64,000 nucleotides of DNA from a virus: positions 33,369 through 97,368 of the IMG/VR virus record IMGVR_UViG_3300025276_000026; one strand, 5' to 3'. The notes below the pieces were generated by a model. The model ran no database searches. It was not told the origin of the DNA and worked only from the letters and a program-made list of their open reading frames with translations. Both the position numbers and the translations under genes were made by a program. Positions 1-64,000 of the stretch are shown one piece after another. Every line of letters starts with the position of its first letter. The stretch's first letter is position 1.

Positions 1-332
1 ATTGCTCTATCTTTGCACCATGATTCAGTTTCGTTTACCAACCAATCGGTTGGTGTCGCTTCGGTAAGTTTTCCTATACTATCTACAATAGTTTTGCTTT
101 GAGATAACAGTCCATCATTCAATGACGTGTTGTTATCTAGATTTATGAGAAGTGCTTCCACTGTAGGTGGTTTAGTGTACTTATCGAAATAAGATATTAT
201 CTCGTTAAATACAGTCTTCTCGTCCGACTCGGAGAAATACTCTTCCTTAAGGAACGGTATTACCTTCCTTGTAAAGGGTTCATTCTGAACTAAGTTCTTC
301 AGTATTGTCTGTTCTAATCTCACTTGTTCCAT
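1..332 (-). CDS. gp41: T4-like replicative DNA helicase, N-terminal part (truncated by window edge)
   Basis: Manual translation [33 protein letters not shown]; follows and overlaps uvsX as in T4-like phages; not in ORF track. Confidence 0.85.
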
Positions 333-1335
333 ACTTAAAATATTCCTGTGCTTTCTCTTCAAGTAACGCCATTACATCGGGTGTAAAGTGTTTCTCGGGA
401 TTGTTATTAATTGTCTTTCCGAATTCGGTTTTACCTGTAGGTAGTTTAACACGAGTTCCTTCTTTTGTAAAGACGCCAAATGCAAGTGCCATGTCTAAAA
501 GACCATAGTACCTGTCCAATCCTTTCTCATAAGAAAGTCTTACATCCACCACTCTATTCTCAACTGTCATCCTTGACTTTGCATTCTTGCAATGGATGAT
601 GTTTCCGATTACCTCTGTACCCTCTTTCTCTTTCTTCTTAGAAAGATAGATGATTGATGATGCAGCGTACTTGAGTCCACTACCACCACCCATCTCTTTT
701 TGAGGGAACATTGACCCAATCACATCATATGTGTGATTAGTGACAATCATGGGGACACCAACTCTACCTAATTTCAATGTCAAGACTCTGAATGCACCTT
801 TGGTGATTTGAGCTCTTGTCATATCTTTGGTTTCCTTACCTTCTGCAGTGTCTTCGATTTCTTTAGTAGTTGATAACATACCAAGTGAATCTAAACAAAA
901 CATCATTTTAGGACGTTTGGTTTTGGGGGTATCATTATACTTATCCAGTATACTGATTGCTTGATTTCTGAATTCCTGTACTGTAACAACTGGAACAATA
1001 ACAACTCTTGACGAGTCTATTCCTCTTGATTCAATCATATCTCTCGATATTGCAGATTCAGATTCAAAGTAAATCACTGCTGAATCGGGATGGTCTTCGA
1101 GGAATTGTTTTACCATGCCGAGGGCAAAGTAAGTTTTTCCTGTTGCAGATTCTCCAGCGATTGCTGTGATTTTGTTTGCTGGTAGACCACCGTATAGTGA
1201 CCCACTTAATAGTGCATTAAAAATATGACTTCCAGTATCAATAAAGGAATCCACATCTCCAGCTGCGACACCGTCGGAAACTATACTTGCGTATTCGTTG
1301 CCCGATGCTTTTACTAAATCTTTTAAAAATGACAT
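280..1335 (-). CDS. uvsX: RecA-like recombinase UvsX
   Basis: Walker [26 protein letters not shown] motifs; start moved to MSFLKDL, which has an AGGAG RBS. Confidence 0.95.
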
Positions 1336-1360
1336 AACACTTCTCCTAATGTATACATCT

Positions 1361-1389
1361 ATTATACACAAAGGGTGGTGAAATTGTAA
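1361..1389 (-). promoter_or_regulatory. sigma70-like early promoter of uvsX
   Basis: TTACAA-17nt-TATAAT with a TG upstream of the -10. Confidence 0.6.
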
Positions 1390-1396
1390 GAGGGTT

Positions 1397-1576
1397 TTAG
1401 AGTTTTTTTTCTATTTCTTTTAGAGACTTACCAACTTGAGACATTTTTTGGTCGAACTTGGTATGTTCTTTCATCATTGCTGTAAGCTTAGTCATAGATA
1501 TTTCTAGATGAAAGATACAACCAAAGATAATCATAATCATTCCTATATAGAAACAATCCATGATAGTAATCAACAT
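1397..1576 (-). CDS. small hypothetical membrane protein (59 aa)
   Basis: Manual translation [25 protein letters not shown]...; TAATG coupling to the upstream gene. Confidence 0.6.
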
Positions 1577-2067
1577 TAGGAAACCTCGTCTATTTGCTCT
1601 TGTGTAACGGTACCGTTACTGAGTAATAGAGCTCTATGTTCCATGTGTCTTTCTTGAGTAGTGTCTTTGTTTTCACCAGTGTATAATACTGCGTGATGGT
1701 CAAAAATCATTCGTTGATTGACTGAAACTCTTTCGTCTGTTTGAACGATTGGATTTCCTTCTTCGTCAAGTGGAGTAACAAATAGTTCTCCAAGTATTCT
1801 TCCGAACTTTCCTTTGTCATGACTAACGAGTGTGACATCACCTTGTGCAAGTAATTTTGTAAGATGATACTTAGATGCTTTACCAAAAACCTTCTCCACT
1901 AAGTCTCTTGTACGTGACTCGGGGGTATCGATTCCCATAAGACGCACTCTTTGTTTTTTTAGTACAGTTGAAAACCCTAAATCTATATCAACGTCAATTG
2001 TGTCGCCGTCAACGATTTTGGTTACTGTTACGTGAAATTCTGCTTGTTTAAATAATTTTTTACCCAT
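1576..2067 (-). CDS. thermonuclease (SNase-like) family nuclease
   Basis: IVDGDT, RVRLMGIDTPE and DKGKFGRILG motifs. Confidence 0.85.
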   Translation of the reverse strand: MGKKLFKQAEFHVTVTKIVDGDTIDVDIDLGFSTVLKKQRVRLMGIDTPESRTRDLVEKVFGKASKYHLTKLLAQGDVTLVSHDKGKFGRILGELFVTPLDEEGNPIVQTDERVSVNQRMIFDHHAVLYTGENKDTTQERHMEHRALLLSNGTVTQEQIDEVS

Positions 2068-2075
2068 GATTCTAT

Positions 2076-2546
2076 TTAGGAGTTCGCTAACTTAGGGGGG
2101 TTATTATGACCAATCATTGAATGGTCTAAGATGGGATGTTTGTAGTCTTCTGCTTGTTTGGACTCATAGTCTACCATCGCCTGTTTAATAGCATCTTCTG
2201 CTAGTACTGAACAATGTAATTTGATTGGTGGTAGTTGCAGTGCATCTGCAATGTCTTTGTCTTTGATGAGTTTTGCTTCATCGATAGTCTTACCCATCAT
2301 CAAGTCCACGAACAACGAAGAAGATGCAATTGCACTCCCACATCCGTAAGTCTTGAATTTTACGTCGACAATCTTTTCGTTGTCATCGAGTAAGAGTTGA
2401 AGTTGCATTACATCACCACACGCAGGAGCTCCTGCAAGTCCTGTTGCAACCTTGGGATTGTTTCTATCCAGTGAACCAACAGCGTGTTTTTGTGGGTTAG
2501 CGAGTACGGCTTCGAACCGTTGTACTACTTCTTTTGAGTATGCCAT
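2076..2546 (-). CDS. iscU: Fe-S cluster scaffold IscU/NifU-like
   Basis: GAPACGDVM, KFKTYGCGSAIASSS, LPPIKLHCSVLAEDAI. Confidence 0.95.
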   Translation of the reverse strand: MAYSKEVVQRFEAVLANPQKHAVGSLDRNNPKVATGLAGAPACGDVMQLQLLLDDNEKIVDVKFKTYGCGSAIASSSLFVDLMMGKTIDEAKLIKDKDIADALQLPPIKLHCSVLAEDAIKQAMVDYESKQAEDYKHPILDHSMIGHNNPPKLANS

Positions 2547-2554
2547 ATAGTTAT

Positions 2555-5047
2555 TTATCCAAAAAACGCATCAAGCGACGCAACTGGTTCAACATTCCAG
2601 CCAATCTTCTCAATAACCACCTTCAATGGTTCTATGAATGACTTGTCAAATTGCATGTCGTAGTTGATATATTTGTGTAATTCCAACTCTCTCGGAAGTA
2701 CATTCAAGAACGATATGACGTTCTCGTTAATTGGGTTAGGTGTTGTGAGGTATGTGAAGTGTAACTTCTCTCCACTCTTAATCAACTCGTAACGTTTGTG
2801 TATGTTCTTCTTCTTGAGATGATGGTTGTAAAGTAAAGCACCGCGTACGTGTATGGGTGTACCCTTTCCGTAAATCATCGATGGGTCTGCATACTGTTGT
2901 AGATTGTTGCAACCTCTTGGTGATGACATGTCTTCGGGTGGTAACCTTCTGAAGTCCATACGAGCATTCTCTACGAAATCCCATAGTTCTTGTTCGTCAC
3001 CTTGCATCACAATCTTGAATGCATCCGTAAGTCTACCTCTAACCCATTGTGGTGTACTAGACTTTGCAGTCTCAATACCCATCATCTTGAGTTTAGGTAC
3101 GGCTAGTCGGACTCCTTCGTTGTCGATGACGTTGAGGATATATCTTTTCTTTGCTGTCCATATTCCTCTGTCGGCGATGACCTCTCGTCCCATCTCCATT
3201 TTTTGTTCGTATGCGTTGGTGTATTCTGCAAGGTCTTCGAAACCTTTTTCAAGAACGCTCTCCATGTGTGACTTGGCGATGGAGTCGATGAAGTTAGTGA
3301 TTTTGGTTTTATCTGTTTCATTGGGCATGACCTGTTGTATCAATTTGTCTAGTGTAATATAAACAGAATCAGTATCCATTGCAACAACATAATCTTCGTC
3401 TGTCTTTAGAGTTGTGTTTAACCAATCATTGATTGTCTTCTCTGCATGTTTGATAATCAACTGACCCGACAATGTGATTGCCTCGGCAAGTTGTGGGTCA
3501 AAGAATGCAAAGTATTGATTGGCCAATGCACCATAAGCTGAGTTAAGTGCAATCTTTCTAACCTGTTGGTTATTGTAAGAACGTTTGATTAATGTATTGA
3601 GTTCGTTCTTACGTGTCTTGTCTTTACAAGTTTGCAGTTCCTTCTGATACTCAATCATCTTACCCTTCCACATCTTACGTTCGTCATAGAACTTCTGCAT
3701 AAGTTCGGGAAGGAAACCTTGTTTGTCGTTAGAGAACCTAGCACCGTTTGGTGTGATACCGAATGCACCGTCAACTACTGTTTCTTTGTTGAATAGTTTC
3801 TCTACGGATGTATCTGTTAGTCCTCTCTGCATCTTCTCGGGTGAGATGTTGTACTGCATAATGATGTGAGGATACAGTGAGTTTAAATCGAATGAGACAA
3901 CCCATTCATGTTTACCCACGATAGGTTCTTTAACATATGCACCTTGAATCCTGTCACCTTTTATCTGACCAAGTCTCTGAGGTGGTGTAGCAATGTTCTG
4001 TTCTTTAAGGAAGTTGTAGATGATTGTTTCCCAATACTTAACCATACCAAATGTATCATTGTAGTTACATTTTGCATTGTAAGACATTGCAAGAATCAAT
4101 TCCATCAATCCTAGTTTGTCTTCTAAGTCTTCTACCAAGGTAACATCCTTTACATTATATGCAAGGAACTTAGAATAGTTGTTTCTGTATAGATGGTGAA
4201 GAGAACCTTCCTCTTCATAGCTTATCTTGGTCTTACCTAACTCTACCTTTGCAATATGGTCTAGTCTGTAAGACTCTTGGTTTACGAATGTATGTTTTTT
4301 GTATAGTTCTAGGTAATCAATTACATTGATTCCGTACAGATTAAAAACCTGTTGCTGAGAACCCCAATTGGTTTTGAATTCTCTGACATCGCACATGTTC
4401 CATGGTGAGAACTTTTTGTGTGATTCTGTACCAAAGACTCTGTCCACACGATTACACAAATAAGTAATGTCAAAAGTATTAACATTCCAACCTGTGATGA
4501 TATCGAACTTCTCTTTTCTCCAGTACTTGATAAACTGTTCAAGTAAGTCTTTTTCATCCTGTGCTTCATGATAAGTCACATTCGCTGGTTTTTCATCCCA
4601 TGGGCCGATACCAAAAGTATGTGCCATGAATCTGAAGGGTTTGATTGTTATTGCATTGACCTTTTCCAAAGCTTGCATAGGTTCGGGGAACCCATCTTCA
4701 CATTCACACTCAATGTCGAGTGTTGCAATCTTGATTACTTTGGGGTCGTATTTGATGTCACCTTGAAACTTGTCGGCAATGTAGGTGTAGATATATCTAT
4801 CATAACCATGAATGTCCATTCCAGCAGTTCCTGCGAACTTCTCTCGGAACTTCCTTGCACCACCCATTGAATTTAGGTTCACTGGTTCTAGGTTTCTACC
4901 ATCCAATGACTTGAATGCAGAGTCCTTTTTAGTCGGGACGTAATGAGTTGGACGGTAATCCACAGACATTTGCACCTGTTTCTTACCTTGGTAACCCTTT
5001 ACGAGTATCTTGTCGCGTGTACGACATACGTTTGTATAAAAATCCAT
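2555..5047 (-). CDS. gp43: family B DNA polymerase
   Basis: DIE exonuclease motif, SFDLNSLYPHII, KIALNSAYG, DTDS; 830 aa; no intein evident. Confidence 0.97.
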   Translation of the reverse strand: MDFYTNVCRTRDKILVKGYQGKKQVQMSVDYRPTHYVPTKKDSAFKSLDGRNLEPVNLNSMGGARKFREKFAGTAGMDIHGYDRYIYTYIADKFQGDIKYDPKVIKIATLDIECECEDGFPEPMQALEKVNAITIKPFRFMAHTFGIGPWDEKPANVTYHEAQDEKDLLEQFIKYWRKEKFDIITGWNVNTFDITYLCNRVDRVFGTESHKKFSPWNMCDVREFKTNWGSQQQVFNLYGINVIDYLELYKKHTFVNQESYRLDHIAKVELGKTKISYEEEGSLHHLYRNNYSKFLAYNVKDVTLVEDLEDKLGLMELILAMSYNAKCNYNDTFGMVKYWETIIYNFLKEQNIATPPQRLGQIKGDRIQGAYVKEPIVGKHEWVVSFDLNSLYPHIIMQYNISPEKMQRGLTDTSVEKLFNKETVVDGAFGITPNGARFSNDKQGFLPELMQKFYDERKMWKGKMIEYQKELQTCKDKTRKNELNTLIKRSYNNQQVRKIALNSAYGALANQYFAFFDPQLAEAITLSGQLIIKHAEKTINDWLNTTLKTDEDYVVAMDTDSVYITLDKLIQQVMPNETDKTKITNFIDSIAKSHMESVLEKGFEDLAEYTNAYEQKMEMGREVIADRGIWTAKKRYILNVIDNEGVRLAVPKLKMMGIETAKSSTPQWVRGRLTDAFKIVMQGDEQELWDFVENARMDFRRLPPEDMSSPRGCNNLQQYADPSMIYGKGTPIHVRGALLYNHHLKKKNIHKRYELIKSGEKLHFTYLTTPNPINENVISFLNVLPRELELHKYINYDMQFDKSFIEPLKVVIEKIGWNVEPVASLDAFFG

Positions 5048-5053
5048 ACTGTT

Positions 5054-5082
5054 ATTATAACAGAAAAAGGATTATTCTACAA
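5054..5082 (-). promoter_or_regulatory. early promoter of gp43 (probably leaderless transcript)
   Basis: TTGTAG-17nt-TATAAT, ATG 6 nt downstream, no SD. Confidence 0.6.
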
Positions 5083-5293
5083 GTGTATTTCTAGAGGGAT
5101 TCAGTAATTCTTTTACTGCTTTGAGTTTGTCCTGTGCATCGGCTAAGTTAGCGACCAATTCATCAACAGCACCAACGACATCGGGATGTTCTCCGATACC
5201 GACTGGGTTTTGCTGATAGACTGAGATGTTTGCAGTATGAACTGCAATATCACCTTGGTACTTCTTTTCTAATGCTCTTAATATATCTGCCAT
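5072..5293 (-). CDS. conserved hypothetical protein of marine T4-like phages
   Basis: 73-aa ORF with NPVGIGEHPD motif, in operon context. Confidence 0.7.
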   Translation of the reverse strand: MADILRALEKKYQGDIAVHTANISVYQQNPVGIGEHPDVVGAVDELVANLADAQDKLKAVKELLNPSRNTLVE

Positions 5294-5294
5294 T

Positions 5295-5561
5295 CTACTT
5301 ATTGCCTGTTAGAACCTTGAAATTTTGTGCAAGATTTGGTCTTGGTTCAAATGCAGCTACTACTCTGACTTTTTTAATGTTAAAGGTATAATCCTTTGCA
5401 TAAGGTATCCATGGTGCAAGACCTACTTCCATATTGGTTCCCTTTAATTCTACGATACATGCGTGTGCTTCTTTTACTGTATAACTAGTTACGTTTTCGG
5501 AAACTAAACCTATTACAACATCGCCATTTTCTAGACGTAAACACTTTATAATTTCAGACAC
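5295..5561 (-). CDS. hypothetical protein (possible Sm-like fold)
   Basis: LRLENGDVVIG and LAPWIPY; overlaps lysozyme stop. Confidence 0.6.
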   Translation of the reverse strand: MSEIIKCLRLENGDVVIGLVSENVTSYTVKEAHACIVELKGTNMEVGLAPWIPYAKDYTFNIKKVRVVAAFEPRPNLAQNFKVLTGNK

Positions 5562-6009
5562 TTCTTACTTGCTCCTGTAATTCGAGAGAACGTCTCCCAA
5601 CTTGTTTAAACCATCGAGAGTCTTCCATCTCAACAGCCATTCCTTCCCAATTCTCCGATACAACTGCTTTCCACATGTTGTTAAATTTACCAAAACGACT
5701 TCCACCTAAGTTGAATGTCATGTTAACCAATACGTGTTGTATTGCTTCGGGTAGACTATAGAAGTCCTTCCCACCTTTTGATTCAAATACATGGATAGTT
5801 TCATCTACATGCTTGTCAAAATCAGATTCGTAATACGCATCTACTGTTGATTGACTAACTGGAGTTCCAGCTGGTTTACCTTGTTCTGCATCACCATCTT
5901 TAATAAGATGACCAACACCTAGTGTTAGATAACCTAATGAGTCTGCATAGACTTCAAGGACTTCACCTTCATGTCTTTTAATTTGTTCTTTTAATATTTC
6001 TTTATTCAT
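5554..6009 (-). CDS. lysozyme (T4-lysozyme/GH24-like endolysin)
   Basis: HEG...YADSLGYLTLGVGHL catalytic region; NMTFNLG; SRWFKQVGRR. Confidence 0.9.
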   Translation of the reverse strand: MNKEILKEQIKRHEGEVLEVYADSLGYLTLGVGHLIKDGDAEQGKPAGTPVSQSTVDAYYESDFDKHVDETIHVFESKGGKDFYSLPEAIQHVLVNMTFNLGGSRFGKFNNMWKAVVSENWEGMAVEMEDSRWFKQVGRRSLELQEQVRSV

Positions 6010-6310
6010 CCTGTTCCTGTTCCCTTTTCAATTGTTCATCCACGAGTTCCATCAAAATGTCACCCATGAGGTCGTTTAATTCACTATTATTTAGGAGTTC
6101 CTCAAGTCCAATATCTGTCTTTTGTTGACCGTGAGGGAACCTTCTTATAGTTCTTTGGAAATTAATGTTGGGTTTTCCATCTTCGAATTGTAACTTACCA
6201 TATTGGTATACAAGTCCGTCCCATTCTCCACCTGTCATCTCGATAGCAGCGTCGTTTTCACTTGGATTCTCGACTACCATGTAGACTTTGTTATCGAATA
6301 ATTTTGGCAT
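6002..6310 (-). CDS. hypothetical protein
   Basis: 102-aa ORF coupled to both neighbours. Confidence 0.65.
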   Translation of the reverse strand: MPKLFDNKVYMVVENPSENDAAIEMTGGEWDGLVYQYGKLQFEDGKPNINFQRTIRRFPHGQQKTDIGLEELLNNSELNDLMGDILMELVDEQLKREQEQDE

Positions 6311-6827
6311 GTATTTCCTCTTCGATTCTCATAGAATCATGTATAGAATTGTTATCATGTATATTTAGTTGTCCTAAAAGATTCATGTTTGTTAGTATGT
6401 TATTTATCTGTGTTCGTCTTCCCTTCAGCCATACTTCTGATTGTGTGTCTCCACGTTCTGCGTGACGATTGTGTTCTTCGGTTATGTCTACTGTTAGAAC
6501 GTAAACTAATGCTTCGTGATTTTGCATTAACCATTCTATGTCTACTCCTCTAAAGTATCTATCACCTTCTATTAGAACATGTTTGTAGGCAATGTTTGCC
6601 CACTCAATGAATTCTCTAAATTGTGGTATAGAACCGTGAGAGAGCTTATCAGTTCCACCGAATGTCTCTCCCTCGGGATATTGACCGACTACTAATATGT
6701 CACCATGTTCTTGGCACTTAAATAGTTTCATCGGTTCAATTAGGTTGGGTTCATCTAACCTAGAGATAAGTCTTCTCATGAGAGTTGACTTTCCCGAACA
6801 TGGAACTCCACCAACCATGATAATCAT
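6291..6827 (-). CDS. P-loop nucleotide kinase, probably linked to DNA base modification
   Basis: GGVPCSGKS Walker A, FGGTDKLS, LIEGDR; lies downstream of the MTase/TET genes. Confidence 0.75.
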   Translation of the reverse strand: MIIMVGGVPCSGKSTLMRRLISRLDEPNLIEPMKLFKCQEHGDILVVGQYPEGETFGGTDKLSHGSIPQFREFIEWANIAYKHVLIEGDRYFRGVDIEWLMQNHEALVYVLTVDITEEHNRHAERGDTQSEVWLKGRRTQINNILTNMNLLGQLNIHDNNSIHDSMRIEEEIHAKIIR

Positions 6828-7822
6828 ACTGAACTACCGTCCAAGTTGACTACCACATCTTCCAGTGGAAGACCATCATTAAGAGGGTCTGCTGTAGTAA
6901 TCTGACCTATGAATCCTCTGAATTCAAAGATGTGATGATACTTTCTATTAAGATGCTGGGTTACCCACAACATAGTTCTGTCAAAAGAATCCATCCAGTT
7001 ACTTCTTTGGTCTGCAATTTTTGAAGGGTCTACATTTAAAATGTAACCATAGATTTGAACTGGTACTAAGTACGTATCATACAAATCTATCATCTGTTTT
7101 ATTTTAGTTCCAAAGTCCCCATTTGGTCTTGCAAAACCTATCTGCTGTAAGTCAAGAACATACCCTTTCGATGGGAATTGATTCTCAGCAAGAATCCTGT
7201 TTGCAACTCCAGCGTCTACATCTATCACATTTTCAAATACAGAAAGACTTGACCTAAATCTATTAAAGATTGCAGTCCTTTGTGCTGGTGACTTTGTTGG
7301 GGTCATATCTTTTAATCTATCCTTCAAATAAGAAGTGTTATCTCTTGTACAAGAACCTTGGGCTACAAGTATCTTTAAAGCTTTAACATAGTCTTTGTCA
7401 TCATTATCCTGTGCTGGTAAATGACATTCATTGGATTGAATCATAAACATGATTTCATTAGCTGGTGTATCAAAAGTTACAACATCTACTATGACCATAG
7501 TTTGCTCAAGTTCTGTAAATGCTTCTAGTCTATTGAAACCTGCTTTCAGATAGTACTTTTCATCTGCACCAAGTTCGACTACCAATGGTGGTTCTGAATA
7601 GACCCAACCTAGGTTTTGAAATGAATCTACTAACTTAAGAACGTTTGCTCTTAAATGGTTGTAGACTCTAATGTTTAAAGATGGGCCTTTCTTTACAGAA
7701 TGTATGATATCTTCAAGTGGGATTAGTTTCCTAGTGGTGAAGTTTACACCTTTAGGATACTTTGGTTTACACTCTTTGAGTGACCTATTCACGTCGAATA
7801 GGATTTGATTATTGTTTGACAT
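6824..7822 (-). CDS. ParB/Srx-like domain protein
   Basis: PPLVV...YYLKAGFNRLEA resembles the ParB G-x-x-R motif; own GGAG RBS and upstream TAAATA. Confidence 0.5.
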   Translation of the reverse strand: MSNNNQILFDVNRSLKECKPKYPKGVNFTTRKLIPLEDIIHSVKKGPSLNIRVYNHLRANVLKLVDSFQNLGWVYSEPPLVVELGADEKYYLKAGFNRLEAFTELEQTMVIVDVVTFDTPANEIMFMIQSNECHLPAQDNDDKDYVKALKILVAQGSCTRDNTSYLKDRLKDMTPTKSPAQRTAIFNRFRSSLSVFENVIDVDAGVANRILAENQFPSKGYVLDLQQIGFARPNGDFGTKIKQMIDLYDTYLVPVQIYGYILNVDPSKIADQRSNWMDSFDRTMLWVTQHLNRKYHHIFEFRGFIGQITTADPLNDGLPLEDVVVNLDGSSV

Positions 7823-7911
7823 AGTTGTTCTCCATAGTCGTTAGTTTGGAACGACACCCATAAAAAAGGGTCTCTTTTTTATTTCAAGTGTAACTCCACT
7901 ATTATTTAGGT

Positions 7912-8913
7912 CTAAAAGAAACTGTCCAGTGAACCTTTGTCTTCATACTTTCCAGCATGAGGGCCGATAGGGTTCTCTGTCTTTCCAGCTCTTCCTTTAG
8001 TTGCAACATGTTCATCACAATATGCAACACATGATAACCTTACTCCTTCACCAGTGATAGGGGTAACACCGTGCAATTCATTTGAATCTGCAATCAGTAC
8101 GTCTCCATCATCTGCTTCAATAGCAATACCATATCTAGGGAAACATAAGTATGCACCCCCAAATTCTCCAATACGGAAGACACACATAGTTGTCATTCCG
8201 AACTCTAAATCTTTACCATCCAAATGTGCAGACATCTTTACAGTGCCACCAGTTGAATACTTGTTTGCAGATAACGCTGTCATCGGTGAACCACCAATGT
8301 GATACTTCTCATCTATACACTCATCTGCAAAAGTTTTTTGTAAGTTGTATACTTCGGGAACTGCACTCTTCAATGCTTCTTCATTGACGTTTGCAATCTG
8401 TGATAAGGTTTCAAACTTTTCTGCGTTAGATTTCTTTTGCATCCAACCACTTGCCTTAATCATTCCTGTGAATCTGCCACGTTTATACCCGATTAGAACT
8501 GAATGAATCTCGTTTGCTTCTGCAATACGATTGAACTCACCATTCTTCTTTAGTGGGTAATAACTGTTAGGTGTTCTTAGGACATAGTCCTTACCTTCGA
8601 TTAATCCTTTTGCCTTCATATCTTCGTGGTCGATAGGCCCGGCTGCATTTGCTCTCATTGTAGATGTATCATCGATAGAGAACAAAGTATCTTTAACTGT
8701 TTGGTAAGTCTTACCTTTGTATGCATTCTTTACAATACATGCAAGTAAGGTTTCACCCATAAGAGTACCATGTGGTTTATAGATTTTGATAACATCACCA
8801 TCATATTCGATAGATGATATAACAGTATCATAGGAATCTTCGGTAAGATATTTACCGTTCCACTCTTTGAAGGTTTCTTTAAACCCTAAGTCTTTTGTTG
8901 CAGTGAATTCCAT
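7912..8913 (-). CDS. TET/JBP-like 2OG-Fe(II) dioxygenase (5-methylpyrimidine oxidase)
   Basis: HLD...ELHGVTP...RLSCVAY (HxD/H/R) with GGAYLCFPRY; directly downstream of a C5-MTase; start set at MEFTATK. Confidence 0.8.
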   Translation of the reverse strand: MEFTATKDLGFKETFKEWNGKYLTEDSYDTVISSIEYDGDVIKIYKPHGTLMGETLLACIVKNAYKGKTYQTVKDTLFSIDDTSTMRANAAGPIDHEDMKAKGLIEGKDYVLRTPNSYYPLKKNGEFNRIAEANEIHSVLIGYKRGRFTGMIKASGWMQKKSNAEKFETLSQIANVNEEALKSAVPEVYNLQKTFADECIDEKYHIGGSPMTALSANKYSTGGTVKMSAHLDGKDLEFGMTTMCVFRIGEFGGAYLCFPRYGIAIEADDGDVLIADSNELHGVTPITGEGVRLSCVAYCDEHVATKGRAGKTENPIGPHAGKYEDKGSLDSFF

Positions 8914-10163
8914 GGTTCTATTATTTGTCCTTTTATGCTTTGAACGAGGTAGTATAAACAAAGTGGTGCAACCATCAATCCGATTCTTGCTCCCTTGTCG
9001 TCATAATCACCTGTCATTTTATAATCATTAGGTAAAGTCATTATCCTTACCATTTCTTGAGGTGTATAAATTCTTTTACCACCATGGTGGAAATGATTAC
9101 CACCCATAAACTTTGGTTGACACCCTGCTTCAGTCAATGAATGAGCTGGAAGATGTTTAGGAACGATTCTTGACATGTAGTAAGAATGTTTCTCATCTTC
9201 GGGTTTGATATGTCCAAGTCTAATGTTCTCTTGGAACCATGGTTTTACGATATGGTCTCCGATAGATGTATATGCTTGGTTCTCTCTTTCTTTAAGTACA
9301 GGGGTGAGTCCAAGACATGGAGTACACTCTGCAAATTCTTCCTTTGGGTGTACATCAAATCCATTTACCCAATGTCCTTTGGAAGATTCATCCATTGCAG
9401 TTTCTAAATAAGCTGCATCAATAATGTTCTGTTCGTCTGTTTCTAAATCGTGAATTGCATCTTCAATGGATGCAAATTCTTTTACTGGGTCGGGGAAAAC
9501 TGAAGACATGCACATCCAAGGCATTCCAATTCCTTCTAGTACATCATCACGTACACCAACCATGAATACTCTTTCTCTCTTCTGAGGTACACCATGCTGA
9601 TGTCCCTTCATAACTTTCCAAGTCACTGAGTATCCTAGTGCTTCGAAGTCGTTTACCATCCTGTTTAGATGGTCTCTTGCATAGTCCATTGAAAGACCCT
9701 TCACGTTCTCACATATTATAACTTTAGGCATTAACCCTTCGGCAATCCTAATCATTTCCCATGTAAGGTCTTCAATGTTCTGTTGCTTCATACCATAAGC
9801 CATCTTCTCTTTGTTCCAACCTTCTTTCTTGGAACCTGCCATAGAAAATGGTGGACAAGGTGGTGACCCATCCATGATATCTAATTCGTATTTCTTAAGT
9901 CCACTAAGCTCCATGATACCTTCTGCAGTGACTTCTTTGATGTCTCTACATTCGTGTACTGTGTTAGGGAAGTTTTCTAGGTAGGTGTCAACATGTAACT
10001 GTTGGAACTCGTTCATGTAACGAACGTCACCACCTGCTAGTTTGTAACCACATGAAGAACCCCCACCACCAGCAAAGAAAGTAATGTAATTAAACTGTTT
10101 ACTTTCACTGTTACGGTGAAGGTCTTCTAGGTTGTATTGAAAATATTTATTATCACTCATCAT
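8886..10163 (-). CDS. DNA cytosine-5 methyltransferase
   Basis: FFAGGGG (motif I), GSPPC (IV), ENV (VI), QKRER (VIII). Confidence 0.93.
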   Translation of the reverse strand: MMSDNKYFQYNLEDLHRNSESKQFNYITFFAGGGGSSCGYKLAGGDVRYMNEFQQLHVDTYLENFPNTVHECRDIKEVTAEGIMELSGLKKYELDIMDGSPPCPPFSMAGSKKEGWNKEKMAYGMKQQNIEDLTWEMIRIAEGLMPKVIICENVKGLSMDYARDHLNRMVNDFEALGYSVTWKVMKGHQHGVPQKRERVFMVGVRDDVLEGIGMPWMCMSSVFPDPVKEFASIEDAIHDLETDEQNIIDAAYLETAMDESSKGHWVNGFDVHPKEEFAECTPCLGLTPVLKERENQAYTSIGDHIVKPWFQENIRLGHIKPEDEKHSYYMSRIVPKHLPAHSLTEAGCQPKFMGGNHFHHGGKRIYTPQEMVRIMTLPNDYKMTGDYDDKGARIGLMVAPLCLYYLVQSIKGQIIEPWNSLQQKT

Positions 10164-10170
10164 AGACTCC

Positions 10171-10200
10171 ATTATACTATATTTAGCACAACTCTGTCAA
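10171..10200 (-). promoter_or_regulatory. early promoter of the MTase-TET operon
   Basis: TTGACA-18nt-TATAAT. Confidence 0.75.
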
Positions 10201-10208
10201 GGCGATTT

Positions 10209-10733
10209 CTAAAGATTTTTCAATATATTTTCAGGGCTTGAAACTTCATAAGGGTCGGACTCTGCATTATCAGTGTATCCTTCTTCAATGAATGCTTTTT
10301 CAATTACACCATCGTTAACAACGACTGCATATCTCCAAGACCTATATCCGAAACCAAGATTTGATTTAGAACATTCTGCACCAATCAAATGTGTGAACTC
10401 ACCATTACCATCGGGTAGTGGGTAAACATTCTTGATACCTAATGATTCAAACCATGTGTTCATAACGAATGTATCGTTAACTGAAACACAATAAATCTCA
10501 TCGATTCCTTTTGCTCTGAACTCTTCGAATTTCTCTTCAAAGCCAGGCAGTTGTTGTGTAGAACATGTTGGTGTGAATGCGCCAGGCAATCCAAATATGA
10601 TTACTCTTTTACCAGCAAACTGTTCTTTAGTGTCTAGTGATACAAACTCACCGTCAATTCTCTGAGGTATAATTACTTCGGGAACTGTTGTAGTCCCTTC
10701 GATAATTTCTAATCCCATTGTTACTTCTGTCAT
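10209..10733 (-). CDS. peroxiredoxin (Prx5/redoxin type)
   Basis: LPGAFTPTCS, SVNDTFVM, RSWRYA. Confidence 0.93.
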   Translation of the reverse strand: MTEVTMGLEIIEGTTTVPEVIIPQRIDGEFVSLDTKEQFAGKRVIIFGLPGAFTPTCSTQQLPGFEEKFEEFRAKGIDEIYCVSVNDTFVMNTWFESLGIKNVYPLPDGNGEFTHLIGAECSKSNLGFGYRSWRYAVVVNDGVIEKAFIEEGYTDNAESDPYEVSSPENILKNL

Positions 10734-10764
10734 AATCTATACTCCATAATAAATAGATACACCC

Positions 10765-10793
10765 ATTGTAACATCAATGAGTATATCTTTCAA
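10765..10793 (-). promoter_or_regulatory. early promoter of peroxiredoxin
   Basis: TTGAAA-17nt-TACAAT. Confidence 0.55.
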
Positions 10794-10802
10794 GGGGGTT
10801 TC

Positions 10803-11240
10803 TTAAGAAATTTTGATTTCTTGAGGTTTATCTTCTTCGGGTATAATCCTTTCTAAAGACACACTCAAAATACCATTCTTCATGTCTGCACCTTTAACGA
10901 CAATGTCGTCTGCAAGTGTGAATGTTCTTTTGAATGAACGAGATGCAAGTCCTCTATGGACATACTCAAGTTCTTCTCCACCCTTTTGTTTACCTTCGAT
11001 AAGAAGTACATTTTTCTCTTTTGAGATTGTGATATCTTTCTTATCAAATCCAGCCAGTGCAAGTTCGATACTGAAGTTCTCTGCATCGTGTTTTACAATA
11101 TTGTAAGGTGGATAGTTTGTATTAGTCGGTGACTGATTGGCACGTTCTAATAGTTGAAGAGTTCTGTCGAACCCGATTGCGAATGGGAATTCTTTCCCGA
11201 AATTGAAGATGTCGAAATCTCCGAGCTGTTTACTTGTCAT
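10803..11240 (-). CDS. small heat shock protein Hsp20 (IbpA-like)
   Basis: NYPPYNI, IELALAGF, HRGLASRSF, NGILSV. Confidence 0.95.
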   Translation of the reverse strand: MTSKQLGDFDIFNFGKEFPFAIGFDRTLQLLERANQSPTNTNYPPYNIVKHDAENFSIELALAGFDKKDITISKEKNVLLIEGKQKGGEELEYVHRGLASRSFKRTFTLADDIVVKGADMKNGILSVSLERIIPEEDKPQEIKIS

Positions 11241-11299
11241 AGTGTTTCTCCTTTATTAAGCAAGTTATGTTATGTAACCCCTAATGGGCATTACAATAG

Positions 11300-11307
11300 T
11301 ATTTATA
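11300..11307 (-). promoter_or_regulatory. T4-type late promoter upstream of hsp20
   Basis: TATAAATA. Confidence 0.6.
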
Positions 11308-11334
11308 GCATATATGGGGACGAATTTAAAAACT

Positions 11335-13212
11335 TCAAGTCTTTTTAAGTAATCTAGTTTTACCATCGAATAATGGTGCATAGATTTTGACTGGTATCTC
11401 CTTACCTTTAACCTTGATTTCGTCGATGAACTTCCAGTCAATATCGATTTGGTCTTTGGTAAACTCTGAGAATAGAATTGGAGTATCGTATTGTCTAGTC
11501 TGAACTTCAAGTCTGGCTGCAAGGTTGACTGCATCACCGACCACTGAGTAATCGAACCTAAGTTCTGACCCCATATTACCTACGATACATGGGCCTGTGT
11601 TGACCCCTGTGCCGATTACAACTGGTGGTAGGTCTAATCCTTCCTCTACAATATCCTTATTCATCTGTTCAGTAAGTATCTCTATTTCCATTGCAGTTCT
11701 GATAGCCATCTCTGCATGGTTCGGACAATCCAAAGGAGCATTCCAAAATGCCATTAGACAATCGCCCATATATTTGTCGACGGTTCCACCGTTCTTGATT
11801 ACTATCTTAGTCATACCATCGAGGAATCTATTGATGAGTAGGACTAATCCCTCGGGGTCATCGTTTTTCATGTAAGCTTCACTGATTGGAGTGAATCCTA
11901 CGATGTCTGCGAAGAGGAATGAAAGTTCCTTTCTGTCTCCACCTAATCGTAATTTAGAGGGGTCTTTTTGTAGCTCTTCAATCATGTCGGGAGATAAATA
12001 CTTTTGGAACTGCTTCTTGATTTGTTGCTTTTCTTGGAAAGTCACATAGTATTTGTTAAACGAAGCATGACCGAAAACTACTAAGGAGGCCAACGATGAA
12101 AAGAAGGTATCGAAAAGAACGAGCTCTGAAGTCCAAATATAATAACTCCCGCCAATCTGGCATACTACAAGTAATAGAAACCCTGTCCCCGAAAGAACTG
12201 TGGGAAGCTTGTAAACCATCGCAAGTATCATTAGCAAAACTATCAGAAGAAGAGCAGTCTCTAGTGATTCAAGATAGTAGGATTGTTGTATTTGAACTCC
12301 TGTCAAAACGGTTTGAAGCAGGTTCGCTTGCACTTCGTGGGGATACATTACACCCCTTGGGGTTGAAACTGGATTATTCAAACCCTCTGCGGTTAGACCC
12401 CATACAAGTATTTTATTCTCAACATTAGAATCGGGTAAGTCTACAGCAGAAATCCTTTGGAAAGTGTTCCAATAGGATATCATTACGTCACTGGTTGGAG
12501 TGGTGGTTATCGGTTTGTCTCTTCCCATCCGAACCCACTCCACTCCAGTCTCGGGTGTGATTCTAGTTTGATAACTTGGTTGTTCTCTAAGGGCTCTTAA
12601 AGCTTCTAACATTAGTGAGGGGTACACTTCACCGTTTGCCGTAACCAATAGTGGTACAGACCGCGTGGTACCGTCAAAATTGGGTGTTCCAGTGACCGCT
12701 GGGGTAGCCGTCACAACTCCAACTCCATAGGTGTTACTCATCAAAATTTCAATCGGACTAACAATCCCATCGAAGTTCCATAGAAAATCTTTAGGTTCCC
12801 CACCCCCAAACGTTGAGTTACCAACAAATGGTGCAGAACCTTTTTGAGTTTGTGAGGTTGGAGCAGCTCCGAGTATTGTGAGACGGTTTACTAATCCTTC
12901 TGCGAATACCGCGTCTTGTGTTGGGTCTCTATCGGGTTTTGAAAATAGCATACCAAAAATATGAGTGTTGCTATAATGGGTATTAAGAAGCAAGTCACGA
13001 TAAATCCCACGACGAATAGGATACTGTCCGTAAGTTTCAAGAGATTTTTCGTCAATGTCGACGAGAATGATGTTATCGACATAGAATTCTTCCTGTTGTT
13101 GGTGTAAGTAATCGAACCATGACCATGATATGTTCTCTATAAAATATGGGTTCCATATCTTAAGTGCAAAGAGAGCTAGTATAGTTACTAATACTGTTTT
13201 CCAAGTATACAT
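11335..13212 (-). CDS. CHASE2-domain transmembrane class III adenylate cyclase
   Basis: N-terminal TM; IILVDIDEKSL CHASE2 start; 3 TMs; FADIVGFT, DKYMGD, DYSVVGDAVNLAARLE (Lys/Asp specificity residues point to ATP). Confidence 0.92.
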   Translation of the reverse strand: MYTWKTVLVTILALFALKIWNPYFIENISWSWFDYLHQQQEEFYVDNIILVDIDEKSLETYGQYPIRRGIYRDLLLNTHYSNTHIFGMLFSKPDRDPTQDAVFAEGLVNRLTILGAAPTSQTQKGSAPFVGNSTFGGGEPKDFLWNFDGIVSPIEILMSNTYGVGVVTATPAVTGTPNFDGTTRSVPLLVTANGEVYPSLMLEALRALREQPSYQTRITPETGVEWVRMGRDKPITTTPTSDVMISYWNTFQRISAVDLPDSNVENKILVWGLTAEGLNNPVSTPRGVMYPHEVQANLLQTVLTGVQIQQSYYLESLETALLLIVLLMILAMVYKLPTVLSGTGFLLLVVCQIGGSYYIWTSELVLFDTFFSSLASLVVFGHASFNKYYVTFQEKQQIKKQFQKYLSPDMIEELQKDPSKLRLGGDRKELSFLFADIVGFTPISEAYMKNDDPEGLVLLINRFLDGMTKIVIKNGGTVDKYMGDCLMAFWNAPLDCPNHAEMAIRTAMEIEILTEQMNKDIVEEGLDLPPVVIGTGVNTGPCIVGNMGSELRFDYSVVGDAVNLAARLEVQTRQYDTPILFSEFTKDQIDIDWKFIDEIKVKGKEIPVKIYAPLFDGKTRLLKKT

Positions 13213-14016
13213 CTAGTTTTGTGTGACTGATATATTACAACCACCTGCTGTTTGACAACTTTGAGTTAGTGTATAGTTTTGTACGCTATTACTTTGTTGA
13301 GTTAGATTTATGTTAGTTGAGTATGTTCCTGTTAGGGTTATGTTTGCGTTATGAGCTCCTGAACCACTTTGGGATATAGTACCTGTATTACCATCAACAT
13401 ATGATTTTAATGAAAGAGTTTTCTTTCCATCTGTTTCTTGGACTACATAAAATGAATTATCGTCTGCATACAAGTATACTGTAGCATCATGTTCTGAATA
13501 GGCATTATTGTTACCATTTCTTTGATACCCTGCTAATGCATTATTACTACCGTGGATATCTAGAGTAAGTGTCACTCCACCACCTTCATCACCGTCACTA
13601 GTAAATGTAGTATCGGATGACCCACTTAAAGTAACACCTTGACCCCATCGAACAGAATTACTGTCACCCAAGATATGAAAATCTATATTTGATTCTTTAC
13701 ATGAAGAACCCCTAGTGCAATTTTGTTCAAAGTGAAGTGAATTGGAATCACCATTTAAGTCTCCACCCGAACCTTGTTGAGTACCCCAAGTAGGAACAAA
13801 GGAAATAAAATTCTTGTTTCCTGTTTGTTTGATTAGTATTTGATTTGATGCACCACCTAGTGAAAAGATAGTGTCGTTGTTGAACCCAATTTGAGTTACA
13901 TTGAAGACAAGATTGTCATTGGACTGACTCCCTGTCGTTTCCACATCAACCTTGTTGTTATCGTTTGCGACAACAAACAAGGGTAACATAATTAATAATG
14001 ATAAAAACTTTTTCAT
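13213..14016 (-). CDS. secreted curlin-like repeat protein
   Basis: Signal peptide; repeated Q-x-G-x-x-N beta-arc motifs; lies in csgF/csgG operon. Confidence 0.7.
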   Translation of the reverse strand: MKKFLSLLIMLPLFVVANDNNKVDVETTGSQSNDNLVFNVTQIGFNNDTIFSLGGASNQILIKQTGNKNFISFVPTWGTQQGSGGDLNGDSNSLHFEQNCTRGSSCKESNIDFHILGDSNSVRWGQGVTLSGSSDTTFTSDGDEGGGVTLTLDIHGSNNALAGYQRNGNNNAYSEHDATVYLYADDNSFYVVQETDGKKTLSLKSYVDGNTGTISQSGSGAHNANITLTGTYSTNINLTQQSNSVQNYTLTQSCQTAGGCNISVTQN

Positions 14017-14023
14017 AATCCTT

Positions 14024-14170
14024 TTAGATTAACCATTGAAACAATAAGCATAAAATAACTCCTTCAGAAAATGATAACCAATACATATGGTAATCATCTA
14101 GTCGCATAGCTTTTTGAAATCCAAAGATTTGGTTCTCATGCCATACACGGAATTTTTCTGATATGTTCAT
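14024..14170 (-). CDS. small hypothetical protein (48 aa, C-terminal hydrophobic segment)
   Basis: Manual translation MNISEKFRVWHENQIFG...VILCLLFQWLI; AGGAG RBS. Confidence 0.6.
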   Translation of the reverse strand: MNISEKFRVWHENQIFGFQKAMRLDDYHMYWLSFSEGVILCLLFQWLI

Positions 14171-14178
14171 ATATTCTC

Positions 14179-15318
14179 CTAGTTTGTTTGTGTGATGGTA
14201 ATATTTAGAGACGAACCATCACCCACCTGTATTGATGACTCTTTTTCGTCTGTTATGGTTCTAATGGATGCTTGTGCAAACATCGGTAACTTAATAGATA
14301 TAATTCCATTAACTTCCCTGTAGAACCATATTTGACCAAGACCCTTGTCTACAATAGTAGAATATTGTGTGTCTTTGTCAAAGCCTGGCAGAGTTCCGTC
14401 AATACGAACCACTCCGAAGGCATTAGATTGTTGTCTGTCGAGACCAACCTTACGGTCAATGTCTAAAACTACATCTAATAAATCTTGTAAGAAATCGACA
14501 TCAAGTAAATCTCTGTCGAGCTCTGTGTATTCTAACTCATCATCTTCAAAGTACTGTTCTTCCAAGTCATTAAACTCTAGGAAGTCCACGTCAAGAACGT
14601 TACTTGTATCGTTCTCTTTACTACTCTGTTCTTCTGCAACCTGTTTGTTCACCTCTTCGGGTGGACTGACAATGAATAAGTTGTCAATCAAGTTGGGTGT
14701 AATTCCATTAACCACTATTGGTTTAGTTGGTGAATCATCGTATGTAGAAACCATTGTTGCTTGATACGCTTCATCCAATAATACCTGTCCGCCTGCATTA
14801 CTAACTAGGATACTTCCCGAAGGAGCTCCCCATTTATCGGGTAGCAGTATCACAAGTGACCTTCCGATTTCATCAATAGATGTTGTGAAGTCGGTGCCGT
14901 TAACTGTTATCTGTGCAGTCGGTGTAGTTATATTTATGTTAGCTTTCTTAATCTTTCCACCAAAACCCGAAGCAAATCGAGCGGTGCCTTGTGCCATACG
15001 AATGGCCATCTTGGACTTTGAAGGGTCGGGGTCATAGTAAACCTCGTCTATCCATACCTTTGAATGTTCTGTTAAATCCAGTTGTTCCGTACCTTGGAAT
15101 TGGATTTTCATTCTGCCGTTCTGAGTCTGTGCTGTATCATACATCAGCACATCGGATTCATCTGTTGCAGATATCACGGAAGTTTCTCCGTCTCTCTGAA
15201 GACCAGCTGAACCCTTGTATTCGATAATCTGACCTATCGGTTCACCATATGATAGTGAACTGATAAGTAAGAGATTAACTATCGTTGTCGTCTTTCTGAA
15301 TAATGTCGATGTTAGCAT
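14179..15318 (-). CDS. FecR-domain periplasmic protein
   Basis: Signal-like N-terminus; D-x-x-x-T...ITTPTAQITVNGTDF FecR-like segment; acidic linker. Confidence 0.8.
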   Translation of the reverse strand: MLTSTLFRKTTTIVNLLLISSLSYGEPIGQIIEYKGSAGLQRDGETSVISATDESDVLMYDTAQTQNGRMKIQFQGTEQLDLTEHSKVWIDEVYYDPDPSKSKMAIRMAQGTARFASGFGGKIKKANINITTPTAQITVNGTDFTTSIDEIGRSLVILLPDKWGAPSGSILVSNAGGQVLLDEAYQATMVSTYDDSPTKPIVVNGITPNLIDNLFIVSPPEEVNKQVAEEQSSKENDTSNVLDVDFLEFNDLEEQYFEDDELEYTELDRDLLDVDFLQDLLDVVLDIDRKVGLDRQQSNAFGVVRIDGTLPGFDKDTQYSTIVDKGLGQIWFYREVNGIISIKLPMFAQASIRTITDEKESSIQVGDGSSLNITITQTN

Positions 15319-16006
15319 TAGAGGTCACAAATGATACGTCAATGATACCACTACAAGATTGACCACTCGGACAACTTGTATCTGAACCACTCTTCTGAAT
15401 GATATCAATATCATTGCCTGAACCAGTTAAGATTGCAGTGATTTTATTATCAGTCGCGTCAGCTTGAATGGTATTAATGTCGTTTGATGAACCACTTACA
15501 GTCCAGTTCCAAACAGCATTATCCGAATCAACTTTGGTTGTGAATACGTTACTTGAACCACCTACTACTAAGTCCCAGTTTAAGTATTCTGCTGATGCAG
15601 TGTAACCGACATCTATATCAAACGTGTTAGATGAACCTGTTACAGCACCTGCCATGTTTAAGTTGTCTGCACTACCTTGATAACCTATGTTCCAATCCAT
15701 TGAGTTCGAACCACCAGTAAATGTTAAATTTACTGTTGAACTATCTGCAATGAAAGGGCCGTATAGTTTGTTGACATCACCAAATTGTACTAGTGTGAAA
15801 CTGTTGTTTGCACCAGTAAGAATCATGTCAGCAGATGTTCCCGAGAAATTATCTAAACCGACTTTGTTTCCGTAACCTTTCTGAGTGAAGTTCAACGTTA
15901 GGGCTGTACCACTTTGTTGTAACCATATTTCGTTATCGTCTGCTCCTGCAAATGCAGTAGTCGATAATCCTAATGTTAACATAATCAATAATAATTTATT
16001 CTTCAT
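15275..16006 (-). CDS. secreted curlin-like repeat protein (CsgA/B-like)
   Basis: Signal peptide ending AFA; repeats of about 23 aa with G-x-x-N (GGSNSM, GSSNTF, GSSNVF, GSSNDI, GSGNDI). Confidence 0.75.
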   Translation of the reverse strand: MKNKLLLIMLTLGLSTTAFAGADDNEIWLQQSGTALTLNFTQKGYGNKVGLDNFSGTSADMILTGANNSFTLVQFGDVNKLYGPFIADSSTVNLTFTGGSNSMDWNIGYQGSADNLNMAGAVTGSSNTFDIDVGYTASAEYLNWDLVVGGSSNVFTTKVDSDNAVWNWTVSGSSNDINTIQADATDNKITAILTGSGNDIDIIQKSGSDTSCPSGQSCSGIIDVSFVTSNANIDIIQKDDNDS

Positions 16007-16904
16007 GTTTTTCTCCTATTGAATGTAACTCGTTTCTTCCATGTGTTCCATGGGGGTGACGATGTTCATCTTTAATTACCCAAAAACTTCTATCGTGTCC
16101 TTGGTATATTAGTTCTAGAACGGCAAGTTCAATTGCTGAACGTGTTGCTTTCGTAACACCTTCATTTTCTGCTCTGCCATCTTCCATTTCAATTAACTTC
16201 GTATCCATATCAACGAAGCGGAATACATCATAACCACCACCTGTACTTAGAATCGTTTTCTGAGTCTGTACATTCAGTAAAATCTCACCAGTTAAAGTTG
16301 ATATTCCTCTCAACGATACGGTGATAACATCCCTACGATATGAAATAGAACTGCCAATACCTAAGTATCTTGCGCCTCTTCCACCGCTTTCGATGTTCGA
16401 ATCATAACCAATAATCCCACCTTCCAGTAGGATTCCTGCGAAGAGCAAGGGTTGAATTCCTGTTGGGGAACCCTCATTACCTTCCTGTTCTGCAAAACTT
16501 TCTCTAGTAGAACGAATGATTTGACGCTCTCTTACTAGTGCATCTAAACTTGTTCTCTCTACTACTCTAAACCATTTACCCTTCCCTGCTGTCTTAAGTG
16601 CATCAATCAAAAATGATTCAGCTCCTTGTGTGACTGCAGTGGAGAAAGATGCAATTCCATCTTTACTCTTACGTTGTCCTGTCTTATCCATGAAAGCGTA
16701 GACTGCAACGACTGGCATTACATCTGCTGGTGGTAACAGTAACAACTCTTTATAAGTAGGTATATTTACTACTTCTGCCTTCTCAATGCACTCACCCACC
16801 TTACTCATTACAAGAGAGGTGCAACTGTCGGTCATAGACGGAATACTTGCACACCCAGTGGTGAACAAGACCGTTATCAGTCCTATAATTGCCCATTGCT
16901 TCAT
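15996..16904 (-). CDS. csgG: curli secretion channel lipoprotein CsgG
   Basis: Lipobox FTTGC; VAVYAFMDKTGQRK, FSTAVTQGA, WFRVVER, LLFAGILLEGGIIGYDSN. Confidence 0.93.
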   Translation of the reverse strand: MKQWAIIGLITVLFTTGCASIPSMTDSCTSLVMSKVGECIEKAEVVNIPTYKELLLLPPADVMPVVAVYAFMDKTGQRKSKDGIASFSTAVTQGAESFLIDALKTAGKGKWFRVVERTSLDALVRERQIIRSTRESFAEQEGNEGSPTGIQPLLFAGILLEGGIIGYDSNIESGGRGARYLGIGSSISYRRDVITVSLRGISTLTGEILLNVQTQKTILSTGGGYDVFRFVDMDTKLIEMEDGRAENEGVTKATRSAIELAVLELIYQGHDRSFWVIKDEHRHPHGTHGRNELHSIGEKHEE

Positions 16905-17399
16905 TTAGAAACTTCCTGTACCAACTGGTATATCTAAAATCGTTGTTGTCCCATCCTCGGTCACTATCGTTAATCGAATGAAGTCTACTCCATCCTCTCC
17001 AGTCATCCTTTCATATGTGACTGTATTACCTTCCATTACGAAAGTACCGTAGGCAGCTGCTGTTCCGTTAGAGAACATGTTCTCTACTAACTGTTTTGCT
17101 AACTGAGCATAAATTCTGCTCTCTACGTTTCTTAAAAATTTTGCAAGTGTTGTGTTCTGTGCTTCTCTGTCTGCCTTTGCAATGGCATCTTCTAAATCTT
17201 GTTTTATCTTATCACGTCTAGACTTCTCTTGATTTTCTATAGTCAAATAGTGAGCAGATATCCCTATCCCATTAAAGGATGGACTCTTAAACTTGTGTAC
17301 TATCTCGTCTGCATTGGCATAGTTGATACCAAGACCACATGCTGTTACCAACATTATTAGTCTTACAACGTGCAATTTACTTTCTATTTTTCTCAACAT
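16905..17399 (-). CDS. csgF: curli assembly component CsgF-like
   Basis: Signal peptide then IVHKFKSPSFNG...YLTIENQE; immediately upstream of csgG. Confidence 0.8.
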   Translation of the reverse strand: MLRKIESKLHVVRLIMLVTACGLGINYANADEIVHKFKSPSFNGIGISAHYLTIENQEKSRRDKIKQDLEDAIAKADREAQNTTLAKFLRNVESRIYAQLAKQLVENMFSNGTAAAYGTFVMEGNTVTYERMTGEDGVDFIRLTIVTEDGTTTILDIPVGTGSF

Positions 17400-17652
17400 T
17401 CTGTGACTCCTGCTTCTTGCTGTTCTCTTTCATTTCGAGAACCACATTTACTTTCTGCTGTAAACGGATTAAATCTTGGTCTAACATTCTGACTTGGTCA
17501 ATAACTTTAATCAATGCAAAATGCTGTTTCTCTATCTCGGGTTCTAGTTTTTCACCTACGAACCACCAAATAAAATATATGAAATATCCTAGACCCACCA
17601 TCATTACAATTGGGAATCCGTAATCAGATATTACTTGAACGAGACCTTCCAT
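17377..17652 (-). CDS. small membrane protein (TM + coiled coil, YvrJ-like GFPI motif)
   Basis: DYGFPIVMMVGLGYFIYFIWW. Confidence 0.65.
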   Translation of the reverse strand: MEGLVQVISDYGFPIVMMVGLGYFIYFIWWFVGEKLEPEIEKQHFALIKVIDQVRMLDQDLIRLQQKVNVVLEMKENSKKQESQNVEKNRK

Positions 17653-17949
17653 TTAGTCTCTCCTTACATCTAGTTTACCGTCTTCTATAAAGTTCTCTGC
17701 TCTTGCAACCCTGTCTATATCGGGTCTAAGTTCTAACGCTGCAGAGACTAGTAAATCTATCTTAATCATTTCATTGGACATTGTTCTTGCACGATTCTCT
17801 AGGGATGTACAGAACATTGTAAGGGTTTTGATATCATCAACAACACCTTCAAGTATTTGTTTTATGACAAGGAATATGAAAAAGCCCATTACTAAACTTC
17901 CAGCAATCGGAGCTCCCACTTCACCTATCAATACAAATATATCATTCAT
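17653..17949 (-). CDS. small membrane protein, apparent paralog of the downstream gene
   Basis: EVGAPIAGSLVMGFFIFLVI plus coiled coil; late TAAATA 5 nt upstream of ATG. Confidence 0.65.
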   Translation of the reverse strand: MNDIFVLIGEVGAPIAGSLVMGFFIFLVIKQILEGVVDDIKTLTMFCTSLENRARTMSNEMIKIDLLVSAALELRPDIDRVARAENFIEDGKLDVRRD

Positions 17950-17995
17950 GCATTTATTTATGTTTTTTCTTTATTAGTAAGCACTTACATGGGCT

Positions 17996-18025
17996 AAAAA
18001 AAAGAGACGTTTCCATCTCTTTTTC
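17996..18025 (-). terminator. rho-independent terminator
   Basis: AAAGAGATG-GAAA-CGTCTCTTT hairpin followed by T-run. Confidence 0.75.
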
Positions 18026-18039
18026 AAACTCGTATAGAG

Positions 18040-18288
18040 TTACTTCAATTGTTCACGGATTTCACTAATCACAGCAGCCTTGGAGCCAGACTTCTTAACC
18101 TTAAGGTTCTTCTTGTCTGCAAGTTCTACTAGTTGATTCTTAGTCAATTTCTTAAGGTCTGCAACGGTAGTTGGTTTCTCTTGAGTTGACTTGGTCGCTG
18201 GTTTCGAAACGGCTTGTTTCTTGTCACCTTTGACAGCGAAAAACAAGAATGCAACAGCGAGTATTGCTACTATAACTATTCCGTCCAT
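18040..18288 (-). CDS. membrane-anchored protein with Rho_N/HeH-like domain
   Basis: N-terminal TM; DLKKLTKNQLVELA...K-x-x-x-I; GGAG RBS. Confidence 0.6.
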   Translation of the reverse strand: MDGIVIVAILAVAFLFFAVKGDKKQAVSKPATKSTQEKPTTVADLKKLTKNQLVELADKKNLKVKKSGSKAAVISEIREQLK

Positions 18289-18302
18289 AATGTTCTCCTA
18301 AT

Positions 18303-18497
18303 TTATTTATCCAACAATGGATTTTTATCTTTTGCTTTACCAATGGCAAGTGCAAAGACTTCTATGTATTTATAGCACTTCGCCCAGACGGCATCGTCCT
18401 TCGGTGTGTCGGTCATCATTACAATGACTGAACATATAGATATGATTGCTGGTATCGCTGACATGAATGCCCAGATACTACTGATTAAATCCCACAT
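18303..18497 (-). CDS. small membrane protein (holin-like candidate)
   Basis: Hydrophobic N-terminal half; TDTPKDD motif; late TAAATA and AGGAG upstream. Confidence 0.55.
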   Translation of the reverse strand: MWDLISSIWAFMSAIPAIISICSVIVMMTDTPKDDAVWAKCYKYIEVFALAIGKAKDKNPLLDK

Positions 18498-18532
18498 AAG
18501 TTTCTCCTATTAAAGTTAACAGAAGTATTTAT

Positions 18533-18943
18533 CTATTTAGTACCACCAATGGAGTACTTTGTTGTAAGTTTCCAGTTAGTTTTTTCTTTGTAAGGTATAA
18601 TTTTGATTTGTGAAAGGGGTGCAGTTGGTTCTTCTATCATAGAAGGTGTAACTACTGTGACAAGTTTCCACTGTGCTAGCAGCTGACAGATAGTGTTTCT
18701 TCTACCTATATCAGACTCATCTATGTTAGTGGGTTTACCGTCGAGTTTGAATAACTCTTTGAAGTGAGTGATGTAATACTTACCACGTTTGTGTAGTATG
18801 TGACAAGATTGAAATAACTCTTGGTCTCTTCTAGATGCAACACCTATGCGTGAAAGTGTCTCCCTAATCTTTAGGAAGTCGTCTTTTTCGGGGAAGGTTA
18901 CCTCAACGAGGTCTTTTACTATTTTTTCTTGTCCATCATCCAT
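18533..18943 (-). CDS. regA: translational repressor RegA
   Basis: DDFLKIRETLSRIGVAS, QSCHILHKRGKYYITHFKELF. Confidence 0.95.
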   Translation of the reverse strand: MDDGQEKIVKDLVEVTFPEKDDFLKIRETLSRIGVASRRDQELFQSCHILHKRGKYYITHFKELFKLDGKPTNIDESDIGRRNTICQLLAQWKLVTVVTPSMIEEPTAPLSQIKIIPYKEKTNWKLTTKYSIGGTK

Positions 18944-19334
18944 TGTTATTACCACCAATATTCATTCTGTTCTTCAACTCACGTATTTCTTTATCAGACA
19001 ATAGAGTAAACAATTCTTTTGCTTCTCTTGTTGACATCTGATAATAGTCTTTTACGACAGTGAGTTTTTTACTAACGTATGGTTTAGCCCATTTTGAAAA
19101 TCTCTGTCGTTTTCGTAAAGTATTTAGGAAAAATACGTATTGAAGACGATTGTCTAGACCGTGGCGACAGTTCATTTCGTTAGTAAAGAAAACAGAATCT
19201 TGGTGGTAAGACAAAGATTTGTTTATAAGGAATGGTTGATATGCTTTCTCTTCGATATCATCAACCATGATATCTTTTTTGTCGGAAGAGACCGACTTAA
19301 CAAAGTCAAAAGGATTTCGTTTGTTAGGGTTCAT
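18936..19334 (-). CDS. gp62: clamp loader small subunit
   Basis: YQPFLINKSLS, RKRQRFSKW; position between gp44 and regA. Confidence 0.9.
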   Translation of the reverse strand: MNPNKRNPFDFVKSVSSDKKDIMVDDIEEKAYQPFLINKSLSYHQDSVFFTNEMNCRHGLDNRLQYVFFLNTLRKRQRFSKWAKPYVSKKLTVVKDYYQMSTREAKELFTLLSDKEIRELKNRMNIGGNNNG

Positions 19335-19600
19335 TACTTACCTGTTACAGCAGAAAATGAATTGAGTAGGTCATCACCATAAAGAGGTTCACCAAAGAAA
19401 ACAATTTCACCTGTCTCTCTAATCTCTCTCTTGACGACACCGTTGTTGTATTCAATATCCAATACTGAACCATCGTTTCCCCTAGTGTCGTACCAGCAGG
19501 AGTTTAAGGAATGTGCGTGAAGGGATTTGACCTTGTTAGACCACTCCTCTGCGAGAAGTAATCGTCTTTGTTTGTCTACTACTGAATCGTATTCACTCAT
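19334..19600 (-). CDS. hypothetical protein
   Basis: 88-aa coupled ORF. Confidence 0.6.
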   Translation of the reverse strand: MSEYDSVVDKQRRLLLAEEWSNKVKSLHAHSLNSCWYDTRGNDGSVLDIEYNNGVVKREIRETGEIVFFGEPLYGDDLLNSFSAVTGK

Positions 19601-19674
19601 TTTTTAATCCCCCATCCTAGGCACCAACAAGTGGTGACTGTAATTGCAAGTAGTAACATCACTACATCAATCAT
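19597..19674 (-). CDS. 25-aa hydrophobic micro-protein
   Basis: MIDVVMLLLAITVTTCWCLGWGIKK; ATGA overlaps at both ends. Confidence 0.5.
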   Translation of the reverse strand: MIDVVMLLLAITVTTCWCLGWGIKK

Positions 19675-20609
19675 TTGAATTTGCATTCTCCCATGACTTC
19701 TGTTAGACATGCAACAAAGTTAATCTCTGAGTCCATTGCAAAAGCTGCTTTGTATTGATAGTCTGCAATTATTAAAACTGCAGCTGGTATTGATTGTGGT
19801 TCGAGTTTAGTTTCAAGTGCATTGAAAACTTTTCGGAATAATGTATTGAAGTCATTGTCGGAATTAGTTCCAACCCACTTCCTCATTGCCGACCAGTTCT
19901 TTGACTTAATCATATCGACCAGTGGTGTTAACTTCTCTTCCGATAAGGTTGAGATGAGTCCACTATCAATTACACCACTTACACCGTAACGTTGAATCTC
20001 ATTGAGACATCTACGGAAATCGGGGAAGAACTTCATGATTAATTCTGCAAGGACTTTAGGGTCTGCCTCAATCTTTTCTATCTCACAAATGTTCTTACAT
20101 CTTGACAACATCTGTTGTGCAAGTTGAGGTCTTTGTGTTGGTGTTATTGAAAAATCTATAACTGTAGTTCTAGAATGTAATGGTGGAATAATTCTATTCT
20201 TGTAATTACATGTAAAGATAAATCTACAATTGGACGAGAACTCTTCTATGAAGTTTCTCAAAGCTGGTTGAACTGAGTCTGCAGATATGTAATCTGCTTC
20301 GTCTAAGATAACGACCTTTGCACCACCCGATAATGAAACCGAAGATGCAAAGTTCTTAATCTTTGTTCTGAGTGTGTCAATCAAACGTCCTTCATCGGAA
20401 CCGTTGATTACTATAAAGTCTGCATCGAGTTCATTACACAATGCTTTTGCAACCGTTGTTTTACCAACACCTGCTGACCCACACAATAATAGGTTAGGTA
20501 TCTCTCCCTGCTTTACAAATTCCTTAAAGGTTTCTTTAAGTTCTTTTGGTAGTATGGTGTCCTCAATTGTTTGAGGACGATACTTTTCTACATAGAGAAA
20601 TTCATTCAT
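19671..20609 (-). CDS. gp44: clamp loader large subunit (RFC-like AAA+)
   Basis: EKYRP, GSAGVGKTT, DEAD, HSRT; start set at MNEFL. Confidence 0.95.
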   Translation of the reverse strand: MNEFLYVEKYRPQTIEDTILPKELKETFKEFVKQGEIPNLLLCGSAGVGKTTVAKALCNELDADFIVINGSDEGRLIDTLRTKIKNFASSVSLSGGAKVVILDEADYISADSVQPALRNFIEEFSSNCRFIFTCNYKNRIIPPLHSRTTVIDFSITPTQRPQLAQQMLSRCKNICEIEKIEADPKVLAELIMKFFPDFRRCLNEIQRYGVSGVIDSGLISTLSEEKLTPLVDMIKSKNWSAMRKWVGTNSDNDFNTLFRKVFNALETKLEPQSIPAAVLIIADYQYKAAFAMDSEINFVACLTEVMGECKFK

Positions 20610-20701
20610 AGGAGCAAACCCCCCACCGAGTTTGCAGTGCAGACAACCCATTGATGAGTGAAGTCTACTCCCGCGTATATTGCAGAGACTGGCACAATAT
20701 T
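20610..20701 (-). ncRNA. putative structured 5' leader RNA of gp44
   Basis: GC-rich intergenic region with several nested complementary segments (see findings). Confidence 0.4.
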
Positions 20702-20720
20702 CACACTATTAATATATAGG

Positions 20721-21392
20721 TTAGGCATTGTATTTGCTGTCTGGCTCCAGTGCAATAAAGTACTCAAGTTCTACATCTACATTATTGAAATGAGATATAC
20801 CTTTTGATGATACTTGAACATCATAGTTACCGTCTAGAATTTTAAGATTCTCCATCTTGAAATTCATTTCATAAGATGTACCATCACTCTCTGCTTCTAC
20901 GATTCTTGAGAACGTATTAGAAGAAGGACTCTTCTTATCTGTAACAACTAATGTTACGACTGTACCATCTGACTTAAGAACTAAATCATTAACACCTAGA
21001 ACTGCAGCTGCTTTCTTCAAGTCACCTAACAATGTGGATGTTACTTTGAATTCAATCTCTGCCTCTGGCATAGTTATCATCTTGTCGGGTGCAGTCACCA
21101 TACCTTCCGCTGCATAGAAATATGCGAGAGAGGAATTGTTATCTGCCACAGACAATGACGAAGCATTGAATTGGAAGTCGGGGTCATCCATTAAGGATGT
21201 TGCACCTAAGAATTCTGGCAAGTTGTATATACTGAAGTCTTGAGGGAATTCCTCAGACACAGTTGCAACTGCAAGAATGTTTTTCATATTGGAAATAGTT
21301 TCCAGTTTGTTGCCTGTTTTGACTCGAATGCCCGAGTTTATAGTCGAGAAGTTCTTTAGAACATCTTTTGTATCATTACTAATTTTCATCAC
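20721..21392 (-). CDS. gp45: sliding clamp
   Basis: LKNFSTINSGI, IYNLPEFLG, YFIALEPDS. Confidence 0.95.
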   Translation of the reverse strand: MMKISNDTKDVLKNFSTINSGIRVKTGNKLETISNMKNILAVATVSEEFPQDFSIYNLPEFLGATSLMDDPDFQFNASSLSVADNNSSLAYFYAAEGMVTAPDKMITMPEAEIEFKVTSTLLGDLKKAAAVLGVNDLVLKSDGTVVTLVVTDKKSPSSNTFSRIVEAESDGTSYEMNFKMENLKILDGNYDVQVSSKGISHFNNVDVELEYFIALEPDSKYNA

Positions 21393-21715
21393 TAGTTAGT
21401 CTCCTTTTTGTAGCCCGATTCCTCGAGCAATAATTTATCGTGGTTGTTAAGGGCAAGGAATCCATAATGGATTACCTTCAATAGGTCGGCACGATTCTTC
21501 CCACCCTTTTTCCCATATCTCTGGGCATATTTCATAATATTCCCAACACAGAATCCTTCACCGTGACCTGCGTCCATGATAAACTCTGTTGCTTGATATT
21601 TGTTAAGACTATAATGTTGGTCGTAAGTCGAGTCAACATATGAAGTGAACTCCTTTAAGAGTTCTCCTTCATTGTATTTGTAGTCTACAGTCTTAATAGT
21701 TTTATTCCAATACAT
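21392..21715 (-). CDS. DUF3310-like protein
   Basis: HY...GFCVGNIMKYAQRYGKKGG...DLLKVIHY. Confidence 0.75.
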   Translation of the reverse strand: MYWNKTIKTVDYKYNEGELLKEFTSYVDSTYDQHYSLNKYQATEFIMDAGHGEGFCVGNIMKYAQRYGKKGGKNRADLLKVIHYGFLALNNHDKLLLEESGYKKETN

Positions 21716-21721
21716 GATACT

Positions 21722-21750
21722 AGTATACTCCTAGTAGTCCGATTGGTCAA
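21722..21750 (-). promoter_or_regulatory. early promoter (probably leaderless)
   Basis: TTGACC-17nt-TATACT, ATG 6 nt downstream. Confidence 0.65.
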
Positions 21751-22969
21751 TAGTGTTTTCTGAACTTTCTGCATTCAAGTCGATGCCTGCATCAATCTTG
21801 GAGTAGAGGTCAAGAATACTGTTTCTAGTTTCTTCGTCGAACCTAGAGATACACATTGTAATTGACTTGAGTTTGTCATTGAACATTCTGAATGCATTGA
21901 CAATGTGAACAAGTCTTCTAGTCGTAACAACATCGTCGATACCACCTTCGTAATATGTTTTTCTAATGATGTCAGCCCAGTCAACAAGTTTCTCACAGAA
22001 CTCTGTGTCAACTTCACCAGTAAGACCCATCTCTTTTGTAAGGATTGTCTTCTCAATTTTCACTGGTGGATATTCTTGTTGCATCGTAATTGCAAACCTT
22101 TCCAACATCGCTTCGTTCATGATTTGAGTTCCAATGAACTTTCCATCGTCTGAACCTTGACCTTTAGTGTTTGCAGTTGCAAGAACTGTAAACCCAGCAG
22201 TAGGTGAAACCCACTCACCAGTCTTCTTAATAAGGTAACCTTTACCTTCTAGAACTGATTGTAGACACATCAACTTGTTAGAACCTAAGTCCACTTCGTC
22301 AAGAAGTAACACGGCACCTTTTCTCATTGCTTTGATAACTGGGCCTTCTCTAAAGATGACGTTACCATTCTGCAAAGTGTGACCACCCATTAGGTCGTCC
22401 TCATCGGTCTCGATAGTAATGTTAACTCTGTAAAGTTCTCTCTTCAATTGAGCACAAGTTTGTTCTATCATTAACGTTTTACCATTACCACTCAGACCAG
22501 TAACGAATACTGGAAAGAACAATTTGGATTTGATAATGTTCTTGACATCTTTGAAATGTCCGAAAGGAACATAGTTAGACATAATCTCGGGGATGATTTT
22601 AACACCATCGTCGAGTAGATTGACTGACTCTGTTTGAGCTGCAACTGGCATATTACTTGGGGAAGCAATTGATGTAATTGGAGCAGCCTTTGTAGAAACT
22701 GCAACTGGAACATCATCTGAATACCCACCGTTATAACCAGTGATAACTGCTTGAAGGTTGTACAACAAAGGCCCAGTCTCTTGGGTTTCTTTGAAGTCAT
22801 ACTTCGAGGATTTTATCCATGAAGGGAAATATCCATCAAAGGCATCTTTGATTTCTTTCCTTCCAAAGGAAGTTTGGTTAGGGAATTTCGTAACGAGTTC
22901 TCCCAAAAACTCAGCCCTGTCGGGTGTGTAAGAAAATTTCTTACCGTTAACATCAATTGAATTTGTCAT
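21731..22969 (-). CDS. MoxR/CobS-like AAA+ ATPase
   Basis: GLSGNGKT, LLLDEVD, ATANTKG, ERF; start set after AGGAG at MTNSID. Confidence 0.9.
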   Translation of the reverse strand: MTNSIDVNGKKFSYTPDRAEFLGELVTKFPNQTSFGRKEIKDAFDGYFPSWIKSSKYDFKETQETGPLLYNLQAVITGYNGGYSDDVPVAVSTKAAPITSIASPSNMPVAAQTESVNLLDDGVKIIPEIMSNYVPFGHFKDVKNIIKSKLFFPVFVTGLSGNGKTLMIEQTCAQLKRELYRVNITIETDEDDLMGGHTLQNGNVIFREGPVIKAMRKGAVLLLDEVDLGSNKLMCLQSVLEGKGYLIKKTGEWVSPTAGFTVLATANTKGQGSDDGKFIGTQIMNEAMLERFAITMQQEYPPVKIEKTILTKEMGLTGEVDTEFCEKLVDWADIIRKTYYEGGIDDVVTTRRLVHIVNAFRMFNDKLKSITMCISRFDEETRNSILDLYSKIDAGIDLNAESSENTIDQSDY

Positions 22970-23009
22970 ATAGTCTCCTTGTCTTTCAATTTGTTTTCTC
23001 ATCATGTAT

Positions 23010-23039
23010 ATAATAACAAAAAGCTGGGGGCATTGTCAA
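23010..23039 (-). promoter_or_regulatory. early promoter
   Basis: TTGACA-18nt-TATTAT; shares GCTTTTTGTTAT with the promoters at 26546 and 38260. Confidence 0.7.
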
Positions 23040-23041
23040 GG

Positions 23042-23314
23042 CTACTTTAGCGACTCGAATCTAGTTCCCATTTTCTCTAAGCATTTCACAACGCCCTTCT
23101 TGTTTCTTTCGGTCAAATAGTTCTCACCTTTGTTGACCCATATTCTGAATGCAAAGCATTCCTTTTCTTCAGACTTACATTCTTGTATCTTTGGACAATC
23201 ATGGAATGTACATGGGGCAGGCCCAACATCCATAACTGCATCTGCAAATTTGGAATAGTCTGATTGGTGGTTTATGTAATACGCCTCGTCTACTCTAAGT
23301 GGGTCTCTATTCAT
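23042..23314 (-). CDS. hypothetical Cys-rich protein
   Basis: C-x4-C-x5-C-x6-C pattern. Confidence 0.6.
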   Translation of the reverse strand: MNRDPLRVDEAYYINHQSDYSKFADAVMDVGPAPCTFHDCPKIQECKSEEKECFAFRIWVNKGENYLTERNKKGVVKCLEKMGTRFESLK

Positions 23315-25683
23315 TATGATATCTCCTTGATAAATTCATTTGTTAAAAATCTTGATGTAGTTTTTGCTCTCTGATTTCTTTTGAAAGCTGCCATGACTTT
23401 TGACTTCTTGGCATCGAACAATTCGTCGGACAGTTCGTCTGAACCTTCAGCCGATAACGATGAGGTTGCAGTCAAGAATAATTTTCCGTATCCGTGAGCC
23501 TCAACAACCAATCCGTTTTTTCTAATCTCCATCCAAAGAGCTCTGTCGTTATGGTAAACTGTATCTTTATGTTCTGTGTATTGCATGATGTCCATCATGT
23601 CTGCTTTCTTGTCTAGGCAGAAGTAACCAGTGACAGTAACGTTACAAGTTTTTGACAACCAAGACAAAAGGTTCTGAGTCTTTTTGAAGTCATTGCTGTA
23701 TCTTGCACTGTATCTGTTACTTCTCTGAATTTCTTGATAAGGAAATACTTTGTTATCGTAAGGGTCAATGATTTCTGTCATCTCATTCATATCCCAAGAA
23801 TCTATTCCTTGTGCTTTTGCCCAGTCGTATTTCTCATCTCTATCCCCATCATTAAGAAGTGGAGAAGAGTGTGAGTAACCATCTGTGATAACTGTTAAGA
23901 TTGACTTCTCGATACTGTATGCAGTGTTGAACTCAGGCAGTAACTTTCTCATTGCAACTAAACAATGGTTCAGAGGAGTGCCACCTAATCTGTAATTGAC
24001 AGGTCTGCAACCAGTGTTGAAGTGAACGTAGTACTCATTCTCGTCAAGTAGTAACTCAGAGTCATTGTAAAACTCATTATGTTTTGCAATAGTCTTCTCA
24101 GAACTTCTCCATCCAAACTTTCCTAGGAAGTGATTGTTCCAAAGAGCTGCAACGTTCTTCATCATCTTTGTATATTTTTTGTTGTTCATTTCGTTAGAGA
24201 ATATTTCTACAAGGTTTCCTGCGTCGGTACCGTAAGTGTATTCTTCTTCCGCTGCATATGCATCTGAGAACAAGTAGATTCTGTGAGGGATGTTAGTCGC
24301 TCTACAGAATTCTGAAAGGATAATTGTTTGTTCTAATAAGTCAGCACAACTGTTACCAATTGAACCACTCCAATCAAGTAAAACATTCACACCATGATTT
24401 TGTCCATCTGGCAAGTAAGTAACTCTTTTGAAAACGTCATCGACGATTTGATACTTTGCAAGTTTGTTCATGTCTAACTTTCCAGTTTTACCACTGAAAG
24501 CTTTAACACTTCTCATTGCAGTCTGTCTCATTTCAAATTCTTTTGCCATGTGCATAACAAGTTTCTTGTTCTTGTCTCTAAGTTTCTTAGAAGTGAACTC
24601 TGCTCTGTAATCTGATTTCGACTTGTTTTCTTTGACCCAAAAAGTATCCCAGTCAGCAAGAACTTTATCATGACCGATAACTAAATCAACATTTGATTTC
24701 TTTTTGAAAACTTCTCTTAAGTTTATTTGAGTTCTCCATGTTGGAGTGTCTTCTTGAAACATCTCTTCATTGTTATGTGCATTATGTTCAGTGATTGATT
24801 CCCTTGCTCCTTGAGCATCGTCGAAGTCTTCGGCAGTACCTTGACTACCCTCTTTACCACCAGTAGATTTTCTACCTTCTTCTTCTGACTCGTCATCGTC
24901 TTCATCGGTGTCATCTGAATCATCACCACCGTCACCGTACTCGGGTGCTTCTGGCAGGTTGTCTTCACTATCGTCTTCGTCTTCTTCTTCTGAGTCTGAA
25001 GTATCATCGTTCCACTCTTCAGAACCAGTTGACTCGTCACCTTCTTCTTGGTCTTCGTCGTCGTCTCCCTCGGAAGGAATGTAAGTCTGAGGAACTAATG
25101 CTTCGTCGTCTTCAGTTCTTGTCTCGTTTTCTTTAGACCACTCATAGATAGCAGTTGCACAAACCACAACGTCTTCCCAAGTCTGACAAGCTTCTGCCAT
25201 GTCTAGGAATACTTGTTCTTCTTTTGTTAGGTTGATTGTAATTCTTGAACCACACTTAGTAATAAGATTAATCTTATCAATTATTGAAAGTTCCTGTAAG
25301 TCTCTTTTTGCAATTCCGAAGAAGTCCTTTTCCATCAACTCATTGTATGCAGTGTAGAAAGATTTTCTTAGTCCTTGAAATTTTAGTTTGATTGCTTTCT
25401 CAATTCTGACATCCTCAACAACGTTAAGGTAACCTTTAAGAGTTTTGTTTTTAGTCAATGCATTATGAAGACCCTCGTAAGGTGTGTTCAATGCATGACC
25501 AACTTCGTGACCCATGAACAAGTCATAAAGTTCATTACTAATTCCTTCTTTGAAAGTAGGACAAGCAAGTATCCTATTCTTGACATCGAAGTATGCAGTA
25601 GGTATTGGTTTGTGAACAATAGTAATGTTCTCAGTCGCCATTAACTTTGCAAGTTGGTCTTTTTGGTTTCTAGTATTTGTCAT
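23314..25683 (-). CDS. zincin peptidase + acidic linker + vWA domain protein (CobT-like partner of the AAA ATPase)
   Basis: HEVGH motif; D/E-rich linker; LLDWSGS, GGTP, ITDG MIDAS motifs. Confidence 0.85.
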   Translation of the reverse strand: MTNTRNQKDQLAKLMATENITIVHKPIPTAYFDVKNRILACPTFKEGISNELYDLFMGHEVGHALNTPYEGLHNALTKNKTLKGYLNVVEDVRIEKAIKLKFQGLRKSFYTAYNELMEKDFFGIAKRDLQELSIIDKINLITKCGSRITINLTKEEQVFLDMAEACQTWEDVVVCATAIYEWSKENETRTEDDEALVPQTYIPSEGDDDEDQEEGDESTGSEEWNDDTSDSEEEDEDDSEDNLPEAPEYGDGGDDSDDTDEDDDESEEEGRKSTGGKEGSQGTAEDFDDAQGARESITEHNAHNNEEMFQEDTPTWRTQINLREVFKKKSNVDLVIGHDKVLADWDTFWVKENKSKSDYRAEFTSKKLRDKNKKLVMHMAKEFEMRQTAMRSVKAFSGKTGKLDMNKLAKYQIVDDVFKRVTYLPDGQNHGVNVLLDWSGSIGNSCADLLEQTIILSEFCRATNIPHRIYLFSDAYAAEEEYTYGTDAGNLVEIFSNEMNNKKYTKMMKNVAALWNNHFLGKFGWRSSEKTIAKHNEFYNDSELLLDENEYYVHFNTGCRPVNYRLGGTPLNHCLVAMRKLLPEFNTAYSIEKSILTVITDGYSHSSPLLNDGDRDEKYDWAKAQGIDSWDMNEMTEIIDPYDNKVFPYQEIQRSNRYSARYSNDFKKTQNLLSWLSKTCNVTVTGYFCLDKKADMMDIMQYTEHKDTVYHNDRALWMEIRKNGLVVEAHGYGKLFLTATSSLSAEGSDELSDELFDAKKSKVMAAFKRNQRAKTTSRFLTNEFIKEIS

Positions 25684-25711
25684 AATTAATTTGTTTCCCG
25701 ATTCAGACTAT

Positions 25712-25741
25712 AGTATATCAAAATAGCTGATGCATTGTCAA
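25712..25741 (-). promoter_or_regulatory. early promoter
   Basis: TTGACA-18nt-TATACT. Confidence 0.7.
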
Positions 25742-25744
25742 GGC

Positions 25745-25927
25745 TTAGATTGTAATAAATTTTCGTCTTGATTTTGAGAATTGTTTCATTGGAGACTTGA
25801 AGATGATTTCTTCAGTGGTTCCTTGTTTGATATAACCAACTAACTGTAAAGCTTTGTTTACTATGTAAGTGTGGTTCTTGCATGGGTATTCACCCCAATC
25901 TGTAATCTCTTTTAAATAAGTATTCAT
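25745..25927 (-). CDS. hypothetical protein
   Basis: 60 aa; LKEITDW...NHTY...FSKSRRKF; TAATG coupling. Confidence 0.65.
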   Translation of the reverse strand: MNTYLKEITDWGEYPCKNHTYIVNKALQLVGYIKQGTTEEIIFKSPMKQFSKSRRKFITI

Positions 25928-26091
25928 TATACAGTATCCAAATGTGTTCTAAGTTGATTGAAATATACCTTTCCAATATTTGGATAATTCATAACCTGTC
26001 TATAGTGTTGAACAATATTTTCCTTAGTAAGTTTGACACCAAGGTCACTTTCAATCCAAGACAATACTATTAAGAATTTTTGATGTTTCAT
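25927..26091 (-). CDS. hypothetical protein (54 aa)
   Basis: Manual translation MKHQKFLIVLSWIESDLG...; TAATG coupling at both ends. Confidence 0.6.
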   Translation of the reverse strand: MKHQKFLIVLSWIESDLGVKLTKENIVQHYRQVMNYPNIGKVYFNQLRTHLDTV

Positions 26092-26387
26092 TATGCAGCG
26101 ACCTTTAAGTAGGTAGTGTATGATTCGTAGTGACCACTTGTTCCGATTGCAGAGTTGTCACATCCTCTTCCGTCTGTCCACATTTCTAACTCGATGTTAT
26201 CATATGAAGTTGAAGGGATTAACACTTTAGGATATTTTTGTTTAAGGTTCCAATCATACTCGTGGTTGATTGATGTAATCTTGACGACTAGATGGTCGTC
26301 ATGAATTTCTTTGAGGTAACCATTGTAGTAGTCACCGTTCTGTTTCCACTGTACTTGTTCGTACTCTTCTAACCACTCATCCCACAT
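26091..26387 (-). CDS. hypothetical protein (98 aa)
   Basis: Start set at MWDEWLEE by AGGAG RBS and TAATG coupling. Confidence 0.65.
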   Translation of the reverse strand: MWDEWLEEYEQVQWKQNGDYYNGYLKEIHDDHLVVKITSINHEYDWNLKQKYPKVLIPSTSYDNIELEMWTDGRGCDNSAIGTSGHYESYTTYLKVAA

Positions 26388-26512
26388 TATGACTGACTCC
26401 TTAAAAGTGCAGTTGCATATTCCGTCATGGAAACACCCTCGGCACCAGTGTACTTTGATAACTTGCTGATGTTTACAGCAGTAAGTTTCATACAGATTTC
26501 TTGAATAGTCAT
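26387..26512 (-). CDS. hypothetical early protein (41 aa)
   Basis: MTIQEICMKL...; GAGG RBS; first gene after an early promoter. Confidence 0.55.
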   Translation of the reverse strand: MTIQEICMKLTAVNISKLSKYTGAEGVSMTEYATALLRSQS

Positions 26513-26545
26513 ATTTGTTCCTCTTTGATTTTTCATTATATACAT

Positions 26546-26575
26546 AGTATAACAAAAAGCCAGAGGCATCGTCAA
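26546..26575 (-). promoter_or_regulatory. early promoter
   Basis: TTGACG-18nt-TATACT. Confidence 0.7.
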
Positions 26576-26582
26576 GGCATGA

Positions 26583-27251
26583 TTAGCGAAGGATGTGGGA
26601 GTTTCTTTCTCGGATTTGGTGTTGGTTTTCGTCTAGGTTTAGACGTTCGTCGACTAGGATTCTGTCCTCGATATCTGTGAACCACATTGAAATGGTGTGT
26701 CTCGAGCCCCTTCTCACAGTTTGTACGCCATGTTCAAGGTATAGACCTTGGAATAGAAGACCCCCAGCGGTCTCTATGGGATGCTCATGGCCTATTGGGA
26801 AGGTGTCACTGGGTGGAAAATAAGTTGTTCCACCACGGAAATTGTCGTTTAAATAAAGGATGCACGTCCATTCTCTAGAGTTTCCTTTCTCGGGAACTGC
26901 ATTTTCATTAATCTCTGAATTAGAATAGGTATCGTAGTGTGGTTTTTGTACTCCACCAATTTCCCATTCGTTAAGTGCAATCATTTCGGGATAGAAATGT
27001 TGTCCTGTTTCTTTGTATATTTCGGATGTACATTGCTGAGCTGCACGTCTAATACAATCACGAACCCATGGGGTTTTTATGTGAACGTAATCAATAGCAC
27101 GGTAATCTGTACCGTCACCAATTGTTCTTAGATGTTTATGCTTTAGATGATACGTTATCAGACTCTTGCAGTCTTGTGGACTCAACATGTTCTGAAGACT
27201 TATCGGCTGATACACTTTGGATGTATTTGGCAAGTGCTTGTCGTTTCTCAT
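26583..27251 (-). CDS. 2OG-Fe(II) oxygenase (prolyl-4-hydroxylase-like); start uncertain
   Basis: KPHYD, CILYLNDNFRGGTTYF, EHGV, RHTISMW. Confidence 0.85.
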   Translation of the reverse strand: MRNDKHLPNTSKVYQPISLQNMLSPQDCKSLITYHLKHKHLRTIGDGTDYRAIDYVHIKTPWVRDCIRRAAQQCTSEIYKETGQHFYPEMIALNEWEIGGVQKPHYDTYSNSEINENAVPEKGNSREWTCILYLNDNFRGGTTYFPPSDTFPIGHEHPIETAGGLLFQGLYLEHGVQTVRRGSRHTISMWFTDIEDRILVDERLNLDENQHQIRERNSHILR

Positions 27252-27750
27252 ACTCTATTCTCTTAGCTTTTTCTTTAGGTCGTGATTTCAATGCACGGTC
27301 TAGTTTCAATTTTGAAGCACGTTGTAAAAAGATGATACCATTAAGATGGTCAACTTCATGTTGAACACATCTTGATGCGAGTCCATCTAGACTTATAACT
27401 ATTTCTTCACCTTGTGCAGTCTGATATTTTAGTTCTATCATCTTTGCACGTTTAATCATAAGGTACATATCGGGGAACGATAAGCAACCTTCTTTCATCA
27501 AATCTGTTTCTTGGGATATCTTTGTTATCTCGGGATTAAAGAAACATACATTTCCTTGGTCTTGAGATTTCATTACAAAGACTCTTGCATCCAGTCCTAC
27601 TTGGTTTGCACTCAAACCTATTCCACCGAATCTACCCATTGCATCTGACAATGCTTTTTCTATTTCTTCTGCATCCGTTCTTTTTTCAAAGTCGAAAGTT
27701 TGTGGTGGGGTTCTTAAAACCTTTGAGGCTTCTTCTATCAATTGATACAT
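27136..27750 (-). CDS. def: peptide deformylase
   Basis: GIGLSANQVG, EGCLS, QHEVDHLNG. Confidence 0.95.
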   Translation of the reverse strand: MYQLIEEASKVLRTPPQTFDFEKRTDAEEIEKALSDAMGRFGGIGLSANQVGLDARVFVMKSQDQGNVCFFNPEITKISQETDLMKEGCLSFPDMYLMIKRAKMIELKYQTAQGEEIVISLDGLASRCVQHEVDHLNGIIFLQRASKLKLDRALKSRPKEKAKRIEYEKRQALAKYIQSVSADKSSEHVESTRLQESDNVSSKA

Positions 27751-27752
27751 AT

Positions 27753-29096
27753 TTATTTCTTAAGTAGACCGTTATATTTAACGGCAAGGTTATAATATTG
27801 CCCGAGTTTCTTAAGTCCAGCATGTCCTGCCTTGTTAGTCCTCACTGACATCTGCATGGTATACGTTGTATCTTTCGATGCAAGATGTATAAACCAATTT
27901 TGTTTTGATGATTTAGAAGCTTCTGCTTTAATGAACTTAACTACTGGTAAAAATACTCCGAGTTCATCATCATCTGTAACCTGCTCATACGTGGAACCAA
28001 TTCCTTTAATAACTTTGGTTGGAACGCCTGGGGCTTCACGTAAAATTTCTTTCTTTATATAGTCAAATGATTTGCCACCTTGTTTCCCATTCTTATTGAA
28101 TAGGTCTATCAGTGATTGACGGACTATCTCTAGTACTTGATTGTAGTACTCTTCATATTGTTTGTTGTTATTTTTATCTAAGTCCTTTAGAACTTGTTGT
28201 GTAGTCTTTCTATCTTTACTATCATACGTTGCAGAAGAAGGCATACCTTCAATCTTTGAGTATACTTTCTTATGTAAGTCTAGTGATAGTTTCTTAACAT
28301 CTTTACCACTTGAAAATGCTTGGAATACTGGATTCACATATGTGTTAAGTTTTGGTTCTGAAGTTTTCTTACCACCTGCTTTAAGAGAGGTTCCTAAGAG
28401 AGCTCCATCTGTAAATTGTAAAAAGATATCGCCTGGATGTTTGGGTGGGACTCCAGCTGGTTTTGCACGGTACCCCCAAAAGACACTCTTGATTGATTTT
28501 TCTTTCATCTCATCATAGATATACTTTGTAATACCTATTGCATTCTCAACCTTCTCTGTAAACTTGGATGACTCTTCTGCTTGTGCAATGAAATCTTTTG
28601 CTGATTGTTTGTCTGAAGCACCAACACATTTTAACTTGTCAACGTCCTGTGTAAGTATCCACTCATAGAATGATGGTACCGACTTAGGTTTGTAACGTTT
28701 TTCCCATGCAATGCAAGGGAAGAGTTCTGTGATACTTGAATTCAGTGTTGTCTCATTCATGCCACCACTCTTGGGTTTAAACATGATGATTGCACGGTCT
28801 CCATTCAATGATGGGATAAAGATAGGGTCAAAACTTGATAGAGAACTTCCTTTAACTTCTGCAGTAATATCTGCATTCCTTAATTTCTTTTCCATCTCAT
28901 CTCTATCAGCATCTCTGTCCTGTGTCTTAACAACAAAAACTGTAGTCTTAGTATTAGATTTCTTATGCTTCTCAATCGTCAACCCATCTATTACTTCCGA
29001 AGGTAGGTCATTGACTTCTAATGCTTCGTCGAGTGAAGGAATATCTAGTCTGATATCCTCAAGTTTGGGGTCGAGTAATTCGTTGAATGATTTCAT
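27753..29096 (-). CDS. late-expressed hypothetical protein with possible PD-(D/E)xK nuclease motif
   Basis: HPGDIFL...GTSLK; N-terminus MKSFNELL; TAAATA 5 nt upstream of ATG. Confidence 0.5.
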   Translation of the reverse strand: MKSFNELLDPKLEDIRLDIPSLDEALEVNDLPSEVIDGLTIEKHKKSNTKTTVFVVKTQDRDADRDEMEKKLRNADITAEVKGSSLSSFDPIFIPSLNGDRAIIMFKPKSGGMNETTLNSSITELFPCIAWEKRYKPKSVPSFYEWILTQDVDKLKCVGASDKQSAKDFIAQAEESSKFTEKVENAIGITKYIYDEMKEKSIKSVFWGYRAKPAGVPPKHPGDIFLQFTDGALLGTSLKAGGKKTSEPKLNTYVNPVFQAFSSGKDVKKLSLDLHKKVYSKIEGMPSSATYDSKDRKTTQQVLKDLDKNNNKQYEEYYNQVLEIVRQSLIDLFNKNGKQGGKSFDYIKKEILREAPGVPTKVIKGIGSTYEQVTDDDELGVFLPVVKFIKAEASKSSKQNWFIHLASKDTTYTMQMSVRTNKAGHAGLKKLGQYYNLAVKYNGLLKK

Positions 29097-29109
29097 AATA
29101 CTATTTATC

Positions 29110-30825
29110 CTATTCTGCTAGTCTAGAGAAGTTTTTGTACTTCTCAAATCTTAACACATTACTGAACTTATCATATAATGTATCTCCTTTATGACTAATG
29201 ATAAATGCATTTACTCCATCTGTCAAGGTGTTTAACAGCTTTAAAAATTCATCTGTACCTGTAACGTCTAGAGATGAGTCAAATACTTCATCTAAAATAA
29301 GTAGATTAGTGTTCACACTGTTCTTCATTCTTGCAACACTTCTCCATGTGAATAGTAGTGCAAGGTCGATTCTCATCTTCTCACCTTGAGAAAAGTTTTC
29401 GTATTTGAATACGTCACGGAATCTTGATTTAATTGTTTCATCGAATGATTCGTCCAATTCAAACCCAACATAGAACTCAAGTTGTGCTAGATACTTATTA
29501 ATAAGCTTGTTCATGATAGGAACGTACTGTTTAATAATCTTCTCTTTAACACCTTGGTCTCTGAGAAGCATGGTTGCAATCTCATAGTAATGTGTTTTGT
29601 CTATTAAGGATTTGTTTTTGGTGTGTAGGATATCTAATTGGTCTTCACCTTCAGTAATTCTTTCATGTACGTCTGAACCACCAGTGGTCTCTACCTTTAA
29701 GGTTTCTATCTCTTCACTAATCTTTTGAATGTACTTTTGATTAGATAGAATTTCAGTTTGATGTAACCCTACTTGTCTTTGTATTTGGTCGATGCCGTGT
29801 TGGATGTCACAGATTTCAATGATACGGTTTGAACAATTCCATAATCCTTCTTCAATCTGTTTGAGCGCAGAAGCAATCTCCGTTGCCTTCGTACTCTTTG
29901 ATTTGAGATGTTCTTTCTTATGTTCCTCATCTAACCCCTGTTTGCATGTTGGACATTCGTCGTTCTCTTCATAAAACTCAACTTCTTTCAATGCTTTATT
30001 ACGTGCATTCGTGAGTTGCTTTTCCACATCTTGTAAGTCTTTCAACTTCTTATTGATGGAATCTCTATCAGAAATTGTCAACTGAATAGTATTAATTTCT
30101 GTGGTATTACTATCTATGACTTCTAAAAGCTCACCGATATTTTTATTGGTATCAATAATGGTTTCTTGGAACTGGGTAATCTTTTGCATTCTATTCTCAG
30201 TCATCACTTTAACTTGTTCGTTTAAGCCACTGAGTCTTTCTTCTAGAATTTCAACTTGATGTTGGGTATCCTTCAAGTCAATTTGATGAGCAGCTTTCTT
30301 CTTACGAAGTAGTTGCATCATGGTTGTAAAGATGTTTATATCAAGTAAGTCTTCTACCAGTTTCCTTCTATCCTTTGCTCTCAATTGCATAAAGGGTGTG
30401 AAGTTGGCAGAACCTAGGATTGCAACCTGTGTAAATGAGCGATAAGACATCTTTAGAATGTTACGTTCTAGATGGTCTTGGTAGTCTCTTACTGTTGCAT
30501 CTTGGTTTACAAATACGTCATCGACATACAGTTCAAAGATGTTTGGTTTGATACCACGGATTATTTTGTATTCTCTTTTACCAATATAAAAGAACACCTC
30601 AACGACCATAGCTTTCTCGTTGATACTATTAATGAGTAGTTCTTTTTTTAGATTTCTAAATCCACGTCCATACAATCCGAAACATAATGCATCTAATAGT
30701 GTGGACTTACCAGCACCATTCTCTCCTAAGATAAGGGTAGTTTGATGTGAGTCTAATTGTATTTCAGTAAATTTATTACCCGATGAAAGTAAGTTCTTCC
30801 ATCGTACTTTTGTAAAATTTATCAT
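29110..30825 (-). CDS. gp46: recombination endonuclease ATPase subunit (Rad50/SbcC-like)
   Basis: GENGAGKS, CPTC zinc hook, FSQGE, LILDEVFD. Confidence 0.96.
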   Translation of the reverse strand: MINFTKVRWKNLLSSGNKFTEIQLDSHQTTLILGENGAGKSTLLDALCFGLYGRGFRNLKKELLINSINEKAMVVEVFFYIGKREYKIIRGIKPNIFELYVDDVFVNQDATVRDYQDHLERNILKMSYRSFTQVAILGSANFTPFMQLRAKDRRKLVEDLLDINIFTTMMQLLRKKKAAHQIDLKDTQHQVEILEERLSGLNEQVKVMTENRMQKITQFQETIIDTNKNIGELLEVIDSNTTEINTIQLTISDRDSINKKLKDLQDVEKQLTNARNKALKEVEFYEENDECPTCKQGLDEEHKKEHLKSKSTKATEIASALKQIEEGLWNCSNRIIEICDIQHGIDQIQRQVGLHQTEILSNQKYIQKISEEIETLKVETTGGSDVHERITEGEDQLDILHTKNKSLIDKTHYYEIATMLLRDQGVKEKIIKQYVPIMNKLINKYLAQLEFYVGFELDESFDETIKSRFRDVFKYENFSQGEKMRIDLALLFTWRSVARMKNSVNTNLLILDEVFDSSLDVTGTDEFLKLLNTLTDGVNAFIISHKGDTLYDKFSNVLRFEKYKNFSRLAE

Positions 30826-31892
30826 AGGTAAGTGTGTTCATCCAATGCTTCATTATATAAGGTCTTCATAATCTCGTCGAGCTTCTCTTTCTTACCTTGT
30901 ATTTCTAACCCATCAACATACTTGGATAATATGGTTAGGGTATCGTCGACACCTTCGATTTCATCATCGTCAAAGAAATCCATGTGTTTGTTATCATCTA
31001 CAACTGCAACATGTATCGGGTTAGATGCATGTACCTTGTCTAGGTATGAGTCAAACCAATAAGGATTGTCTTTATTAACAACAATAACCTTTACAAATTT
31101 ACCCTCAAATCTTGAGTAGTCAATATCGTTTAAGGCTTCGAACGTTTCTATCTTACCATCATCATAGTATCCCTTCTCGAACATAGTTAAAGGGTTGTGT
31201 ACTGGTGTAAGTTCTTTTGTTTCTGTATCAAAAATGTGGAAGTACTTCTTGTCATTATAATCTGACCAAGTGAATTCCATTTGTGAACCTAAGTATCTGC
31301 AGTTCTTTACTTCTGATTTGTGATGGAAGTGACCACTGTATACCTGTTCAAACCTCTTGAGGTAGGATATGTCGAGTCCGTGTTGACACGTCATGTTAGG
31401 TAATAGTAATGCACCTTCTATCTCGAAATGTCCCATACAGTGTGTAGCAGCTGCCGTCTGCATGAATTCTACCATGTCTGCATAGTTATCATTGTTAATC
31501 CATGGGACTAATGCAATTGGGAAGTCATCGTAATCCTTTACAATAGGGTCGGCGTATACGGTAATATTAGGTTGATTGTAAAGAAGTAACTCGGGTGAGT
31601 TAACATCATTTGTGTTCTTATAATATGTATCATGGTTACCTAGAATCAAGTCCATCTTGATTCCCCTTTCGTTAAGTGGGTTTACAAAGTGTTCGATGTT
31701 TGCTTTCATCGATGCAAAGTTTACATACTTACGTCTATCAAAGTAATCACCCATGTGGATAATCTGTTTGATATTATGTTCGTCTAGATATGGGAAGAAA
31801 ACTTCTTCATAAAAACGTCCTTGGTACTTGGACATCTCAACCATGTCTGAACGGACACCACAATGGGTGTCATTTAGAATAGCTATTTTCAT
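30822..31892 (-). CDS. gp47: recombination endonuclease nuclease subunit (Mre11/SbcD-like)
   Basis: DTH, GDYFD, GNHD, SGHFH. Confidence 0.96.
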   Translation of the reverse strand: MKIAILNDTHCGVRSDMVEMSKYQGRFYEEVFFPYLDEHNIKQIIHMGDYFDRRKYVNFASMKANIEHFVNPLNERGIKMDLILGNHDTYYKNTNDVNSPELLLYNQPNITVYADPIVKDYDDFPIALVPWINNDNYADMVEFMQTAAATHCMGHFEIEGALLLPNMTCQHGLDISYLKRFEQVYSGHFHHKSEVKNCRYLGSQMEFTWSDYNDKKYFHIFDTETKELTPVHNPLTMFEKGYYDDGKIETFEALNDIDYSRFEGKFVKVIVVNKDNPYWFDSYLDKVHASNPIHVAVVDDNKHMDFFDDDEIEGVDDTLTILSKYVDGLEIQGKKEKLDEIMKTLYNEALDEHTYL

Positions 31893-32455
31893 TCAGTCGG
31901 TTCTTCGAATTTTTCTAGTGACTTTTTCTCTTTTGCTTTTTTGGATTTTGATTTACGTGGTTCATACTCAACACGGTTCATATTCTCTTGCATCCATTCA
32001 ACGTTTGAGTTTGTAAGGGTGGGGTCATGTTGACCATCGATAGTAGAGAATGAATCCATAGTAAGGGATGATTCCATAATTTGTTTCTGTTTAATATAGA
32101 CCTGCTTCTTTTCCTTCTGAATCCTTCTCAAGAAAGCGTAGTAACAAATCTGAGTAACATATGCAAATGCATTACTTGATTTTTCAACGTTGAAGTTACC
32201 GATGTATTGAATACAATTTTCGATTGCATCACAAATCATTTCGTCACGGTAAGTATAGTTGATGAAATTTGGTCGAGTGGATAATCGGGTTGCAATCTTA
32301 TAGATGCACTCACCAATGTATTCAGTCATACGTGGTTTGATGTTTCCTTCGAGAAGTTCTGCCTTTACCAAATTATTATACTCTGCAACAGCAGCTGTAA
32401 ACTCTTTGTTATTGACGTAATGTTCTGCTTTCTTTGGGTCTTTTTTAGTAGTCAT
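31889..32455 (-). CDS. gp55: late sigma factor
   Basis: HYVNNKEF, RPNFINYTYRDEMICDAIENC, AFAYVTQICYYAFLRRI. Confidence 0.95.
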   Translation of the reverse strand: MTTKKDPKKAEHYVNNKEFTAAVAEYNNLVKAELLEGNIKPRMTEYIGECIYKIATRLSTRPNFINYTYRDEMICDAIENCIQYIGNFNVEKSSNAFAYVTQICYYAFLRRIQKEKKQVYIKQKQIMESSLTMDSFSTIDGQHDPTLTNSNVEWMQENMNRVEYEPRKSKSKKAKEKKSLEKFEEPTE

Positions 32456-32461
32456 GTATAC

Positions 32462-32490
32462 ATTATACCTGTTTTAACTGGTATTGTAAG
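32462..32490 (-). promoter_or_regulatory. early promoter of gp55 (probably leaderless)
   Basis: CTTACA-17nt-TATAAT, ATG 6 nt downstream. Confidence 0.6.
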
Positions 32491-32502
32491 TGGCTTTCTC
32501 AA

Positions 32503-32763
32503 TTAATTCATTTGAGTAATGTTGGGGGATACTTCGGATAGTCTTGCATTGATTTCTATGTAATGAATTTGATTCTTGGGGACTTCATCTTCTGAGAATA
32601 TAGCATCTACTGGACACTCTGCAACACATAGACCACAATCAATACATTCGTCGGGATGGATAACTAACATGTCATCTGCTTCATAGAAACAATCTACTGG
32701 ACATATCTCTACACAATCTGTGTATTTACATCCAATGCATGGTTCTGTTATAATAAAAGCCAT
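32503..32763 (-). CDS. dicluster (7Fe/8Fe) ferredoxin, FdxA-like
   Basis: [18 protein letters not shown] and [16 protein letters not shown]. Confidence 0.93.
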
Positions 32764-32832
32764 TTAGTTTTAAAAGCCTATAGACATATGAGAAAAGTGT
32801 GATAAAATGAATATGTCCCAAGGGGGATATAC

Positions 32833-33102
32833 TTAGCTAGTAGGTAGATTAGTTCCTAGATTGATGACTGCAAACATCATAAACATCATTCCCATTACTG
32901 TTATTTGTATTAAGGTAGGAATTACGACGAACATTACCAAGGGGTCGAATTTCATTGACATGAAGAAGTCTTCTTCTAACCAATCATTTGCTTCTTTGTC
33001 TGTCGCGTCTTTCACAGTATTATTTAGGTAAGTTAAATCACCCTGTTTTAAATCAGTCAAATCGAATACGGATTGTTTAGGTTTTCCCCATGCATCTTTC
33101 AT
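32833..33102 (-). CDS. hypothetical membrane protein
   Basis: C-terminal hydrophobic segment; ATGA coupling. Confidence 0.6.
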   Translation of the reverse strand: MKDAWGKPKQSVFDLTDLKQGDLTYLNNTVKDATDKEANDWLEEDFFMSMKFDPLVMFVVIPTLIQITVMGMMFMMFAVINLGTNLPTS

Positions 33103-33218
33103 AGAGCTTTACATACCATTTTGAATTGTTCCAACTCTCTGACTGCTCGAAGAGCTCCAGGCTCTCTATCCATTAACATCCATCCCATAAAGAATACAAT
33201 CATTAAAGTGTATTTCAT
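33099..33218 (-). CDS. 39-aa single-TM micro-protein
   Basis: MKYTLMIVFFMGWMLMDREPG...; ATGA overlaps. Confidence 0.5.
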   Translation of the reverse strand: MKYTLMIVFFMGWMLMDREPGALRAVRELEQFKMVCKAL

Positions 33219-33301
33219 TTACGGACTCTGATTGAATAGATTACTGCAATGATTAAAGCTTGCATTGACAATGCTGTCAATAGAAATTGGATATCAGACA
33301 C
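33215..33301 (-). CDS. 28-aa single-TM micro-protein (GTG start)
   Basis: VSDIQFLLTALSMQALIIAVIYSIRVRK; overlaps both neighbours. Confidence 0.4.
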   Translation of the reverse strand: MSDIQFLLTALSMQALIIAVIYSIRVRK

Positions 33302-33395
33302 TTGGCATAATCCCCAAAATTGAGATGATAAAGATTAGGCAGAGACATAAAGTCTCTACCGTATCTCGTAAAACATTTAGTTTATTTCTTATCAT
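33294..33395 (-). CDS. 33-aa single-TM micro-protein
   Basis: MIRNKLNVLRDTVETLCLCLIFIISILGIMPSV; TAATG coupling. Confidence 0.5.
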   Translation of the reverse strand: MIRNKLNVLRDTVETLCLCLIFIISILGIMPSV

Positions 33396-33550
33396 TATGC
33401 TACTGTAGCGACGATAATCAATACTGGTAATGCGAAAGGAAGAGTCAACAGCACTAGAAATTCGATAGTGTCACAAACTTTACATTCAAAGATTGAAACT
33501 TCTCTAGCTTTTCGTACCATGCTCTTCGCAATGTAAGTTGCTGTGGACAT
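33395..33550 (-). CDS. 51-aa single-TM micro-protein
   Basis: Start set at MSTATY after AGGA; C-terminal hydrophobic helix. Confidence 0.55.
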   Translation of the reverse strand: MSTATYIAKSMVRKAREVSIFECKVCDTIEFLVLLTLPFALPVLIIVATVA

Positions 33551-33634
33551 GGTTTTCCTATAGGTTATTATAAAAGTCATGTATAATATGATATAAACCA
33601 AAATTATACGGTACTATGTATACAAATTAAAATC

Positions 33635-34090
33635 CTAATGAATAATTCTGTCGTCGTCGATATCATAATCAAAATCCTCTAAGAGGTCATCATCATTTTC
33701 AATCAAAGATTCCATTACTTTATTCATGTATTTTCTTTGTACGTCTTCAATACCAATTTTCTTATTAGTAAGAGGGATGGTTCCCTGTTCTACCATTTCT
33801 AACCAACGACTAGAAGCTTCATCATAGAAAGGTATGAACTGTTGGTTCATATCACTCCTATGTAATACTTCTGTTGCTGGTATTAAAACAATAGAGTCTT
33901 CACTCAAAGGTGCATACGGATAAAACGTAGCAAGAGTCTGAGTTAAGTTTTGAACTGTGAGTTGGCATATCATAGGTAAGGTTATTTCCAATCCAACATG
34001 GGTATCTCTAACCATGCCTACAAGTTCACTACCAGTCTTTAGTTTAATAACTTCGTACTTTTGTGGTGTTAAATCTGAGGGTCTTGTCAT
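33635..34090 (-). CDS. conserved hypothetical protein downstream of uvsW (Sm-like fold candidate)
   Basis: VIKLKTGSELVG; ATGA coupling to uvsW. Confidence 0.7.
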   Translation of the reverse strand: MTRPSDLTPQKYEVIKLKTGSELVGMVRDTHVGLEITLPMICQLTVQNLTQTLATFYPYAPLSEDSIVLIPATEVLHRSDMNQQFIPFYDEASSRWLEMVEQGTIPLTNKKIGIEDVQRKYMNKVMESLIENDDDLLEDFDYDIDDDRIIH

Positions 34091-35487
34091 TTTAAGTCAA
34101 ACTGCCTTATCTCGTATGTAAAGTTCTCTTCGTTGTATATATTTATACGTTCTCTAAGGTGGTTCAGCGTATGATTCTCACATTGTAAGTCGTCTGATAT
34201 ATCAAACAACCTCATGGAATCTTTACCGTCGGCCTTACGAAGTCCTCTACCTATCGATTGAAGGTTTCTAATTCGACTCTTTGATGGGGATGCAAAAACA
34301 ATGTTGTCTATCTTCTTAATGTTCACACCAGTTGAGAAGGTTCCGTATGATGCTAGTATGACATTGTCATTTGCTTTCTCTACTAACCCTCTGACTGCTT
34401 CCCTGTCTATTACATCCGTACCACCATATACATAGTGCAACTTATCTCCCAAACGAGGGAACATCTTTTTCTGTAGAACTGCACCGTGCTTCTCTACAAA
34501 CTGGAATAAGACTAGGGTGTTACCTTTTAAACTGTATACAAGATTACATAAGAAGTCGTTACGAAGTTCACTTGAAACTAGGTAATCCATCTCATCTTGG
34601 TAGGACATTTTCTTCTGTTTAGTATGACGTAGTATGACACAATCTATAGAAAGATTTGCAATCGTACCCTCGTCCATTAATTCTTTTGTTGTGATAACCT
34701 TTTTAACTGGGCCGAAGAGACCTTCTAGTTGTAGTCTGTGTACCTCTGTTCCGTCTAGTGTACCAGTGCAACCAATTCTTATAGAAGTCTTCTTCATCTT
34801 CTCTAGGATACCTTTCAGTACATTTGCTTTGAATAGATGGGCTTCATCTCCGACAACCATCTCAAAAGATTCTAAAACTTCCTTCGGTGCTTTAGCAAAC
34901 GATTGCCATGTAGTAACTGTGATGGGTGCATCAAACACTGGTTGTTTAGAATAGATTTTACAGATAGGTTCTTTGTATCCATAGTCTTGGAAATCTTTAG
35001 TCATCTGTTCTACCAGTGAGGTAGTAGGAACGATAACAACGGTTTTACAATCGTAGTATCTTGCTAGCATATAAATGATAAGAGACTTACCACTTGCAGT
35101 AGGTGACAATAGTAACTGTCTTCCATACTTAACTGCAGACTCGAATGCTTCTATCTGATAATCTCTAGGTTTGAATGGTAGATTCAAATCCTCAATGTGC
35201 CAGTCTTTTAGTTTGTGTTTGTAACCGATGACATCTTGGATACCTTCAAACTCATACCCACGTTCTCTACAGAACTCATCCACGTATGGAAGTAATCCTA
35301 TGTAGACCTTGTGTGTTTTGATTGAGAAAAGATATACCTTACCATCCCACCATTTGTTTTTATAACTTGGCATGAATTTTGCGTTAGGTACGGTGAAGGA
35401 AAAATAATCGTGAAGGTCTTTAGCCAAACCATCATCACAATCTACCTTCATGAAACATTCATCCACTTTAGAGACGGTGACTTTCAT
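34087..35487 (-). CDS. uvsW: SF2 DNA helicase UvsW
   Basis: SPTASGKS, DEAH, TGT, QSIGRGLR. Confidence 0.96.
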   Translation of the reverse strand: MKVTVSKVDECFMKVDCDDGLAKDLHDYFSFTVPNAKFMPSYKNKWWDGKVYLFSIKTHKVYIGLLPYVDEFCRERGYEFEGIQDVIGYKHKLKDWHIEDLNLPFKPRDYQIEAFESAVKYGRQLLLSPTASGKSLIIYMLARYYDCKTVVIVPTTSLVEQMTKDFQDYGYKEPICKIYSKQPVFDAPITVTTWQSFAKAPKEVLESFEMVVGDEAHLFKANVLKGILEKMKKTSIRIGCTGTLDGTEVHRLQLEGLFGPVKKVITTKELMDEGTIANLSIDCVILRHTKQKKMSYQDEMDYLVSSELRNDFLCNLVYSLKGNTLVLFQFVEKHGAVLQKKMFPRLGDKLHYVYGGTDVIDREAVRGLVEKANDNVILASYGTFSTGVNIKKIDNIVFASPSKSRIRNLQSIGRGLRKADGKDSMRLFDISDDLQCENHTLNHLRERINIYNEENFTYEIRQFDLK

Positions 35488-36201
35488 TTATCTGTATGGT
35501 TGTCCTATGTACCAGCCGACTAGACTAGTTCTAGTTCCTTGGGTAACTGGAGTAACTTGGTGATGTACAAATGAGGGGAACATTATTAATGAACCTTTTT
35601 GCTTTGCAGAATTAGGAATCTGCCTCATGTAATCTCTCATGTCTCTTGTATAATCTGTTGAGGTTAACGTATCTTTTGCACGGATGTCTTCCATCCATTG
35701 GAAGTTACCACCCTCGTATTCTAAAGGGTCTGTTAACTGTATGGAGAAACTAATCTTTCTAAACATACCACTGTTTGCATATGGTTTGTCACTGGCATCT
35801 GTGTGCCATGTATAGAAACCACCACGACTTCCTTGTTGTGCATTATATGTTGTATGTTGTAATGGTTCTAATCTGTCTAAGTCGAAGTTCCAACCACTCT
35901 GTTTCATTCCCATGTGGACTGCATTTTCTACCTTCTCCCAAACCTCACCCATGAGAACTTTTGCATCACCAGTCATCCATCTTATGTCGGATGCTCTGAT
36001 ATTGTTTACAACTTCACCACCTTCTCCACCACCAGCTCTTTCTGCACCTCGGGATTCATCGTCGGGGTCTAAGTCTAGTCTACCACCTTGGCCAACTGCA
36101 CCTGCCTCTAACGGAAACTCCATTGCCTTTCCGTTGATTAATTCAACTTCAGCTGAGGATAGTAGTTCGGGGTATGTAAAAATATGGGTATTCAGATTCA
36201 T
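35488..36201 (-). CDS. 2OG-Fe(II) oxygenase (PKHD-type)
   Basis: YTWHTD, RKISFSIQL, YEGG, FPSFVHHQVTPVTQGTRTSLVGW; start by TAATG coupling to uvsY. Confidence 0.9.
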   Translation of the reverse strand: MNLNTHIFTYPELLSSAEVELINGKAMEFPLEAGAVGQGGRLDLDPDDESRGAERAGGGEGGEVVNNIRASDIRWMTGDAKVLMGEVWEKVENAVHMGMKQSGWNFDLDRLEPLQHTTYNAQQGSRGGFYTWHTDASDKPYANSGMFRKISFSIQLTDPLEYEGGNFQWMEDIRAKDTLTSTDYTRDMRDYMRQIPNSAKQKGSLIMFPSFVHHQVTPVTQGTRTSLVGWYIGQPYR

Positions 36202-36644
36202 TATTGTCCAGCCATAAACTTTCTCCAATCGATTGTGTTCTTAATCGTTTGGTGTCTCCATGTTATATTCTGCATACATTCCTTAAGGAAGTCTACAGTC
36301 ACTTTAAGGTACTCAATCTTTGCATTGAGTTCTTGTAAATCTTTATCTGCATTAAAAAATATCTGCATGTCATTCTTCATGATTTTTAAACCATTGAATG
36401 GGTCGGGTTCCCAACCAAGTTCTCGGATTGTATCGTCATCCATTTTTCCGTTGAACCACAACCACTTATCTTTAAGTAGAGTGTTGTATTTTGTTTGGTA
36501 GTTTTTAAGGACGAGAATCTTACTTGTTAGTAAGTCTTGATATTTTGCATGGAGTTTAGGTACTTCTAACGAAGCAGTATCCAATTCGATATCATCTATT
36601 TCACAGTCATTAACCCATTGGGCTTTCAATTCATCTAAGTTCAT
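36201..36644 (-). CDS. uvsY: recombination mediator UvsY
   Basis: D..ID..LD..SL..PKLHAKY, IKNTIDWRKF. Confidence 0.9.
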   Translation of the reverse strand: MNLDELKAQWVNDCEIDDIELDTASLEVPKLHAKYQDLLTSKILVLKNYQTKYNTLLKDKWLWFNGKMDDDTIRELGWEPDPFNGLKIMKNDMQIFFNADKDLQELNAKIEYLKVTVDFLKECMQNITWRHQTIKNTIDWRKFMAGQ

Positions 36645-36673
36645 AATATATATTATACCACAAAAAGGGTCTT

Positions 36674-37210
36674 TTAACTAGTGGTTTCTATGTCGTAGTA
36701 AGTAAATTTAAACTCTACGGTGGCAACCACTGCCTCTCCGTCTGCACCCGATTCAAACTCTAGACCACTCAAACTGATTGGAAAACAGTCGTGGAATCTA
36801 AAGAACTTATTAGGTATGTTTTTGTTAGTTGTTGTAATCAAAGTGATGTCCGACATCTCATTGTCTGTTGCACCGAGAGATGCCATCTGTCCAGTAGCAG
36901 TTTGTTTACTACCAACATAATCTGCATAATCTTTAGGGTCTTTGATTGGTACAATTGCATTCATCCAATCGTAGATTTCTTTAAAGTTTTGAATATCTTC
37001 ATCGACTAAAAAGTCAACTGATAAATTTTCGAACGTAACCTTGTCGCCTGGAAAATATGCATCCAATCCGACTCCAGCACCCTGTGCAATTTCAGAAAAC
37101 TGCAGGCCTGGAATATTACACTTCTTAATGTAGTATTCAGTAGTAGGTACCTTGTCAATAAGAAGTCTAAAATTATTCTTATTGAGAATGGATTTATTGA
37201 TATCAACCAT
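36674..37210 (-). CDS. gp3: tail tube terminator / tail completion protein
   Basis: CNIPG, PGDKVTFENL, FLVDED, FHDCFPISLSG. Confidence 0.85.
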   Translation of the reverse strand: MVDINKSILNKNNFRLLIDKVPTTEYYIKKCNIPGLQFSEIAQGAGVGLDAYFPGDKVTFENLSVDFLVDEDIQNFKEIYDWMNAIVPIKDPKDYADYVGSKQTATGQMASLGATDNEMSDITLITTTNKNIPNKFFRFHDCFPISLSGLEFESGADGEAVVATVEFKFTYYDIETTS

Positions 37211-37421
37211 TTATTTTTGTTATCCGTTTGTTACGTACAGAGTCTTGGTAGTCTCCGTCTCTGTAATCTCGTGTCGTTGTTGATTCACAAAGATATCCAT
37301 CTTGGATATAAGTTGTAATCGTTTTTCTAGAGATGACATTGGTTGTCTCTTCACCATTTGGGAATGTAACATCTACCCATGGGCCCTCTAGAACCTTCAC
37401 TTGTTTTTCAAATTCTTTCAT
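37203..37421 (-). CDS. hypothetical protein
   Basis: 72 aa; GGAG RBS; late TAAATA upstream. Confidence 0.6.
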   Translation of the reverse strand: MKEFEKQVKVLEGPWVDVTFPNGEETTNVISRKTITTYIQDGYLCESTTTRDYRDGDYQDSVRNKRITKING

Positions 37422-37438
37422 AATTTCTCCGTATACCT

Positions 37439-38233
37439 TTATTTAGGTGTTTCGATATGCCAGAACCTACGAAAGTGTACATAGTTTGGTGGTATAGATG
37501 CATATTTAACTGGAGTCTTTGGGTCTTTTGGTACAACTTCTTCTTGTGTCCAGTTATAAACGTCTCTTCTGTAACACTCATGTTCTATAACAACACCAAA
37601 ATCAGTATTCATATCTTCGTCATCGTGTCTTGTATAAGTCTTACCTAATTGTTCTAGGTATTCTTCCACATGGTAGTCATTGAATGCAGCTTCCCAGTGT
37701 TCATATCCATTGAAGACTCTTTTTTGTTTTATAACATCCCCACATCTAAGGGTATTGTTGTCTGCATGGAACACTTGTGAGAGATGTACCTCTGTCTTAC
37801 TTGGGTGTACTGCAGTCTCTAAAAACATTTCGTCTGCATGATTGAATGCCCTTCTTAAATCATCGTAAGGACTTTCAACATGATAGAGTGTACCAAAGTG
37901 AATAATTAAATCCCACTTTCTGTCATAACTCCACTCATCGTTATGGTTGATACATAACTTCTCTGAGTCTGTATCAATTACATCTAATAGTTCTTGTCTT
38001 GCATCTGCATAAGTAACTGTTGCACCTAGTTTCTCAAAGTGTTTACTAACCAATCCATGTGCAGTTCCTAGTTCTAGGATAGTCTTCCCATCAAACCAGT
38101 CTTCTCCCTTACAATCGATAACCTTTTGGGCTCTCTTTTCTGTTGGAAGGAACATTGTATGGTCTTCACCCTGTGCATCTGTAAATCTGTAGAACCCTTC
38201 GAGTCCGTCTGAGTATTTAATCATCTTTATCAT
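37439..38233 (-). CDS. class I SAM-dependent methyltransferase
   Basis: ILELGTAHG, WDLIIHFGTLYH; start set 5 nt after a late TAAATA. Confidence 0.8.
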   Translation of the reverse strand: MIKMIKYSDGLEGFYRFTDAQGEDHTMFLPTEKRAQKVIDCKGEDWFDGKTILELGTAHGLVSKHFEKLGATVTYADARQELLDVIDTDSEKLCINHNDEWSYDRKWDLIIHFGTLYHVESPYDDLRRAFNHADEMFLETAVHPSKTEVHLSQVFHADNNTLRCGDVIKQKRVFNGYEHWEAAFNDYHVEEYLEQLGKTYTRHDDEDMNTDFGVVIEHECYRRDVYNWTQEEVVPKDPKTPVKYASIPPNYVHFRRFWHIETPK

Positions 38234-38259
38234 ACAGGTATTTATCGCTTTCAAATGCC

Positions 38260-38289
38260 TTGACAACGACACCAGCTTTTTGTTATACT
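38260..38289 (+). promoter_or_regulatory. early promoter of the plus-strand phosphatase gene
   Basis: TTGACA-18nt-TATACT. Confidence 0.75.
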
Positions 38290-38298
38290 ATGTATATA

Positions 38299-38745
38299 AT
38301 GAAAAAACAAACTATAATTTTTGACGTTGATGGAACTATTGCTGATGTAGAGCATAGGAGACATCACGTAACACAACAACCTACTGACTGGAAATCGTTT
38401 AAAGAACAAACTGTTTTTGATACTCCTGTACAATGGGTGTGTGATATTGCAAAGAGACACATTGAAGAGGGACACGATGTTGTATTCTTCAGTGCAAGAA
38501 ACGAATCACAAAGAAGTCTTACTGAAGCTCAGATTGATGAGTGGATTGGTAAGGGTCATCAAGGATTGTTCCTTAGACCCGAAGGTGACTTCAGACCCGA
38601 CGAGATATTCAAATCAGAACTTGCAGATAAGTTCGAAGAGTTTGGTGGTAAGATTGACCTTGTATACGATGACAGGAATAAAGTTGTTGCAATGTGGAAG
38701 GCAAGAGGTATCACTACTGTTCAAGTTGCCGAGGGTGATTTCTGA
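38299..38745 (+). CDS. HAD-family phosphatase similar to the polynucleotide kinase (PseT) 3'-phosphatase domain
   Basis: IFDVDGTIAD, FSAR, RPD...K, YDDR, QVAEGDF. Confidence 0.88.
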   Translation: MKKQTIIFDVDGTIADVEHRRHHVTQQPTDWKSFKEQTVFDTPVQWVCDIAKRHIEEGHDVVFFSARNESQRSLTEAQIDEWIGKGHQGLFLRPEGDFRPDEIFKSELADKFEEFGGKIDLVYDDRNKVVAMWKARGITTVQVAEGDF

Positions 38746-38770
38746 TACTGCAACGTGTTTCTGCAAGACC

Positions 38771-38800
38771 AAAAAAAAACCCCTCGAAAGAGGGGTTTTT
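38771..38800. terminator. bidirectional rho-independent terminator between gp23 and the phosphatase gene
   Basis: A9-CCCCTC-GAAA-GAGGGG-T5. Confidence 0.85.
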
Positions 38801-38831
38801 AGTATCACCGAAGTGATTAGAACCGAAGTCC

Positions 38832-40133
38832 TTACAGAATGTTTGACACTGCAAATTTTCTGTAGTACTGGTTAGTTCCCGCAGTTGCAAGTCCGTCTGC
38901 TGGTGTAGCACCAACGAAAGGATTTGAAACCATACCATATCTAGTTTTGAAACCGATTTTTGGTTGGAAAGTATTCTCACCGACAGCACGAACCATTTGT
39001 AATGGTACGTAAGGACAGTAGAAAAGACCAGCATCATAAGGGTTAGTTCCTCTATAACCTACAGTCAAGTAATCAACACCAGCATATGGGTCGACGTATA
39101 CTTTAACTCTTCCGTTTAGGATACCAGCAAATGTATTGCCAGTGTCGTCAACGTTTAAGTTTGTAGATAAAGCAGGTGCGTAATCTAATACTCCTGCCAT
39201 TGAAAGAGCAGATGCTACGTCTGAAGAACATAGGATAAAGTTACCTTTTCCTCTTCTTGTTTCTTTAGCTATCTTGTTTGACTCTCTTTCGATTTGGAAC
39301 AATAATCCTTTAAATTTCTCAACAGACCATCTTCCGTTTGCGTCAACGTCTAAGTTGAACGTTCCAGCAGTAGCAGTTGCAGCTGCACCTACTTTAGCTT
39401 GAACGTTAACATTTCTGATAACTTCACGGTTGATTTCTGCAAGAATTTCTGATGAAAGAATATTTGCAAGTTCTGATTCTGCATCAAGACCGTGGATTGC
39501 TTTGAGGTCTTGTGCTAATTCGAGTGTGTACTCTGCTTTTAATGCTCTGGATTTTGCAGTTACGGTTGCTTTCTCAATGCTGAATGCCATTTGAGCGAAA
39601 CCGTTTGATGCTTCAACGTCTCCAAGTGCTTCTGCACTTGCTGTTGACATACCCGCACCTGTATCAGTCGCATATGAACCATTGAATGGGTCATTATTAC
39701 GTGCTGCTAAAGGGCCGTCAGCGACAACTTGGTTGTCATTGGAATACTTAGTATCTGCTTCGTTAAATAACGCTTCAGTTTTACCTTCTCTTCCTGCTGA
39801 TGGATAGTCATTGTATCTTGCTTTCATAGCAAAGATAAGCCCTGTTGGGCCAGTCATTGGTTGAACACCACAAATGTCGTATGCAACGAGATTTGGCATG
39901 GCTCTACGTACTAATGAAATCAAGATTGGATTCCAGTTAGATACTGCAGAACTTCCAGTAGCATTTAAAGGTGCTGCTTCGTCAAGAGTTTGACCTTCTT
40001 CGAAAAGGGCCTTCTCTTGGTTTTCAAGAATAACAGCAGTAACGGCACGCTTGTAGTTGTCTTCGATTTTTGGTAAATCGGAGTGTTCTAGAATCGGCTG
40101 CCACTTCTCTTGTAAGTTTTCTGATAAAAACAT
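38832..40133 (-). CDS. gp23: major capsid protein
   Basis: LVRRAMPNL, GVQPMTGPTGLIFAM, AKSRALKAEYT, FQPKIGFKTRYG. Confidence 0.98.
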   Translation of the reverse strand: MFLSENLQEKWQPILEHSDLPKIEDNYKRAVTAVILENQEKALFEEGQTLDEAAPLNATGSSAVSNWNPILISLVRRAMPNLVAYDICGVQPMTGPTGLIFAMKARYNDYPSAGREGKTEALFNEADTKYSNDNQVVADGPLAARNNDPFNGSYATDTGAGMSTASAEALGDVEASNGFAQMAFSIEKATVTAKSRALKAEYTLELAQDLKAIHGLDAESELANILSSEILAEINREVIRNVNVQAKVGAAATATAGTFNLDVDANGRWSVEKFKGLLFQIERESNKIAKETRRGKGNFILCSSDVASALSMAGVLDYAPALSTNLNVDDTGNTFAGILNGRVKVYVDPYAGVDYLTVGYRGTNPYDAGLFYCPYVPLQMVRAVGENTFQPKIGFKTRYGMVSNPFVGATPADGLATAGTNQYYRKFAVSNIL

Positions 40134-40148
40134 AATTTTTCCTTTAAA

Positions 40149-41501
40149 TTAACCTAATGGTTTTAGTTTTGTTATTGCTTGAGTGTACTGTTGCATATCG
40201 GGTGCAAGTGTTGGTGCAGATTGCTCTGAGATAACACCTGTTCCTTCTTCTACAATAGTATCCTCAACTAGTTTGTCAATGTCATTTGGGAAGTAAGCTT
40301 CTGCAATTTCAGCAATCTTCTCAGCGAAGTCTGCCTCATCTTTAAAGTCTACACCATTTGACAATGATTCTAGCTTCTCTTTTTGTGATTCGGACAAACT
40401 GTCACCAGCTGCCGTTACCACGTTACTTCTCTTGAGGGCATCTAACTCTTCTGTGATGTCAATATTTCTACTAACTTCACCATCAAGTTTCTGTTCCATC
40501 TCGTCGAGACGATTTGCGAGTTCATCGATAACGTTGTACTTATCTTCTGGCACGTCAACATAATGTTCTGTGAACAATGTTTTCAAACCATCGATGAAGT
40601 TTTCTGTCATCTCTGCTCTCAATCCTCTTTCTATTGCAAGTTCGTTTTCTTTCGTCCACTCTTCTGCAACATATGAAAGATATTTATCAACACCTTCCGC
40701 TAGGTCGGTTTTGATTTTTTCCACTGAGGATTTTAATTCTTCTGTGTACTGAGTCTCTAGGGACTCTTTAATTTCTGCAACTTTTGAAGTCACTGCAGCT
40801 TTGAAGATAGTTCTAGCTTTGTCAGAATTCTCGTCTGATAAATCTAATGCTTCTGAGATTTTAGATAGGTCGTCTTCTACTTCAATCTCGATTAGATTTG
40901 CTTCGAGCTCTGCAGAAGTTTCTTCGTCAACTTCCTTCTCTTTCTTTTTATCTTCGTCTTCGTCATCACCCTTTTCGAAATTGAACTTTTCAGCGAAGTC
41001 TGCGACTGCATCTTCGTCCATTCCTTTTAGTGATTCTACTATTTTTCTAGCTACTTCTGCTTTAGTAAGGGTCTCGTCAACTTCTTCTTCTGATATAGAA
41101 CTAAATCTACTTTGAAGTTCTTCCTTAGTCATTTCCTTCATATTGTTGACGATAGCTTTGATAGATTCCATTTTAGTAGATTTAACTACGTCTTTAGATT
41201 CTTCTTCTTCTTCTGAAACTTTTGCAAGTTTAGGTTGCTTGTCTGCCTTACCAGCATTCTTTTGTTGGGCATCACCACTTACTGGTTTCTGTCCTTCTGC
41301 TTTCTTGATAGATGCAACTGCTTTGTCAACAGGATTTTCTTCGGGTTTAACGACTTCTGCTTTACCTTGACCTACGGTCTCGGCGTCAGATGAACCTTGC
41401 TTTACAGGTTTCGCGTCACCTTTTTGAGCACCGTCTGTAGGTTGTTTCACTTCAGAAACTTCTACTTCTGTACTTTCTAGGTTATTTTCTAACTCTGCCA
41501 T
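40149..41501 (-). CDS. gp22: prohead core scaffold protein
   Basis: Acidic coiled coil; DKYLSYVAEEWTKENELAIERG; position. Confidence 0.92.
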   Translation of the reverse strand: MAELENNLESTEVEVSEVKQPTDGAQKGDAKPVKQGSSDAETVGQGKAEVVKPEENPVDKAVASIKKAEGQKPVSGDAQQKNAGKADKQPKLAKVSEEEEESKDVVKSTKMESIKAIVNNMKEMTKEELQSRFSSISEEEVDETLTKAEVARKIVESLKGMDEDAVADFAEKFNFEKGDDEDEDKKKEKEVDEETSAELEANLIEIEVEDDLSKISEALDLSDENSDKARTIFKAAVTSKVAEIKESLETQYTEELKSSVEKIKTDLAEGVDKYLSYVAEEWTKENELAIERGLRAEMTENFIDGLKTLFTEHYVDVPEDKYNVIDELANRLDEMEQKLDGEVSRNIDITEELDALKRSNVVTAAGDSLSESQKEKLESLSNGVDFKDEADFAEKIAEIAEAYFPNDIDKLVEDTIVEEGTGVISEQSAPTLAPDMQQYTQAITKLKPLG

Positions 41502-41529
41502 GTTTTTCTCCTGTTTGAGTTTACTTTTT

Positions 41530-41537
41530 TATTTATA
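41530..41537 (-). promoter_or_regulatory. late promoter of gp22-gp23
   Basis: TATAAATA followed by AGGAG RBS. Confidence 0.75.
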
Positions 41538-41539
41538 TG

Positions 41540-42193
41540 TTAAAGGCTTTCAACAAACCTTTTCCATAGATTTAACTTAGTTTCTTCTAATTTATTCAGC
41601 TTAGCACCCCTTAATTGAGTCCTCATGCTGTCTGCGTCAACTGCTTTTAATATACCGTTAGACATAATCCACTCTACACCCTCGTAAATACCTTCAACGA
41701 AGGCCTCGGGAGCAGATGGGTCTGCCACTATATCGGCTGCTGTTGCCAATTGGAAGTCACCTTTTACGTATTGAGCACCACCTTTTTCTTCCAAAGAACC
41801 TAATCCTCTAGATGAAACTCCTAATTTGGCACCATCGTCGATAAGATTTCTTACAATCTGACCGTTTGGTGTGCTCAAAATCTTTGCACGTCCTATATAA
41901 TTGTTACCATCTTCTTCTAAAGATGTAATCATATGTGACACTTTATCAAGATTGATAGTCGGGCCCTCGGGATGACCGAGTTCTCCGAATGCTCTATCCT
42001 TCTCAATGAATTCTTTTCTATAACGGTTAACTTCTTTTTCCATAATTGCTTTAGGATAGACTCTACCGTTTCTATTTTTTATTTCTGACTGCATGAAGAC
42101 ACCTTCTATGAAGTATTCCTTCTTGCCTTCACTGTTTGCTTCAACAATGACTGGTGACATTTGATAGTCGTTATATTCAGATATTAATTTCAT
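41540..42193 (-). CDS. gp21: prohead protease
   Basis: NRNGRVYP, GELGHP, GVSSRGLGS, DIVADPSAP. Confidence 0.96.
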   Translation of the reverse strand: MKLISEYNDYQMSPVIVEANSEGKKEYFIEGVFMQSEIKNRNGRVYPKAIMEKEVNRYRKEFIEKDRAFGELGHPEGPTINLDKVSHMITSLEEDGNNYIGRAKILSTPNGQIVRNLIDDGAKLGVSSRGLGSLEEKGGAQYVKGDFQLATAADIVADPSAPEAFVEGIYEGVEWIMSNGILKAVDADSMRTQLRGAKLNKLEETKLNLWKRFVESL

Positions 42194-42479
42194 TTATAAT
42201 TTCCTCTACTGTTATTCCTTCTTCAGACATGGTAGACATTATCTTTTTAATGTCTTTCATCTCTTTCTCTGCAGCTTTCAAATCCTTATAAGAATTATCA
42301 CCACTGAATAAATTACCATCCATATACACATCAACTCTATTCTTTCTGTTCTGTGCATACGACACCATCACTTTTTTCGAACCAATCCTTACCGAATCAC
42401 TTTTGAGTTCTTTTGAACCTGTTGGCAACTTTAATTTTGCCTCGTTCAACTCATTAGATAATACGTTAAAGGATTTCAC
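42177..42479 (-). CDS. prohead core protein (gp68-like position)
   Basis: Between portal and gp21; MKSF...LNEA N-terminus. Confidence 0.6.
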   Translation of the reverse strand: MKSFNVLSNELNEAKLKLPTGSKELKSDSVRIGSKKVMVSYAQNRKNRVDVYMDGNLFSGDNSYKDLKAAEKEMKDIKKIMSTMSEEGITVEEIINEINI

Positions 42480-42482
42480 TAA

Positions 42483-42662
42483 CTACTCTCCAGTAGGTTC
42501 TTTAGTGGGATTATCCATCCAGTCGACTTGAGCATTAACTCGTTTCATGTCGACAGCATCCGCTGCACTCTGTTTAAGTCCATCACCGATAGACCCTCTT
42601 GCAGCTTCGAATTGACCTTGTTCTATTTGGTCAACTATACTTTTTGCTATTTCACTACTCAT
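42483..42662 (-). CDS. prohead core protein (gp67-like, 59 aa)
   Basis: Manual translation MSSEIAKSIVDQIEQGQFEAARG...; directly after portal. Confidence 0.65.
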   Translation of the reverse strand: MSSEIAKSIVDQIEQGQFEAARGSIGDGLKQSAADAVDMKRVNAQVDWMDNPTKEPTGE

Positions 42663-42665
42663 ATT

Positions 42666-44204
42666 TTAAAAACTCCCGAAGTCATCTTCGTCTTCTTCAT
42701 CGCCCTTATCACTATTTCCTTCTTTAGCGATTTGAGCATCAATTATTTTTATGTCTTCTTCTGATTGTCTTAGTATATACTTTCTAATGTACTCATCTGA
42801 ATAGTACTTACCAACATACTCTGAAGCCTGACCGAGAGTATCTAATCTCTCTCTTAAAATCTCTGCATCCTTCAACTCTGTAAAATGGTTGTCGGTTGTA
42901 AAATCATACTGTAAGAAGTCTTTGACTTTGTCAAACTCCTCACCACTTACGATTTCCTTAAGTACTAATTGTGTCTTAAGAATATCTGTAAAAACTCTTC
43001 CAAACTTCTTCTGAAGTCTGTTTGTGAACTTATTAAATTTAAGTTCGTCTCTAGAAATTTCAGATGAACGACCCATGTTGAATCCGTTATCTGCTTCCAT
43101 TCTAGATGAAGGTACGTTTAGAGATTGATATAACTTCTTCTTGAAGTATTCTATATCATCTATGTCTGCTAGGTTTTGTCCGCCTGGCAATGTAGTAATC
43201 TCTGTTCCTCTACCACCTTCTCTTCTTGGTAACCAAAAATCTTCCAACATACTCATATGTTTTCTATCATCTTTGATTTCACCTGTATCTGCATTGTAAA
43301 CCAACTTGTTCTTGTATCGGTTCATTACATCAGCAAGATACTGTTCTGCCTTTGCTTTTGGAAGGTTACCTACGTCGATGTAGAATATCCTTCTTTCGGG
43401 GGCTCTTGAAATCCTATAGATAACAAGTGCATCTTCCATCATTGATAACTGATTTGCAGTCTTCAATGCCTTGTGCAGATACCCGATAACTACGTTCTTA
43501 GTGTAGTCAAGTAATCCCGAAGTTGTATAACATACTGCCTCGGGTGCGATTCGTACAGTGTTTCCTTCCGCTGCACTAGTCTTATCAAAACCTTTATCAT
43601 TGAATACGAAGAACTCTTCTATCTTAGAAACCCTTTCTATCTTAGTCTTTGGGTCTCTTTCCTTCTCAATGTTTCTAACCTTCTTAATCTTAATAGGGTC
43701 AATATTTCTCAAGTCCATGATACCAGCTTTTGGTTTTTTGCCGTCCACGACTTTATGGAAGTATATCCTTCCATCCACGTACCATTTTCTGAATAATTCA
43801 TGAGAGTTCTGATTGAACTTCATCATTGATAGGATGCTACTGAACTCGTCTTGTACCTTGTTTTTGATACTGTCAGAGAGTTTAACATCTCTGAGGTCGA
43901 GTGACACTATCCTATCGGAACTATCCGATGTGATACACTCATTAATAATGTCTTCGATAGCAGAGTCACACTCTGGCACCAAAGATATTTCACGGTATCG
44001 TCTAATGAGTTCTGCCTCATTTTTGATACCACCTTCCATATCGATGTAAGCACCGTATGCTCCACCCGATATAAAACCGCTCTGTTGTTGTATGACTGGC
44101 GTACCGTCATCATCAACTGGGGGTACAAATGATGGAGATGAGGGCATCTCCTTCGTTCGTAATTCATCCTTTTTACGGGATATTTCAAATCCTAATATTT
44201 CCAT
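42666..44204 (-). CDS. gp20: portal protein
   Basis: WYVDGRIYFH, RAPERRIFYIDVGNLPK, EDFWLPRREGGRGTEI. Confidence 0.98.
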   Translation of the reverse strand: MEILGFEISRKKDELRTKEMPSSPSFVPPVDDDGTPVIQQQSGFISGGAYGAYIDMEGGIKNEAELIRRYREISLVPECDSAIEDIINECITSDSSDRIVSLDLRDVKLSDSIKNKVQDEFSSILSMMKFNQNSHELFRKWYVDGRIYFHKVVDGKKPKAGIMDLRNIDPIKIKKVRNIEKERDPKTKIERVSKIEEFFVFNDKGFDKTSAAEGNTVRIAPEAVCYTTSGLLDYTKNVVIGYLHKALKTANQLSMMEDALVIYRISRAPERRIFYIDVGNLPKAKAEQYLADVMNRYKNKLVYNADTGEIKDDRKHMSMLEDFWLPRREGGRGTEITTLPGGQNLADIDDIEYFKKKLYQSLNVPSSRMEADNGFNMGRSSEISRDELKFNKFTNRLQKKFGRVFTDILKTQLVLKEIVSGEEFDKVKDFLQYDFTTDNHFTELKDAEILRERLDTLGQASEYVGKYYSDEYIRKYILRQSEEDIKIIDAQIAKEGNSDKGDEEDEDDFGSF

Positions 44205-44247
44205 AACTATATTTATACCACTCCAAAAGTGGTTTTTTTCACTTTAA

Positions 44248-44745
44248 TTAAAGGACTCTTTCCCAATGAGAGAAAGCTATTTCAACTGTAAATTCTTCTA
44301 ATGCATCGACTGTTTCATAACTTAATGCTATTTCACCGATGTTTTTAGGGAACATGTTGAAGAACTCGTATCTCGCTAGAACTGAGTCATCTTTGTTTAA
44401 CTGTTCTACAAATCCTCTAGATAATAAGTAATCTAAAGTTGTAGAGCCTTCACCACTATCCATTGCTTGGATTTCCATCTGCCATGCTTCAAGAGCAGTT
44501 CTTGCAGAGAATTCCATATCATTGATGATAGTAACTGACCAGTCTGCGAAACTTCTTTCACCTGCCAGTTTTAGAACCATTCCTCTAAAAGGAACTGGTG
44601 TTTCACTCAAGGTTGCAGCTGGAATGTTTGCACCCTTACACATGAACTCGATATTGTTTCCAGCTCTTGGTAAGAATACTCTAAAACGGTTTGCTCTTGG
44701 GCCACCACCGATTAGTTGTGCTTTAAATTGGTCTATTGTTGCCAT
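44248..44745 (-). CDS. gp19: tail tube protein
   Basis: RANRF, KLAGERSFADW, EEFTVE. Confidence 0.93.
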   Translation of the reverse strand: MATIDQFKAQLIGGGPRANRFRVFLPRAGNNIEFMCKGANIPAATLSETPVPFRGMVLKLAGERSFADWSVTIINDMEFSARTALEAWQMEIQAMDSGEGSTTLDYLLSRGFVEQLNKDDSVLARYEFFNMFPKNIGEIALSYETVDALEEFTVEIAFSHWERVL

Positions 44746-44757
44746 GTTTTATACTCC

Positions 44758-46758
44758 TTAAACTGCGCCATAGATTTCACTAAACTCAACACCCGACCTT
44801 GCAGCCACGAAGTTAAGAGTGATAAAGTTAATACTTCTAGCAGGTTTAACAAAGATAGAACAAACGAATTCGTTTCTATCAATGACACTATCAGTGTTGT
44901 TTGTTTCGTCACAAACTACTGAAAAGTCTACTAGTCCTCTTCTGTTTTTTACATCTCTTAGGAAAGGTTCTACTGCAGCTCTAAATTGTGCTCTTGTGAA
45001 TGCATCGTTGAATTCAAAGAGTTGTGCTTTCGCAGCTGTTGATATTGCCTTCTCTAATACTATGAATAATCTTCTGACATTAATTCTATCAAATGCTGAT
45101 GGAGAACTTAATGCTGTCTTATCACCGTAAAGAATTGTTCCTTGGCCTGGGAATGTTACTACTGGATTAACTCTTGCTCTGTACAAGTCATCTCTAGATG
45201 CTTGTGAAGGGTTAAACGCAAGTTTAGTAATTCCTAGGTACTGTCCTCTTGAGAATCCTGCTGGTGAGAACCATGCATCTCTAAGTAGGTCAGACCTTGC
45301 CATTATGCCTGCTGTATGTCCGTTAGCAGGTACGTAACAGTACTTATCGTTGTATCTGTCGTACTGATATGTCCAACCGCTGTCGATTACGGCATATGAA
45401 CTTGAAGACATAGTGTTAGCAGTGGTTATAACGTTACTTGATTGTGTTGACTCTGAAGTAACACCAACAACGTCTGCACGTCTTGGTGACATAACTGCGA
45501 CACAATCTTTTCTTGATTCTGCAATCATTACCGCTTGATTAGAAAGTGTAGTCCAGTCTGCAAGAATGTCTTGGTCTGTTCCACTTCCATTATCAGTTCT
45601 TGAAGAACCTACGATTAGGAAAGATATATCTGTTGTTTCACCATCTTTGAAATGAGTTTCCCATGCACCGTACTTCTGAGCTGCTGTTGCAGTTCTTCCG
45701 TTGGCACCATTTGCTAGGGATGTAGTCTCTGGCAATGTAGGTCTTCCGAATGCTTTGCCTGAAGTAGCAGATATTGCATGAGTTCTGTTTTCATTTGCAG
45801 TGTTTACCATTGCAGTTGAATGGAATGTCCAATATATGTACTCTGATTTATTTGCTATTACTTTTTTGTAATAGTTAGTCTCACCACTTGCATCTTTTGC
45901 GTCTGACGCAAGAGAAACAAATCCGTAAGTTTCTAAAATTGAATGTCTAACACCACTGATTGCACCGTCTTCGTCGGATACAACAACGTGAATCTCGTCA
46001 GCAACTCCACCCGCTGCAGTTGCAGAAGTAGATGTGCCAGGAGCTTTATCGAATGATGCAAAGAATTCCCAGTATCTATTTACTGCAGAACCATTAGCAA
46101 CTGTTGCAATTAGACCTGTCCCTGTAGGTTGACCTAATGCTTCGATTGTTATAATGTCTGTGTTGATTGCAGTAACACGATATTGTTGTGTTACAGCAGC
46201 GAATGTTATGATGTCTCTGACTTTTAATAATGCTCCACCACCACTCGCAAGAGTGATTAGTGTTTGACCAGCTGCTTCTTCAGCACCTGTTGTCGTTGCA
46301 GCGTCATTGTAATATGCATCGGGTGATGTACATACAGAAACTTTTAATGAATTACCTAAGACGCCAGGGCATCGTGCAATCCATTTTCCTACTGTTGAAC
46401 CTAGAGCGCCTGTTTCATAAGATGCGACGTAAGTGTCGTTGTTCTTAAGAAGTGATGTAGTAGAACCACCAGCGTTTGCACTAAACAAACCTGTAGTTCC
46501 GACTCTAACGACTCTTAATGATGAACCATATCTTAAAAATGCTTCTGCTGAATAAAAGTCTTCTGCTCCAGCATTGGTATTAGCTGGTTCTGAGAACTCT
46601 TCTACTAAAGCCTTTGTGTCTGAAACTGTCTTAACTTCATCAACAGGGCCCCATTGGAATGAACCAGCGAAAGCACCAGTTGTGCTTGATACTGCTGGTA
46701 CAACATTTGTAAGGTCAACCTCTTTGACCTGTACGCCTGGTGATACTTGAAATGCCAT
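44758..46758 (-). CDS. gp18: tail sheath protein
   Basis: SPGVQVKEVDLT, WFSPAG, RINVRRLF, KPARSINFITLNF. Confidence 0.97.
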   Translation of the reverse strand: MAFQVSPGVQVKEVDLTNVVPAVSSTTGAFAGSFQWGPVDEVKTVSDTKALVEEFSEPANTNAGAEDFYSAEAFLRYGSSLRVVRVGTTGLFSANAGGSTTSLLKNNDTYVASYETGALGSTVGKWIARCPGVLGNSLKVSVCTSPDAYYNDAATTTGAEEAAGQTLITLASGGGALLKVRDIITFAAVTQQYRVTAINTDIITIEALGQPTGTGLIATVANGSAVNRYWEFFASFDKAPGTSTSATAAGGVADEIHVVVSDEDGAISGVRHSILETYGFVSLASDAKDASGETNYYKKVIANKSEYIYWTFHSTAMVNTANENRTHAISATSGKAFGRPTLPETTSLANGANGRTATAAQKYGAWETHFKDGETTDISFLIVGSSRTDNGSGTDQDILADWTTLSNQAVMIAESRKDCVAVMSPRRADVVGVTSESTQSSNVITTANTMSSSSYAVIDSGWTYQYDRYNDKYCYVPANGHTAGIMARSDLLRDAWFSPAGFSRGQYLGITKLAFNPSQASRDDLYRARVNPVVTFPGQGTILYGDKTALSSPSAFDRINVRRLFIVLEKAISTAAKAQLFEFNDAFTRAQFRAAVEPFLRDVKNRRGLVDFSVVCDETNNTDSVIDRNEFVCSIFVKPARSINFITLNFVAARSGVEFSEIYGAV

Positions 46759-46797
46759 ACTTTTTCTCCTGTTAATGTAAAAAGTTGTTTACTGTTT

Positions 46798-46805
46798 TAT
46801 TTATA
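46798..46805 (-). promoter_or_regulatory. late promoter of gp18
   Basis: TATAAATA. Confidence 0.75.
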
Positions 46806-46839
46806 ACTTTTAATTTCCTATTAAATGGCACTAAGGCCA

Positions 46840-48426
46840 TCACATGTTTTTGTGATACCATCTATCACCTTCCTTATCCACAAATGAAGATTCTTGAGGA
46901 CTTCCCTCTCCGAAGACTCCTGCTGGTAGCAAATCGTCTTGGATTATCTTCTGTTGTTCGGCATACAACAAGTCTTTAACTTGTGTATCGGTTAAGTGAT
47001 AGAAGTATTCTGTAGTGATAAACCAACTAAACAGGACAATATTCATTACCATGTCGTCGTGATAACCTCTATCAGCTTCGAAACTTGTACCTTTATTTAT
47101 AAAGGTCATGAGCTCGGTTATTGTAGGCCTATCCACTAACTCTAATCTGTGTTCTTCTAACAATTCTTTCATTGTTGAACAACCGATTCGTTTAATCTTT
47201 CTTGACATCGTAACTCCGATGTCGGCTGCACTTGCAAAACCTTGGGTAAAAACGTTCTCATACTCAATGTCATAGTGCAATTGATTAGCAACCATAGCAC
47301 CTTCATTATTATTTTCAATTATTACAATTGGTTTATTATAAGGTGTTACAAACTTATTTATAATATCGGGGAAGAGAAGGGGACTTATCATGTTATCTCT
47401 GTACACAGCCACCTGTTTAAAGGGTTGTATGGAGACATCAAAGATTGTGAACGTACTCCAATCCATCCCCCTACCCTTTGCAACATCGACTGTTACTATG
47501 TATTCATGACCCTCTACTGGTTTATCATACATCGTAAACCCATCTCTCACCCATTCACCGTCTATTGCTTTCATTTCCAATAGGGTGTTACTATTAATAA
47601 GAGTATTACCAGTTCCTAAGAACGAGTTACCATACTCTTGTTCAAACTGTGCTTCGGACGTGTTGCCGATTGTTTGTTGTTTCCATGCTTCATCTCTGCC
47701 TGGCACATCAAACCAGTTAATAAGGAAGTCTTTATAGTCCGACTGGCCATGTACTGCACTCTCATATATCTTATGGAACATATTACCTACACCGTTTGCA
47801 GTAGAGGTAATGATAACCTTGGAGTTTTTACCCGAGGTAACAACTGGATATGTTGCAGTATAGAAGGTTGCAGCGTCTTCTACGAATGCAAACTCATCTA
47901 GATATAGTAAGTTAATTGACATACCACGAATAGATGATGAGGATGTTGCAGCTGCAACTACCTTTGAATCGTTTGCAAATTCTATTGAACCTTTGTTAAG
48001 AATCTTAACGCCGGGCTGTAGAAAGAACGGAACTGATTCTAACATAGTAACAATACGTGCAATCATCTCCCTTGCAATTGCACCTTTGTTTGCAAGAACC
48101 GCTACGGTAACTTCGGGATGAAATACTAGGAACCATAGTAAGTAAGCACATGACGTAATGGATTTACCACTCTGTCTAGATGCAAGTACTACGTTAAACC
48201 TATTGTCGTTATAATGATTTATTAGTTTGTCTTGATACCCACGAAGTTTAAAGGGAACCATACCCTCGTCTAGTGAGATAATCTGTGTGTAATTCTCAAT
48301 GAAATGACAAGGGTCTTCAGAACATTTGATGTATTCTGCAAGCTCATCCTTGGTGTATTGTATATCAATACCACCTCTTTTGATGAGGTTGTTACCTAGA
48401 TAACCTTCATTGGTTGGTGCAACCAT
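46840..48426 (-). CDS. gp17: terminase large subunit
   Basis: SRQSGKS, YLDEFAF, ITSTANG, HDDMVM. Confidence 0.97.
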   Translation of the reverse strand: MVAPTNEGYLGNNLIKRGGIDIQYTKDELAEYIKCSEDPCHFIENYTQIISLDEGMVPFKLRGYQDKLINHYNDNRFNVVLASRQSGKSITSCAYLLWFLVFHPEVTVAVLANKGAIAREMIARIVTMLESVPFFLQPGVKILNKGSIEFANDSKVVAAATSSSSIRGMSINLLYLDEFAFVEDAATFYTATYPVVTSGKNSKVIITSTANGVGNMFHKIYESAVHGQSDYKDFLINWFDVPGRDEAWKQQTIGNTSEAQFEQEYGNSFLGTGNTLINSNTLLEMKAIDGEWVRDGFTMYDKPVEGHEYIVTVDVAKGRGMDWSTFTIFDVSIQPFKQVAVYRDNMISPLLFPDIINKFVTPYNKPIVIIENNNEGAMVANQLHYDIEYENVFTQGFASAADIGVTMSRKIKRIGCSTMKELLEEHRLELVDRPTITELMTFINKGTSFEADRGYHDDMVMNIVLFSWFITTEYFYHLTDTQVKDLLYAEQQKIIQDDLLPAGVFGEGSPQESSFVDKEGDRWYHKNM

Positions 48427-48845
48427 TACTCTTTAGTCTTCTTCAAAAATTTCTGTAATTCTGAAGTTGAACCTACGTATAGATGATTGTGTTGTGTACC
48501 AACCTTTGGTTTATCATCGTCTTTCTCTAGGTCTTTAATCTTCTTTTGTAGGTCTAATAATTTCTCTGCAGTCTCACCGACTGTCTTAAGTAACTGACCA
48601 GCAACCTCGTATGCACGTGGGTGTTCAGTTTCTTTTGCAACCTCTAAGATACCATCGATAGCATCTTGTCCACGCTCTACAAGACCATAGAGATTCTCTC
48701 TTGCGTATTTGTAGTCGTTTATTATGGATTCACCTCGGTCATTTAGTGACGGAAGCTTGTTCGGTATTACTTGAACTTCTTGTTTGATTTCTTTTTCGAT
48801 ACCAAGGATGTCATCCAGTTGGTTATCTATTGTATCTTTCGCCAT
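48426..48845 (-). CDS. gp16: terminase small subunit
   Basis: DYKYARENL, HPRAYEV, YVGSTSELQKFL. Confidence 0.92.
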   Translation of the reverse strand: MAKDTIDNQLDDILGIEKEIKQEVQVIPNKLPSLNDRGESIINDYKYARENLYGLVERGQDAIDGILEVAKETEHPRAYEVAGQLLKTVGETAEKLLDLQKKIKDLEKDDDKPKVGTQHNHLYVGSTSELQKFLKKTKE

Positions 48846-48847
48846 AA

Positions 48848-49921
48848 TTAACTCGCATCTGTAGTCCTATCGTCTGCAAAACTTCGGGTAGAACCGTCAT
48901 CATAAAATGTTACTGTCTCTGCGACAACAAAGGTATCGGTTGGGTCAACTGAACCTACAAACTTCAAGTTTGTTTTTGCATCTATTGTGACTGCAGCGGA
49001 AACTACCATTGATAGTTTATTTGCATTAATAGAAACAATGGTTGGATTGGTTCCCAAATTCGTTCCGAACACTTCATCGTTCACACTTACCTTTGTATTT
49101 ATAGCTACTGGAAAAGTGATTGTAGTCGATGCTGATACGGCATTACTTCTGGCTGCAAATGCTGGTTCGTAATGTTTGACTTCTTTAACTAGACCACTAC
49201 TATCTATTTCACTAGTAGTGAACAGACCACTTGCAGTCTTAACTTGTCCTTGGACTCCGTCTGATATATAAATTCTTTCGATAACGTTCTTAATAACCTC
49301 TCCAGTATATACTGGGCCGAAGAAGTATAGTTTCATAGAGAACTCTAAAGTGTATTCTATAACACGTCTTTCTTCGAATGTACCTTCATATGAGTCTTCC
49401 ATTGTCACTGAGTTAAGGATGATTGGTACATCTCTGTAATCAGTCATCGAATCAATCATCTTCATGGTAACTGTGTATTCGGGTTGGAAGTATGGTAGTA
49501 TTTGTTCTACTATTTGTAGTGCATCATTCATGTTCTTTGCAAGAATTGATAAACTAAATGTTAAATTGTATGGTGCTGGTTGGTATTGAAACCCTCTTTT
49601 TCCAGTATCGCTTCCTTCTAAAGATGATTTACTATTTCTAATTAATTTGTTTTGTTGTCTAGTTGCATCATACTCAAATCCAGTAAGTTCAAATGCAAGT
49701 CTAGGCATACTGATTGCAGTTCTCATACCATCATTAAGATTAGCATCTTCTGCTAGTCGTTGTAAGAACTTCTGTTTAGGCCCATAACTTATGGGTACTT
49801 TTGATTCTGTGAGTACAGTTCCGTCTGCCTTGACTTTCTTAACAGTTATGTTATTAAACAGAGTTCCAAATATGGAAACAGCACGTTTAAAAGTTTCATT
49901 ATAAAAGTATGTCCCAAACAT
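48848..49921 (-). CDS. gp15: tail sheath stabiliser / tail completion protein
   Basis: YFYNET...FGTLFNNI, VPISYGPKQKF, QILPYFQP; extra C-terminal region. Confidence 0.92.
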   Translation of the reverse strand: MFGTYFYNETFKRAVSIFGTLFNNITVKKVKADGTVLTESKVPISYGPKQKFLQRLAEDANLNDGMRTAISMPRLAFELTGFEYDATRQQNKLIRNSKSSLEGSDTGKRGFQYQPAPYNLTFSLSILAKNMNDALQIVEQILPYFQPEYTVTMKMIDSMTDYRDVPIILNSVTMEDSYEGTFEERRVIEYTLEFSMKLYFFGPVYTGEVIKNVIERIYISDGVQGQVKTASGLFTTSEIDSSGLVKEVKHYEPAFAARSNAVSASTTITFPVAINTKVSVNDEVFGTNLGTNPTIVSINANKLSMVVSAAVTIDAKTNLKFVGSVDPTDTFVVAETVTFYDDGSTRSFADDRTTDAS

Positions 49922-50784
49922 TATGTAACCTCACCAAATGGATTCGTCTCACTGAAGTCTAGGTAACCATCTGCCTTATCTTCAAAGTCTTTATTCTGTG
50001 CATTACCATCGTTAGCAAACGTCAGCACGTCTGTAATGGATTCTATGACTACTGTCTTACCACTTGTTGCACCGACTAGGGTGTCACCAACAGCAAGGGT
50101 TCTAGTAACATCCTTGATAGTAAGTTTACGAACGTTGTCTGTCACGCCTGGAGTCCAACCAATAACTTCACCAGTTGCAGCCCCACTATAATTGATAACT
50201 TCTTGAATAGTAAAGTCTCCACTTGTATTTGAAACAACCATTTCGATTGTGTATGCTTGTTCGTTCTCTACTAAGTCTATAACAGTTCCAGTATCGAAGT
50301 CTTCTCCACTGTACTCGAACAGTTCACACTGCATCTTGAATACAAATAGTTTTCCGACTTGATAGAATGGATTCTCATGTTCTACAAATTTGATTTCAAA
50401 CAAAGAACCACTGAGAGGGAAGTAAATTAAATCTCCCTCGTTAGGTCTTAGTGATGTTGTAAGGTTTGAATCTAGGGAAATGAATCTCTCCCAAGTTCTT
50501 AATGATAATACAAAGGTTGCTTGGTCTCTTACTTGTACACCAAACTTGGACATTAAGTCCCCATCACCTTCAAATCCATCTGTATTTTCTAGATACATTT
50601 CTACTGCATAGGATTCTCCGAATGCAGATTGTACATCTTCACCGAGGATTGTGTCCTCTTCAACTACTTCTCTTGGTAGATAGTAGACTTCATGTCCATA
50701 CATTCGTAATGATTCAACTACTATATCTTCGTACAGGTGTTGTTCAGAATTAACTGCATGGTTAAAAAATACATTTGTTGGCAT
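49921..50784 (-). CDS. gp14: neck protein
   Basis: YYLPRE, RPNEGDLIYFP, PFYQVGK, DFSETNPFG. Confidence 0.92.
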   Translation of the reverse strand: MPTNVFFNHAVNSEQHLYEDIVVESLRMYGHEVYYLPREVVEEDTILGEDVQSAFGESYAVEMYLENTDGFEGDGDLMSKFGVQVRDQATFVLSLRTWERFISLDSNLTTSLRPNEGDLIYFPLSGSLFEIKFVEHENPFYQVGKLFVFKMQCELFEYSGEDFDTGTVIDLVENEQAYTIEMVVSNTSGDFTIQEVINYSGAATGEVIGWTPGVTDNVRKLTIKDVTRTLAVGDTLVGATSGKTVVIESITDVLTFANDGNAQNKDFEDKADGYLDFSETNPFGEVT

Positions 50785-50788
50785 ATTG

Positions 50789-51604
50789 TTATCCCATTAA
50801 ATCCATGACTGGCATTTCGAAATTCAGTCTTGACTCTTCTTCTAATCTTAATATCTCTTCTTGAGCTTCTGTTTTCATTTGAGCAGCGTCTAGTGTGACT
50901 CCGCCCGGCAATGCAATACCACTAAATTTGGATAGGTTTTCTCCCCATTGATACTTAACTAATGCAGTACAATACTTCTTCAACCACATGTCATTGAATA
51001 CGTCTGTCATATCTGTAGGGTCGATTTTTCTGTAACACTCAATGATTAAGTATTCTCCAGTAACCAATCTAGATGCATCTAAGTTCATGTACAATCTGTT
51101 GCTGTGCATGTTGTAACTTATTGGTGTTCTTCCAACTAAAATATTGTTCATCAATGAAAGGTTCTGTTGAACCATGGAGTAATGTAATACATTTGTAGAT
51201 GATAAGTCATGCATATCATTCAGTCTTAACTGATATCTTAAGTCAAACATATTGAGGTTTGATTTATCATTGAATGGTAGAATGTTTAGAACTGACAATA
51301 CATGCTCTGGAAGAGTCAAGTAATTTTGTTGTTCTAGATATGTTTGACCGTCAACAGCTTGACCGCCACTTGTCGCTGCAGTATGAGACTCGTTAGTTTT
51401 GAACGAAGCAATTTGAGCTGCAGTAAGTTGGTGTTTTAGATAACACTTAATTGAACCGTCATAACAGAATTCTCTGAAGTATTGTAATGCTTCGTCGAGT
51501 CTATCGTCGAACTGGTCGTCATCTACGTTGATTTCCAACACAGGTGCGCCTAGTTTTCTCTTGACGTATTCCTTAAGAGTAGCTTTTGAATTTGGTGAGG
51601 CCAT
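50789..51604 (-). CDS. gp13: neck protein
   Basis: RKLGAPVLEINV, WLKKY, QWGENLSKF, LPGGVTL. Confidence 0.93.
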   Translation of the reverse strand: MASPNSKATLKEYVKRKLGAPVLEINVDDDQFDDRLDEALQYFREFCYDGSIKCYLKHQLTAAQIASFKTNESHTAATSGGQAVDGQTYLEQQNYLTLPEHVLSVLNILPFNDKSNLNMFDLRYQLRLNDMHDLSSTNVLHYSMVQQNLSLMNNILVGRTPISYNMHSNRLYMNLDASRLVTGEYLIIECYRKIDPTDMTDVFNDMWLKKYCTALVKYQWGENLSKFSGIALPGGVTLDAAQMKTEAQEEILRLEEESRLNFEMPVMDLMG

Positions 51605-51639
51605 AGTATTAATCCTAGTTTAATACTATTTAGGTGTTT

Positions 51640-51900
51640 TTATTCTTGGAAATAAGTTTTGGTAGCGAGTTTATCTATTTTATCTGAGATACGGTTCATT
51701 TGGTCAAGAAGCTTCGTCATATCCCTCTCAATCTCTTCACGTGTGACATAGTCTTTTGCTATCTCTTCACGTGTTTTATTTAGTAGAATACCTTGTCGTG
51801 ATACTTCTTGAAGTGTGTTCCTAAGAAGGAAACCAATAGGTACGATAACGAATACCGTAACGATATTCCATAGTATGTAAGGTGTGACTGTAAGTTCCAT
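51640..51900 (-). CDS. small membrane protein (TM + coiled coil), possible lysis-related
   Basis: Hydrophobic N-terminus, then REEIAKDYVTREE; late TAAATA 5 nt upstream of ATG. Confidence 0.6.
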   Translation of the reverse strand: MELTVTPYILWNIVTVFVIVPIGFLLRNTLQEVSRQGILLNKTREEIAKDYVTREEIERDMTKLLDQMNRISDKIDKLATKTYFQE

Positions 51901-51917
51901 ACCTTTATTTATGAAAC

Positions 51918-52643
51918 CTATTTCACCAAGGGGTTGCCTAGGGCATCTAAATTGAAAATAAATTCATCTATTGATGGTGGAGTATCTTGGGCGTCTCTTC
52001 TATCCGAACCTGCGTTCCCAATATGATGTACTCTTGAATTGAATGATATACTGTATCTTTCTTTGTCGGTAGGATTAGGTTCTACCATATGCATTGCACC
52101 ACTAGGAAACAATACAAGTCTTCCTCTAACTGGCATGTATCCGATACTCTCTTGATTTCTAGCAACGGATGGATGGTCTGCAACAACTTTAGGGTCACAG
52201 TTGATTAACTGAAGGTCTCCCTCGTCACCGTCTCCGTGTATGTAAAAGACTCCACTGTACCAACAACCATTATGTAAATGTGGTGTATTCCATGCACCCT
52301 TGTCATTGATGTTTGCCCATGTGTTATCTATTTTGACTTGTGCATCGTCGGGATGAACTCTAAAGAATTGTTGTACTTCATCTCTCAACGTAGCTTCAAT
52401 ACATCTAATAATCTTTGCAAAGGCTGGATGTTTTTCAACACCATCTTGTGATTGCCAACCAGTATATCTATTTGATATCTGTCTACCCTTCGGGTCTCTT
52501 CTTCTCCACTCATCCATTTCTTTCTTAAGAGATATTAAGTATTCTTCTGATACTGAATCTTTACCATACCTTTCTTGGTCTAGTAAGTCTCTCTCAAATA
52601 TGAATGTGGGGAATGCTAATCTAACTGACATCTTGGTCTCCAA
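51918..52643 (-). CDS. putative 2OG-Fe(II) oxygenase (HxH type)
   Basis: WANIN...PHLH...SGVFY; FPSGAMHMVEP; RYSISFN. Confidence 0.85.
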   Translation of the reverse strand: METKMSVRLAFPTFIFERDLLDQERYGKDSVSEEYLISLKKEMDEWRRRDPKGRQISNRYTGWQSQDGVEKHPAFAKIIRCIEATLRDEVQQFFRVHPDDAQVKIDNTWANINDKGAWNTPHLHNGCWYSGVFYIHGDGDEGDLQLINCDPKVVADHPSVARNQESIGYMPVRGRLVLFPSGAMHMVEPNPTDKERYSISFNSRVHHIGNAGSDRRDAQDTPPSIDEFIFNLDALGNPLVK

Positions 52644-53517
52644 ATAATTCCAATTGTACTTCTTCTTTCTGTTCTAAGTCGGGGTTATGCATAGGACATT
52701 CGGGTGGTGGATTGTCTTCTTTAAACATCTTACCCTTCTCATTCCAATACTTAATCCTTCTGTATGCACCTGCCATACCTTCGATATGTCTCTTCTCTTC
52801 TCTGAGTTCGGGTGACCTATTCCACTCATCCATGGTCTTAAGTTTACTACCGTCTTCACCTTCTCTATGAGTGGTTCGAACGGAACGATTCTCTTGCCAT
52901 GATTTATTGTCGTATGTTATGTATGATGCTGTCCAATCTTCTCTTCTGTAAGGTATTATTTGAACTAAGGGTGTGCCTGCTTTGATTGTGAAATCTTTGT
53001 CTGTTCTAGGATAGAAAATAATCTGAGAGTTATCCATGTTAACATTGAATGCATCTGTATCAATCATACCTTGCCATGTTGCAAAATACTTATTCTGAAA
53101 TAGGAATGGGTCTAGATATAGACAAGAATAGCCAGGCGGTGTGATAATGTTCCAAGGTGCTTTCATCTTGAATGCATCCCTTGTTGGTGCATCATCCTCG
53201 TGTAAGTATGTAAAGTGATGACCTGCTTGAGCAGCTGGATGTGTTGGGGATGATAATGAATCTCCCTTATCGGTATTTGCAGCTGAGGAGTTTGGACTTA
53301 CTTTAACTTCCATATCTCTCTTTGCACATATTAACCAACCAGTTTTTAACCAGTCATCCATAGCAGGACATGACCTTAGAGTCTGTGCCTTTTGTCCACG
53401 AATATTCTGTTGCACCTTCATGGTCTTCCACCAATCGGGTTGAATGGATTTTGCAAGAACTGGTCTCCAGTTCTCTACCGTTTCCTTATCGTATGTGGTG
53501 AATTCTATCGTAGGCAT
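52621..53517 (-). CDS. hypothetical protein, possible dUTPase-like beta fold (DUF6065-like)
   Basis: CPAMDD...GW, PWNIITPPGYSCL, KAGTPLVQIIPYRRE. Confidence 0.55.
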   Translation of the reverse strand: MPTIEFTTYDKETVENWRPVLAKSIQPDWWKTMKVQQNIRGQKAQTLRSCPAMDDWLKTGWLICAKRDMEVKVSPNSSAANTDKGDSLSSPTHPAAQAGHHFTYLHEDDAPTRDAFKMKAPWNIITPPGYSCLYLDPFLFQNKYFATWQGMIDTDAFNVNMDNSQIIFYPRTDKDFTIKAGTPLVQIIPYRREDWTASYITYDNKSWQENRSVRTTHREGEDGSKLKTMDEWNRSPELREEKRHIEGMAGAYRRIKYWNEKGKMFKEDNPPPECPMHNPDLEQKEEVQLELFGDQDVS

Positions 53518-54208
53518 CTTCCCCCCAGTTTACTTTGAGACTAATTTCGTCTCCTCTTATTACTAAAGAACGTCTATCCATGTATCGTGCTTTAGGTGAA
53601 GGTGCATCAGCACCATGTGGTATTCTTCCATCAAATATTAACAGTCTATTTGGTTTAAAATAAACCTCTTGTGTTTGATGATTCTTAATGTGGTCTGCTC
53701 TTCCATGTATTCCTTGTTGCATTTCATCATACAATCTTAAAGAACCACCCCATGAGTCATTCCAAAATCTATTAGGATAGTATAGGAATGAAAGATTCCA
53801 ATCATCTTGCATATCACAATCTGCATGTGTAGTTCCTTCAAGTCCTTGAGTCTGAGAATTCAAACCAAAGTATTGAAACCTCTCCCACATAAATCCAAAG
53901 TCTGTTTGGAGTTTTCTATTTAACCAAGCCATTAGATATGTGTCTCTAGGTTCCATACCATCTTCTATTTTTTGGTCATGACCTCTGAAGAAACCTGCTC
54001 CCCAAAAACTATGATGAGGTAATCCTGTAGGACTATCTCCTCTAACTTGATTAGTTTTTGCCCAGTAACTTTTCTGTGTGATGGATTCGTCAATTCTATG
54101 ATGCATAGTTTGACCTAGATAATCATCTAGGACATATACCTTTTGTAAAGGCATATCTTTAATATGAAAGGGTTCGTTGATGAACTCTAACTCAACATCA
54201 TCATACAT
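53486..54208 (-). CDS. 2OG-Fe(II) oxygenase (prolyl-hydroxylase-like)
   Basis: THAD, LYYPN...WGG, PNRLLIFDGRIPHG, RRS. Confidence 0.85.
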   Translation of the reverse strand: MYDDVELEFINEPFHIKDMPLQKVYVLDDYLGQTMHHRIDESITQKSYWAKTNQVRGDSPTGLPHHSFWGAGFFRGHDQKIEDGMEPRDTYLMAWLNRKLQTDFGFMWERFQYFGLNSQTQGLEGTTHADCDMQDDWNLSFLYYPNRFWNDSWGGSLRLYDEMQQGIHGRADHIKNHQTQEVYFKPNRLLIFDGRIPHGADAPSPKARYMDRRSLVIRGDEISLKVNWGEDAYDRIHHIR

Positions 54209-54211
54209 TGA

Positions 54212-54772
54212 CTAAACTCTTCTAGTATCTTCGGGTGCGTAAGGTGAAGGTATTTCACTCACATAAGAATCAAAGTCTTTCAAGAAATCTTCTCTTGTAG
54301 ATTGTATCTCATTTGCAAGTTGGTCTAGAACACAATTGGCTGCATCTGCATATTCCATTACTCTTCTAGCGTTGTTTCTATGAGGATGGTTAGACCCTTC
54401 TCTTCCAGCATACATTGTTTCTGCAAGAGTATCAAAGTTATACTGTAAACATTCCTGTTCAACGTATTGTTTAGTTTGTCTGAAAAGAGATTCAACATAT
54501 TGTTGATTGAGACTATGACCCATAGGTGGTTCACTGTTCTCAATATACTGTTCAATCATTTCACACTCTTCTTTCGAAAGTGCTACTTTTGTTTGTTGGT
54601 CAAATGATAGACCGTCTTCGTAATTGACTATCTTAACTTCGATATCGTCATAGACGATAACATCGAAATCAAAGTCAAAGGCTGGTTTGTCGACATTCTG
54701 ATAGTCGTATTCTAGTCCGTTTGGTTTACGGATGAATAACGTTCCGTCACTGTCGTATATAAATGCATTCAT
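54212..54772 (-). CDS. hypothetical protein
   Basis: 186 aa; GAGG RBS; within the enzyme cluster. Confidence 0.65.
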   Translation of the reverse strand: MNAFIYDSDGTLFIRKPNGLEYDYQNVDKPAFDFDFDVIVYDDIEVKIVNYEDGLSFDQQTKVALSKEECEMIEQYIENSEPPMGHSLNQQYVESLFRQTKQYVEQECLQYNFDTLAETMYAGREGSNHPHRNNARRVMEYADAANCVLDQLANEIQSTREDFLKDFDSYVSEIPSPYAPEDTRRV

Positions 54773-54804
54773 AATTTAGTTCCTCTCAATATTATTGTAT
54801 CACA

Positions 54805-56379
54805 TTAGTCGCCAATTGGCAACTTTCTTTTCCATTTTAAAAAGTCTTCAAGATTATTTATGGTGCTATAATCCATCCCTTTTACCCAAGGGCCACCACG
54901 TGTGTAGTGAATCCCGCTGTAGTTATATTTCTCTTCGTGATTATCGTATCCTTCTACGAAGATATAGTGTTCGGGTATCTTGGATATCTTCTCCGTCCAC
55001 TCAAATTGGTGTAACTGTTTTCCTGTCCATGTATTAACTACTTCGGGTGTTAACTTCTTACAGTCTTCATGACCATTGTTGAACACCATCATACTAGACC
55101 AAAGTTTCCTAGGGTAATCTATGTTAACCTCACCATCAAACTTTGTCTCATCATGTTTGTATTGTGGATACTGAATACATGCAACAGCATCATTAGGGTT
55201 TAAGTAGTAGAACATTGGTAGTATACTCTTCTTAAAGATGAAATCATCATCAATAAAGATACTAAATCCTTCATAGTTCTCTAAGTAAGGTATTAAGAAT
55301 CTACTGTATGTAAACTCAGTACTTTGATTTGCATACTCTCTAGTATACTCTTCAATCTCTGCAATGTCAAGTATTTTAACTTCGGGTGCCCAATGACATT
55401 GGTCATGCATCCATCCTTTACCAAAGCCTTGTTGAATACTTTCTAAGATTGCATACTTAGATACTTTTGATAAGTCTCCATGTCTACTGTCATGACCGAT
55501 ATAGATTGTAAGTGGTTTACCTTTTGCAAGGTCAAACATCTGTTTGTTGAATTCATGTACTTCATCTCTGAAATCTAAATCCATCAATGCAGTATTGTAT
55601 TCGATACACCCATCCACGTATGTACATGAGATATGATATGGTTTATTTAATCTTTCACACTTATTATACCACATCTGTAATACGCTGTCAAGGCTTGATG
55701 GTTCTACTTTGACCACATCATAACTATCTAAGACCATGATTTCCATATCATTATCTTGCAACTCTTCAAAGACACCCGAACGAATAGAGCCTGGATGTAT
55801 TCTAAAGGTATAAGTAGGTTCAGTATTCAAACCAGTAATACCATTCTCAATTACGTAACCTTGAATAGGAGCTCTAAGACCTTCTTCTTGAATACTCTGA
55901 ATTAACCAATGTGCTTTTGCACCATGATAATACATTGATAGTAATGAACCTTCTGACTGTTCATTTCTGTCTACACCTTCCCAATCGATTAATGTGTCTA
56001 AATTAACATACCCATCTGCATCTTTCATGTCCATTCCAGCATGGCCTGGAATTGGTGTCCTAGGTTTCTCTGCATATCCTACTGGTAAAAACTTGTTATA
56101 TATTACGGATTCATTTCTAAGACCATTGAACCCACCAAATCTATTGTCCTTTCTTAGATACTCAAAGTCTTTCCACTTTGCAACTTTTACTGGGGGTAGA
56201 ATTTCATCGAACAACCATTCTAATATCTTGTATGATTCTTTGGTTTTATCTATGCTATCGAGATTAAAAGCACCTAGATGATAGGGCCCAAGGGATTGTC
56301 TGTCTTGTGACGTAAGATTTTTCCAATCTTGTTTTGAGATAAGTTCTTTCGCTTGTTCTAAGGTCTCAATTTTCTGCAT
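54805..56379 (-). CDS. two-domain protein with C-terminal GT-A glycosyltransferase
   Basis: IYIGHDSR, STEFTYSRFLIPYL, DDD (DxD-like), YPRKLWSS, HYTRGGPW; N-terminal about 280 aa unassigned. Confidence 0.8.
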   Translation of the reverse strand: MQKIETLEQAKELISKQDWKNLTSQDRQSLGPYHLGAFNLDSIDKTKESYKILEWLFDEILPPVKVAKWKDFEYLRKDNRFGGFNGLRNESVIYNKFLPVGYAEKPRTPIPGHAGMDMKDADGYVNLDTLIDWEGVDRNEQSEGSLLSMYYHGAKAHWLIQSIQEEGLRAPIQGYVIENGITGLNTEPTYTFRIHPGSIRSGVFEELQDNDMEIMVLDSYDVVKVEPSSLDSVLQMWYNKCERLNKPYHISCTYVDGCIEYNTALMDLDFRDEVHEFNKQMFDLAKGKPLTIYIGHDSRHGDLSKVSKYAILESIQQGFGKGWMHDQCHWAPEVKILDIAEIEEYTREYANQSTEFTYSRFLIPYLENYEGFSIFIDDDFIFKKSILPMFYYLNPNDAVACIQYPQYKHDETKFDGEVNIDYPRKLWSSMMVFNNGHEDCKKLTPEVVNTWTGKQLHQFEWTEKISKIPEHYIFVEGYDNHEEKYNYSGIHYTRGGPWVKGMDYSTINNLEDFLKWKRKLPIGD

Positions 56380-56416
56380 GATGTCTCCATAATATCTGTC
56401 CTATATTTAGGTAGAC

Positions 56417-56445
56417 AAAAAAAACCCCTCTTTCGAGGGGTCTTT
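56417..56445 (-). terminator. rho-independent terminator after the repeat-protein pair
   Basis: GACCCCTC-GAAA-GAGGGGTT then T-run; a late TAAATA follows at 56404-56409. Confidence 0.85.
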
Positions 56446-56469
56446 ATTCACTGTCGGGTAAGTTCCTAC

Positions 56470-57588
56470 CTATGCTGAAATTGGTGTTGCAGGCCACTGT
56501 TGTGAACCAACTCCATCCCATCTTGCTTCGGGGGTTTGACCCTGTCTTGCATATGTGAACGGACTTCTATGTTGGTACGTAAACGGTGTCTGACCAGTTC
56601 TATTGTAAGTAAACGGACTTCTATGTTGATATGTGAAAGGTGTTTGACCTTGTCTAGCATATGTACTAGGAGACCTGTGACTGTACGTAAACGGTGTCTG
56701 TCCAGTTCTTTGATACGTAAACGGTGTTTGTGCATTTCTTATATTAGGTTCTTGACCTGTTGCGATATAAGGGAAGTTAACCGCTGCATTTCTTATGTTA
56801 GGTTCTTGTGCATTTACAGGGTTTCTATAAGTGAACGGTGACCTATGTTGATAAGTAGCAGGTTGTCTAGCATTAGAAGGGTTCTGATAAGTGAACGGAC
56901 TTCTATGGTTATACGTAAACGGTGACTGACTGTTTCTAATATTAGGTTCCTGTGAAGAACGGATATTAGGTTCTTGGTTGTTTCTAATATTAGGCTCTTG
57001 TGCAGATACAGGGTTTCTGTAAGTGAACGGTGACCTATGGTTGTACGTAAATGGTGCTTGGTTATTCCTAATGTTAGGTTCTTGTATAGACCTAATGTTC
57101 GGTTCTTGAATACTTCTAATGTTAGGCTCTTGTGCAGATACAGGACTTCTGTAAGTGAACGGTGACCTGTAGTTGTACGTATATGGTGACCTATGGTTGT
57201 AAGTACTAGGTTGTCTTGCATTATTAGGCTGTCTTGCATTTGCAATATACGGTTGTCTATATGTAAACGGTTGCCTTGCACTGTTAGGTTGTCTTGCATT
57301 TGCAATATACGGTTGTCTATATGTAAACGGTTGTCTTGCATTATTAGGCTGTCTTGCACTTACTGGATGTCTGTATGTAAACGGATTCTGAAACGTAAAT
57401 GGATTCTGTCCATTTGCTGGATATCTTGCGTTATATGTAAATGGTGCTTGGAATGTAAATGGTTGTTGAGCATTCGCAGGGTATCTTGCACTATATGTAA
57501 ACGGTTGCTGTGATATCGAAGGCGACCTTACGTTCACACTCGACTGAGCATTACGGATATTCGGTTGTTGTCTGTACCCTATTGGCAT
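56470..57588 (-). CDS. Pro/Gln/Arg/Tyr-rich modular repeat protein B (putative fibre strand)
   Basis: 47 modules of 6/8/10 aa, mostly [R/Q]xP...; AGGA RBS. Confidence 0.85.
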   Translation of the reverse strand: MPIGYRQQPNIRNAQSSVNVRSPSISQQPFTYSARYPANAQQPFTFQAPFTYNARYPANGQNPFTFQNPFTYRHPVSARQPNNARQPFTYRQPYIANARQPNSARQPFTYRQPYIANARQPNNARQPSTYNHRSPYTYNYRSPFTYRSPVSAQEPNIRSIQEPNIRSIQEPNIRNNQAPFTYNHRSPFTYRNPVSAQEPNIRNNQEPNIRSSQEPNIRNSQSPFTYNHRSPFTYQNPSNARQPATYQHRSPFTYRNPVNAQEPNIRNAAVNFPYIATGQEPNIRNAQTPFTYQRTGQTPFTYSHRSPSTYARQGQTPFTYQHRSPFTYNRTGQTPFTYQHRSPFTYARQGQTPEARWDGVGSQQWPATPISA

Positions 57589-58740
57589 CTTAATAGTCCT
57601 GTTAAATTATTTGTCATTGTCATATGTCTCATCAGCTTACGGCTCATAATAGTTAGGACTTCCGCCACCATAGGCAAAGTAGTATGTAAATGGTGACCTA
57701 TGTTGATATGAACTAGGTGATTGTGCAATACTTGGAGTCTGAACATTCACCGACGAACGAGCATTGGCAATGTAAGGGACTCTATATGTAAACGGATTCC
57801 TTGCACTATTAGGTTGCCTTGCGTTAGCAATGTATGGTTGTCTATAAGTAAACGGTTGTCTTGCACTATTCGGTTGTCTCGCATTACTTGGTTGTTGATA
57901 AGTAAACGGTGCTTGGAATGTGAAAGGACTCTGTCCATTTGCTGGATACCTACTGTTGTAAGTAAACGGTGCTTGGAATGTAAACGGTGACTGACCATTT
58001 GCTGGATACCTACTGTTGTAAGTAAACGGGGCTTGGAATGTAAACGGTGACTGACTGTTTCTAATATTAGGTTCTTGAATACTTCTAATGTTAGGTTGCT
58101 GAGCACTCACTGGGTTTCTATATGTAAATGGAGACCTATGGTTGTACGTAAACGGTGACCTATGGTTGTATGTGTAAGGAGACCTGTGATTGTATGTACT
58201 AGGTTGTCTTGCGTCTCTTATGTTAGGTTGCTGTGCATTTACAGGGTTTCTATAAGTGAACGGTGACCTGTGGTTATACGTTGATGGTGACCTATGGTTA
58301 TAAGTAAACGGACTTCTGTGTTGATACGAAGCAGGTTGTCTTGCTTGACGTATGTTAGGTTCTTGTCCATTCACTGGGTTTCTGTAAGTGAAAGGAGTCT
58401 GACTATTACGTATGTTAGGTTCTTGTCCGTTTACTGGGTTTCTATATGTAAATGGAGACCTATATTGATAAGTAACAGGTTGTTGACCTACATTATTGTA
58501 AGTAAATGGAGACCTATGTTGATACGTACTAGGTTGTCTTGCATTAGCAATGTAAGGATACGGTTGTTGTGCAGACCTAATGTTAGGTTCTTGGTTGTTA
58601 GCAATGTACGGATACGGTTGCTGTGCATCTCTTATGTTTGGTTCTTGTCCAGTTGCAATATAAGGATACGGTTGTTGTGCATCTCTTATGTTTGGTTGCT
58701 GACCAGCTGCAATGTATGGATATGGAATTTGCGTTGCAGT
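56470..58740. repeat. mosaic of 18/24/30-nt coding tandem repeats
   Basis: Recurrent units such as taagtgaacggtgacctatggtt and atgttaggttcttg; all in frame. Confidence 0.9.
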
Positions 58741-58887
58741 TTGCCCTGACGCATTATTCCATCCAGTAGGAGTCTTAACATAAATTTGGTCGACGGCCTT
58801 CCATGTAGTAGAACCTGTCTTTACCCATGCACCTTGAGTTGAATTCCAACCCGACGGTGTTTTGACCTTTTGTGAACCTGTTGCCAT
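57637..58887 (-). CDS. Pro/Gln/Arg/Tyr-rich modular repeat protein A with Trp-rich N-terminal docking-like domain (putative fibre strand)
   Basis: VKTPSGW/WVKTGSTTWK/YVKTPTGW N-terminus, then 47 modules; late TAAATA at 58912-58917. Confidence 0.85.
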   Translation of the reverse strand: MATGSQKVKTPSGWNSTQGAWVKTGSTTWKAVDQIYVKTPTGWNNASGQTATQIPYPYIAAGQQPNIRDAQQPYPYIATGQEPNIRDAQQPYPYIANNQEPNIRSAQQPYPYIANARQPSTYQHRSPFTYNNVGQQPVTYQYRSPFTYRNPVNGQEPNIRNSQTPFTYRNPVNGQEPNIRQARQPASYQHRSPFTYNHRSPSTYNHRSPFTYRNPVNAQQPNIRDARQPSTYNHRSPYTYNHRSPFTYNHRSPFTYRNPVSAQQPNIRSIQEPNIRNSQSPFTFQAPFTYNSRYPANGQSPFTFQAPFTYNSRYPANGQSPFTFQAPFTYQQPSNARQPNSARQPFTYRQPYIANARQPNSARNPFTYRVPYIANARSSVNVQTPSIAQSPSSYQHRSPFTYYFAYGGGSPNYYEP

Positions 58888-58938
58888 TTAGTTATCCATT
58901 AATTATATTGTTATTTATTAAGATTCTAAACCCCTATT

Positions 58939-61143
58939 TTAGGAGTATAGAACCCACATGTCACCAACCGCTCCATCACCACTTGTAGGTGCTGAAGTTG
59001 ACTGGTACATATTTCTTGCAGTTCCACCACTATTAGATGCATTTGTTATTGACAATGCTCCTGTAGATACTGCCGAAGGGGTTACTGATATCGCTCCAGT
59101 TGAAGCACCAGTTGCAGAAGTTGTACCGAATACAAATCCTGTTGCACTGTCGTCCCACCCCATAAATACGTTACTCTCACTTCCTCTCTCAATCACTATA
59201 CCTGCGTCGTTTGAAGGACTGCCTGTAGTTCCGTTTCCTAACTCAATCAATGAGTCTGTCATTGTTGTGTTAGTAGAACTTACTGTAGAAGTAGTTCCGT
59301 TAACTGTTAAGTTTCCACTTAGTACCATGTCTGCAAACGTTACGTTACTTGAAGTAGCAACTGCCTGTCCGATGGATATTGCACCACCACTAAATCCGAC
59401 ACCAGTACCAGCACTTAGTTGAGCTCTTACATCTGAAGCAGTAGGGCCGTCATAAGTATATGCACCTGTTGAAGCGTTGTATGCAAGTCCACCAATTCCG
59501 TTTGAAACTGCTGAATGTAATGCTCTGATTTCTCCATCTGTACTACCAGTAATGGTAAGTGTTCCAGCTGCGTCATTGTAAGTTTTTGTGATGTTAGTGC
59601 CTGCAGTAATAACTGCATTCATTCTGTCATCTACTTGTTCTTGGTCTAAAGCATCTGTTGCAATAGTAAGTGTTCCAGCACTGTCATCATATGTTGATGT
59701 GATGTTTGCACCGTCTGTGATTAAAGTATTAACTCTATCGTCAACTCTCTCATCTGTGTAGTATAAGTTTCCACTCTCACCAACGTGAGATGTGTTTAAA
59801 GTGACCGCTGCTCCTAGAGCAACTGCTTGTGAGTTAATTGTAACTGAAGAGTTGGAAAGTTTTGCGTTTGCAATTGAACCTGCTAACATGGCATTAGTAA
59901 TACCAGTTGCTTTTACTCTTAGTGTATCTGAATTTGTTTCGATTGAACTGTCATCTACTGTTACGGATAGAACACCACTTGAGTGTCCAAGACCGTCACC
60001 TGCTACTGAAGCATCTAGGTTTAGGGTTGCATCTCCCGAAGTAGCACCACCTGTTAGACCGTCACCTGCGATAACACCTGTGATGTCCGCTGCGTTTCCG
60101 TCAATAGTAAGTGTTCCAGCTGCATCATTATATGTTGCAGTGATGTTTGTACCACCAACAACTAATGCACCGACTCTGTCGTCGACTCTTTCGTTTGTGT
60201 AGTAAAGGTTACCACTCTCTGTGATTCCACCAGTATTTAATGTGATGTTTGCTGTACCGTCGAATCCAACACCCGAGATAGTTCTTGAACTTGCAAGTGC
60301 TGTAGCAGTTCCTGCTAGGCCTGTTGTATCTTGGTTAAGTGTTGCAACTGTAAAGTCTAATGTGTTGTCTGCATCTTGATAAGCTACTGTAATACCACTT
60401 TCAGCATTACTTGTTACCATTGCTCCGACTGTATCTGCGATAAATTCTGCGTCTACTGCAAGGTCTATTGTTCCGTCTGCATCGTCATATGTTACTGCAA
60501 TACCTGTTTCAGTATTTGAACTGAACATTGCACCAGCAATATCTTGAACTCTTTCTGAAGTATGATAAAGGTTAGTTGAACCTTCTGTTAAACTGTCTGT
60601 GTTTGATGAACTTTCATCTACTAATTTTCTCCATGAACCAGCATGAGCAAAGTACCCTTTTCCTGTTCCATGAACATGAGCAAACATACCATGGTATGTA
60701 CTTGCACTAGGTAAGTCACCTTCTGCACTATACATGTTAGCAAACAATACTTTGTTACCACCCATGTCGAGGTCTGAACCATCGATACTTGCTCTAATAG
60801 CAGTCATGTCAGCTTCAATAGTATCTGCATTAACTGTGATACCTGTTCCAGCACCAATGTTTAATGTAGCATCTCCACTAGATGCAGTACCAGTTAAACC
60901 AGCTCCTGCGTTAACTCCAGTGATATCACCTTGTTGTCCATTCAGTGTAAGTGTTCCTGCTGAATCGTCGTAAGTTGCAGTAATTCCTGTTCCACCAACG
61001 ATTAATGCATTGACTCTATCGTCAATTGCTTCGTTTGCAGCGGTACCAAAAGCAGCTGCTACTAGGTCACCCGAACTGTCTAATACATCGTTCGTTCCTA
61101 CTGATAAACCATTCTTAAGTATAAAATTCTTTTCGCCTGCCAT
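58939..61143 (-). CDS. tail fibre-like virion protein
   Basis: G/A/T/S-rich; repeated NLYxTxERVxD and TYDDxAGTLT; C-terminal SAPTSGDGAVGDMW. Confidence 0.8.
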   Translation of the reverse strand: MAGEKNFILKNGLSVGTNDVLDSSGDLVAAAFGTAANEAIDDRVNALIVGGTGITATYDDSAGTLTLNGQQGDITGVNAGAGLTGTASSGDATLNIGAGTGITVNADTIEADMTAIRASIDGSDLDMGGNKVLFANMYSAEGDLPSASTYHGMFAHVHGTGKGYFAHAGSWRKLVDESSSNTDSLTEGSTNLYHTSERVQDIAGAMFSSNTETGIAVTYDDADGTIDLAVDAEFIADTVGAMVTSNAESGITVAYQDADNTLDFTVATLNQDTTGLAGTATALASSRTISGVGFDGTANITLNTGGITESGNLYYTNERVDDRVGALVVGGTNITATYNDAAGTLTIDGNAADITGVIAGDGLTGGATSGDATLNLDASVAGDGLGHSSGVLSVTVDDSSIETNSDTLRVKATGITNAMLAGSIANAKLSNSSVTINSQAVALGAAVTLNTSHVGESGNLYYTDERVDDRVNTLITDGANITSTYDDSAGTLTIATDALDQEQVDDRMNAVITAGTNITKTYNDAAGTLTITGSTDGEIRALHSAVSNGIGGLAYNASTGAYTYDGPTASDVRAQLSAGTGVGFSGGAISIGQAVATSSNVTFADMVLSGNLTVNGTTSTVSSTNTTMTDSLIELGNGTTGSPSNDAGIVIERGSESNVFMGWDDSATGFVFGTTSATGASTGAISVTPSAVSTGALSITNASNSGGTARNMYQSTSAPTSGDGAVGDMWVLYS

Positions 61144-61361
61144 TAGATAGTGCCTCCATCAATTGTCGCATTTGCTAATCTAGTATCGAATGCACTGTTA
61201 AATCTACTATCTGTATAGTAAAGGTTTGATGAACCTTCTGTAAGGTTATCGGATGTAAGTAGAGATATAGCAGTCGCTGCCAGTTTTCCTGCTGAAGAAA
61301 TAACTTCAGTCGAACCTACTGTGAGACCATATTCTATTACGAATGTATTTTGTGTTGCCAT
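61143..61361 (-). CDS. small fibre-associated protein
   Basis: FVIEYGLTVG, LTEGSSNLYYT and IDGGT motifs shared with neighbouring fibre genes. Confidence 0.65.
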   Translation of the reverse strand: MATQNTFVIEYGLTVGSTEVISSAGKLAATAISLLTSDNLTEGSSNLYYTDSRFNSAFDTRLANATIDGGTI

Positions 61362-61469
61362 TTGTGTGTCCTTTTAATGGTTACCTTGAGGTGTTGATAC
61401 ATTTATTTATCGATTCCACCAGTTCAAGACCACCGTATATTGTGTGTTTTAAAAAAAATTGCTCTTTAT

Positions 61470-62303
61470 TTAAGCGTCAACCAAAATCTTCTTAAACTTG
61501 AAGACCGTTGAGTTGCTTGAGGCAGGAGTAGTTCTGATACGCAATGTTCCAATGTTTATATCAACACCGAACGTTGCGAGTTCTGTAGACCCTGTTAAGA
61601 CCGTGCCATACTGTGACACTGAACCTACTGTTCCATTATGTACTATTGATAATTCTGTGAACTGATAAGTCCCACTTGTCGAATCAGAGATAGATACTTC
61701 ATACTTTGCACTTCTATATGTCGAAGTTGAGAATGTATCCATACTAGTTTCAGTTGTTGCAGTAGTAGTTAGTGTTCCACCATCTAATCCAGCTGCAGAT
61801 TGGAATGTCAATACACCACTACCATTTGTAGTGAGAATTTGACCACTAGTTCCATCTGAAGTTGGGTAATTTATACTTGCACCTGTCAAACTATTCGTTG
61901 CAGTCAATGTTGTTGCAACTAAGTCACCAACATGTAAGTCTGCTAATGCGTACCCACTGCCAGTTAGGTTAACAGTAGATGAAGGTTCTACTTCAAGACC
62001 ATCAAATAACTTCCATGTAGAGTCTGTAGCGTCTCTGAATAGACCTGTATACTCACTTGCACCACCTTCCCCACTTAAACCATCATTATAGTTACCATAG
62101 ATTCCTATATCAATAGTATCCGTAGCAGTGTTACCACTTGCCAGTTCTATTAAGGAGTCGGTAACGGATTGCGTTGTTGAGTCAATAACCGTATTGGTTC
62201 CGTTAACAGTTAGGTCACCTGTAACAACTAGATTGCCACCAATACTGGTGTCACCTGCTGTTTGAAGACCAACGTCTGCAAAAAATTTACTCTTTGTTGC
62301 CAT
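61470..62303 (-). CDS. virion structural/fibre protein
   Basis: GDLTVNGT, PTSDGTSGQILTTNGSG; C-terminal YRSAKY domain. Confidence 0.75.
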   Translation of the reverse strand: MATKSKFFADVGLQTAGDTSIGGNLVVTGDLTVNGTNTVIDSTTQSVTDSLIELASGNTATDTIDIGIYGNYNDGLSGEGGASEYTGLFRDATDSTWKLFDGLEVEPSSTVNLTGSGYALADLHVGDLVATTLTATNSLTGASINYPTSDGTSGQILTTNGSGVLTFQSAAGLDGGTLTTTATTETSMDTFSTSTYRSAKYEVSISDSTSGTYQFTELSIVHNGTVGSVSQYGTVLTGSTELATFGVDINIGTLRIRTTPASSNSTVFKFKKILVDA

Positions 62304-62329
62304 AGTCTTATTTATAGCTAATCCAGCAC

Positions 62330-62356
62330 AAAAAAAGGGGTTCCGAAGAACCCCTT
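62330..62356 (-). terminator. rho-independent terminator
   Basis: AAGGGGTTC-TTCG-GAACCCCTT then T-run (UUCG tetraloop). Confidence 0.88.
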
Positions 62357-62380
62357 AAAAGAATTTACGTTATCTTTTAC

Positions 62381-62794
62381 TTATGCATTTACTGTTGTTC
62401 TATCGAACTTAGTAACGGTTGATGTAGTTGAGGCAGGTGTGATTCTCAATCTGAGGTCACTCCCACTTATATCTGCATCAAATGTTGCTAGAGCAGAACC
62501 GCTTTTTAACGTGCCGTATGCTGTTAGTGTTACATTAGTACCGTCATGAATTAACATTAATTCAGTACTATGGAAATCACTCCCTTGAGACATTGCAATA
62601 ACATATCTCGCAGCTCTATAACTAGCCTTTGCAAACGTATCCAAGTTAACTTGGGTAGTTGCAGTAGTAGTTGTATCACCACGACTTCTGTTAGCATCTT
62701 CTAAGGCTTTCGTAGTAGTGATACTATCCGAGGATGTATCATACTGAAAAACACGGATTAATTCTGCTAATTTAAAACTCATTGATTTTGCCAT
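62381..62794 (-). CDS. virion structural protein (YRAARY-type C-terminal domain)
   Basis: Paralogous to the C-termini of both neighbours. Confidence 0.7.
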   Translation of the reverse strand: MAKSMSFKLAELIRVFQYDTSSDSITTTKALEDANRSRGDTTTTATTQVNLDTFAKASYRAARYVIAMSQGSDFHSTELMLIHDGTNVTLTAYGTLKSGSALATFDADISGSDLRLRITPASTTSTVTKFDRTTVNA

Positions 62795-62808
62795 TAGTTA
62801 ATCCCCCC

Positions 62809-63636
62809 TTAAGAGTGTCTAATTTGGAATGTATCCACTGTAGTGTTGGTGTTACTTGGAGTTATGAGAAGTCTCATATTCCCCGAGTTAACATCAGCAC
62901 TCAATGTAAACAAACTTGCTGTTGAATACACATCTCCGTATTGTACGAAGAATGCATTCGAGCCGTTATTAATAAGTAATACTTCACATGCATGTGTCCC
63001 TGCCGAAGCATGGGTTGCATTAACGACATACTTGATGCCTTTAATTGCAACTGCATTTGAAGATAATACTTGGTCTGCTGTCGTAGCGGTTAAAACACTT
63101 GCAGTAAAGAACCCTTGAACAAGGTTCGCTGCAGCTGTTAGAGCCACTACTTCTAGTACATCTCCACTCAAAGCATTTGCTTGGAGTGTGATAGTCGAAC
63201 TATTAGTAGCAGTATAATCTACTCCACCGTCGATTAGTTTCACACCATTCAAATAGACTTGTTCACTACCTGCTTGATAAGTCAACGAATTACTACTATC
63301 ATCGTTTCCGCTGATAACTGTAGTCGTTGAACCTATCGTGTAGGTAAATGTGGCAATTCCACTTGATGGTTGTGCAACGAATGACAATGACCCACTACCA
63401 TTGGTAGATAGGACTTGATTCGAACTACCGTCACTAGTCGGAAAGGCATAGGCATCATTAACGCTTAAAGTTGTAGGATTAGAACCGATTTCGAAAACCG
63501 CTGCTGACCCATCGTTCTTTTCAGTATACATTCTACCATGATAGGTATTAATCGCGACTTCACCTAGTGATAAATCACCAGTAGTCGGGACTGCATTCTG
63601 AGTCGAACTTCTTTTAAAATTAATAACTGTTGCCAT
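62809..63636 (-). CDS. virion structural/fibre protein
   Basis: KRSS...P...L..GEVAIN N-terminus, VYLNGVKL, paralogous C-terminal domain; AGGAG RBS. Confidence 0.75.
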   Translation of the reverse strand: MATVINFKRSSTQNAVPTTGDLSLGEVAINTYHGRMYTEKNDGSAAVFEIGSNPTTLSVNDAYAFPTSDGSSNQVLSTNGSGSLSFVAQPSSGIATFTYTIGSTTTVISGNDDSSNSLTYQAGSEQVYLNGVKLIDGGVDYTATNSSTITLQANALSGDVLEVVALTAAANLVQGFFTASVLTATTADQVLSSNAVAIKGIKYVVNATHASAGTHACEVLLINNGSNAFFVQYGDVYSTASLFTLSADVNSGNMRLLITPSNTNTTVDTFQIRHS

Positions 63637-63680
63637 GTTACTCTCCTAGTATTGATTGATTGATGAAATTTTAATATTAA

Positions 63681-64000
63681 TTAAAATGTTCCGCCGTCAA
63701 TACCAGTGATTGCAACTGCACCACTAGAAACCGTGAAGTTTGCTGTAGCAAAACTTGCGATACCTTTGTTAGATACTGTTGCATCTTCTCCAGTAATCGT
63801 AGCAGTTCCACCACTATAAGCAACATCCATACCTTCACCAGCTGCAACAATAACAACACCTAAATTAGATGCAGTTGACTGTTCACTACTGATTGTTATG
63901 CTTCCAGCACCGTTAGTAACATCAATTCCGTCACCAGCAGTAATAGTTCCTAGAGCTAAATCTGAACCAGTACCCATCATTATCTGACCGTTACTTGGAG
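63681..64000 (-). CDS. tail fibre-like protein, C-terminal part (truncated by window edge)
   Basis: AGDGIDV/AGEGMDV repeats, ends IDGGTF; reading frame runs to the window end. Confidence 0.7.
   Translation of the reverse strand, partial: PSNGQIMMGTGSDLALGTITAGDGIDVTNGAGSITISSEQSTASNLGVVIVAAGEGMDVAYSGGTATITGEDATVSNKGIASFATANFTVSSGAVAITGIDGGTF

Follow-up and report, generated by a model that had tools for sequence, protein, structure and literature searches.

The window, meaning the whole 64,000-nucleotide stretch of viral DNA that was analysed, contains two adjoining late genes, A and B, of an uncultured marine T4-like phage. Both encode proline-punctuated repeat proteins. The ORF list and a module parse confirm the coordinates of the genes, and the division of each product into two terminal segments around a 344-residue core, that an earlier note on this DNA had described. 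The features, all on the minus strand, are listed below; counts of loci refer to relatives in other viral contigs.

58939..61143 (-): 734-aa fibre-like protein upstream of A, with PHROG tail fibre / structural protein matches; upstream at 78 of 79 loci
57637..58887 (-): gene A, 416 aa (52+344+20): Trp-rich domain at the N-terminus, then the 47-module core and a short Gly/aromatic tail
58732..58887 (-): A residues 1-52, conserved N-terminal domain; W14, W21, W29 and W43 invariant in an alignment of 43 sequences
57700..58731 (-): core of A, residues 53-396; built of 47 modules, each 6, 8 or 10 aa long with [R/Q]xP at its start
57640..57699 (-): A residues 397-416, Gly/aromatic C-terminal tail, the hypervariable end in the family
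57589..57636 (-): A-B spacer, 48 nt; second in-frame TAA, AGGA 9 nt ahead of the ATG of B, no terminator
56470..57588 (-): gene B, 372 aa (6+344+22): 6-aa head, 47-module core, Trp-containing conserved C-terminus
56539..57570 (-): B core, residues 7-350; 47 modules, the mirror complement of the A core, module by module
56473..56538 (-): B residues 351-372, conserved C-terminal segment; R-W-D and W-P invariant in an alignment of 42 sequences
56420..56445 (-): intrinsic terminator-like hairpin and T-run immediately 3' of B, ending the bicistronic A-B unit
53486..56379 (-): conserved downstream cassette, its order kept 3' of B in 76-77 of 79 loci
54805-56379 (-): GT8-like glycosyltransferase of the cassette (Pfam)
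54212-54772 (-): 186-aa cassette protein without assigned function
53486-54208 (-): 2OG-Fe(II) oxygenase of the PF13640 type, in the cassette (Pfam)

The cores of A and B are mirror complements of each other. A script cut both proteins at [R/Q]xP and at three degenerate starts named by the earlier note. This yielded 47 modules per protein, and the length string of A, when reversed, equals that of B at 47 of 47 positions, as had been claimed. Compared forward, without reversal, the two strings agree at 17 positions. Simple shuffles (100,000) averaged 19.3 equal lengths and peaked at 34, and neighbour-preserving shuffles (20,000) averaged 21.8 and peaked at 35, so that the best of 120,000 shuffles reached 35 against the 47 observed. 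The reciprocal module types also hold up, with facing modules complementary in all 47 pairs, the SVNV/PSI pair resting on a single occurrence.

Could a permissive parse of low-complexity sequence have produced the mirror? The three degenerate starts and the lone SVNV/PSI pair invite that suspicion. However, in a parse-free test that uses the positions of [RQ]xP prolines alone, 45 of 47 coincide in the window versus at most 24 in shuffles; the same is seen in about 50 other pairs, and the length-string shuffles never rise above 35 of 47. We regard an artefact of parsing as refuted and its probability as practically nil.

Natural variants extend the mirror beyond the window. Ocean metagenomes contain at least 448 homologs of A, and our comparative set comprised 79 related viral contigs with 55 distinct homologous A-B pairs, many from closely related loci, so that the pairs are not 55 independent events. 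The pair occurs across the 79 contigs in 45 distinct architectures, with 25-74 modules, and the module orders of A and B do not vary independently. Anchor prolines coincide in the mirror at 0.9-1.0 in about 50 of the 55 pairs, compared with about 0.35-0.4 when module order is shuffled. The median mirror match is 0.95 for cognate and 0.38 for non-cognate A-B pairs, and 52 of the 55 A proteins score best with their cognate B. The A and B cores, which span 196-544 aa, are correlated in length (r=0.987). For A-A or B-B set antiparallel, and for A-B set parallel, the score is only about 0.55, and we reject self-pairing and parallel pairing on that basis; every control, shuffled and non-cognate ones included, matches far more poorly than cognate antiparallel A-B. 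In the 43 well-mirrored pairs, where A has 34 distinct architectures and B has 29, each architecture of A goes with a single one of B. Indels in A are mirrored in B, a check that the earlier note had proposed: relative to the window, contig L001 has gained a 44-aa unit in both genes and lost one facing 8-aa pair from both. Uncompensated 44- or 88-aa indels occur in a few contigs (L013 and L003, also L026 and L036) and are either tolerated mismatches or assembly errors.

A mirror might also arise with no contact between the proteins, from an old inverted duplication of which both strands are read, or from repeat dynamics still at work in the DNA between these neighbouring genes. Several observations are in keeping with this. 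The A core compared with the reverse complement of the B core shows a peak of 37% identity at the in-frame offset, mostly from AGR (Arg) and CCN (Pro) codons, which are antisense to each other, as are Tyr/Val and Asn/Ile. Body (non-frame) codons show a small antisense excess, 33.9% identity versus a null of 28.0% (z=3.9). In addition, the mirror includes a 14-module segment that lies in forward orientation in both A and B and is itself a module-level palindrome; its 64% DNA identity between the genes indicates recombination or duplication between them. However, A and B share a strand, and the DNA contains no inverted repeat of sufficient length to pair. The earlier statement that the DNA is not an inverted repeat is therefore correct, 37% being the best in-register antisense identity. 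Moreover, Ala-Phe, Ala-Tyr, Asn-Thr, Pro-Gln, His-Asn and Glu-Ser, which dominate the code, are not pairs of antisense codons, and no DNA mechanism would know the amino-acid complement. For these reasons an inverted-repeat or antisense origin is rejected as a sufficient cause. Selection at the protein level is needed to account for the matched architectures, of which there are at least some 30, and for the almost total exclusion of aromatic-aromatic facing described below, and we consider a mirror without A-B contact very improbable.

Did A and B descend from one hairpin protein? The earlier note had suggested such a split. The 48-nt gap with its second in-frame TAA is present, and the two ORFs do share a frame in the window, but this is incidental, the gap length modulo 3 being divided 16/18/20 across 54 distinct pairs. 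Since the frame of the gap is not kept among relatives, readthrough or frameshift fusion of A and B is rejected. Separate ORFs are found at all 77 loci uncut by a contig end. Fused single-ORF hairpin forms were found at none of the 79 loci and, in a weak search, among none of the longer proteins, which leaves the ancestral hairpin unsupported.

One residue register between the chains is uniquely best, with mutual information of 1.65 bits versus at most 1.37 at other registers, and it is the only even-shift register without aromatic clashes. It sets Pro opposite Arg/Gln and Phe/Tyr opposite Ala/Gly/Val. Aromatic-aromatic contacts number 1 where 683 are expected and aromatic-small contacts 3161 where 1524 are expected, which bears out the proposal that bulky aromatics face small residues. 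Family-wide, the pairing code is reciprocal (r=0.94), and identical residues are opposed at just 1.6% of positions. The comparative evidence strongly supports the in-register antiparallel pairing proposed in the earlier note, but the module-on-module alignment given there is inferior to one shifted by 3 residues, in which RxP faces PxR and body faces body. Counted from 0, residue i of A falls opposite residue 404-i of B in the shifted alignment.

The cores also keep a strict two-residue parity. In 110 proteins, even core positions hold 99.7% of Phe/Tyr and odd positions 99.2% of Pro, and this parity is unbroken over every module boundary for hundreds of residues. Module lengths across the family are intermixed and all even (6 aa, 1569 modules; 8 aa, 2144; 10 aa, 723), and the comparison supports the view that they reflect beta periodicity. 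By standard beta-sheet geometry, the parity class of the prolines would be that whose NH points off the partner strand of a two-stranded antiparallel ribbon.

From the observed mirror, code, parity, covariation and conservation pattern we infer physical binding of A to B, its beta geometry and stoichiometry, and a role in a fibre. A and B are probably the partner chains in the shaft of a heteromeric phage fibre, joined as an antiparallel, in-register beta duplex; the fibre-like gene upstream, the shared terminator and the constant synteny provide the context for reading them as a shaft. Both proteins would be made from one late bicistronic message and would associate over their entire 344-residue cores, each [R/Q]xP of A opposite PxR/Q of B and each module body opposite one of the same length. 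Pro, Arg/Gln, Thr, Asn and Ile would lie on one face of the duplex, and Phe/Tyr opposite Ala/Gly/Val, or Tyr opposite Arg, on the other. Because equal-length bodies would face each other and large residues small ones, register would be set by module length together with the rule that large must face small. Repeat slippage would alter each gene separately, and selection would retain only pairs whose arrays still match.

We also favour, by a little, the stronger reading that this is a natural digital protein-protein pairing code, in which a two-chain beta duplex of hundreds of residues follows a reverse-complement register rule, much as a nucleic-acid duplex does. Module length and large/small facing would make up the code, with Pro opposite Arg/Gln as punctuation, and the length of the duplex would evolve via compensated indels in two genes. 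A two-stranded ribbon of this kind would measure about 110-120 nm. Since one two-stranded ribbon of 110 nm would be uncommonly thin, higher-order bundling must be assumed; duplexes may be bundled further, for example three together as in a six-stranded needle.

The chains could instead pair antiparallel but fold as beta meanders, in which modules are strands, turns fall at RxP and the two sheets pack against each other as in a steric zipper. This would put module k of A on module 48-k of B and give a fibre of about 20-25 nm in place of about 110 nm. Face-to-face packing of sheets would likewise need equal facing lengths and large/small complementarity, and it avoids a thin 110-nm ribbon whose stability is hard to imagine. 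However, a meander does not need the unbroken two-residue parity expected of a continuous strand. Six-residue modules would give strands of only about 3 residues, and adjoining modules of one chain differ in length (10, 8, 10, 8...), which would make the sheets ragged. We think meanders unlikely.

For the extended duplex, the polarity given in the earlier note fits the distribution of conserved and variable ends. In the mirror, the conserved N-terminus of A falls beside the conserved C-terminus of B, and the variable termini share the opposite end. Residues 1-52 of A would be the virion-proximal anchor, with B residues 351-372 adjacent to them; A residues 397-416 would form the distal, host-facing tip together with the N-terminus of B. 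Among relatives, A ends in a short tail, a Hint domain (L021, L028, L064, L075, P0001, P0014 and P0037) or a domain of 140-170 aa. The A protein of the window lacks a C-terminal Hint/intein-like autoprocessing domain (Cys1, terminal His-Asn).

Is B a lasting part of the fibre? It could serve as a dedicated assembly template or chaperone that zips transiently onto A, covers its aggregation-prone aromatic face, keeps its array in register and comes off before the fibre matures or as it does so. Covariation demands contact, not co-residence in the virion, and phage fibres often need dedicated chaperones encoded alongside them, such as T4 gp38 and gp57A (PMC3004832). However, a stoichiometric, full-length, equal-sized partner with its own conserved terminal segment would be a costly chaperone. 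Where A of a relative has a tip domain at its C-terminus, a further small acidic ORF stands between A and B and looks more chaperone-like than B. We give a transient role for B only a slim chance.

Neither A nor B matches any family of known structure. Searches of PHROGs and of Pfam/PHROG fibre families gave no match for either protein, phmmer returned 0 matches of A at E<=1 among all PDB chains, and 50,697 GenBank phage records contained no homolog by DNA, full-length A or the N-terminal domain of A. No ESM Atlas look-alike of B reached 0.9. AF2 gave B alone a mean pLDDT of 34.8 without secondary structure and A residues 1-156 a mean of 40.7, with only weak strands at residues 21-45; the N-terminal domain (residues 1-52) showed weak beta strands only, at pLDDT 52-66. 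Complex prediction of A 1-156 with B 250-372 (alignments of about 42 rows each) scored 0.00 and gave no usable model, which is evidence neither way. In A, only residues 151-177 match PF10511, Cementoin (43.2 bits; cut-off 27), and B scores under the cut-off. We reject identity with this trappin transglutaminase substrate of Gln/Lys hexapeptide repeats: neither 344-aa core contains any Lys, and the match is compositional (Q-x-P-V-x-G). A collagen-like phage fibre is also rejected, with 0 runs of at least three G-x-y triplets in either core. Literature searches for the motifs, for phage fibres that are antiparallel and heteromeric and for fibre clusters of pelagimyophages found no description, and we found no published precedent for the A-B pairing code.

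Several known systems share some of these properties. In the stalk of streptococcal antigen I/II (SpaP/SspB), two different repeat arrays of matched repeat number run side by side and antiparallel, as proposed for A and B, and make a long thin stalk. That stalk, however, pairs an alpha helix with a polyproline-II helix within a single chain of few long repeats in a bacterial adhesin, whereas A and B are two phage chains, proposed to pair beta with beta by a module-by-module digital code. Spectrin alpha/beta and antiparallel 'Alacoil' coiled coils likewise align two tandem-repeat chains antiparallel, with large residues that must face small ones, but they are alpha-helical with 106-residue or heptad units, and we know of no natural two-gene covariation of module order on the A-B scale in that class. 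The structure of the T4 gp37 needle domain was reportedly described by Bartual et al. in 2010. According to passages in PMC9659904 and PMC6957217, the gp37 needle, a trimeric bundle of six antiparallel strands, lies at the distal, host-facing tip of the T4-type long tail fibre. Its outgoing and returning strands belong to one chain, and it is only about 15 nm long and stabilised by His-x-His iron sites. In A-B, by contrast, the two directions are separate gene products with arrays of 196-544 residues, register would follow module length and the large/small code, there is no HxH in either 344-aa core, and A has no sequence similarity to any solved chain in the phmmer search of the PDB. The C-terminal triple beta-helix of T4 gp5, also a phage fibre or needle, is made of short beta repeats that alternate inward and outward, as proposed for A-B, but its three identical chains run parallel and its period is constant at 8 residues (PMC3004832). 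A-B modules mix 6, 8 and 10 residues in an order mirrored across two proteins, and a gp5C-type triple beta-helix is rejected for want of a fixed octapeptide period.

If the chains truly zip, A and B would be the first known natural reverse-complement protein pair of such length; we know of no other natural protein pair with a readable reverse-complement rule over hundreds of residues. A true digital code would define a new class of heteromeric fibre and a natural alphabet for the design of addressable beta-sheet assemblies and hetero-specific beta-sheet pairs. The roughly 45 architectures and the metagenomic homologs amount to a de facto mutational scan of the pairing rules. The pair also bears on how very long thin beta fibres keep register and avoid aggregation, on two-gene co-evolution via compensated repeat gains and losses, and on host-recognition fibres of tunable length in abundant uncultured marine T4-like phages.

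The constant neighbours of the pair may act on it. PDB sequence searches with the oxygenase and the glycosyltransferase gave no matches. The cassette proteins are possible tailoring enzymes for the Pro-rich A-B pair and, with a glycosyltransferase and a 2OG-Fe(II) oxygenase as constant neighbours, the periodic prolines may be modified.

The repeat cores of A and B, two adjacent genes for proline-punctuated proteins, mirror each other module by module.

57637-58887, minus strand: gene A, ORF of 416 aa
56470-57588, minus strand: gene B, ORF of 372 aa

Cutting both proteins at each [R/Q]xP and at the three degenerate starts of the earlier note divides a 344-residue core of each into 47 modules, and the module-length string of A, reversed, equals that of B exactly, as that note had observed. 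Shuffled B modules reach at most 34 of 47 length matches (100,000 trials), or 35 of 47 when neighbouring-length pairs are kept (20,000 trials), and the forward comparison of A with B gives 17. The suspicion that the parse itself creates the mirror is refuted by a parse-free test using only the positions of the [RQ]xP prolines: 45 of 47 coincide at one antiparallel offset, compared with 17 on average and never more than 24 under shuffled module order. Opposed modules are of complementary type in all 47 pairs, again as first described. One caveat had been missed. A 14-module stretch is common to the C-terminal part of A and the N-terminal part of B, in the same forward order and with 64% DNA identity. 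The stretch reads as a palindrome at module level, so a single duplicated, self-complementary segment accounts for part of the mirror in the window. The remaining mirror does not have that explanation; for example, A runs (3,1) and (3,2) of aromatic/PNIR modules lie opposite B runs (2,3) and (1,3).

Does the mirror persist when the arrays change? Databases hold more than 448 homologs of A, and a scan of IMG/VR gave 79 loci (L numbers below). In all loci that no contig end truncates, an A-like ORF is followed directly by a B-like ORF, and [RQ]xP counts are nearly equal in the two (25/25 to 74/71). Of 55 distinct pairs, about 50 have a mirror coincidence of 0.9-1.0, and forward matching or shuffling the modules gives far lower values; the A-A and B-B controls (both antiparallel) and the parallel A-B control reach only about 0.55. 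The median mirror match is 0.95 for cognate and 0.38 for non-cognate pairs, and for 52 of the 55 A proteins no B scores better than the cognate one. There are 45 distinct length architectures, and core lengths, spanning 196-544 residues, correlate between A and B at r=0.987. In the 43 well-mirrored pairs, A shows 34 different architectures and B 29, and no A architecture has two partners. Locus L018 carries a long run of 10/8 modules in mid-A opposite a complementary run in B, and three loci with differing module vocabularies (L072, L047 and L033) still keep the mirror. Whether indels in A are mirrored in B, a point raised earlier, is answered by locus L001, which relative to the window has an extra 44-aa super-unit in A and a complementary extra 44 aa in B, while one facing 8-aa pair is missing from both genes. 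The antiparallel A-B pairing proposed from the window alone is strongly supported by this natural covariation. Exceptions are contigs in which one gene is shorter or longer by whole units of 44 aa (or about 18-20 aa) with its partner unchanged: L013 and L003, with genomes like that of L010, are short of 44 or 88 aa in just one of the two genes; L026 and L036 show a similar one-sided change. Short-read assembly may have collapsed repeats in these contigs, or the indels may be natural intermediates that were not compensated. The matched arrays could also mean that B is a transient template or chaperone, a reading we consider quite unlikely.

We scanned the antiparallel register from -8 to +8 residues. 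At the best register, the Pro of A lies opposite the Arg/Gln of B's RxP, such that RxP faces PxR and body faces body; mutual information is 1.65 bits, compared with at most 1.37 elsewhere. Aromatic-small contacts at this register number 3161, and no other even shift is free of aromatic-aromatic ones. The module-on-module register of the earlier note, three residues away, scores lower. The best register is enriched in Pro-Arg/Gln, Asn-Thr, Ala-Phe, Ala-Tyr, Val-Tyr and Gly-Tyr pairs, together with Arg-Tyr, His-Asn, Glu-Ser and Ile-Gln. Identical residues are opposed at 1.6% of positions, aromatic opposes aromatic on the aromatic face once against 683 expected, and the code is reciprocal (A-to-B versus B-to-A tables, r=0.94). 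Regular module lengths are all even, and across 110 proteins 99.7% of Phe/Tyr fall at even and 99.2% of Pro at odd core positions. At the level of sequence, a two-residue alternation kept up without a break over hundreds of positions is the mark of continuous beta-strand geometry.

In an antiparallel ribbon of two strands, the parity class of a residue decides which face its side chain lies on and also whether its backbone NH is directed at the partner. By standard sheet geometry, all prolines could occupy sites needing no partner hydrogen bond, also blocking edge-to-edge aggregation, and on the other face Phe/Tyr would pack on Ala/Gly/Val. This aromatic/small face probably needs burial by bundling, for example of three duplexes as in a needle. 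The best explanation, and in our judgement a fairly probable one, is that A and B form an antiparallel, in-register beta duplex making a fibre shaft, whose base would comprise the A N-terminal domain and the B C-terminus, and whose length would be tuned as repeats slip in each gene and selection then retains matched arrays. A stacked-sheet geometry would keep the same A-B pairing, and we regard it as unlikely.

The nearest analogue of the proposed fibre-shaft duplex is the T4 gp37 needle, in which three chains build an antiparallel beta needle of six strands (PMC9659904) and iron sites are spaced down its length (PMC6957217). A-B departs from it in defining features: there are two chains where gp37 has one, HxH is absent, and the sequences show no similarity. 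The gp5 octapeptide beta-helix is a parallel homotrimer of fixed period (PMC3004832). A pelagimyophage survey describes a hypervariable host-recognition cluster with fibres and glycosyltransferases (PMC7029224); A and B are not among the proteins it describes. Literature searches on the A/B motifs and topic brought up nothing further, and as far as the literature could show the design is undescribed. Pfam Cementoin (PF10511) matches A residues 151-177 at 43 bits against a curated cut-off of 27. Because the cores contain no Lys, we rejected this match as compositional; annotation pipelines could spread this mistaken family assignment.

No inverted repeat longer than 18 nt joins A and B. The A core against the reverse complement of the B core peaks at 37% identity at an in-frame offset of +9 nt (background near 25%), mostly through Arg AGR opposite Pro CCN. 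Codons outside the AGR/CCN frame are 33.9% identical versus 28.0% in shuffled pairings (z=3.9), a small excess that arises because a few code pairs (Tyr/Val, Asn/Ile) happen to be antisense codons. The dominant code pairs are not, so the complementarity lies at the protein level, as had been claimed; that the mirror is a DNA-level by-product with no A-B contact is very unlikely. The shared frame of A and B, also pointed out before, is incidental, since gap lengths divide 16/18/20 by remainder modulo 3 among 54 distinct pairs.

The ends of the proteins have a polarity. The first 52 residues of A (four invariant Trp) and the last ~20 of B (invariant R-W-D and W-P) are conserved and lie at the same end of the mirror; the A C-terminus, adjoining the short B N-terminus, is hypervariable. 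In phage fibres it is usual for the attachment end to be conserved and the tip to vary. The A C-terminus takes three forms: a short Gly/aromatic tail, as in the window; a Hint-type domain, absent from window A, whose initial Cys follows a poly-Gly run and whose end is His-Asn; or a 140-170 aa domain followed by an extra acidic ORF of 86-100 aa between A and B.

L021:7411-7959, Hint/intein-like domain of A
L028:7009-7614, Hint/intein-like domain of A
L064:6883-7410, Hint/intein-like domain of A
L075:6973-7509, Hint/intein-like domain of A
L047:6687-7166 and L047:7185-7487, 140-170 aa C-terminal domain of A and acidic ORF
L033:6275-6703 and L033:6718-6978, 140-170 aa C-terminal domain of A and acidic ORF

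The Hint form also occurs in the further relatives P0001, P0014 and P0037. Only a few residues follow its His-Asn, with no nucleophile at +1, a sequence pattern that suggests that the fibre protein cleaves itself at Gly|Cys, or is ligated through a thioester, at its distal end. Loci L038-L044, L054, L059, L069 and L079 have a similar C-terminal domain and extra acidic ORF. Neither has a Pfam match; the domain could be a receptor-binding tip and the acidic ORF its own chaperone.

The source record is a 97-kb fragment, estimated to be 54% complete, with A-B as its sole such pair. The gp44 clamp loader in the window is ~60% identical to its Pelagibacter phage Mosig and cyanomyophage counterparts, and the genome is therefore that of an uncultured marine T4-like myophage. 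The protein encoded upstream of A (734 aa) matches tail-fibre and structural-protein entries of PHROG.

56445-56420: strong terminator-like hairpin and T-run after B
53486-56379, minus strand: GT8-like glycosyltransferase, unknown 186-aa protein and PF13640-type 2OG-Fe(II) oxygenase, downstream of B

The 48-nt A-B spacer includes another in-frame TAA and, just ahead of the B ATG, an AGGA. Since it contains no terminator and the hairpin follows B, A and B look like a single bicistronic unit. The order fibre gene-A-B-glycosyltransferase-186-aa protein-oxygenase is kept in 76-78 of 79 loci, and that of the three downstream genes in 76-77, with synteny persisting even at identities down to ~42-50%. 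None of the three has a PDB sequence match; they may act on the periodic prolines in A and B, adding hydroxyl groups or glycans.

In the whole window there are 10 copies of the T4 late-promoter-like octamer TATAAATA (4.5 expected), each of them on the minus strand. No copy lies directly upstream of A, where there is only a AATAAATA-like box at ~58910. Opposite the repeat genes run long open antisense frames:

56536-56841, plus strand: antisense frame
57193-57513, plus strand: antisense frame
57721-57990, plus strand: antisense frame
58294-58749, plus strand: antisense frame

They encode 89-151 aa rich in Cys/Arg/Leu/Ile and are codon-aligned with both repeat genes. Because Arg-x-Pro gives Arg-x-Ser/Pro on the opposite strand, they are most likely a by-product of repeat codon usage.
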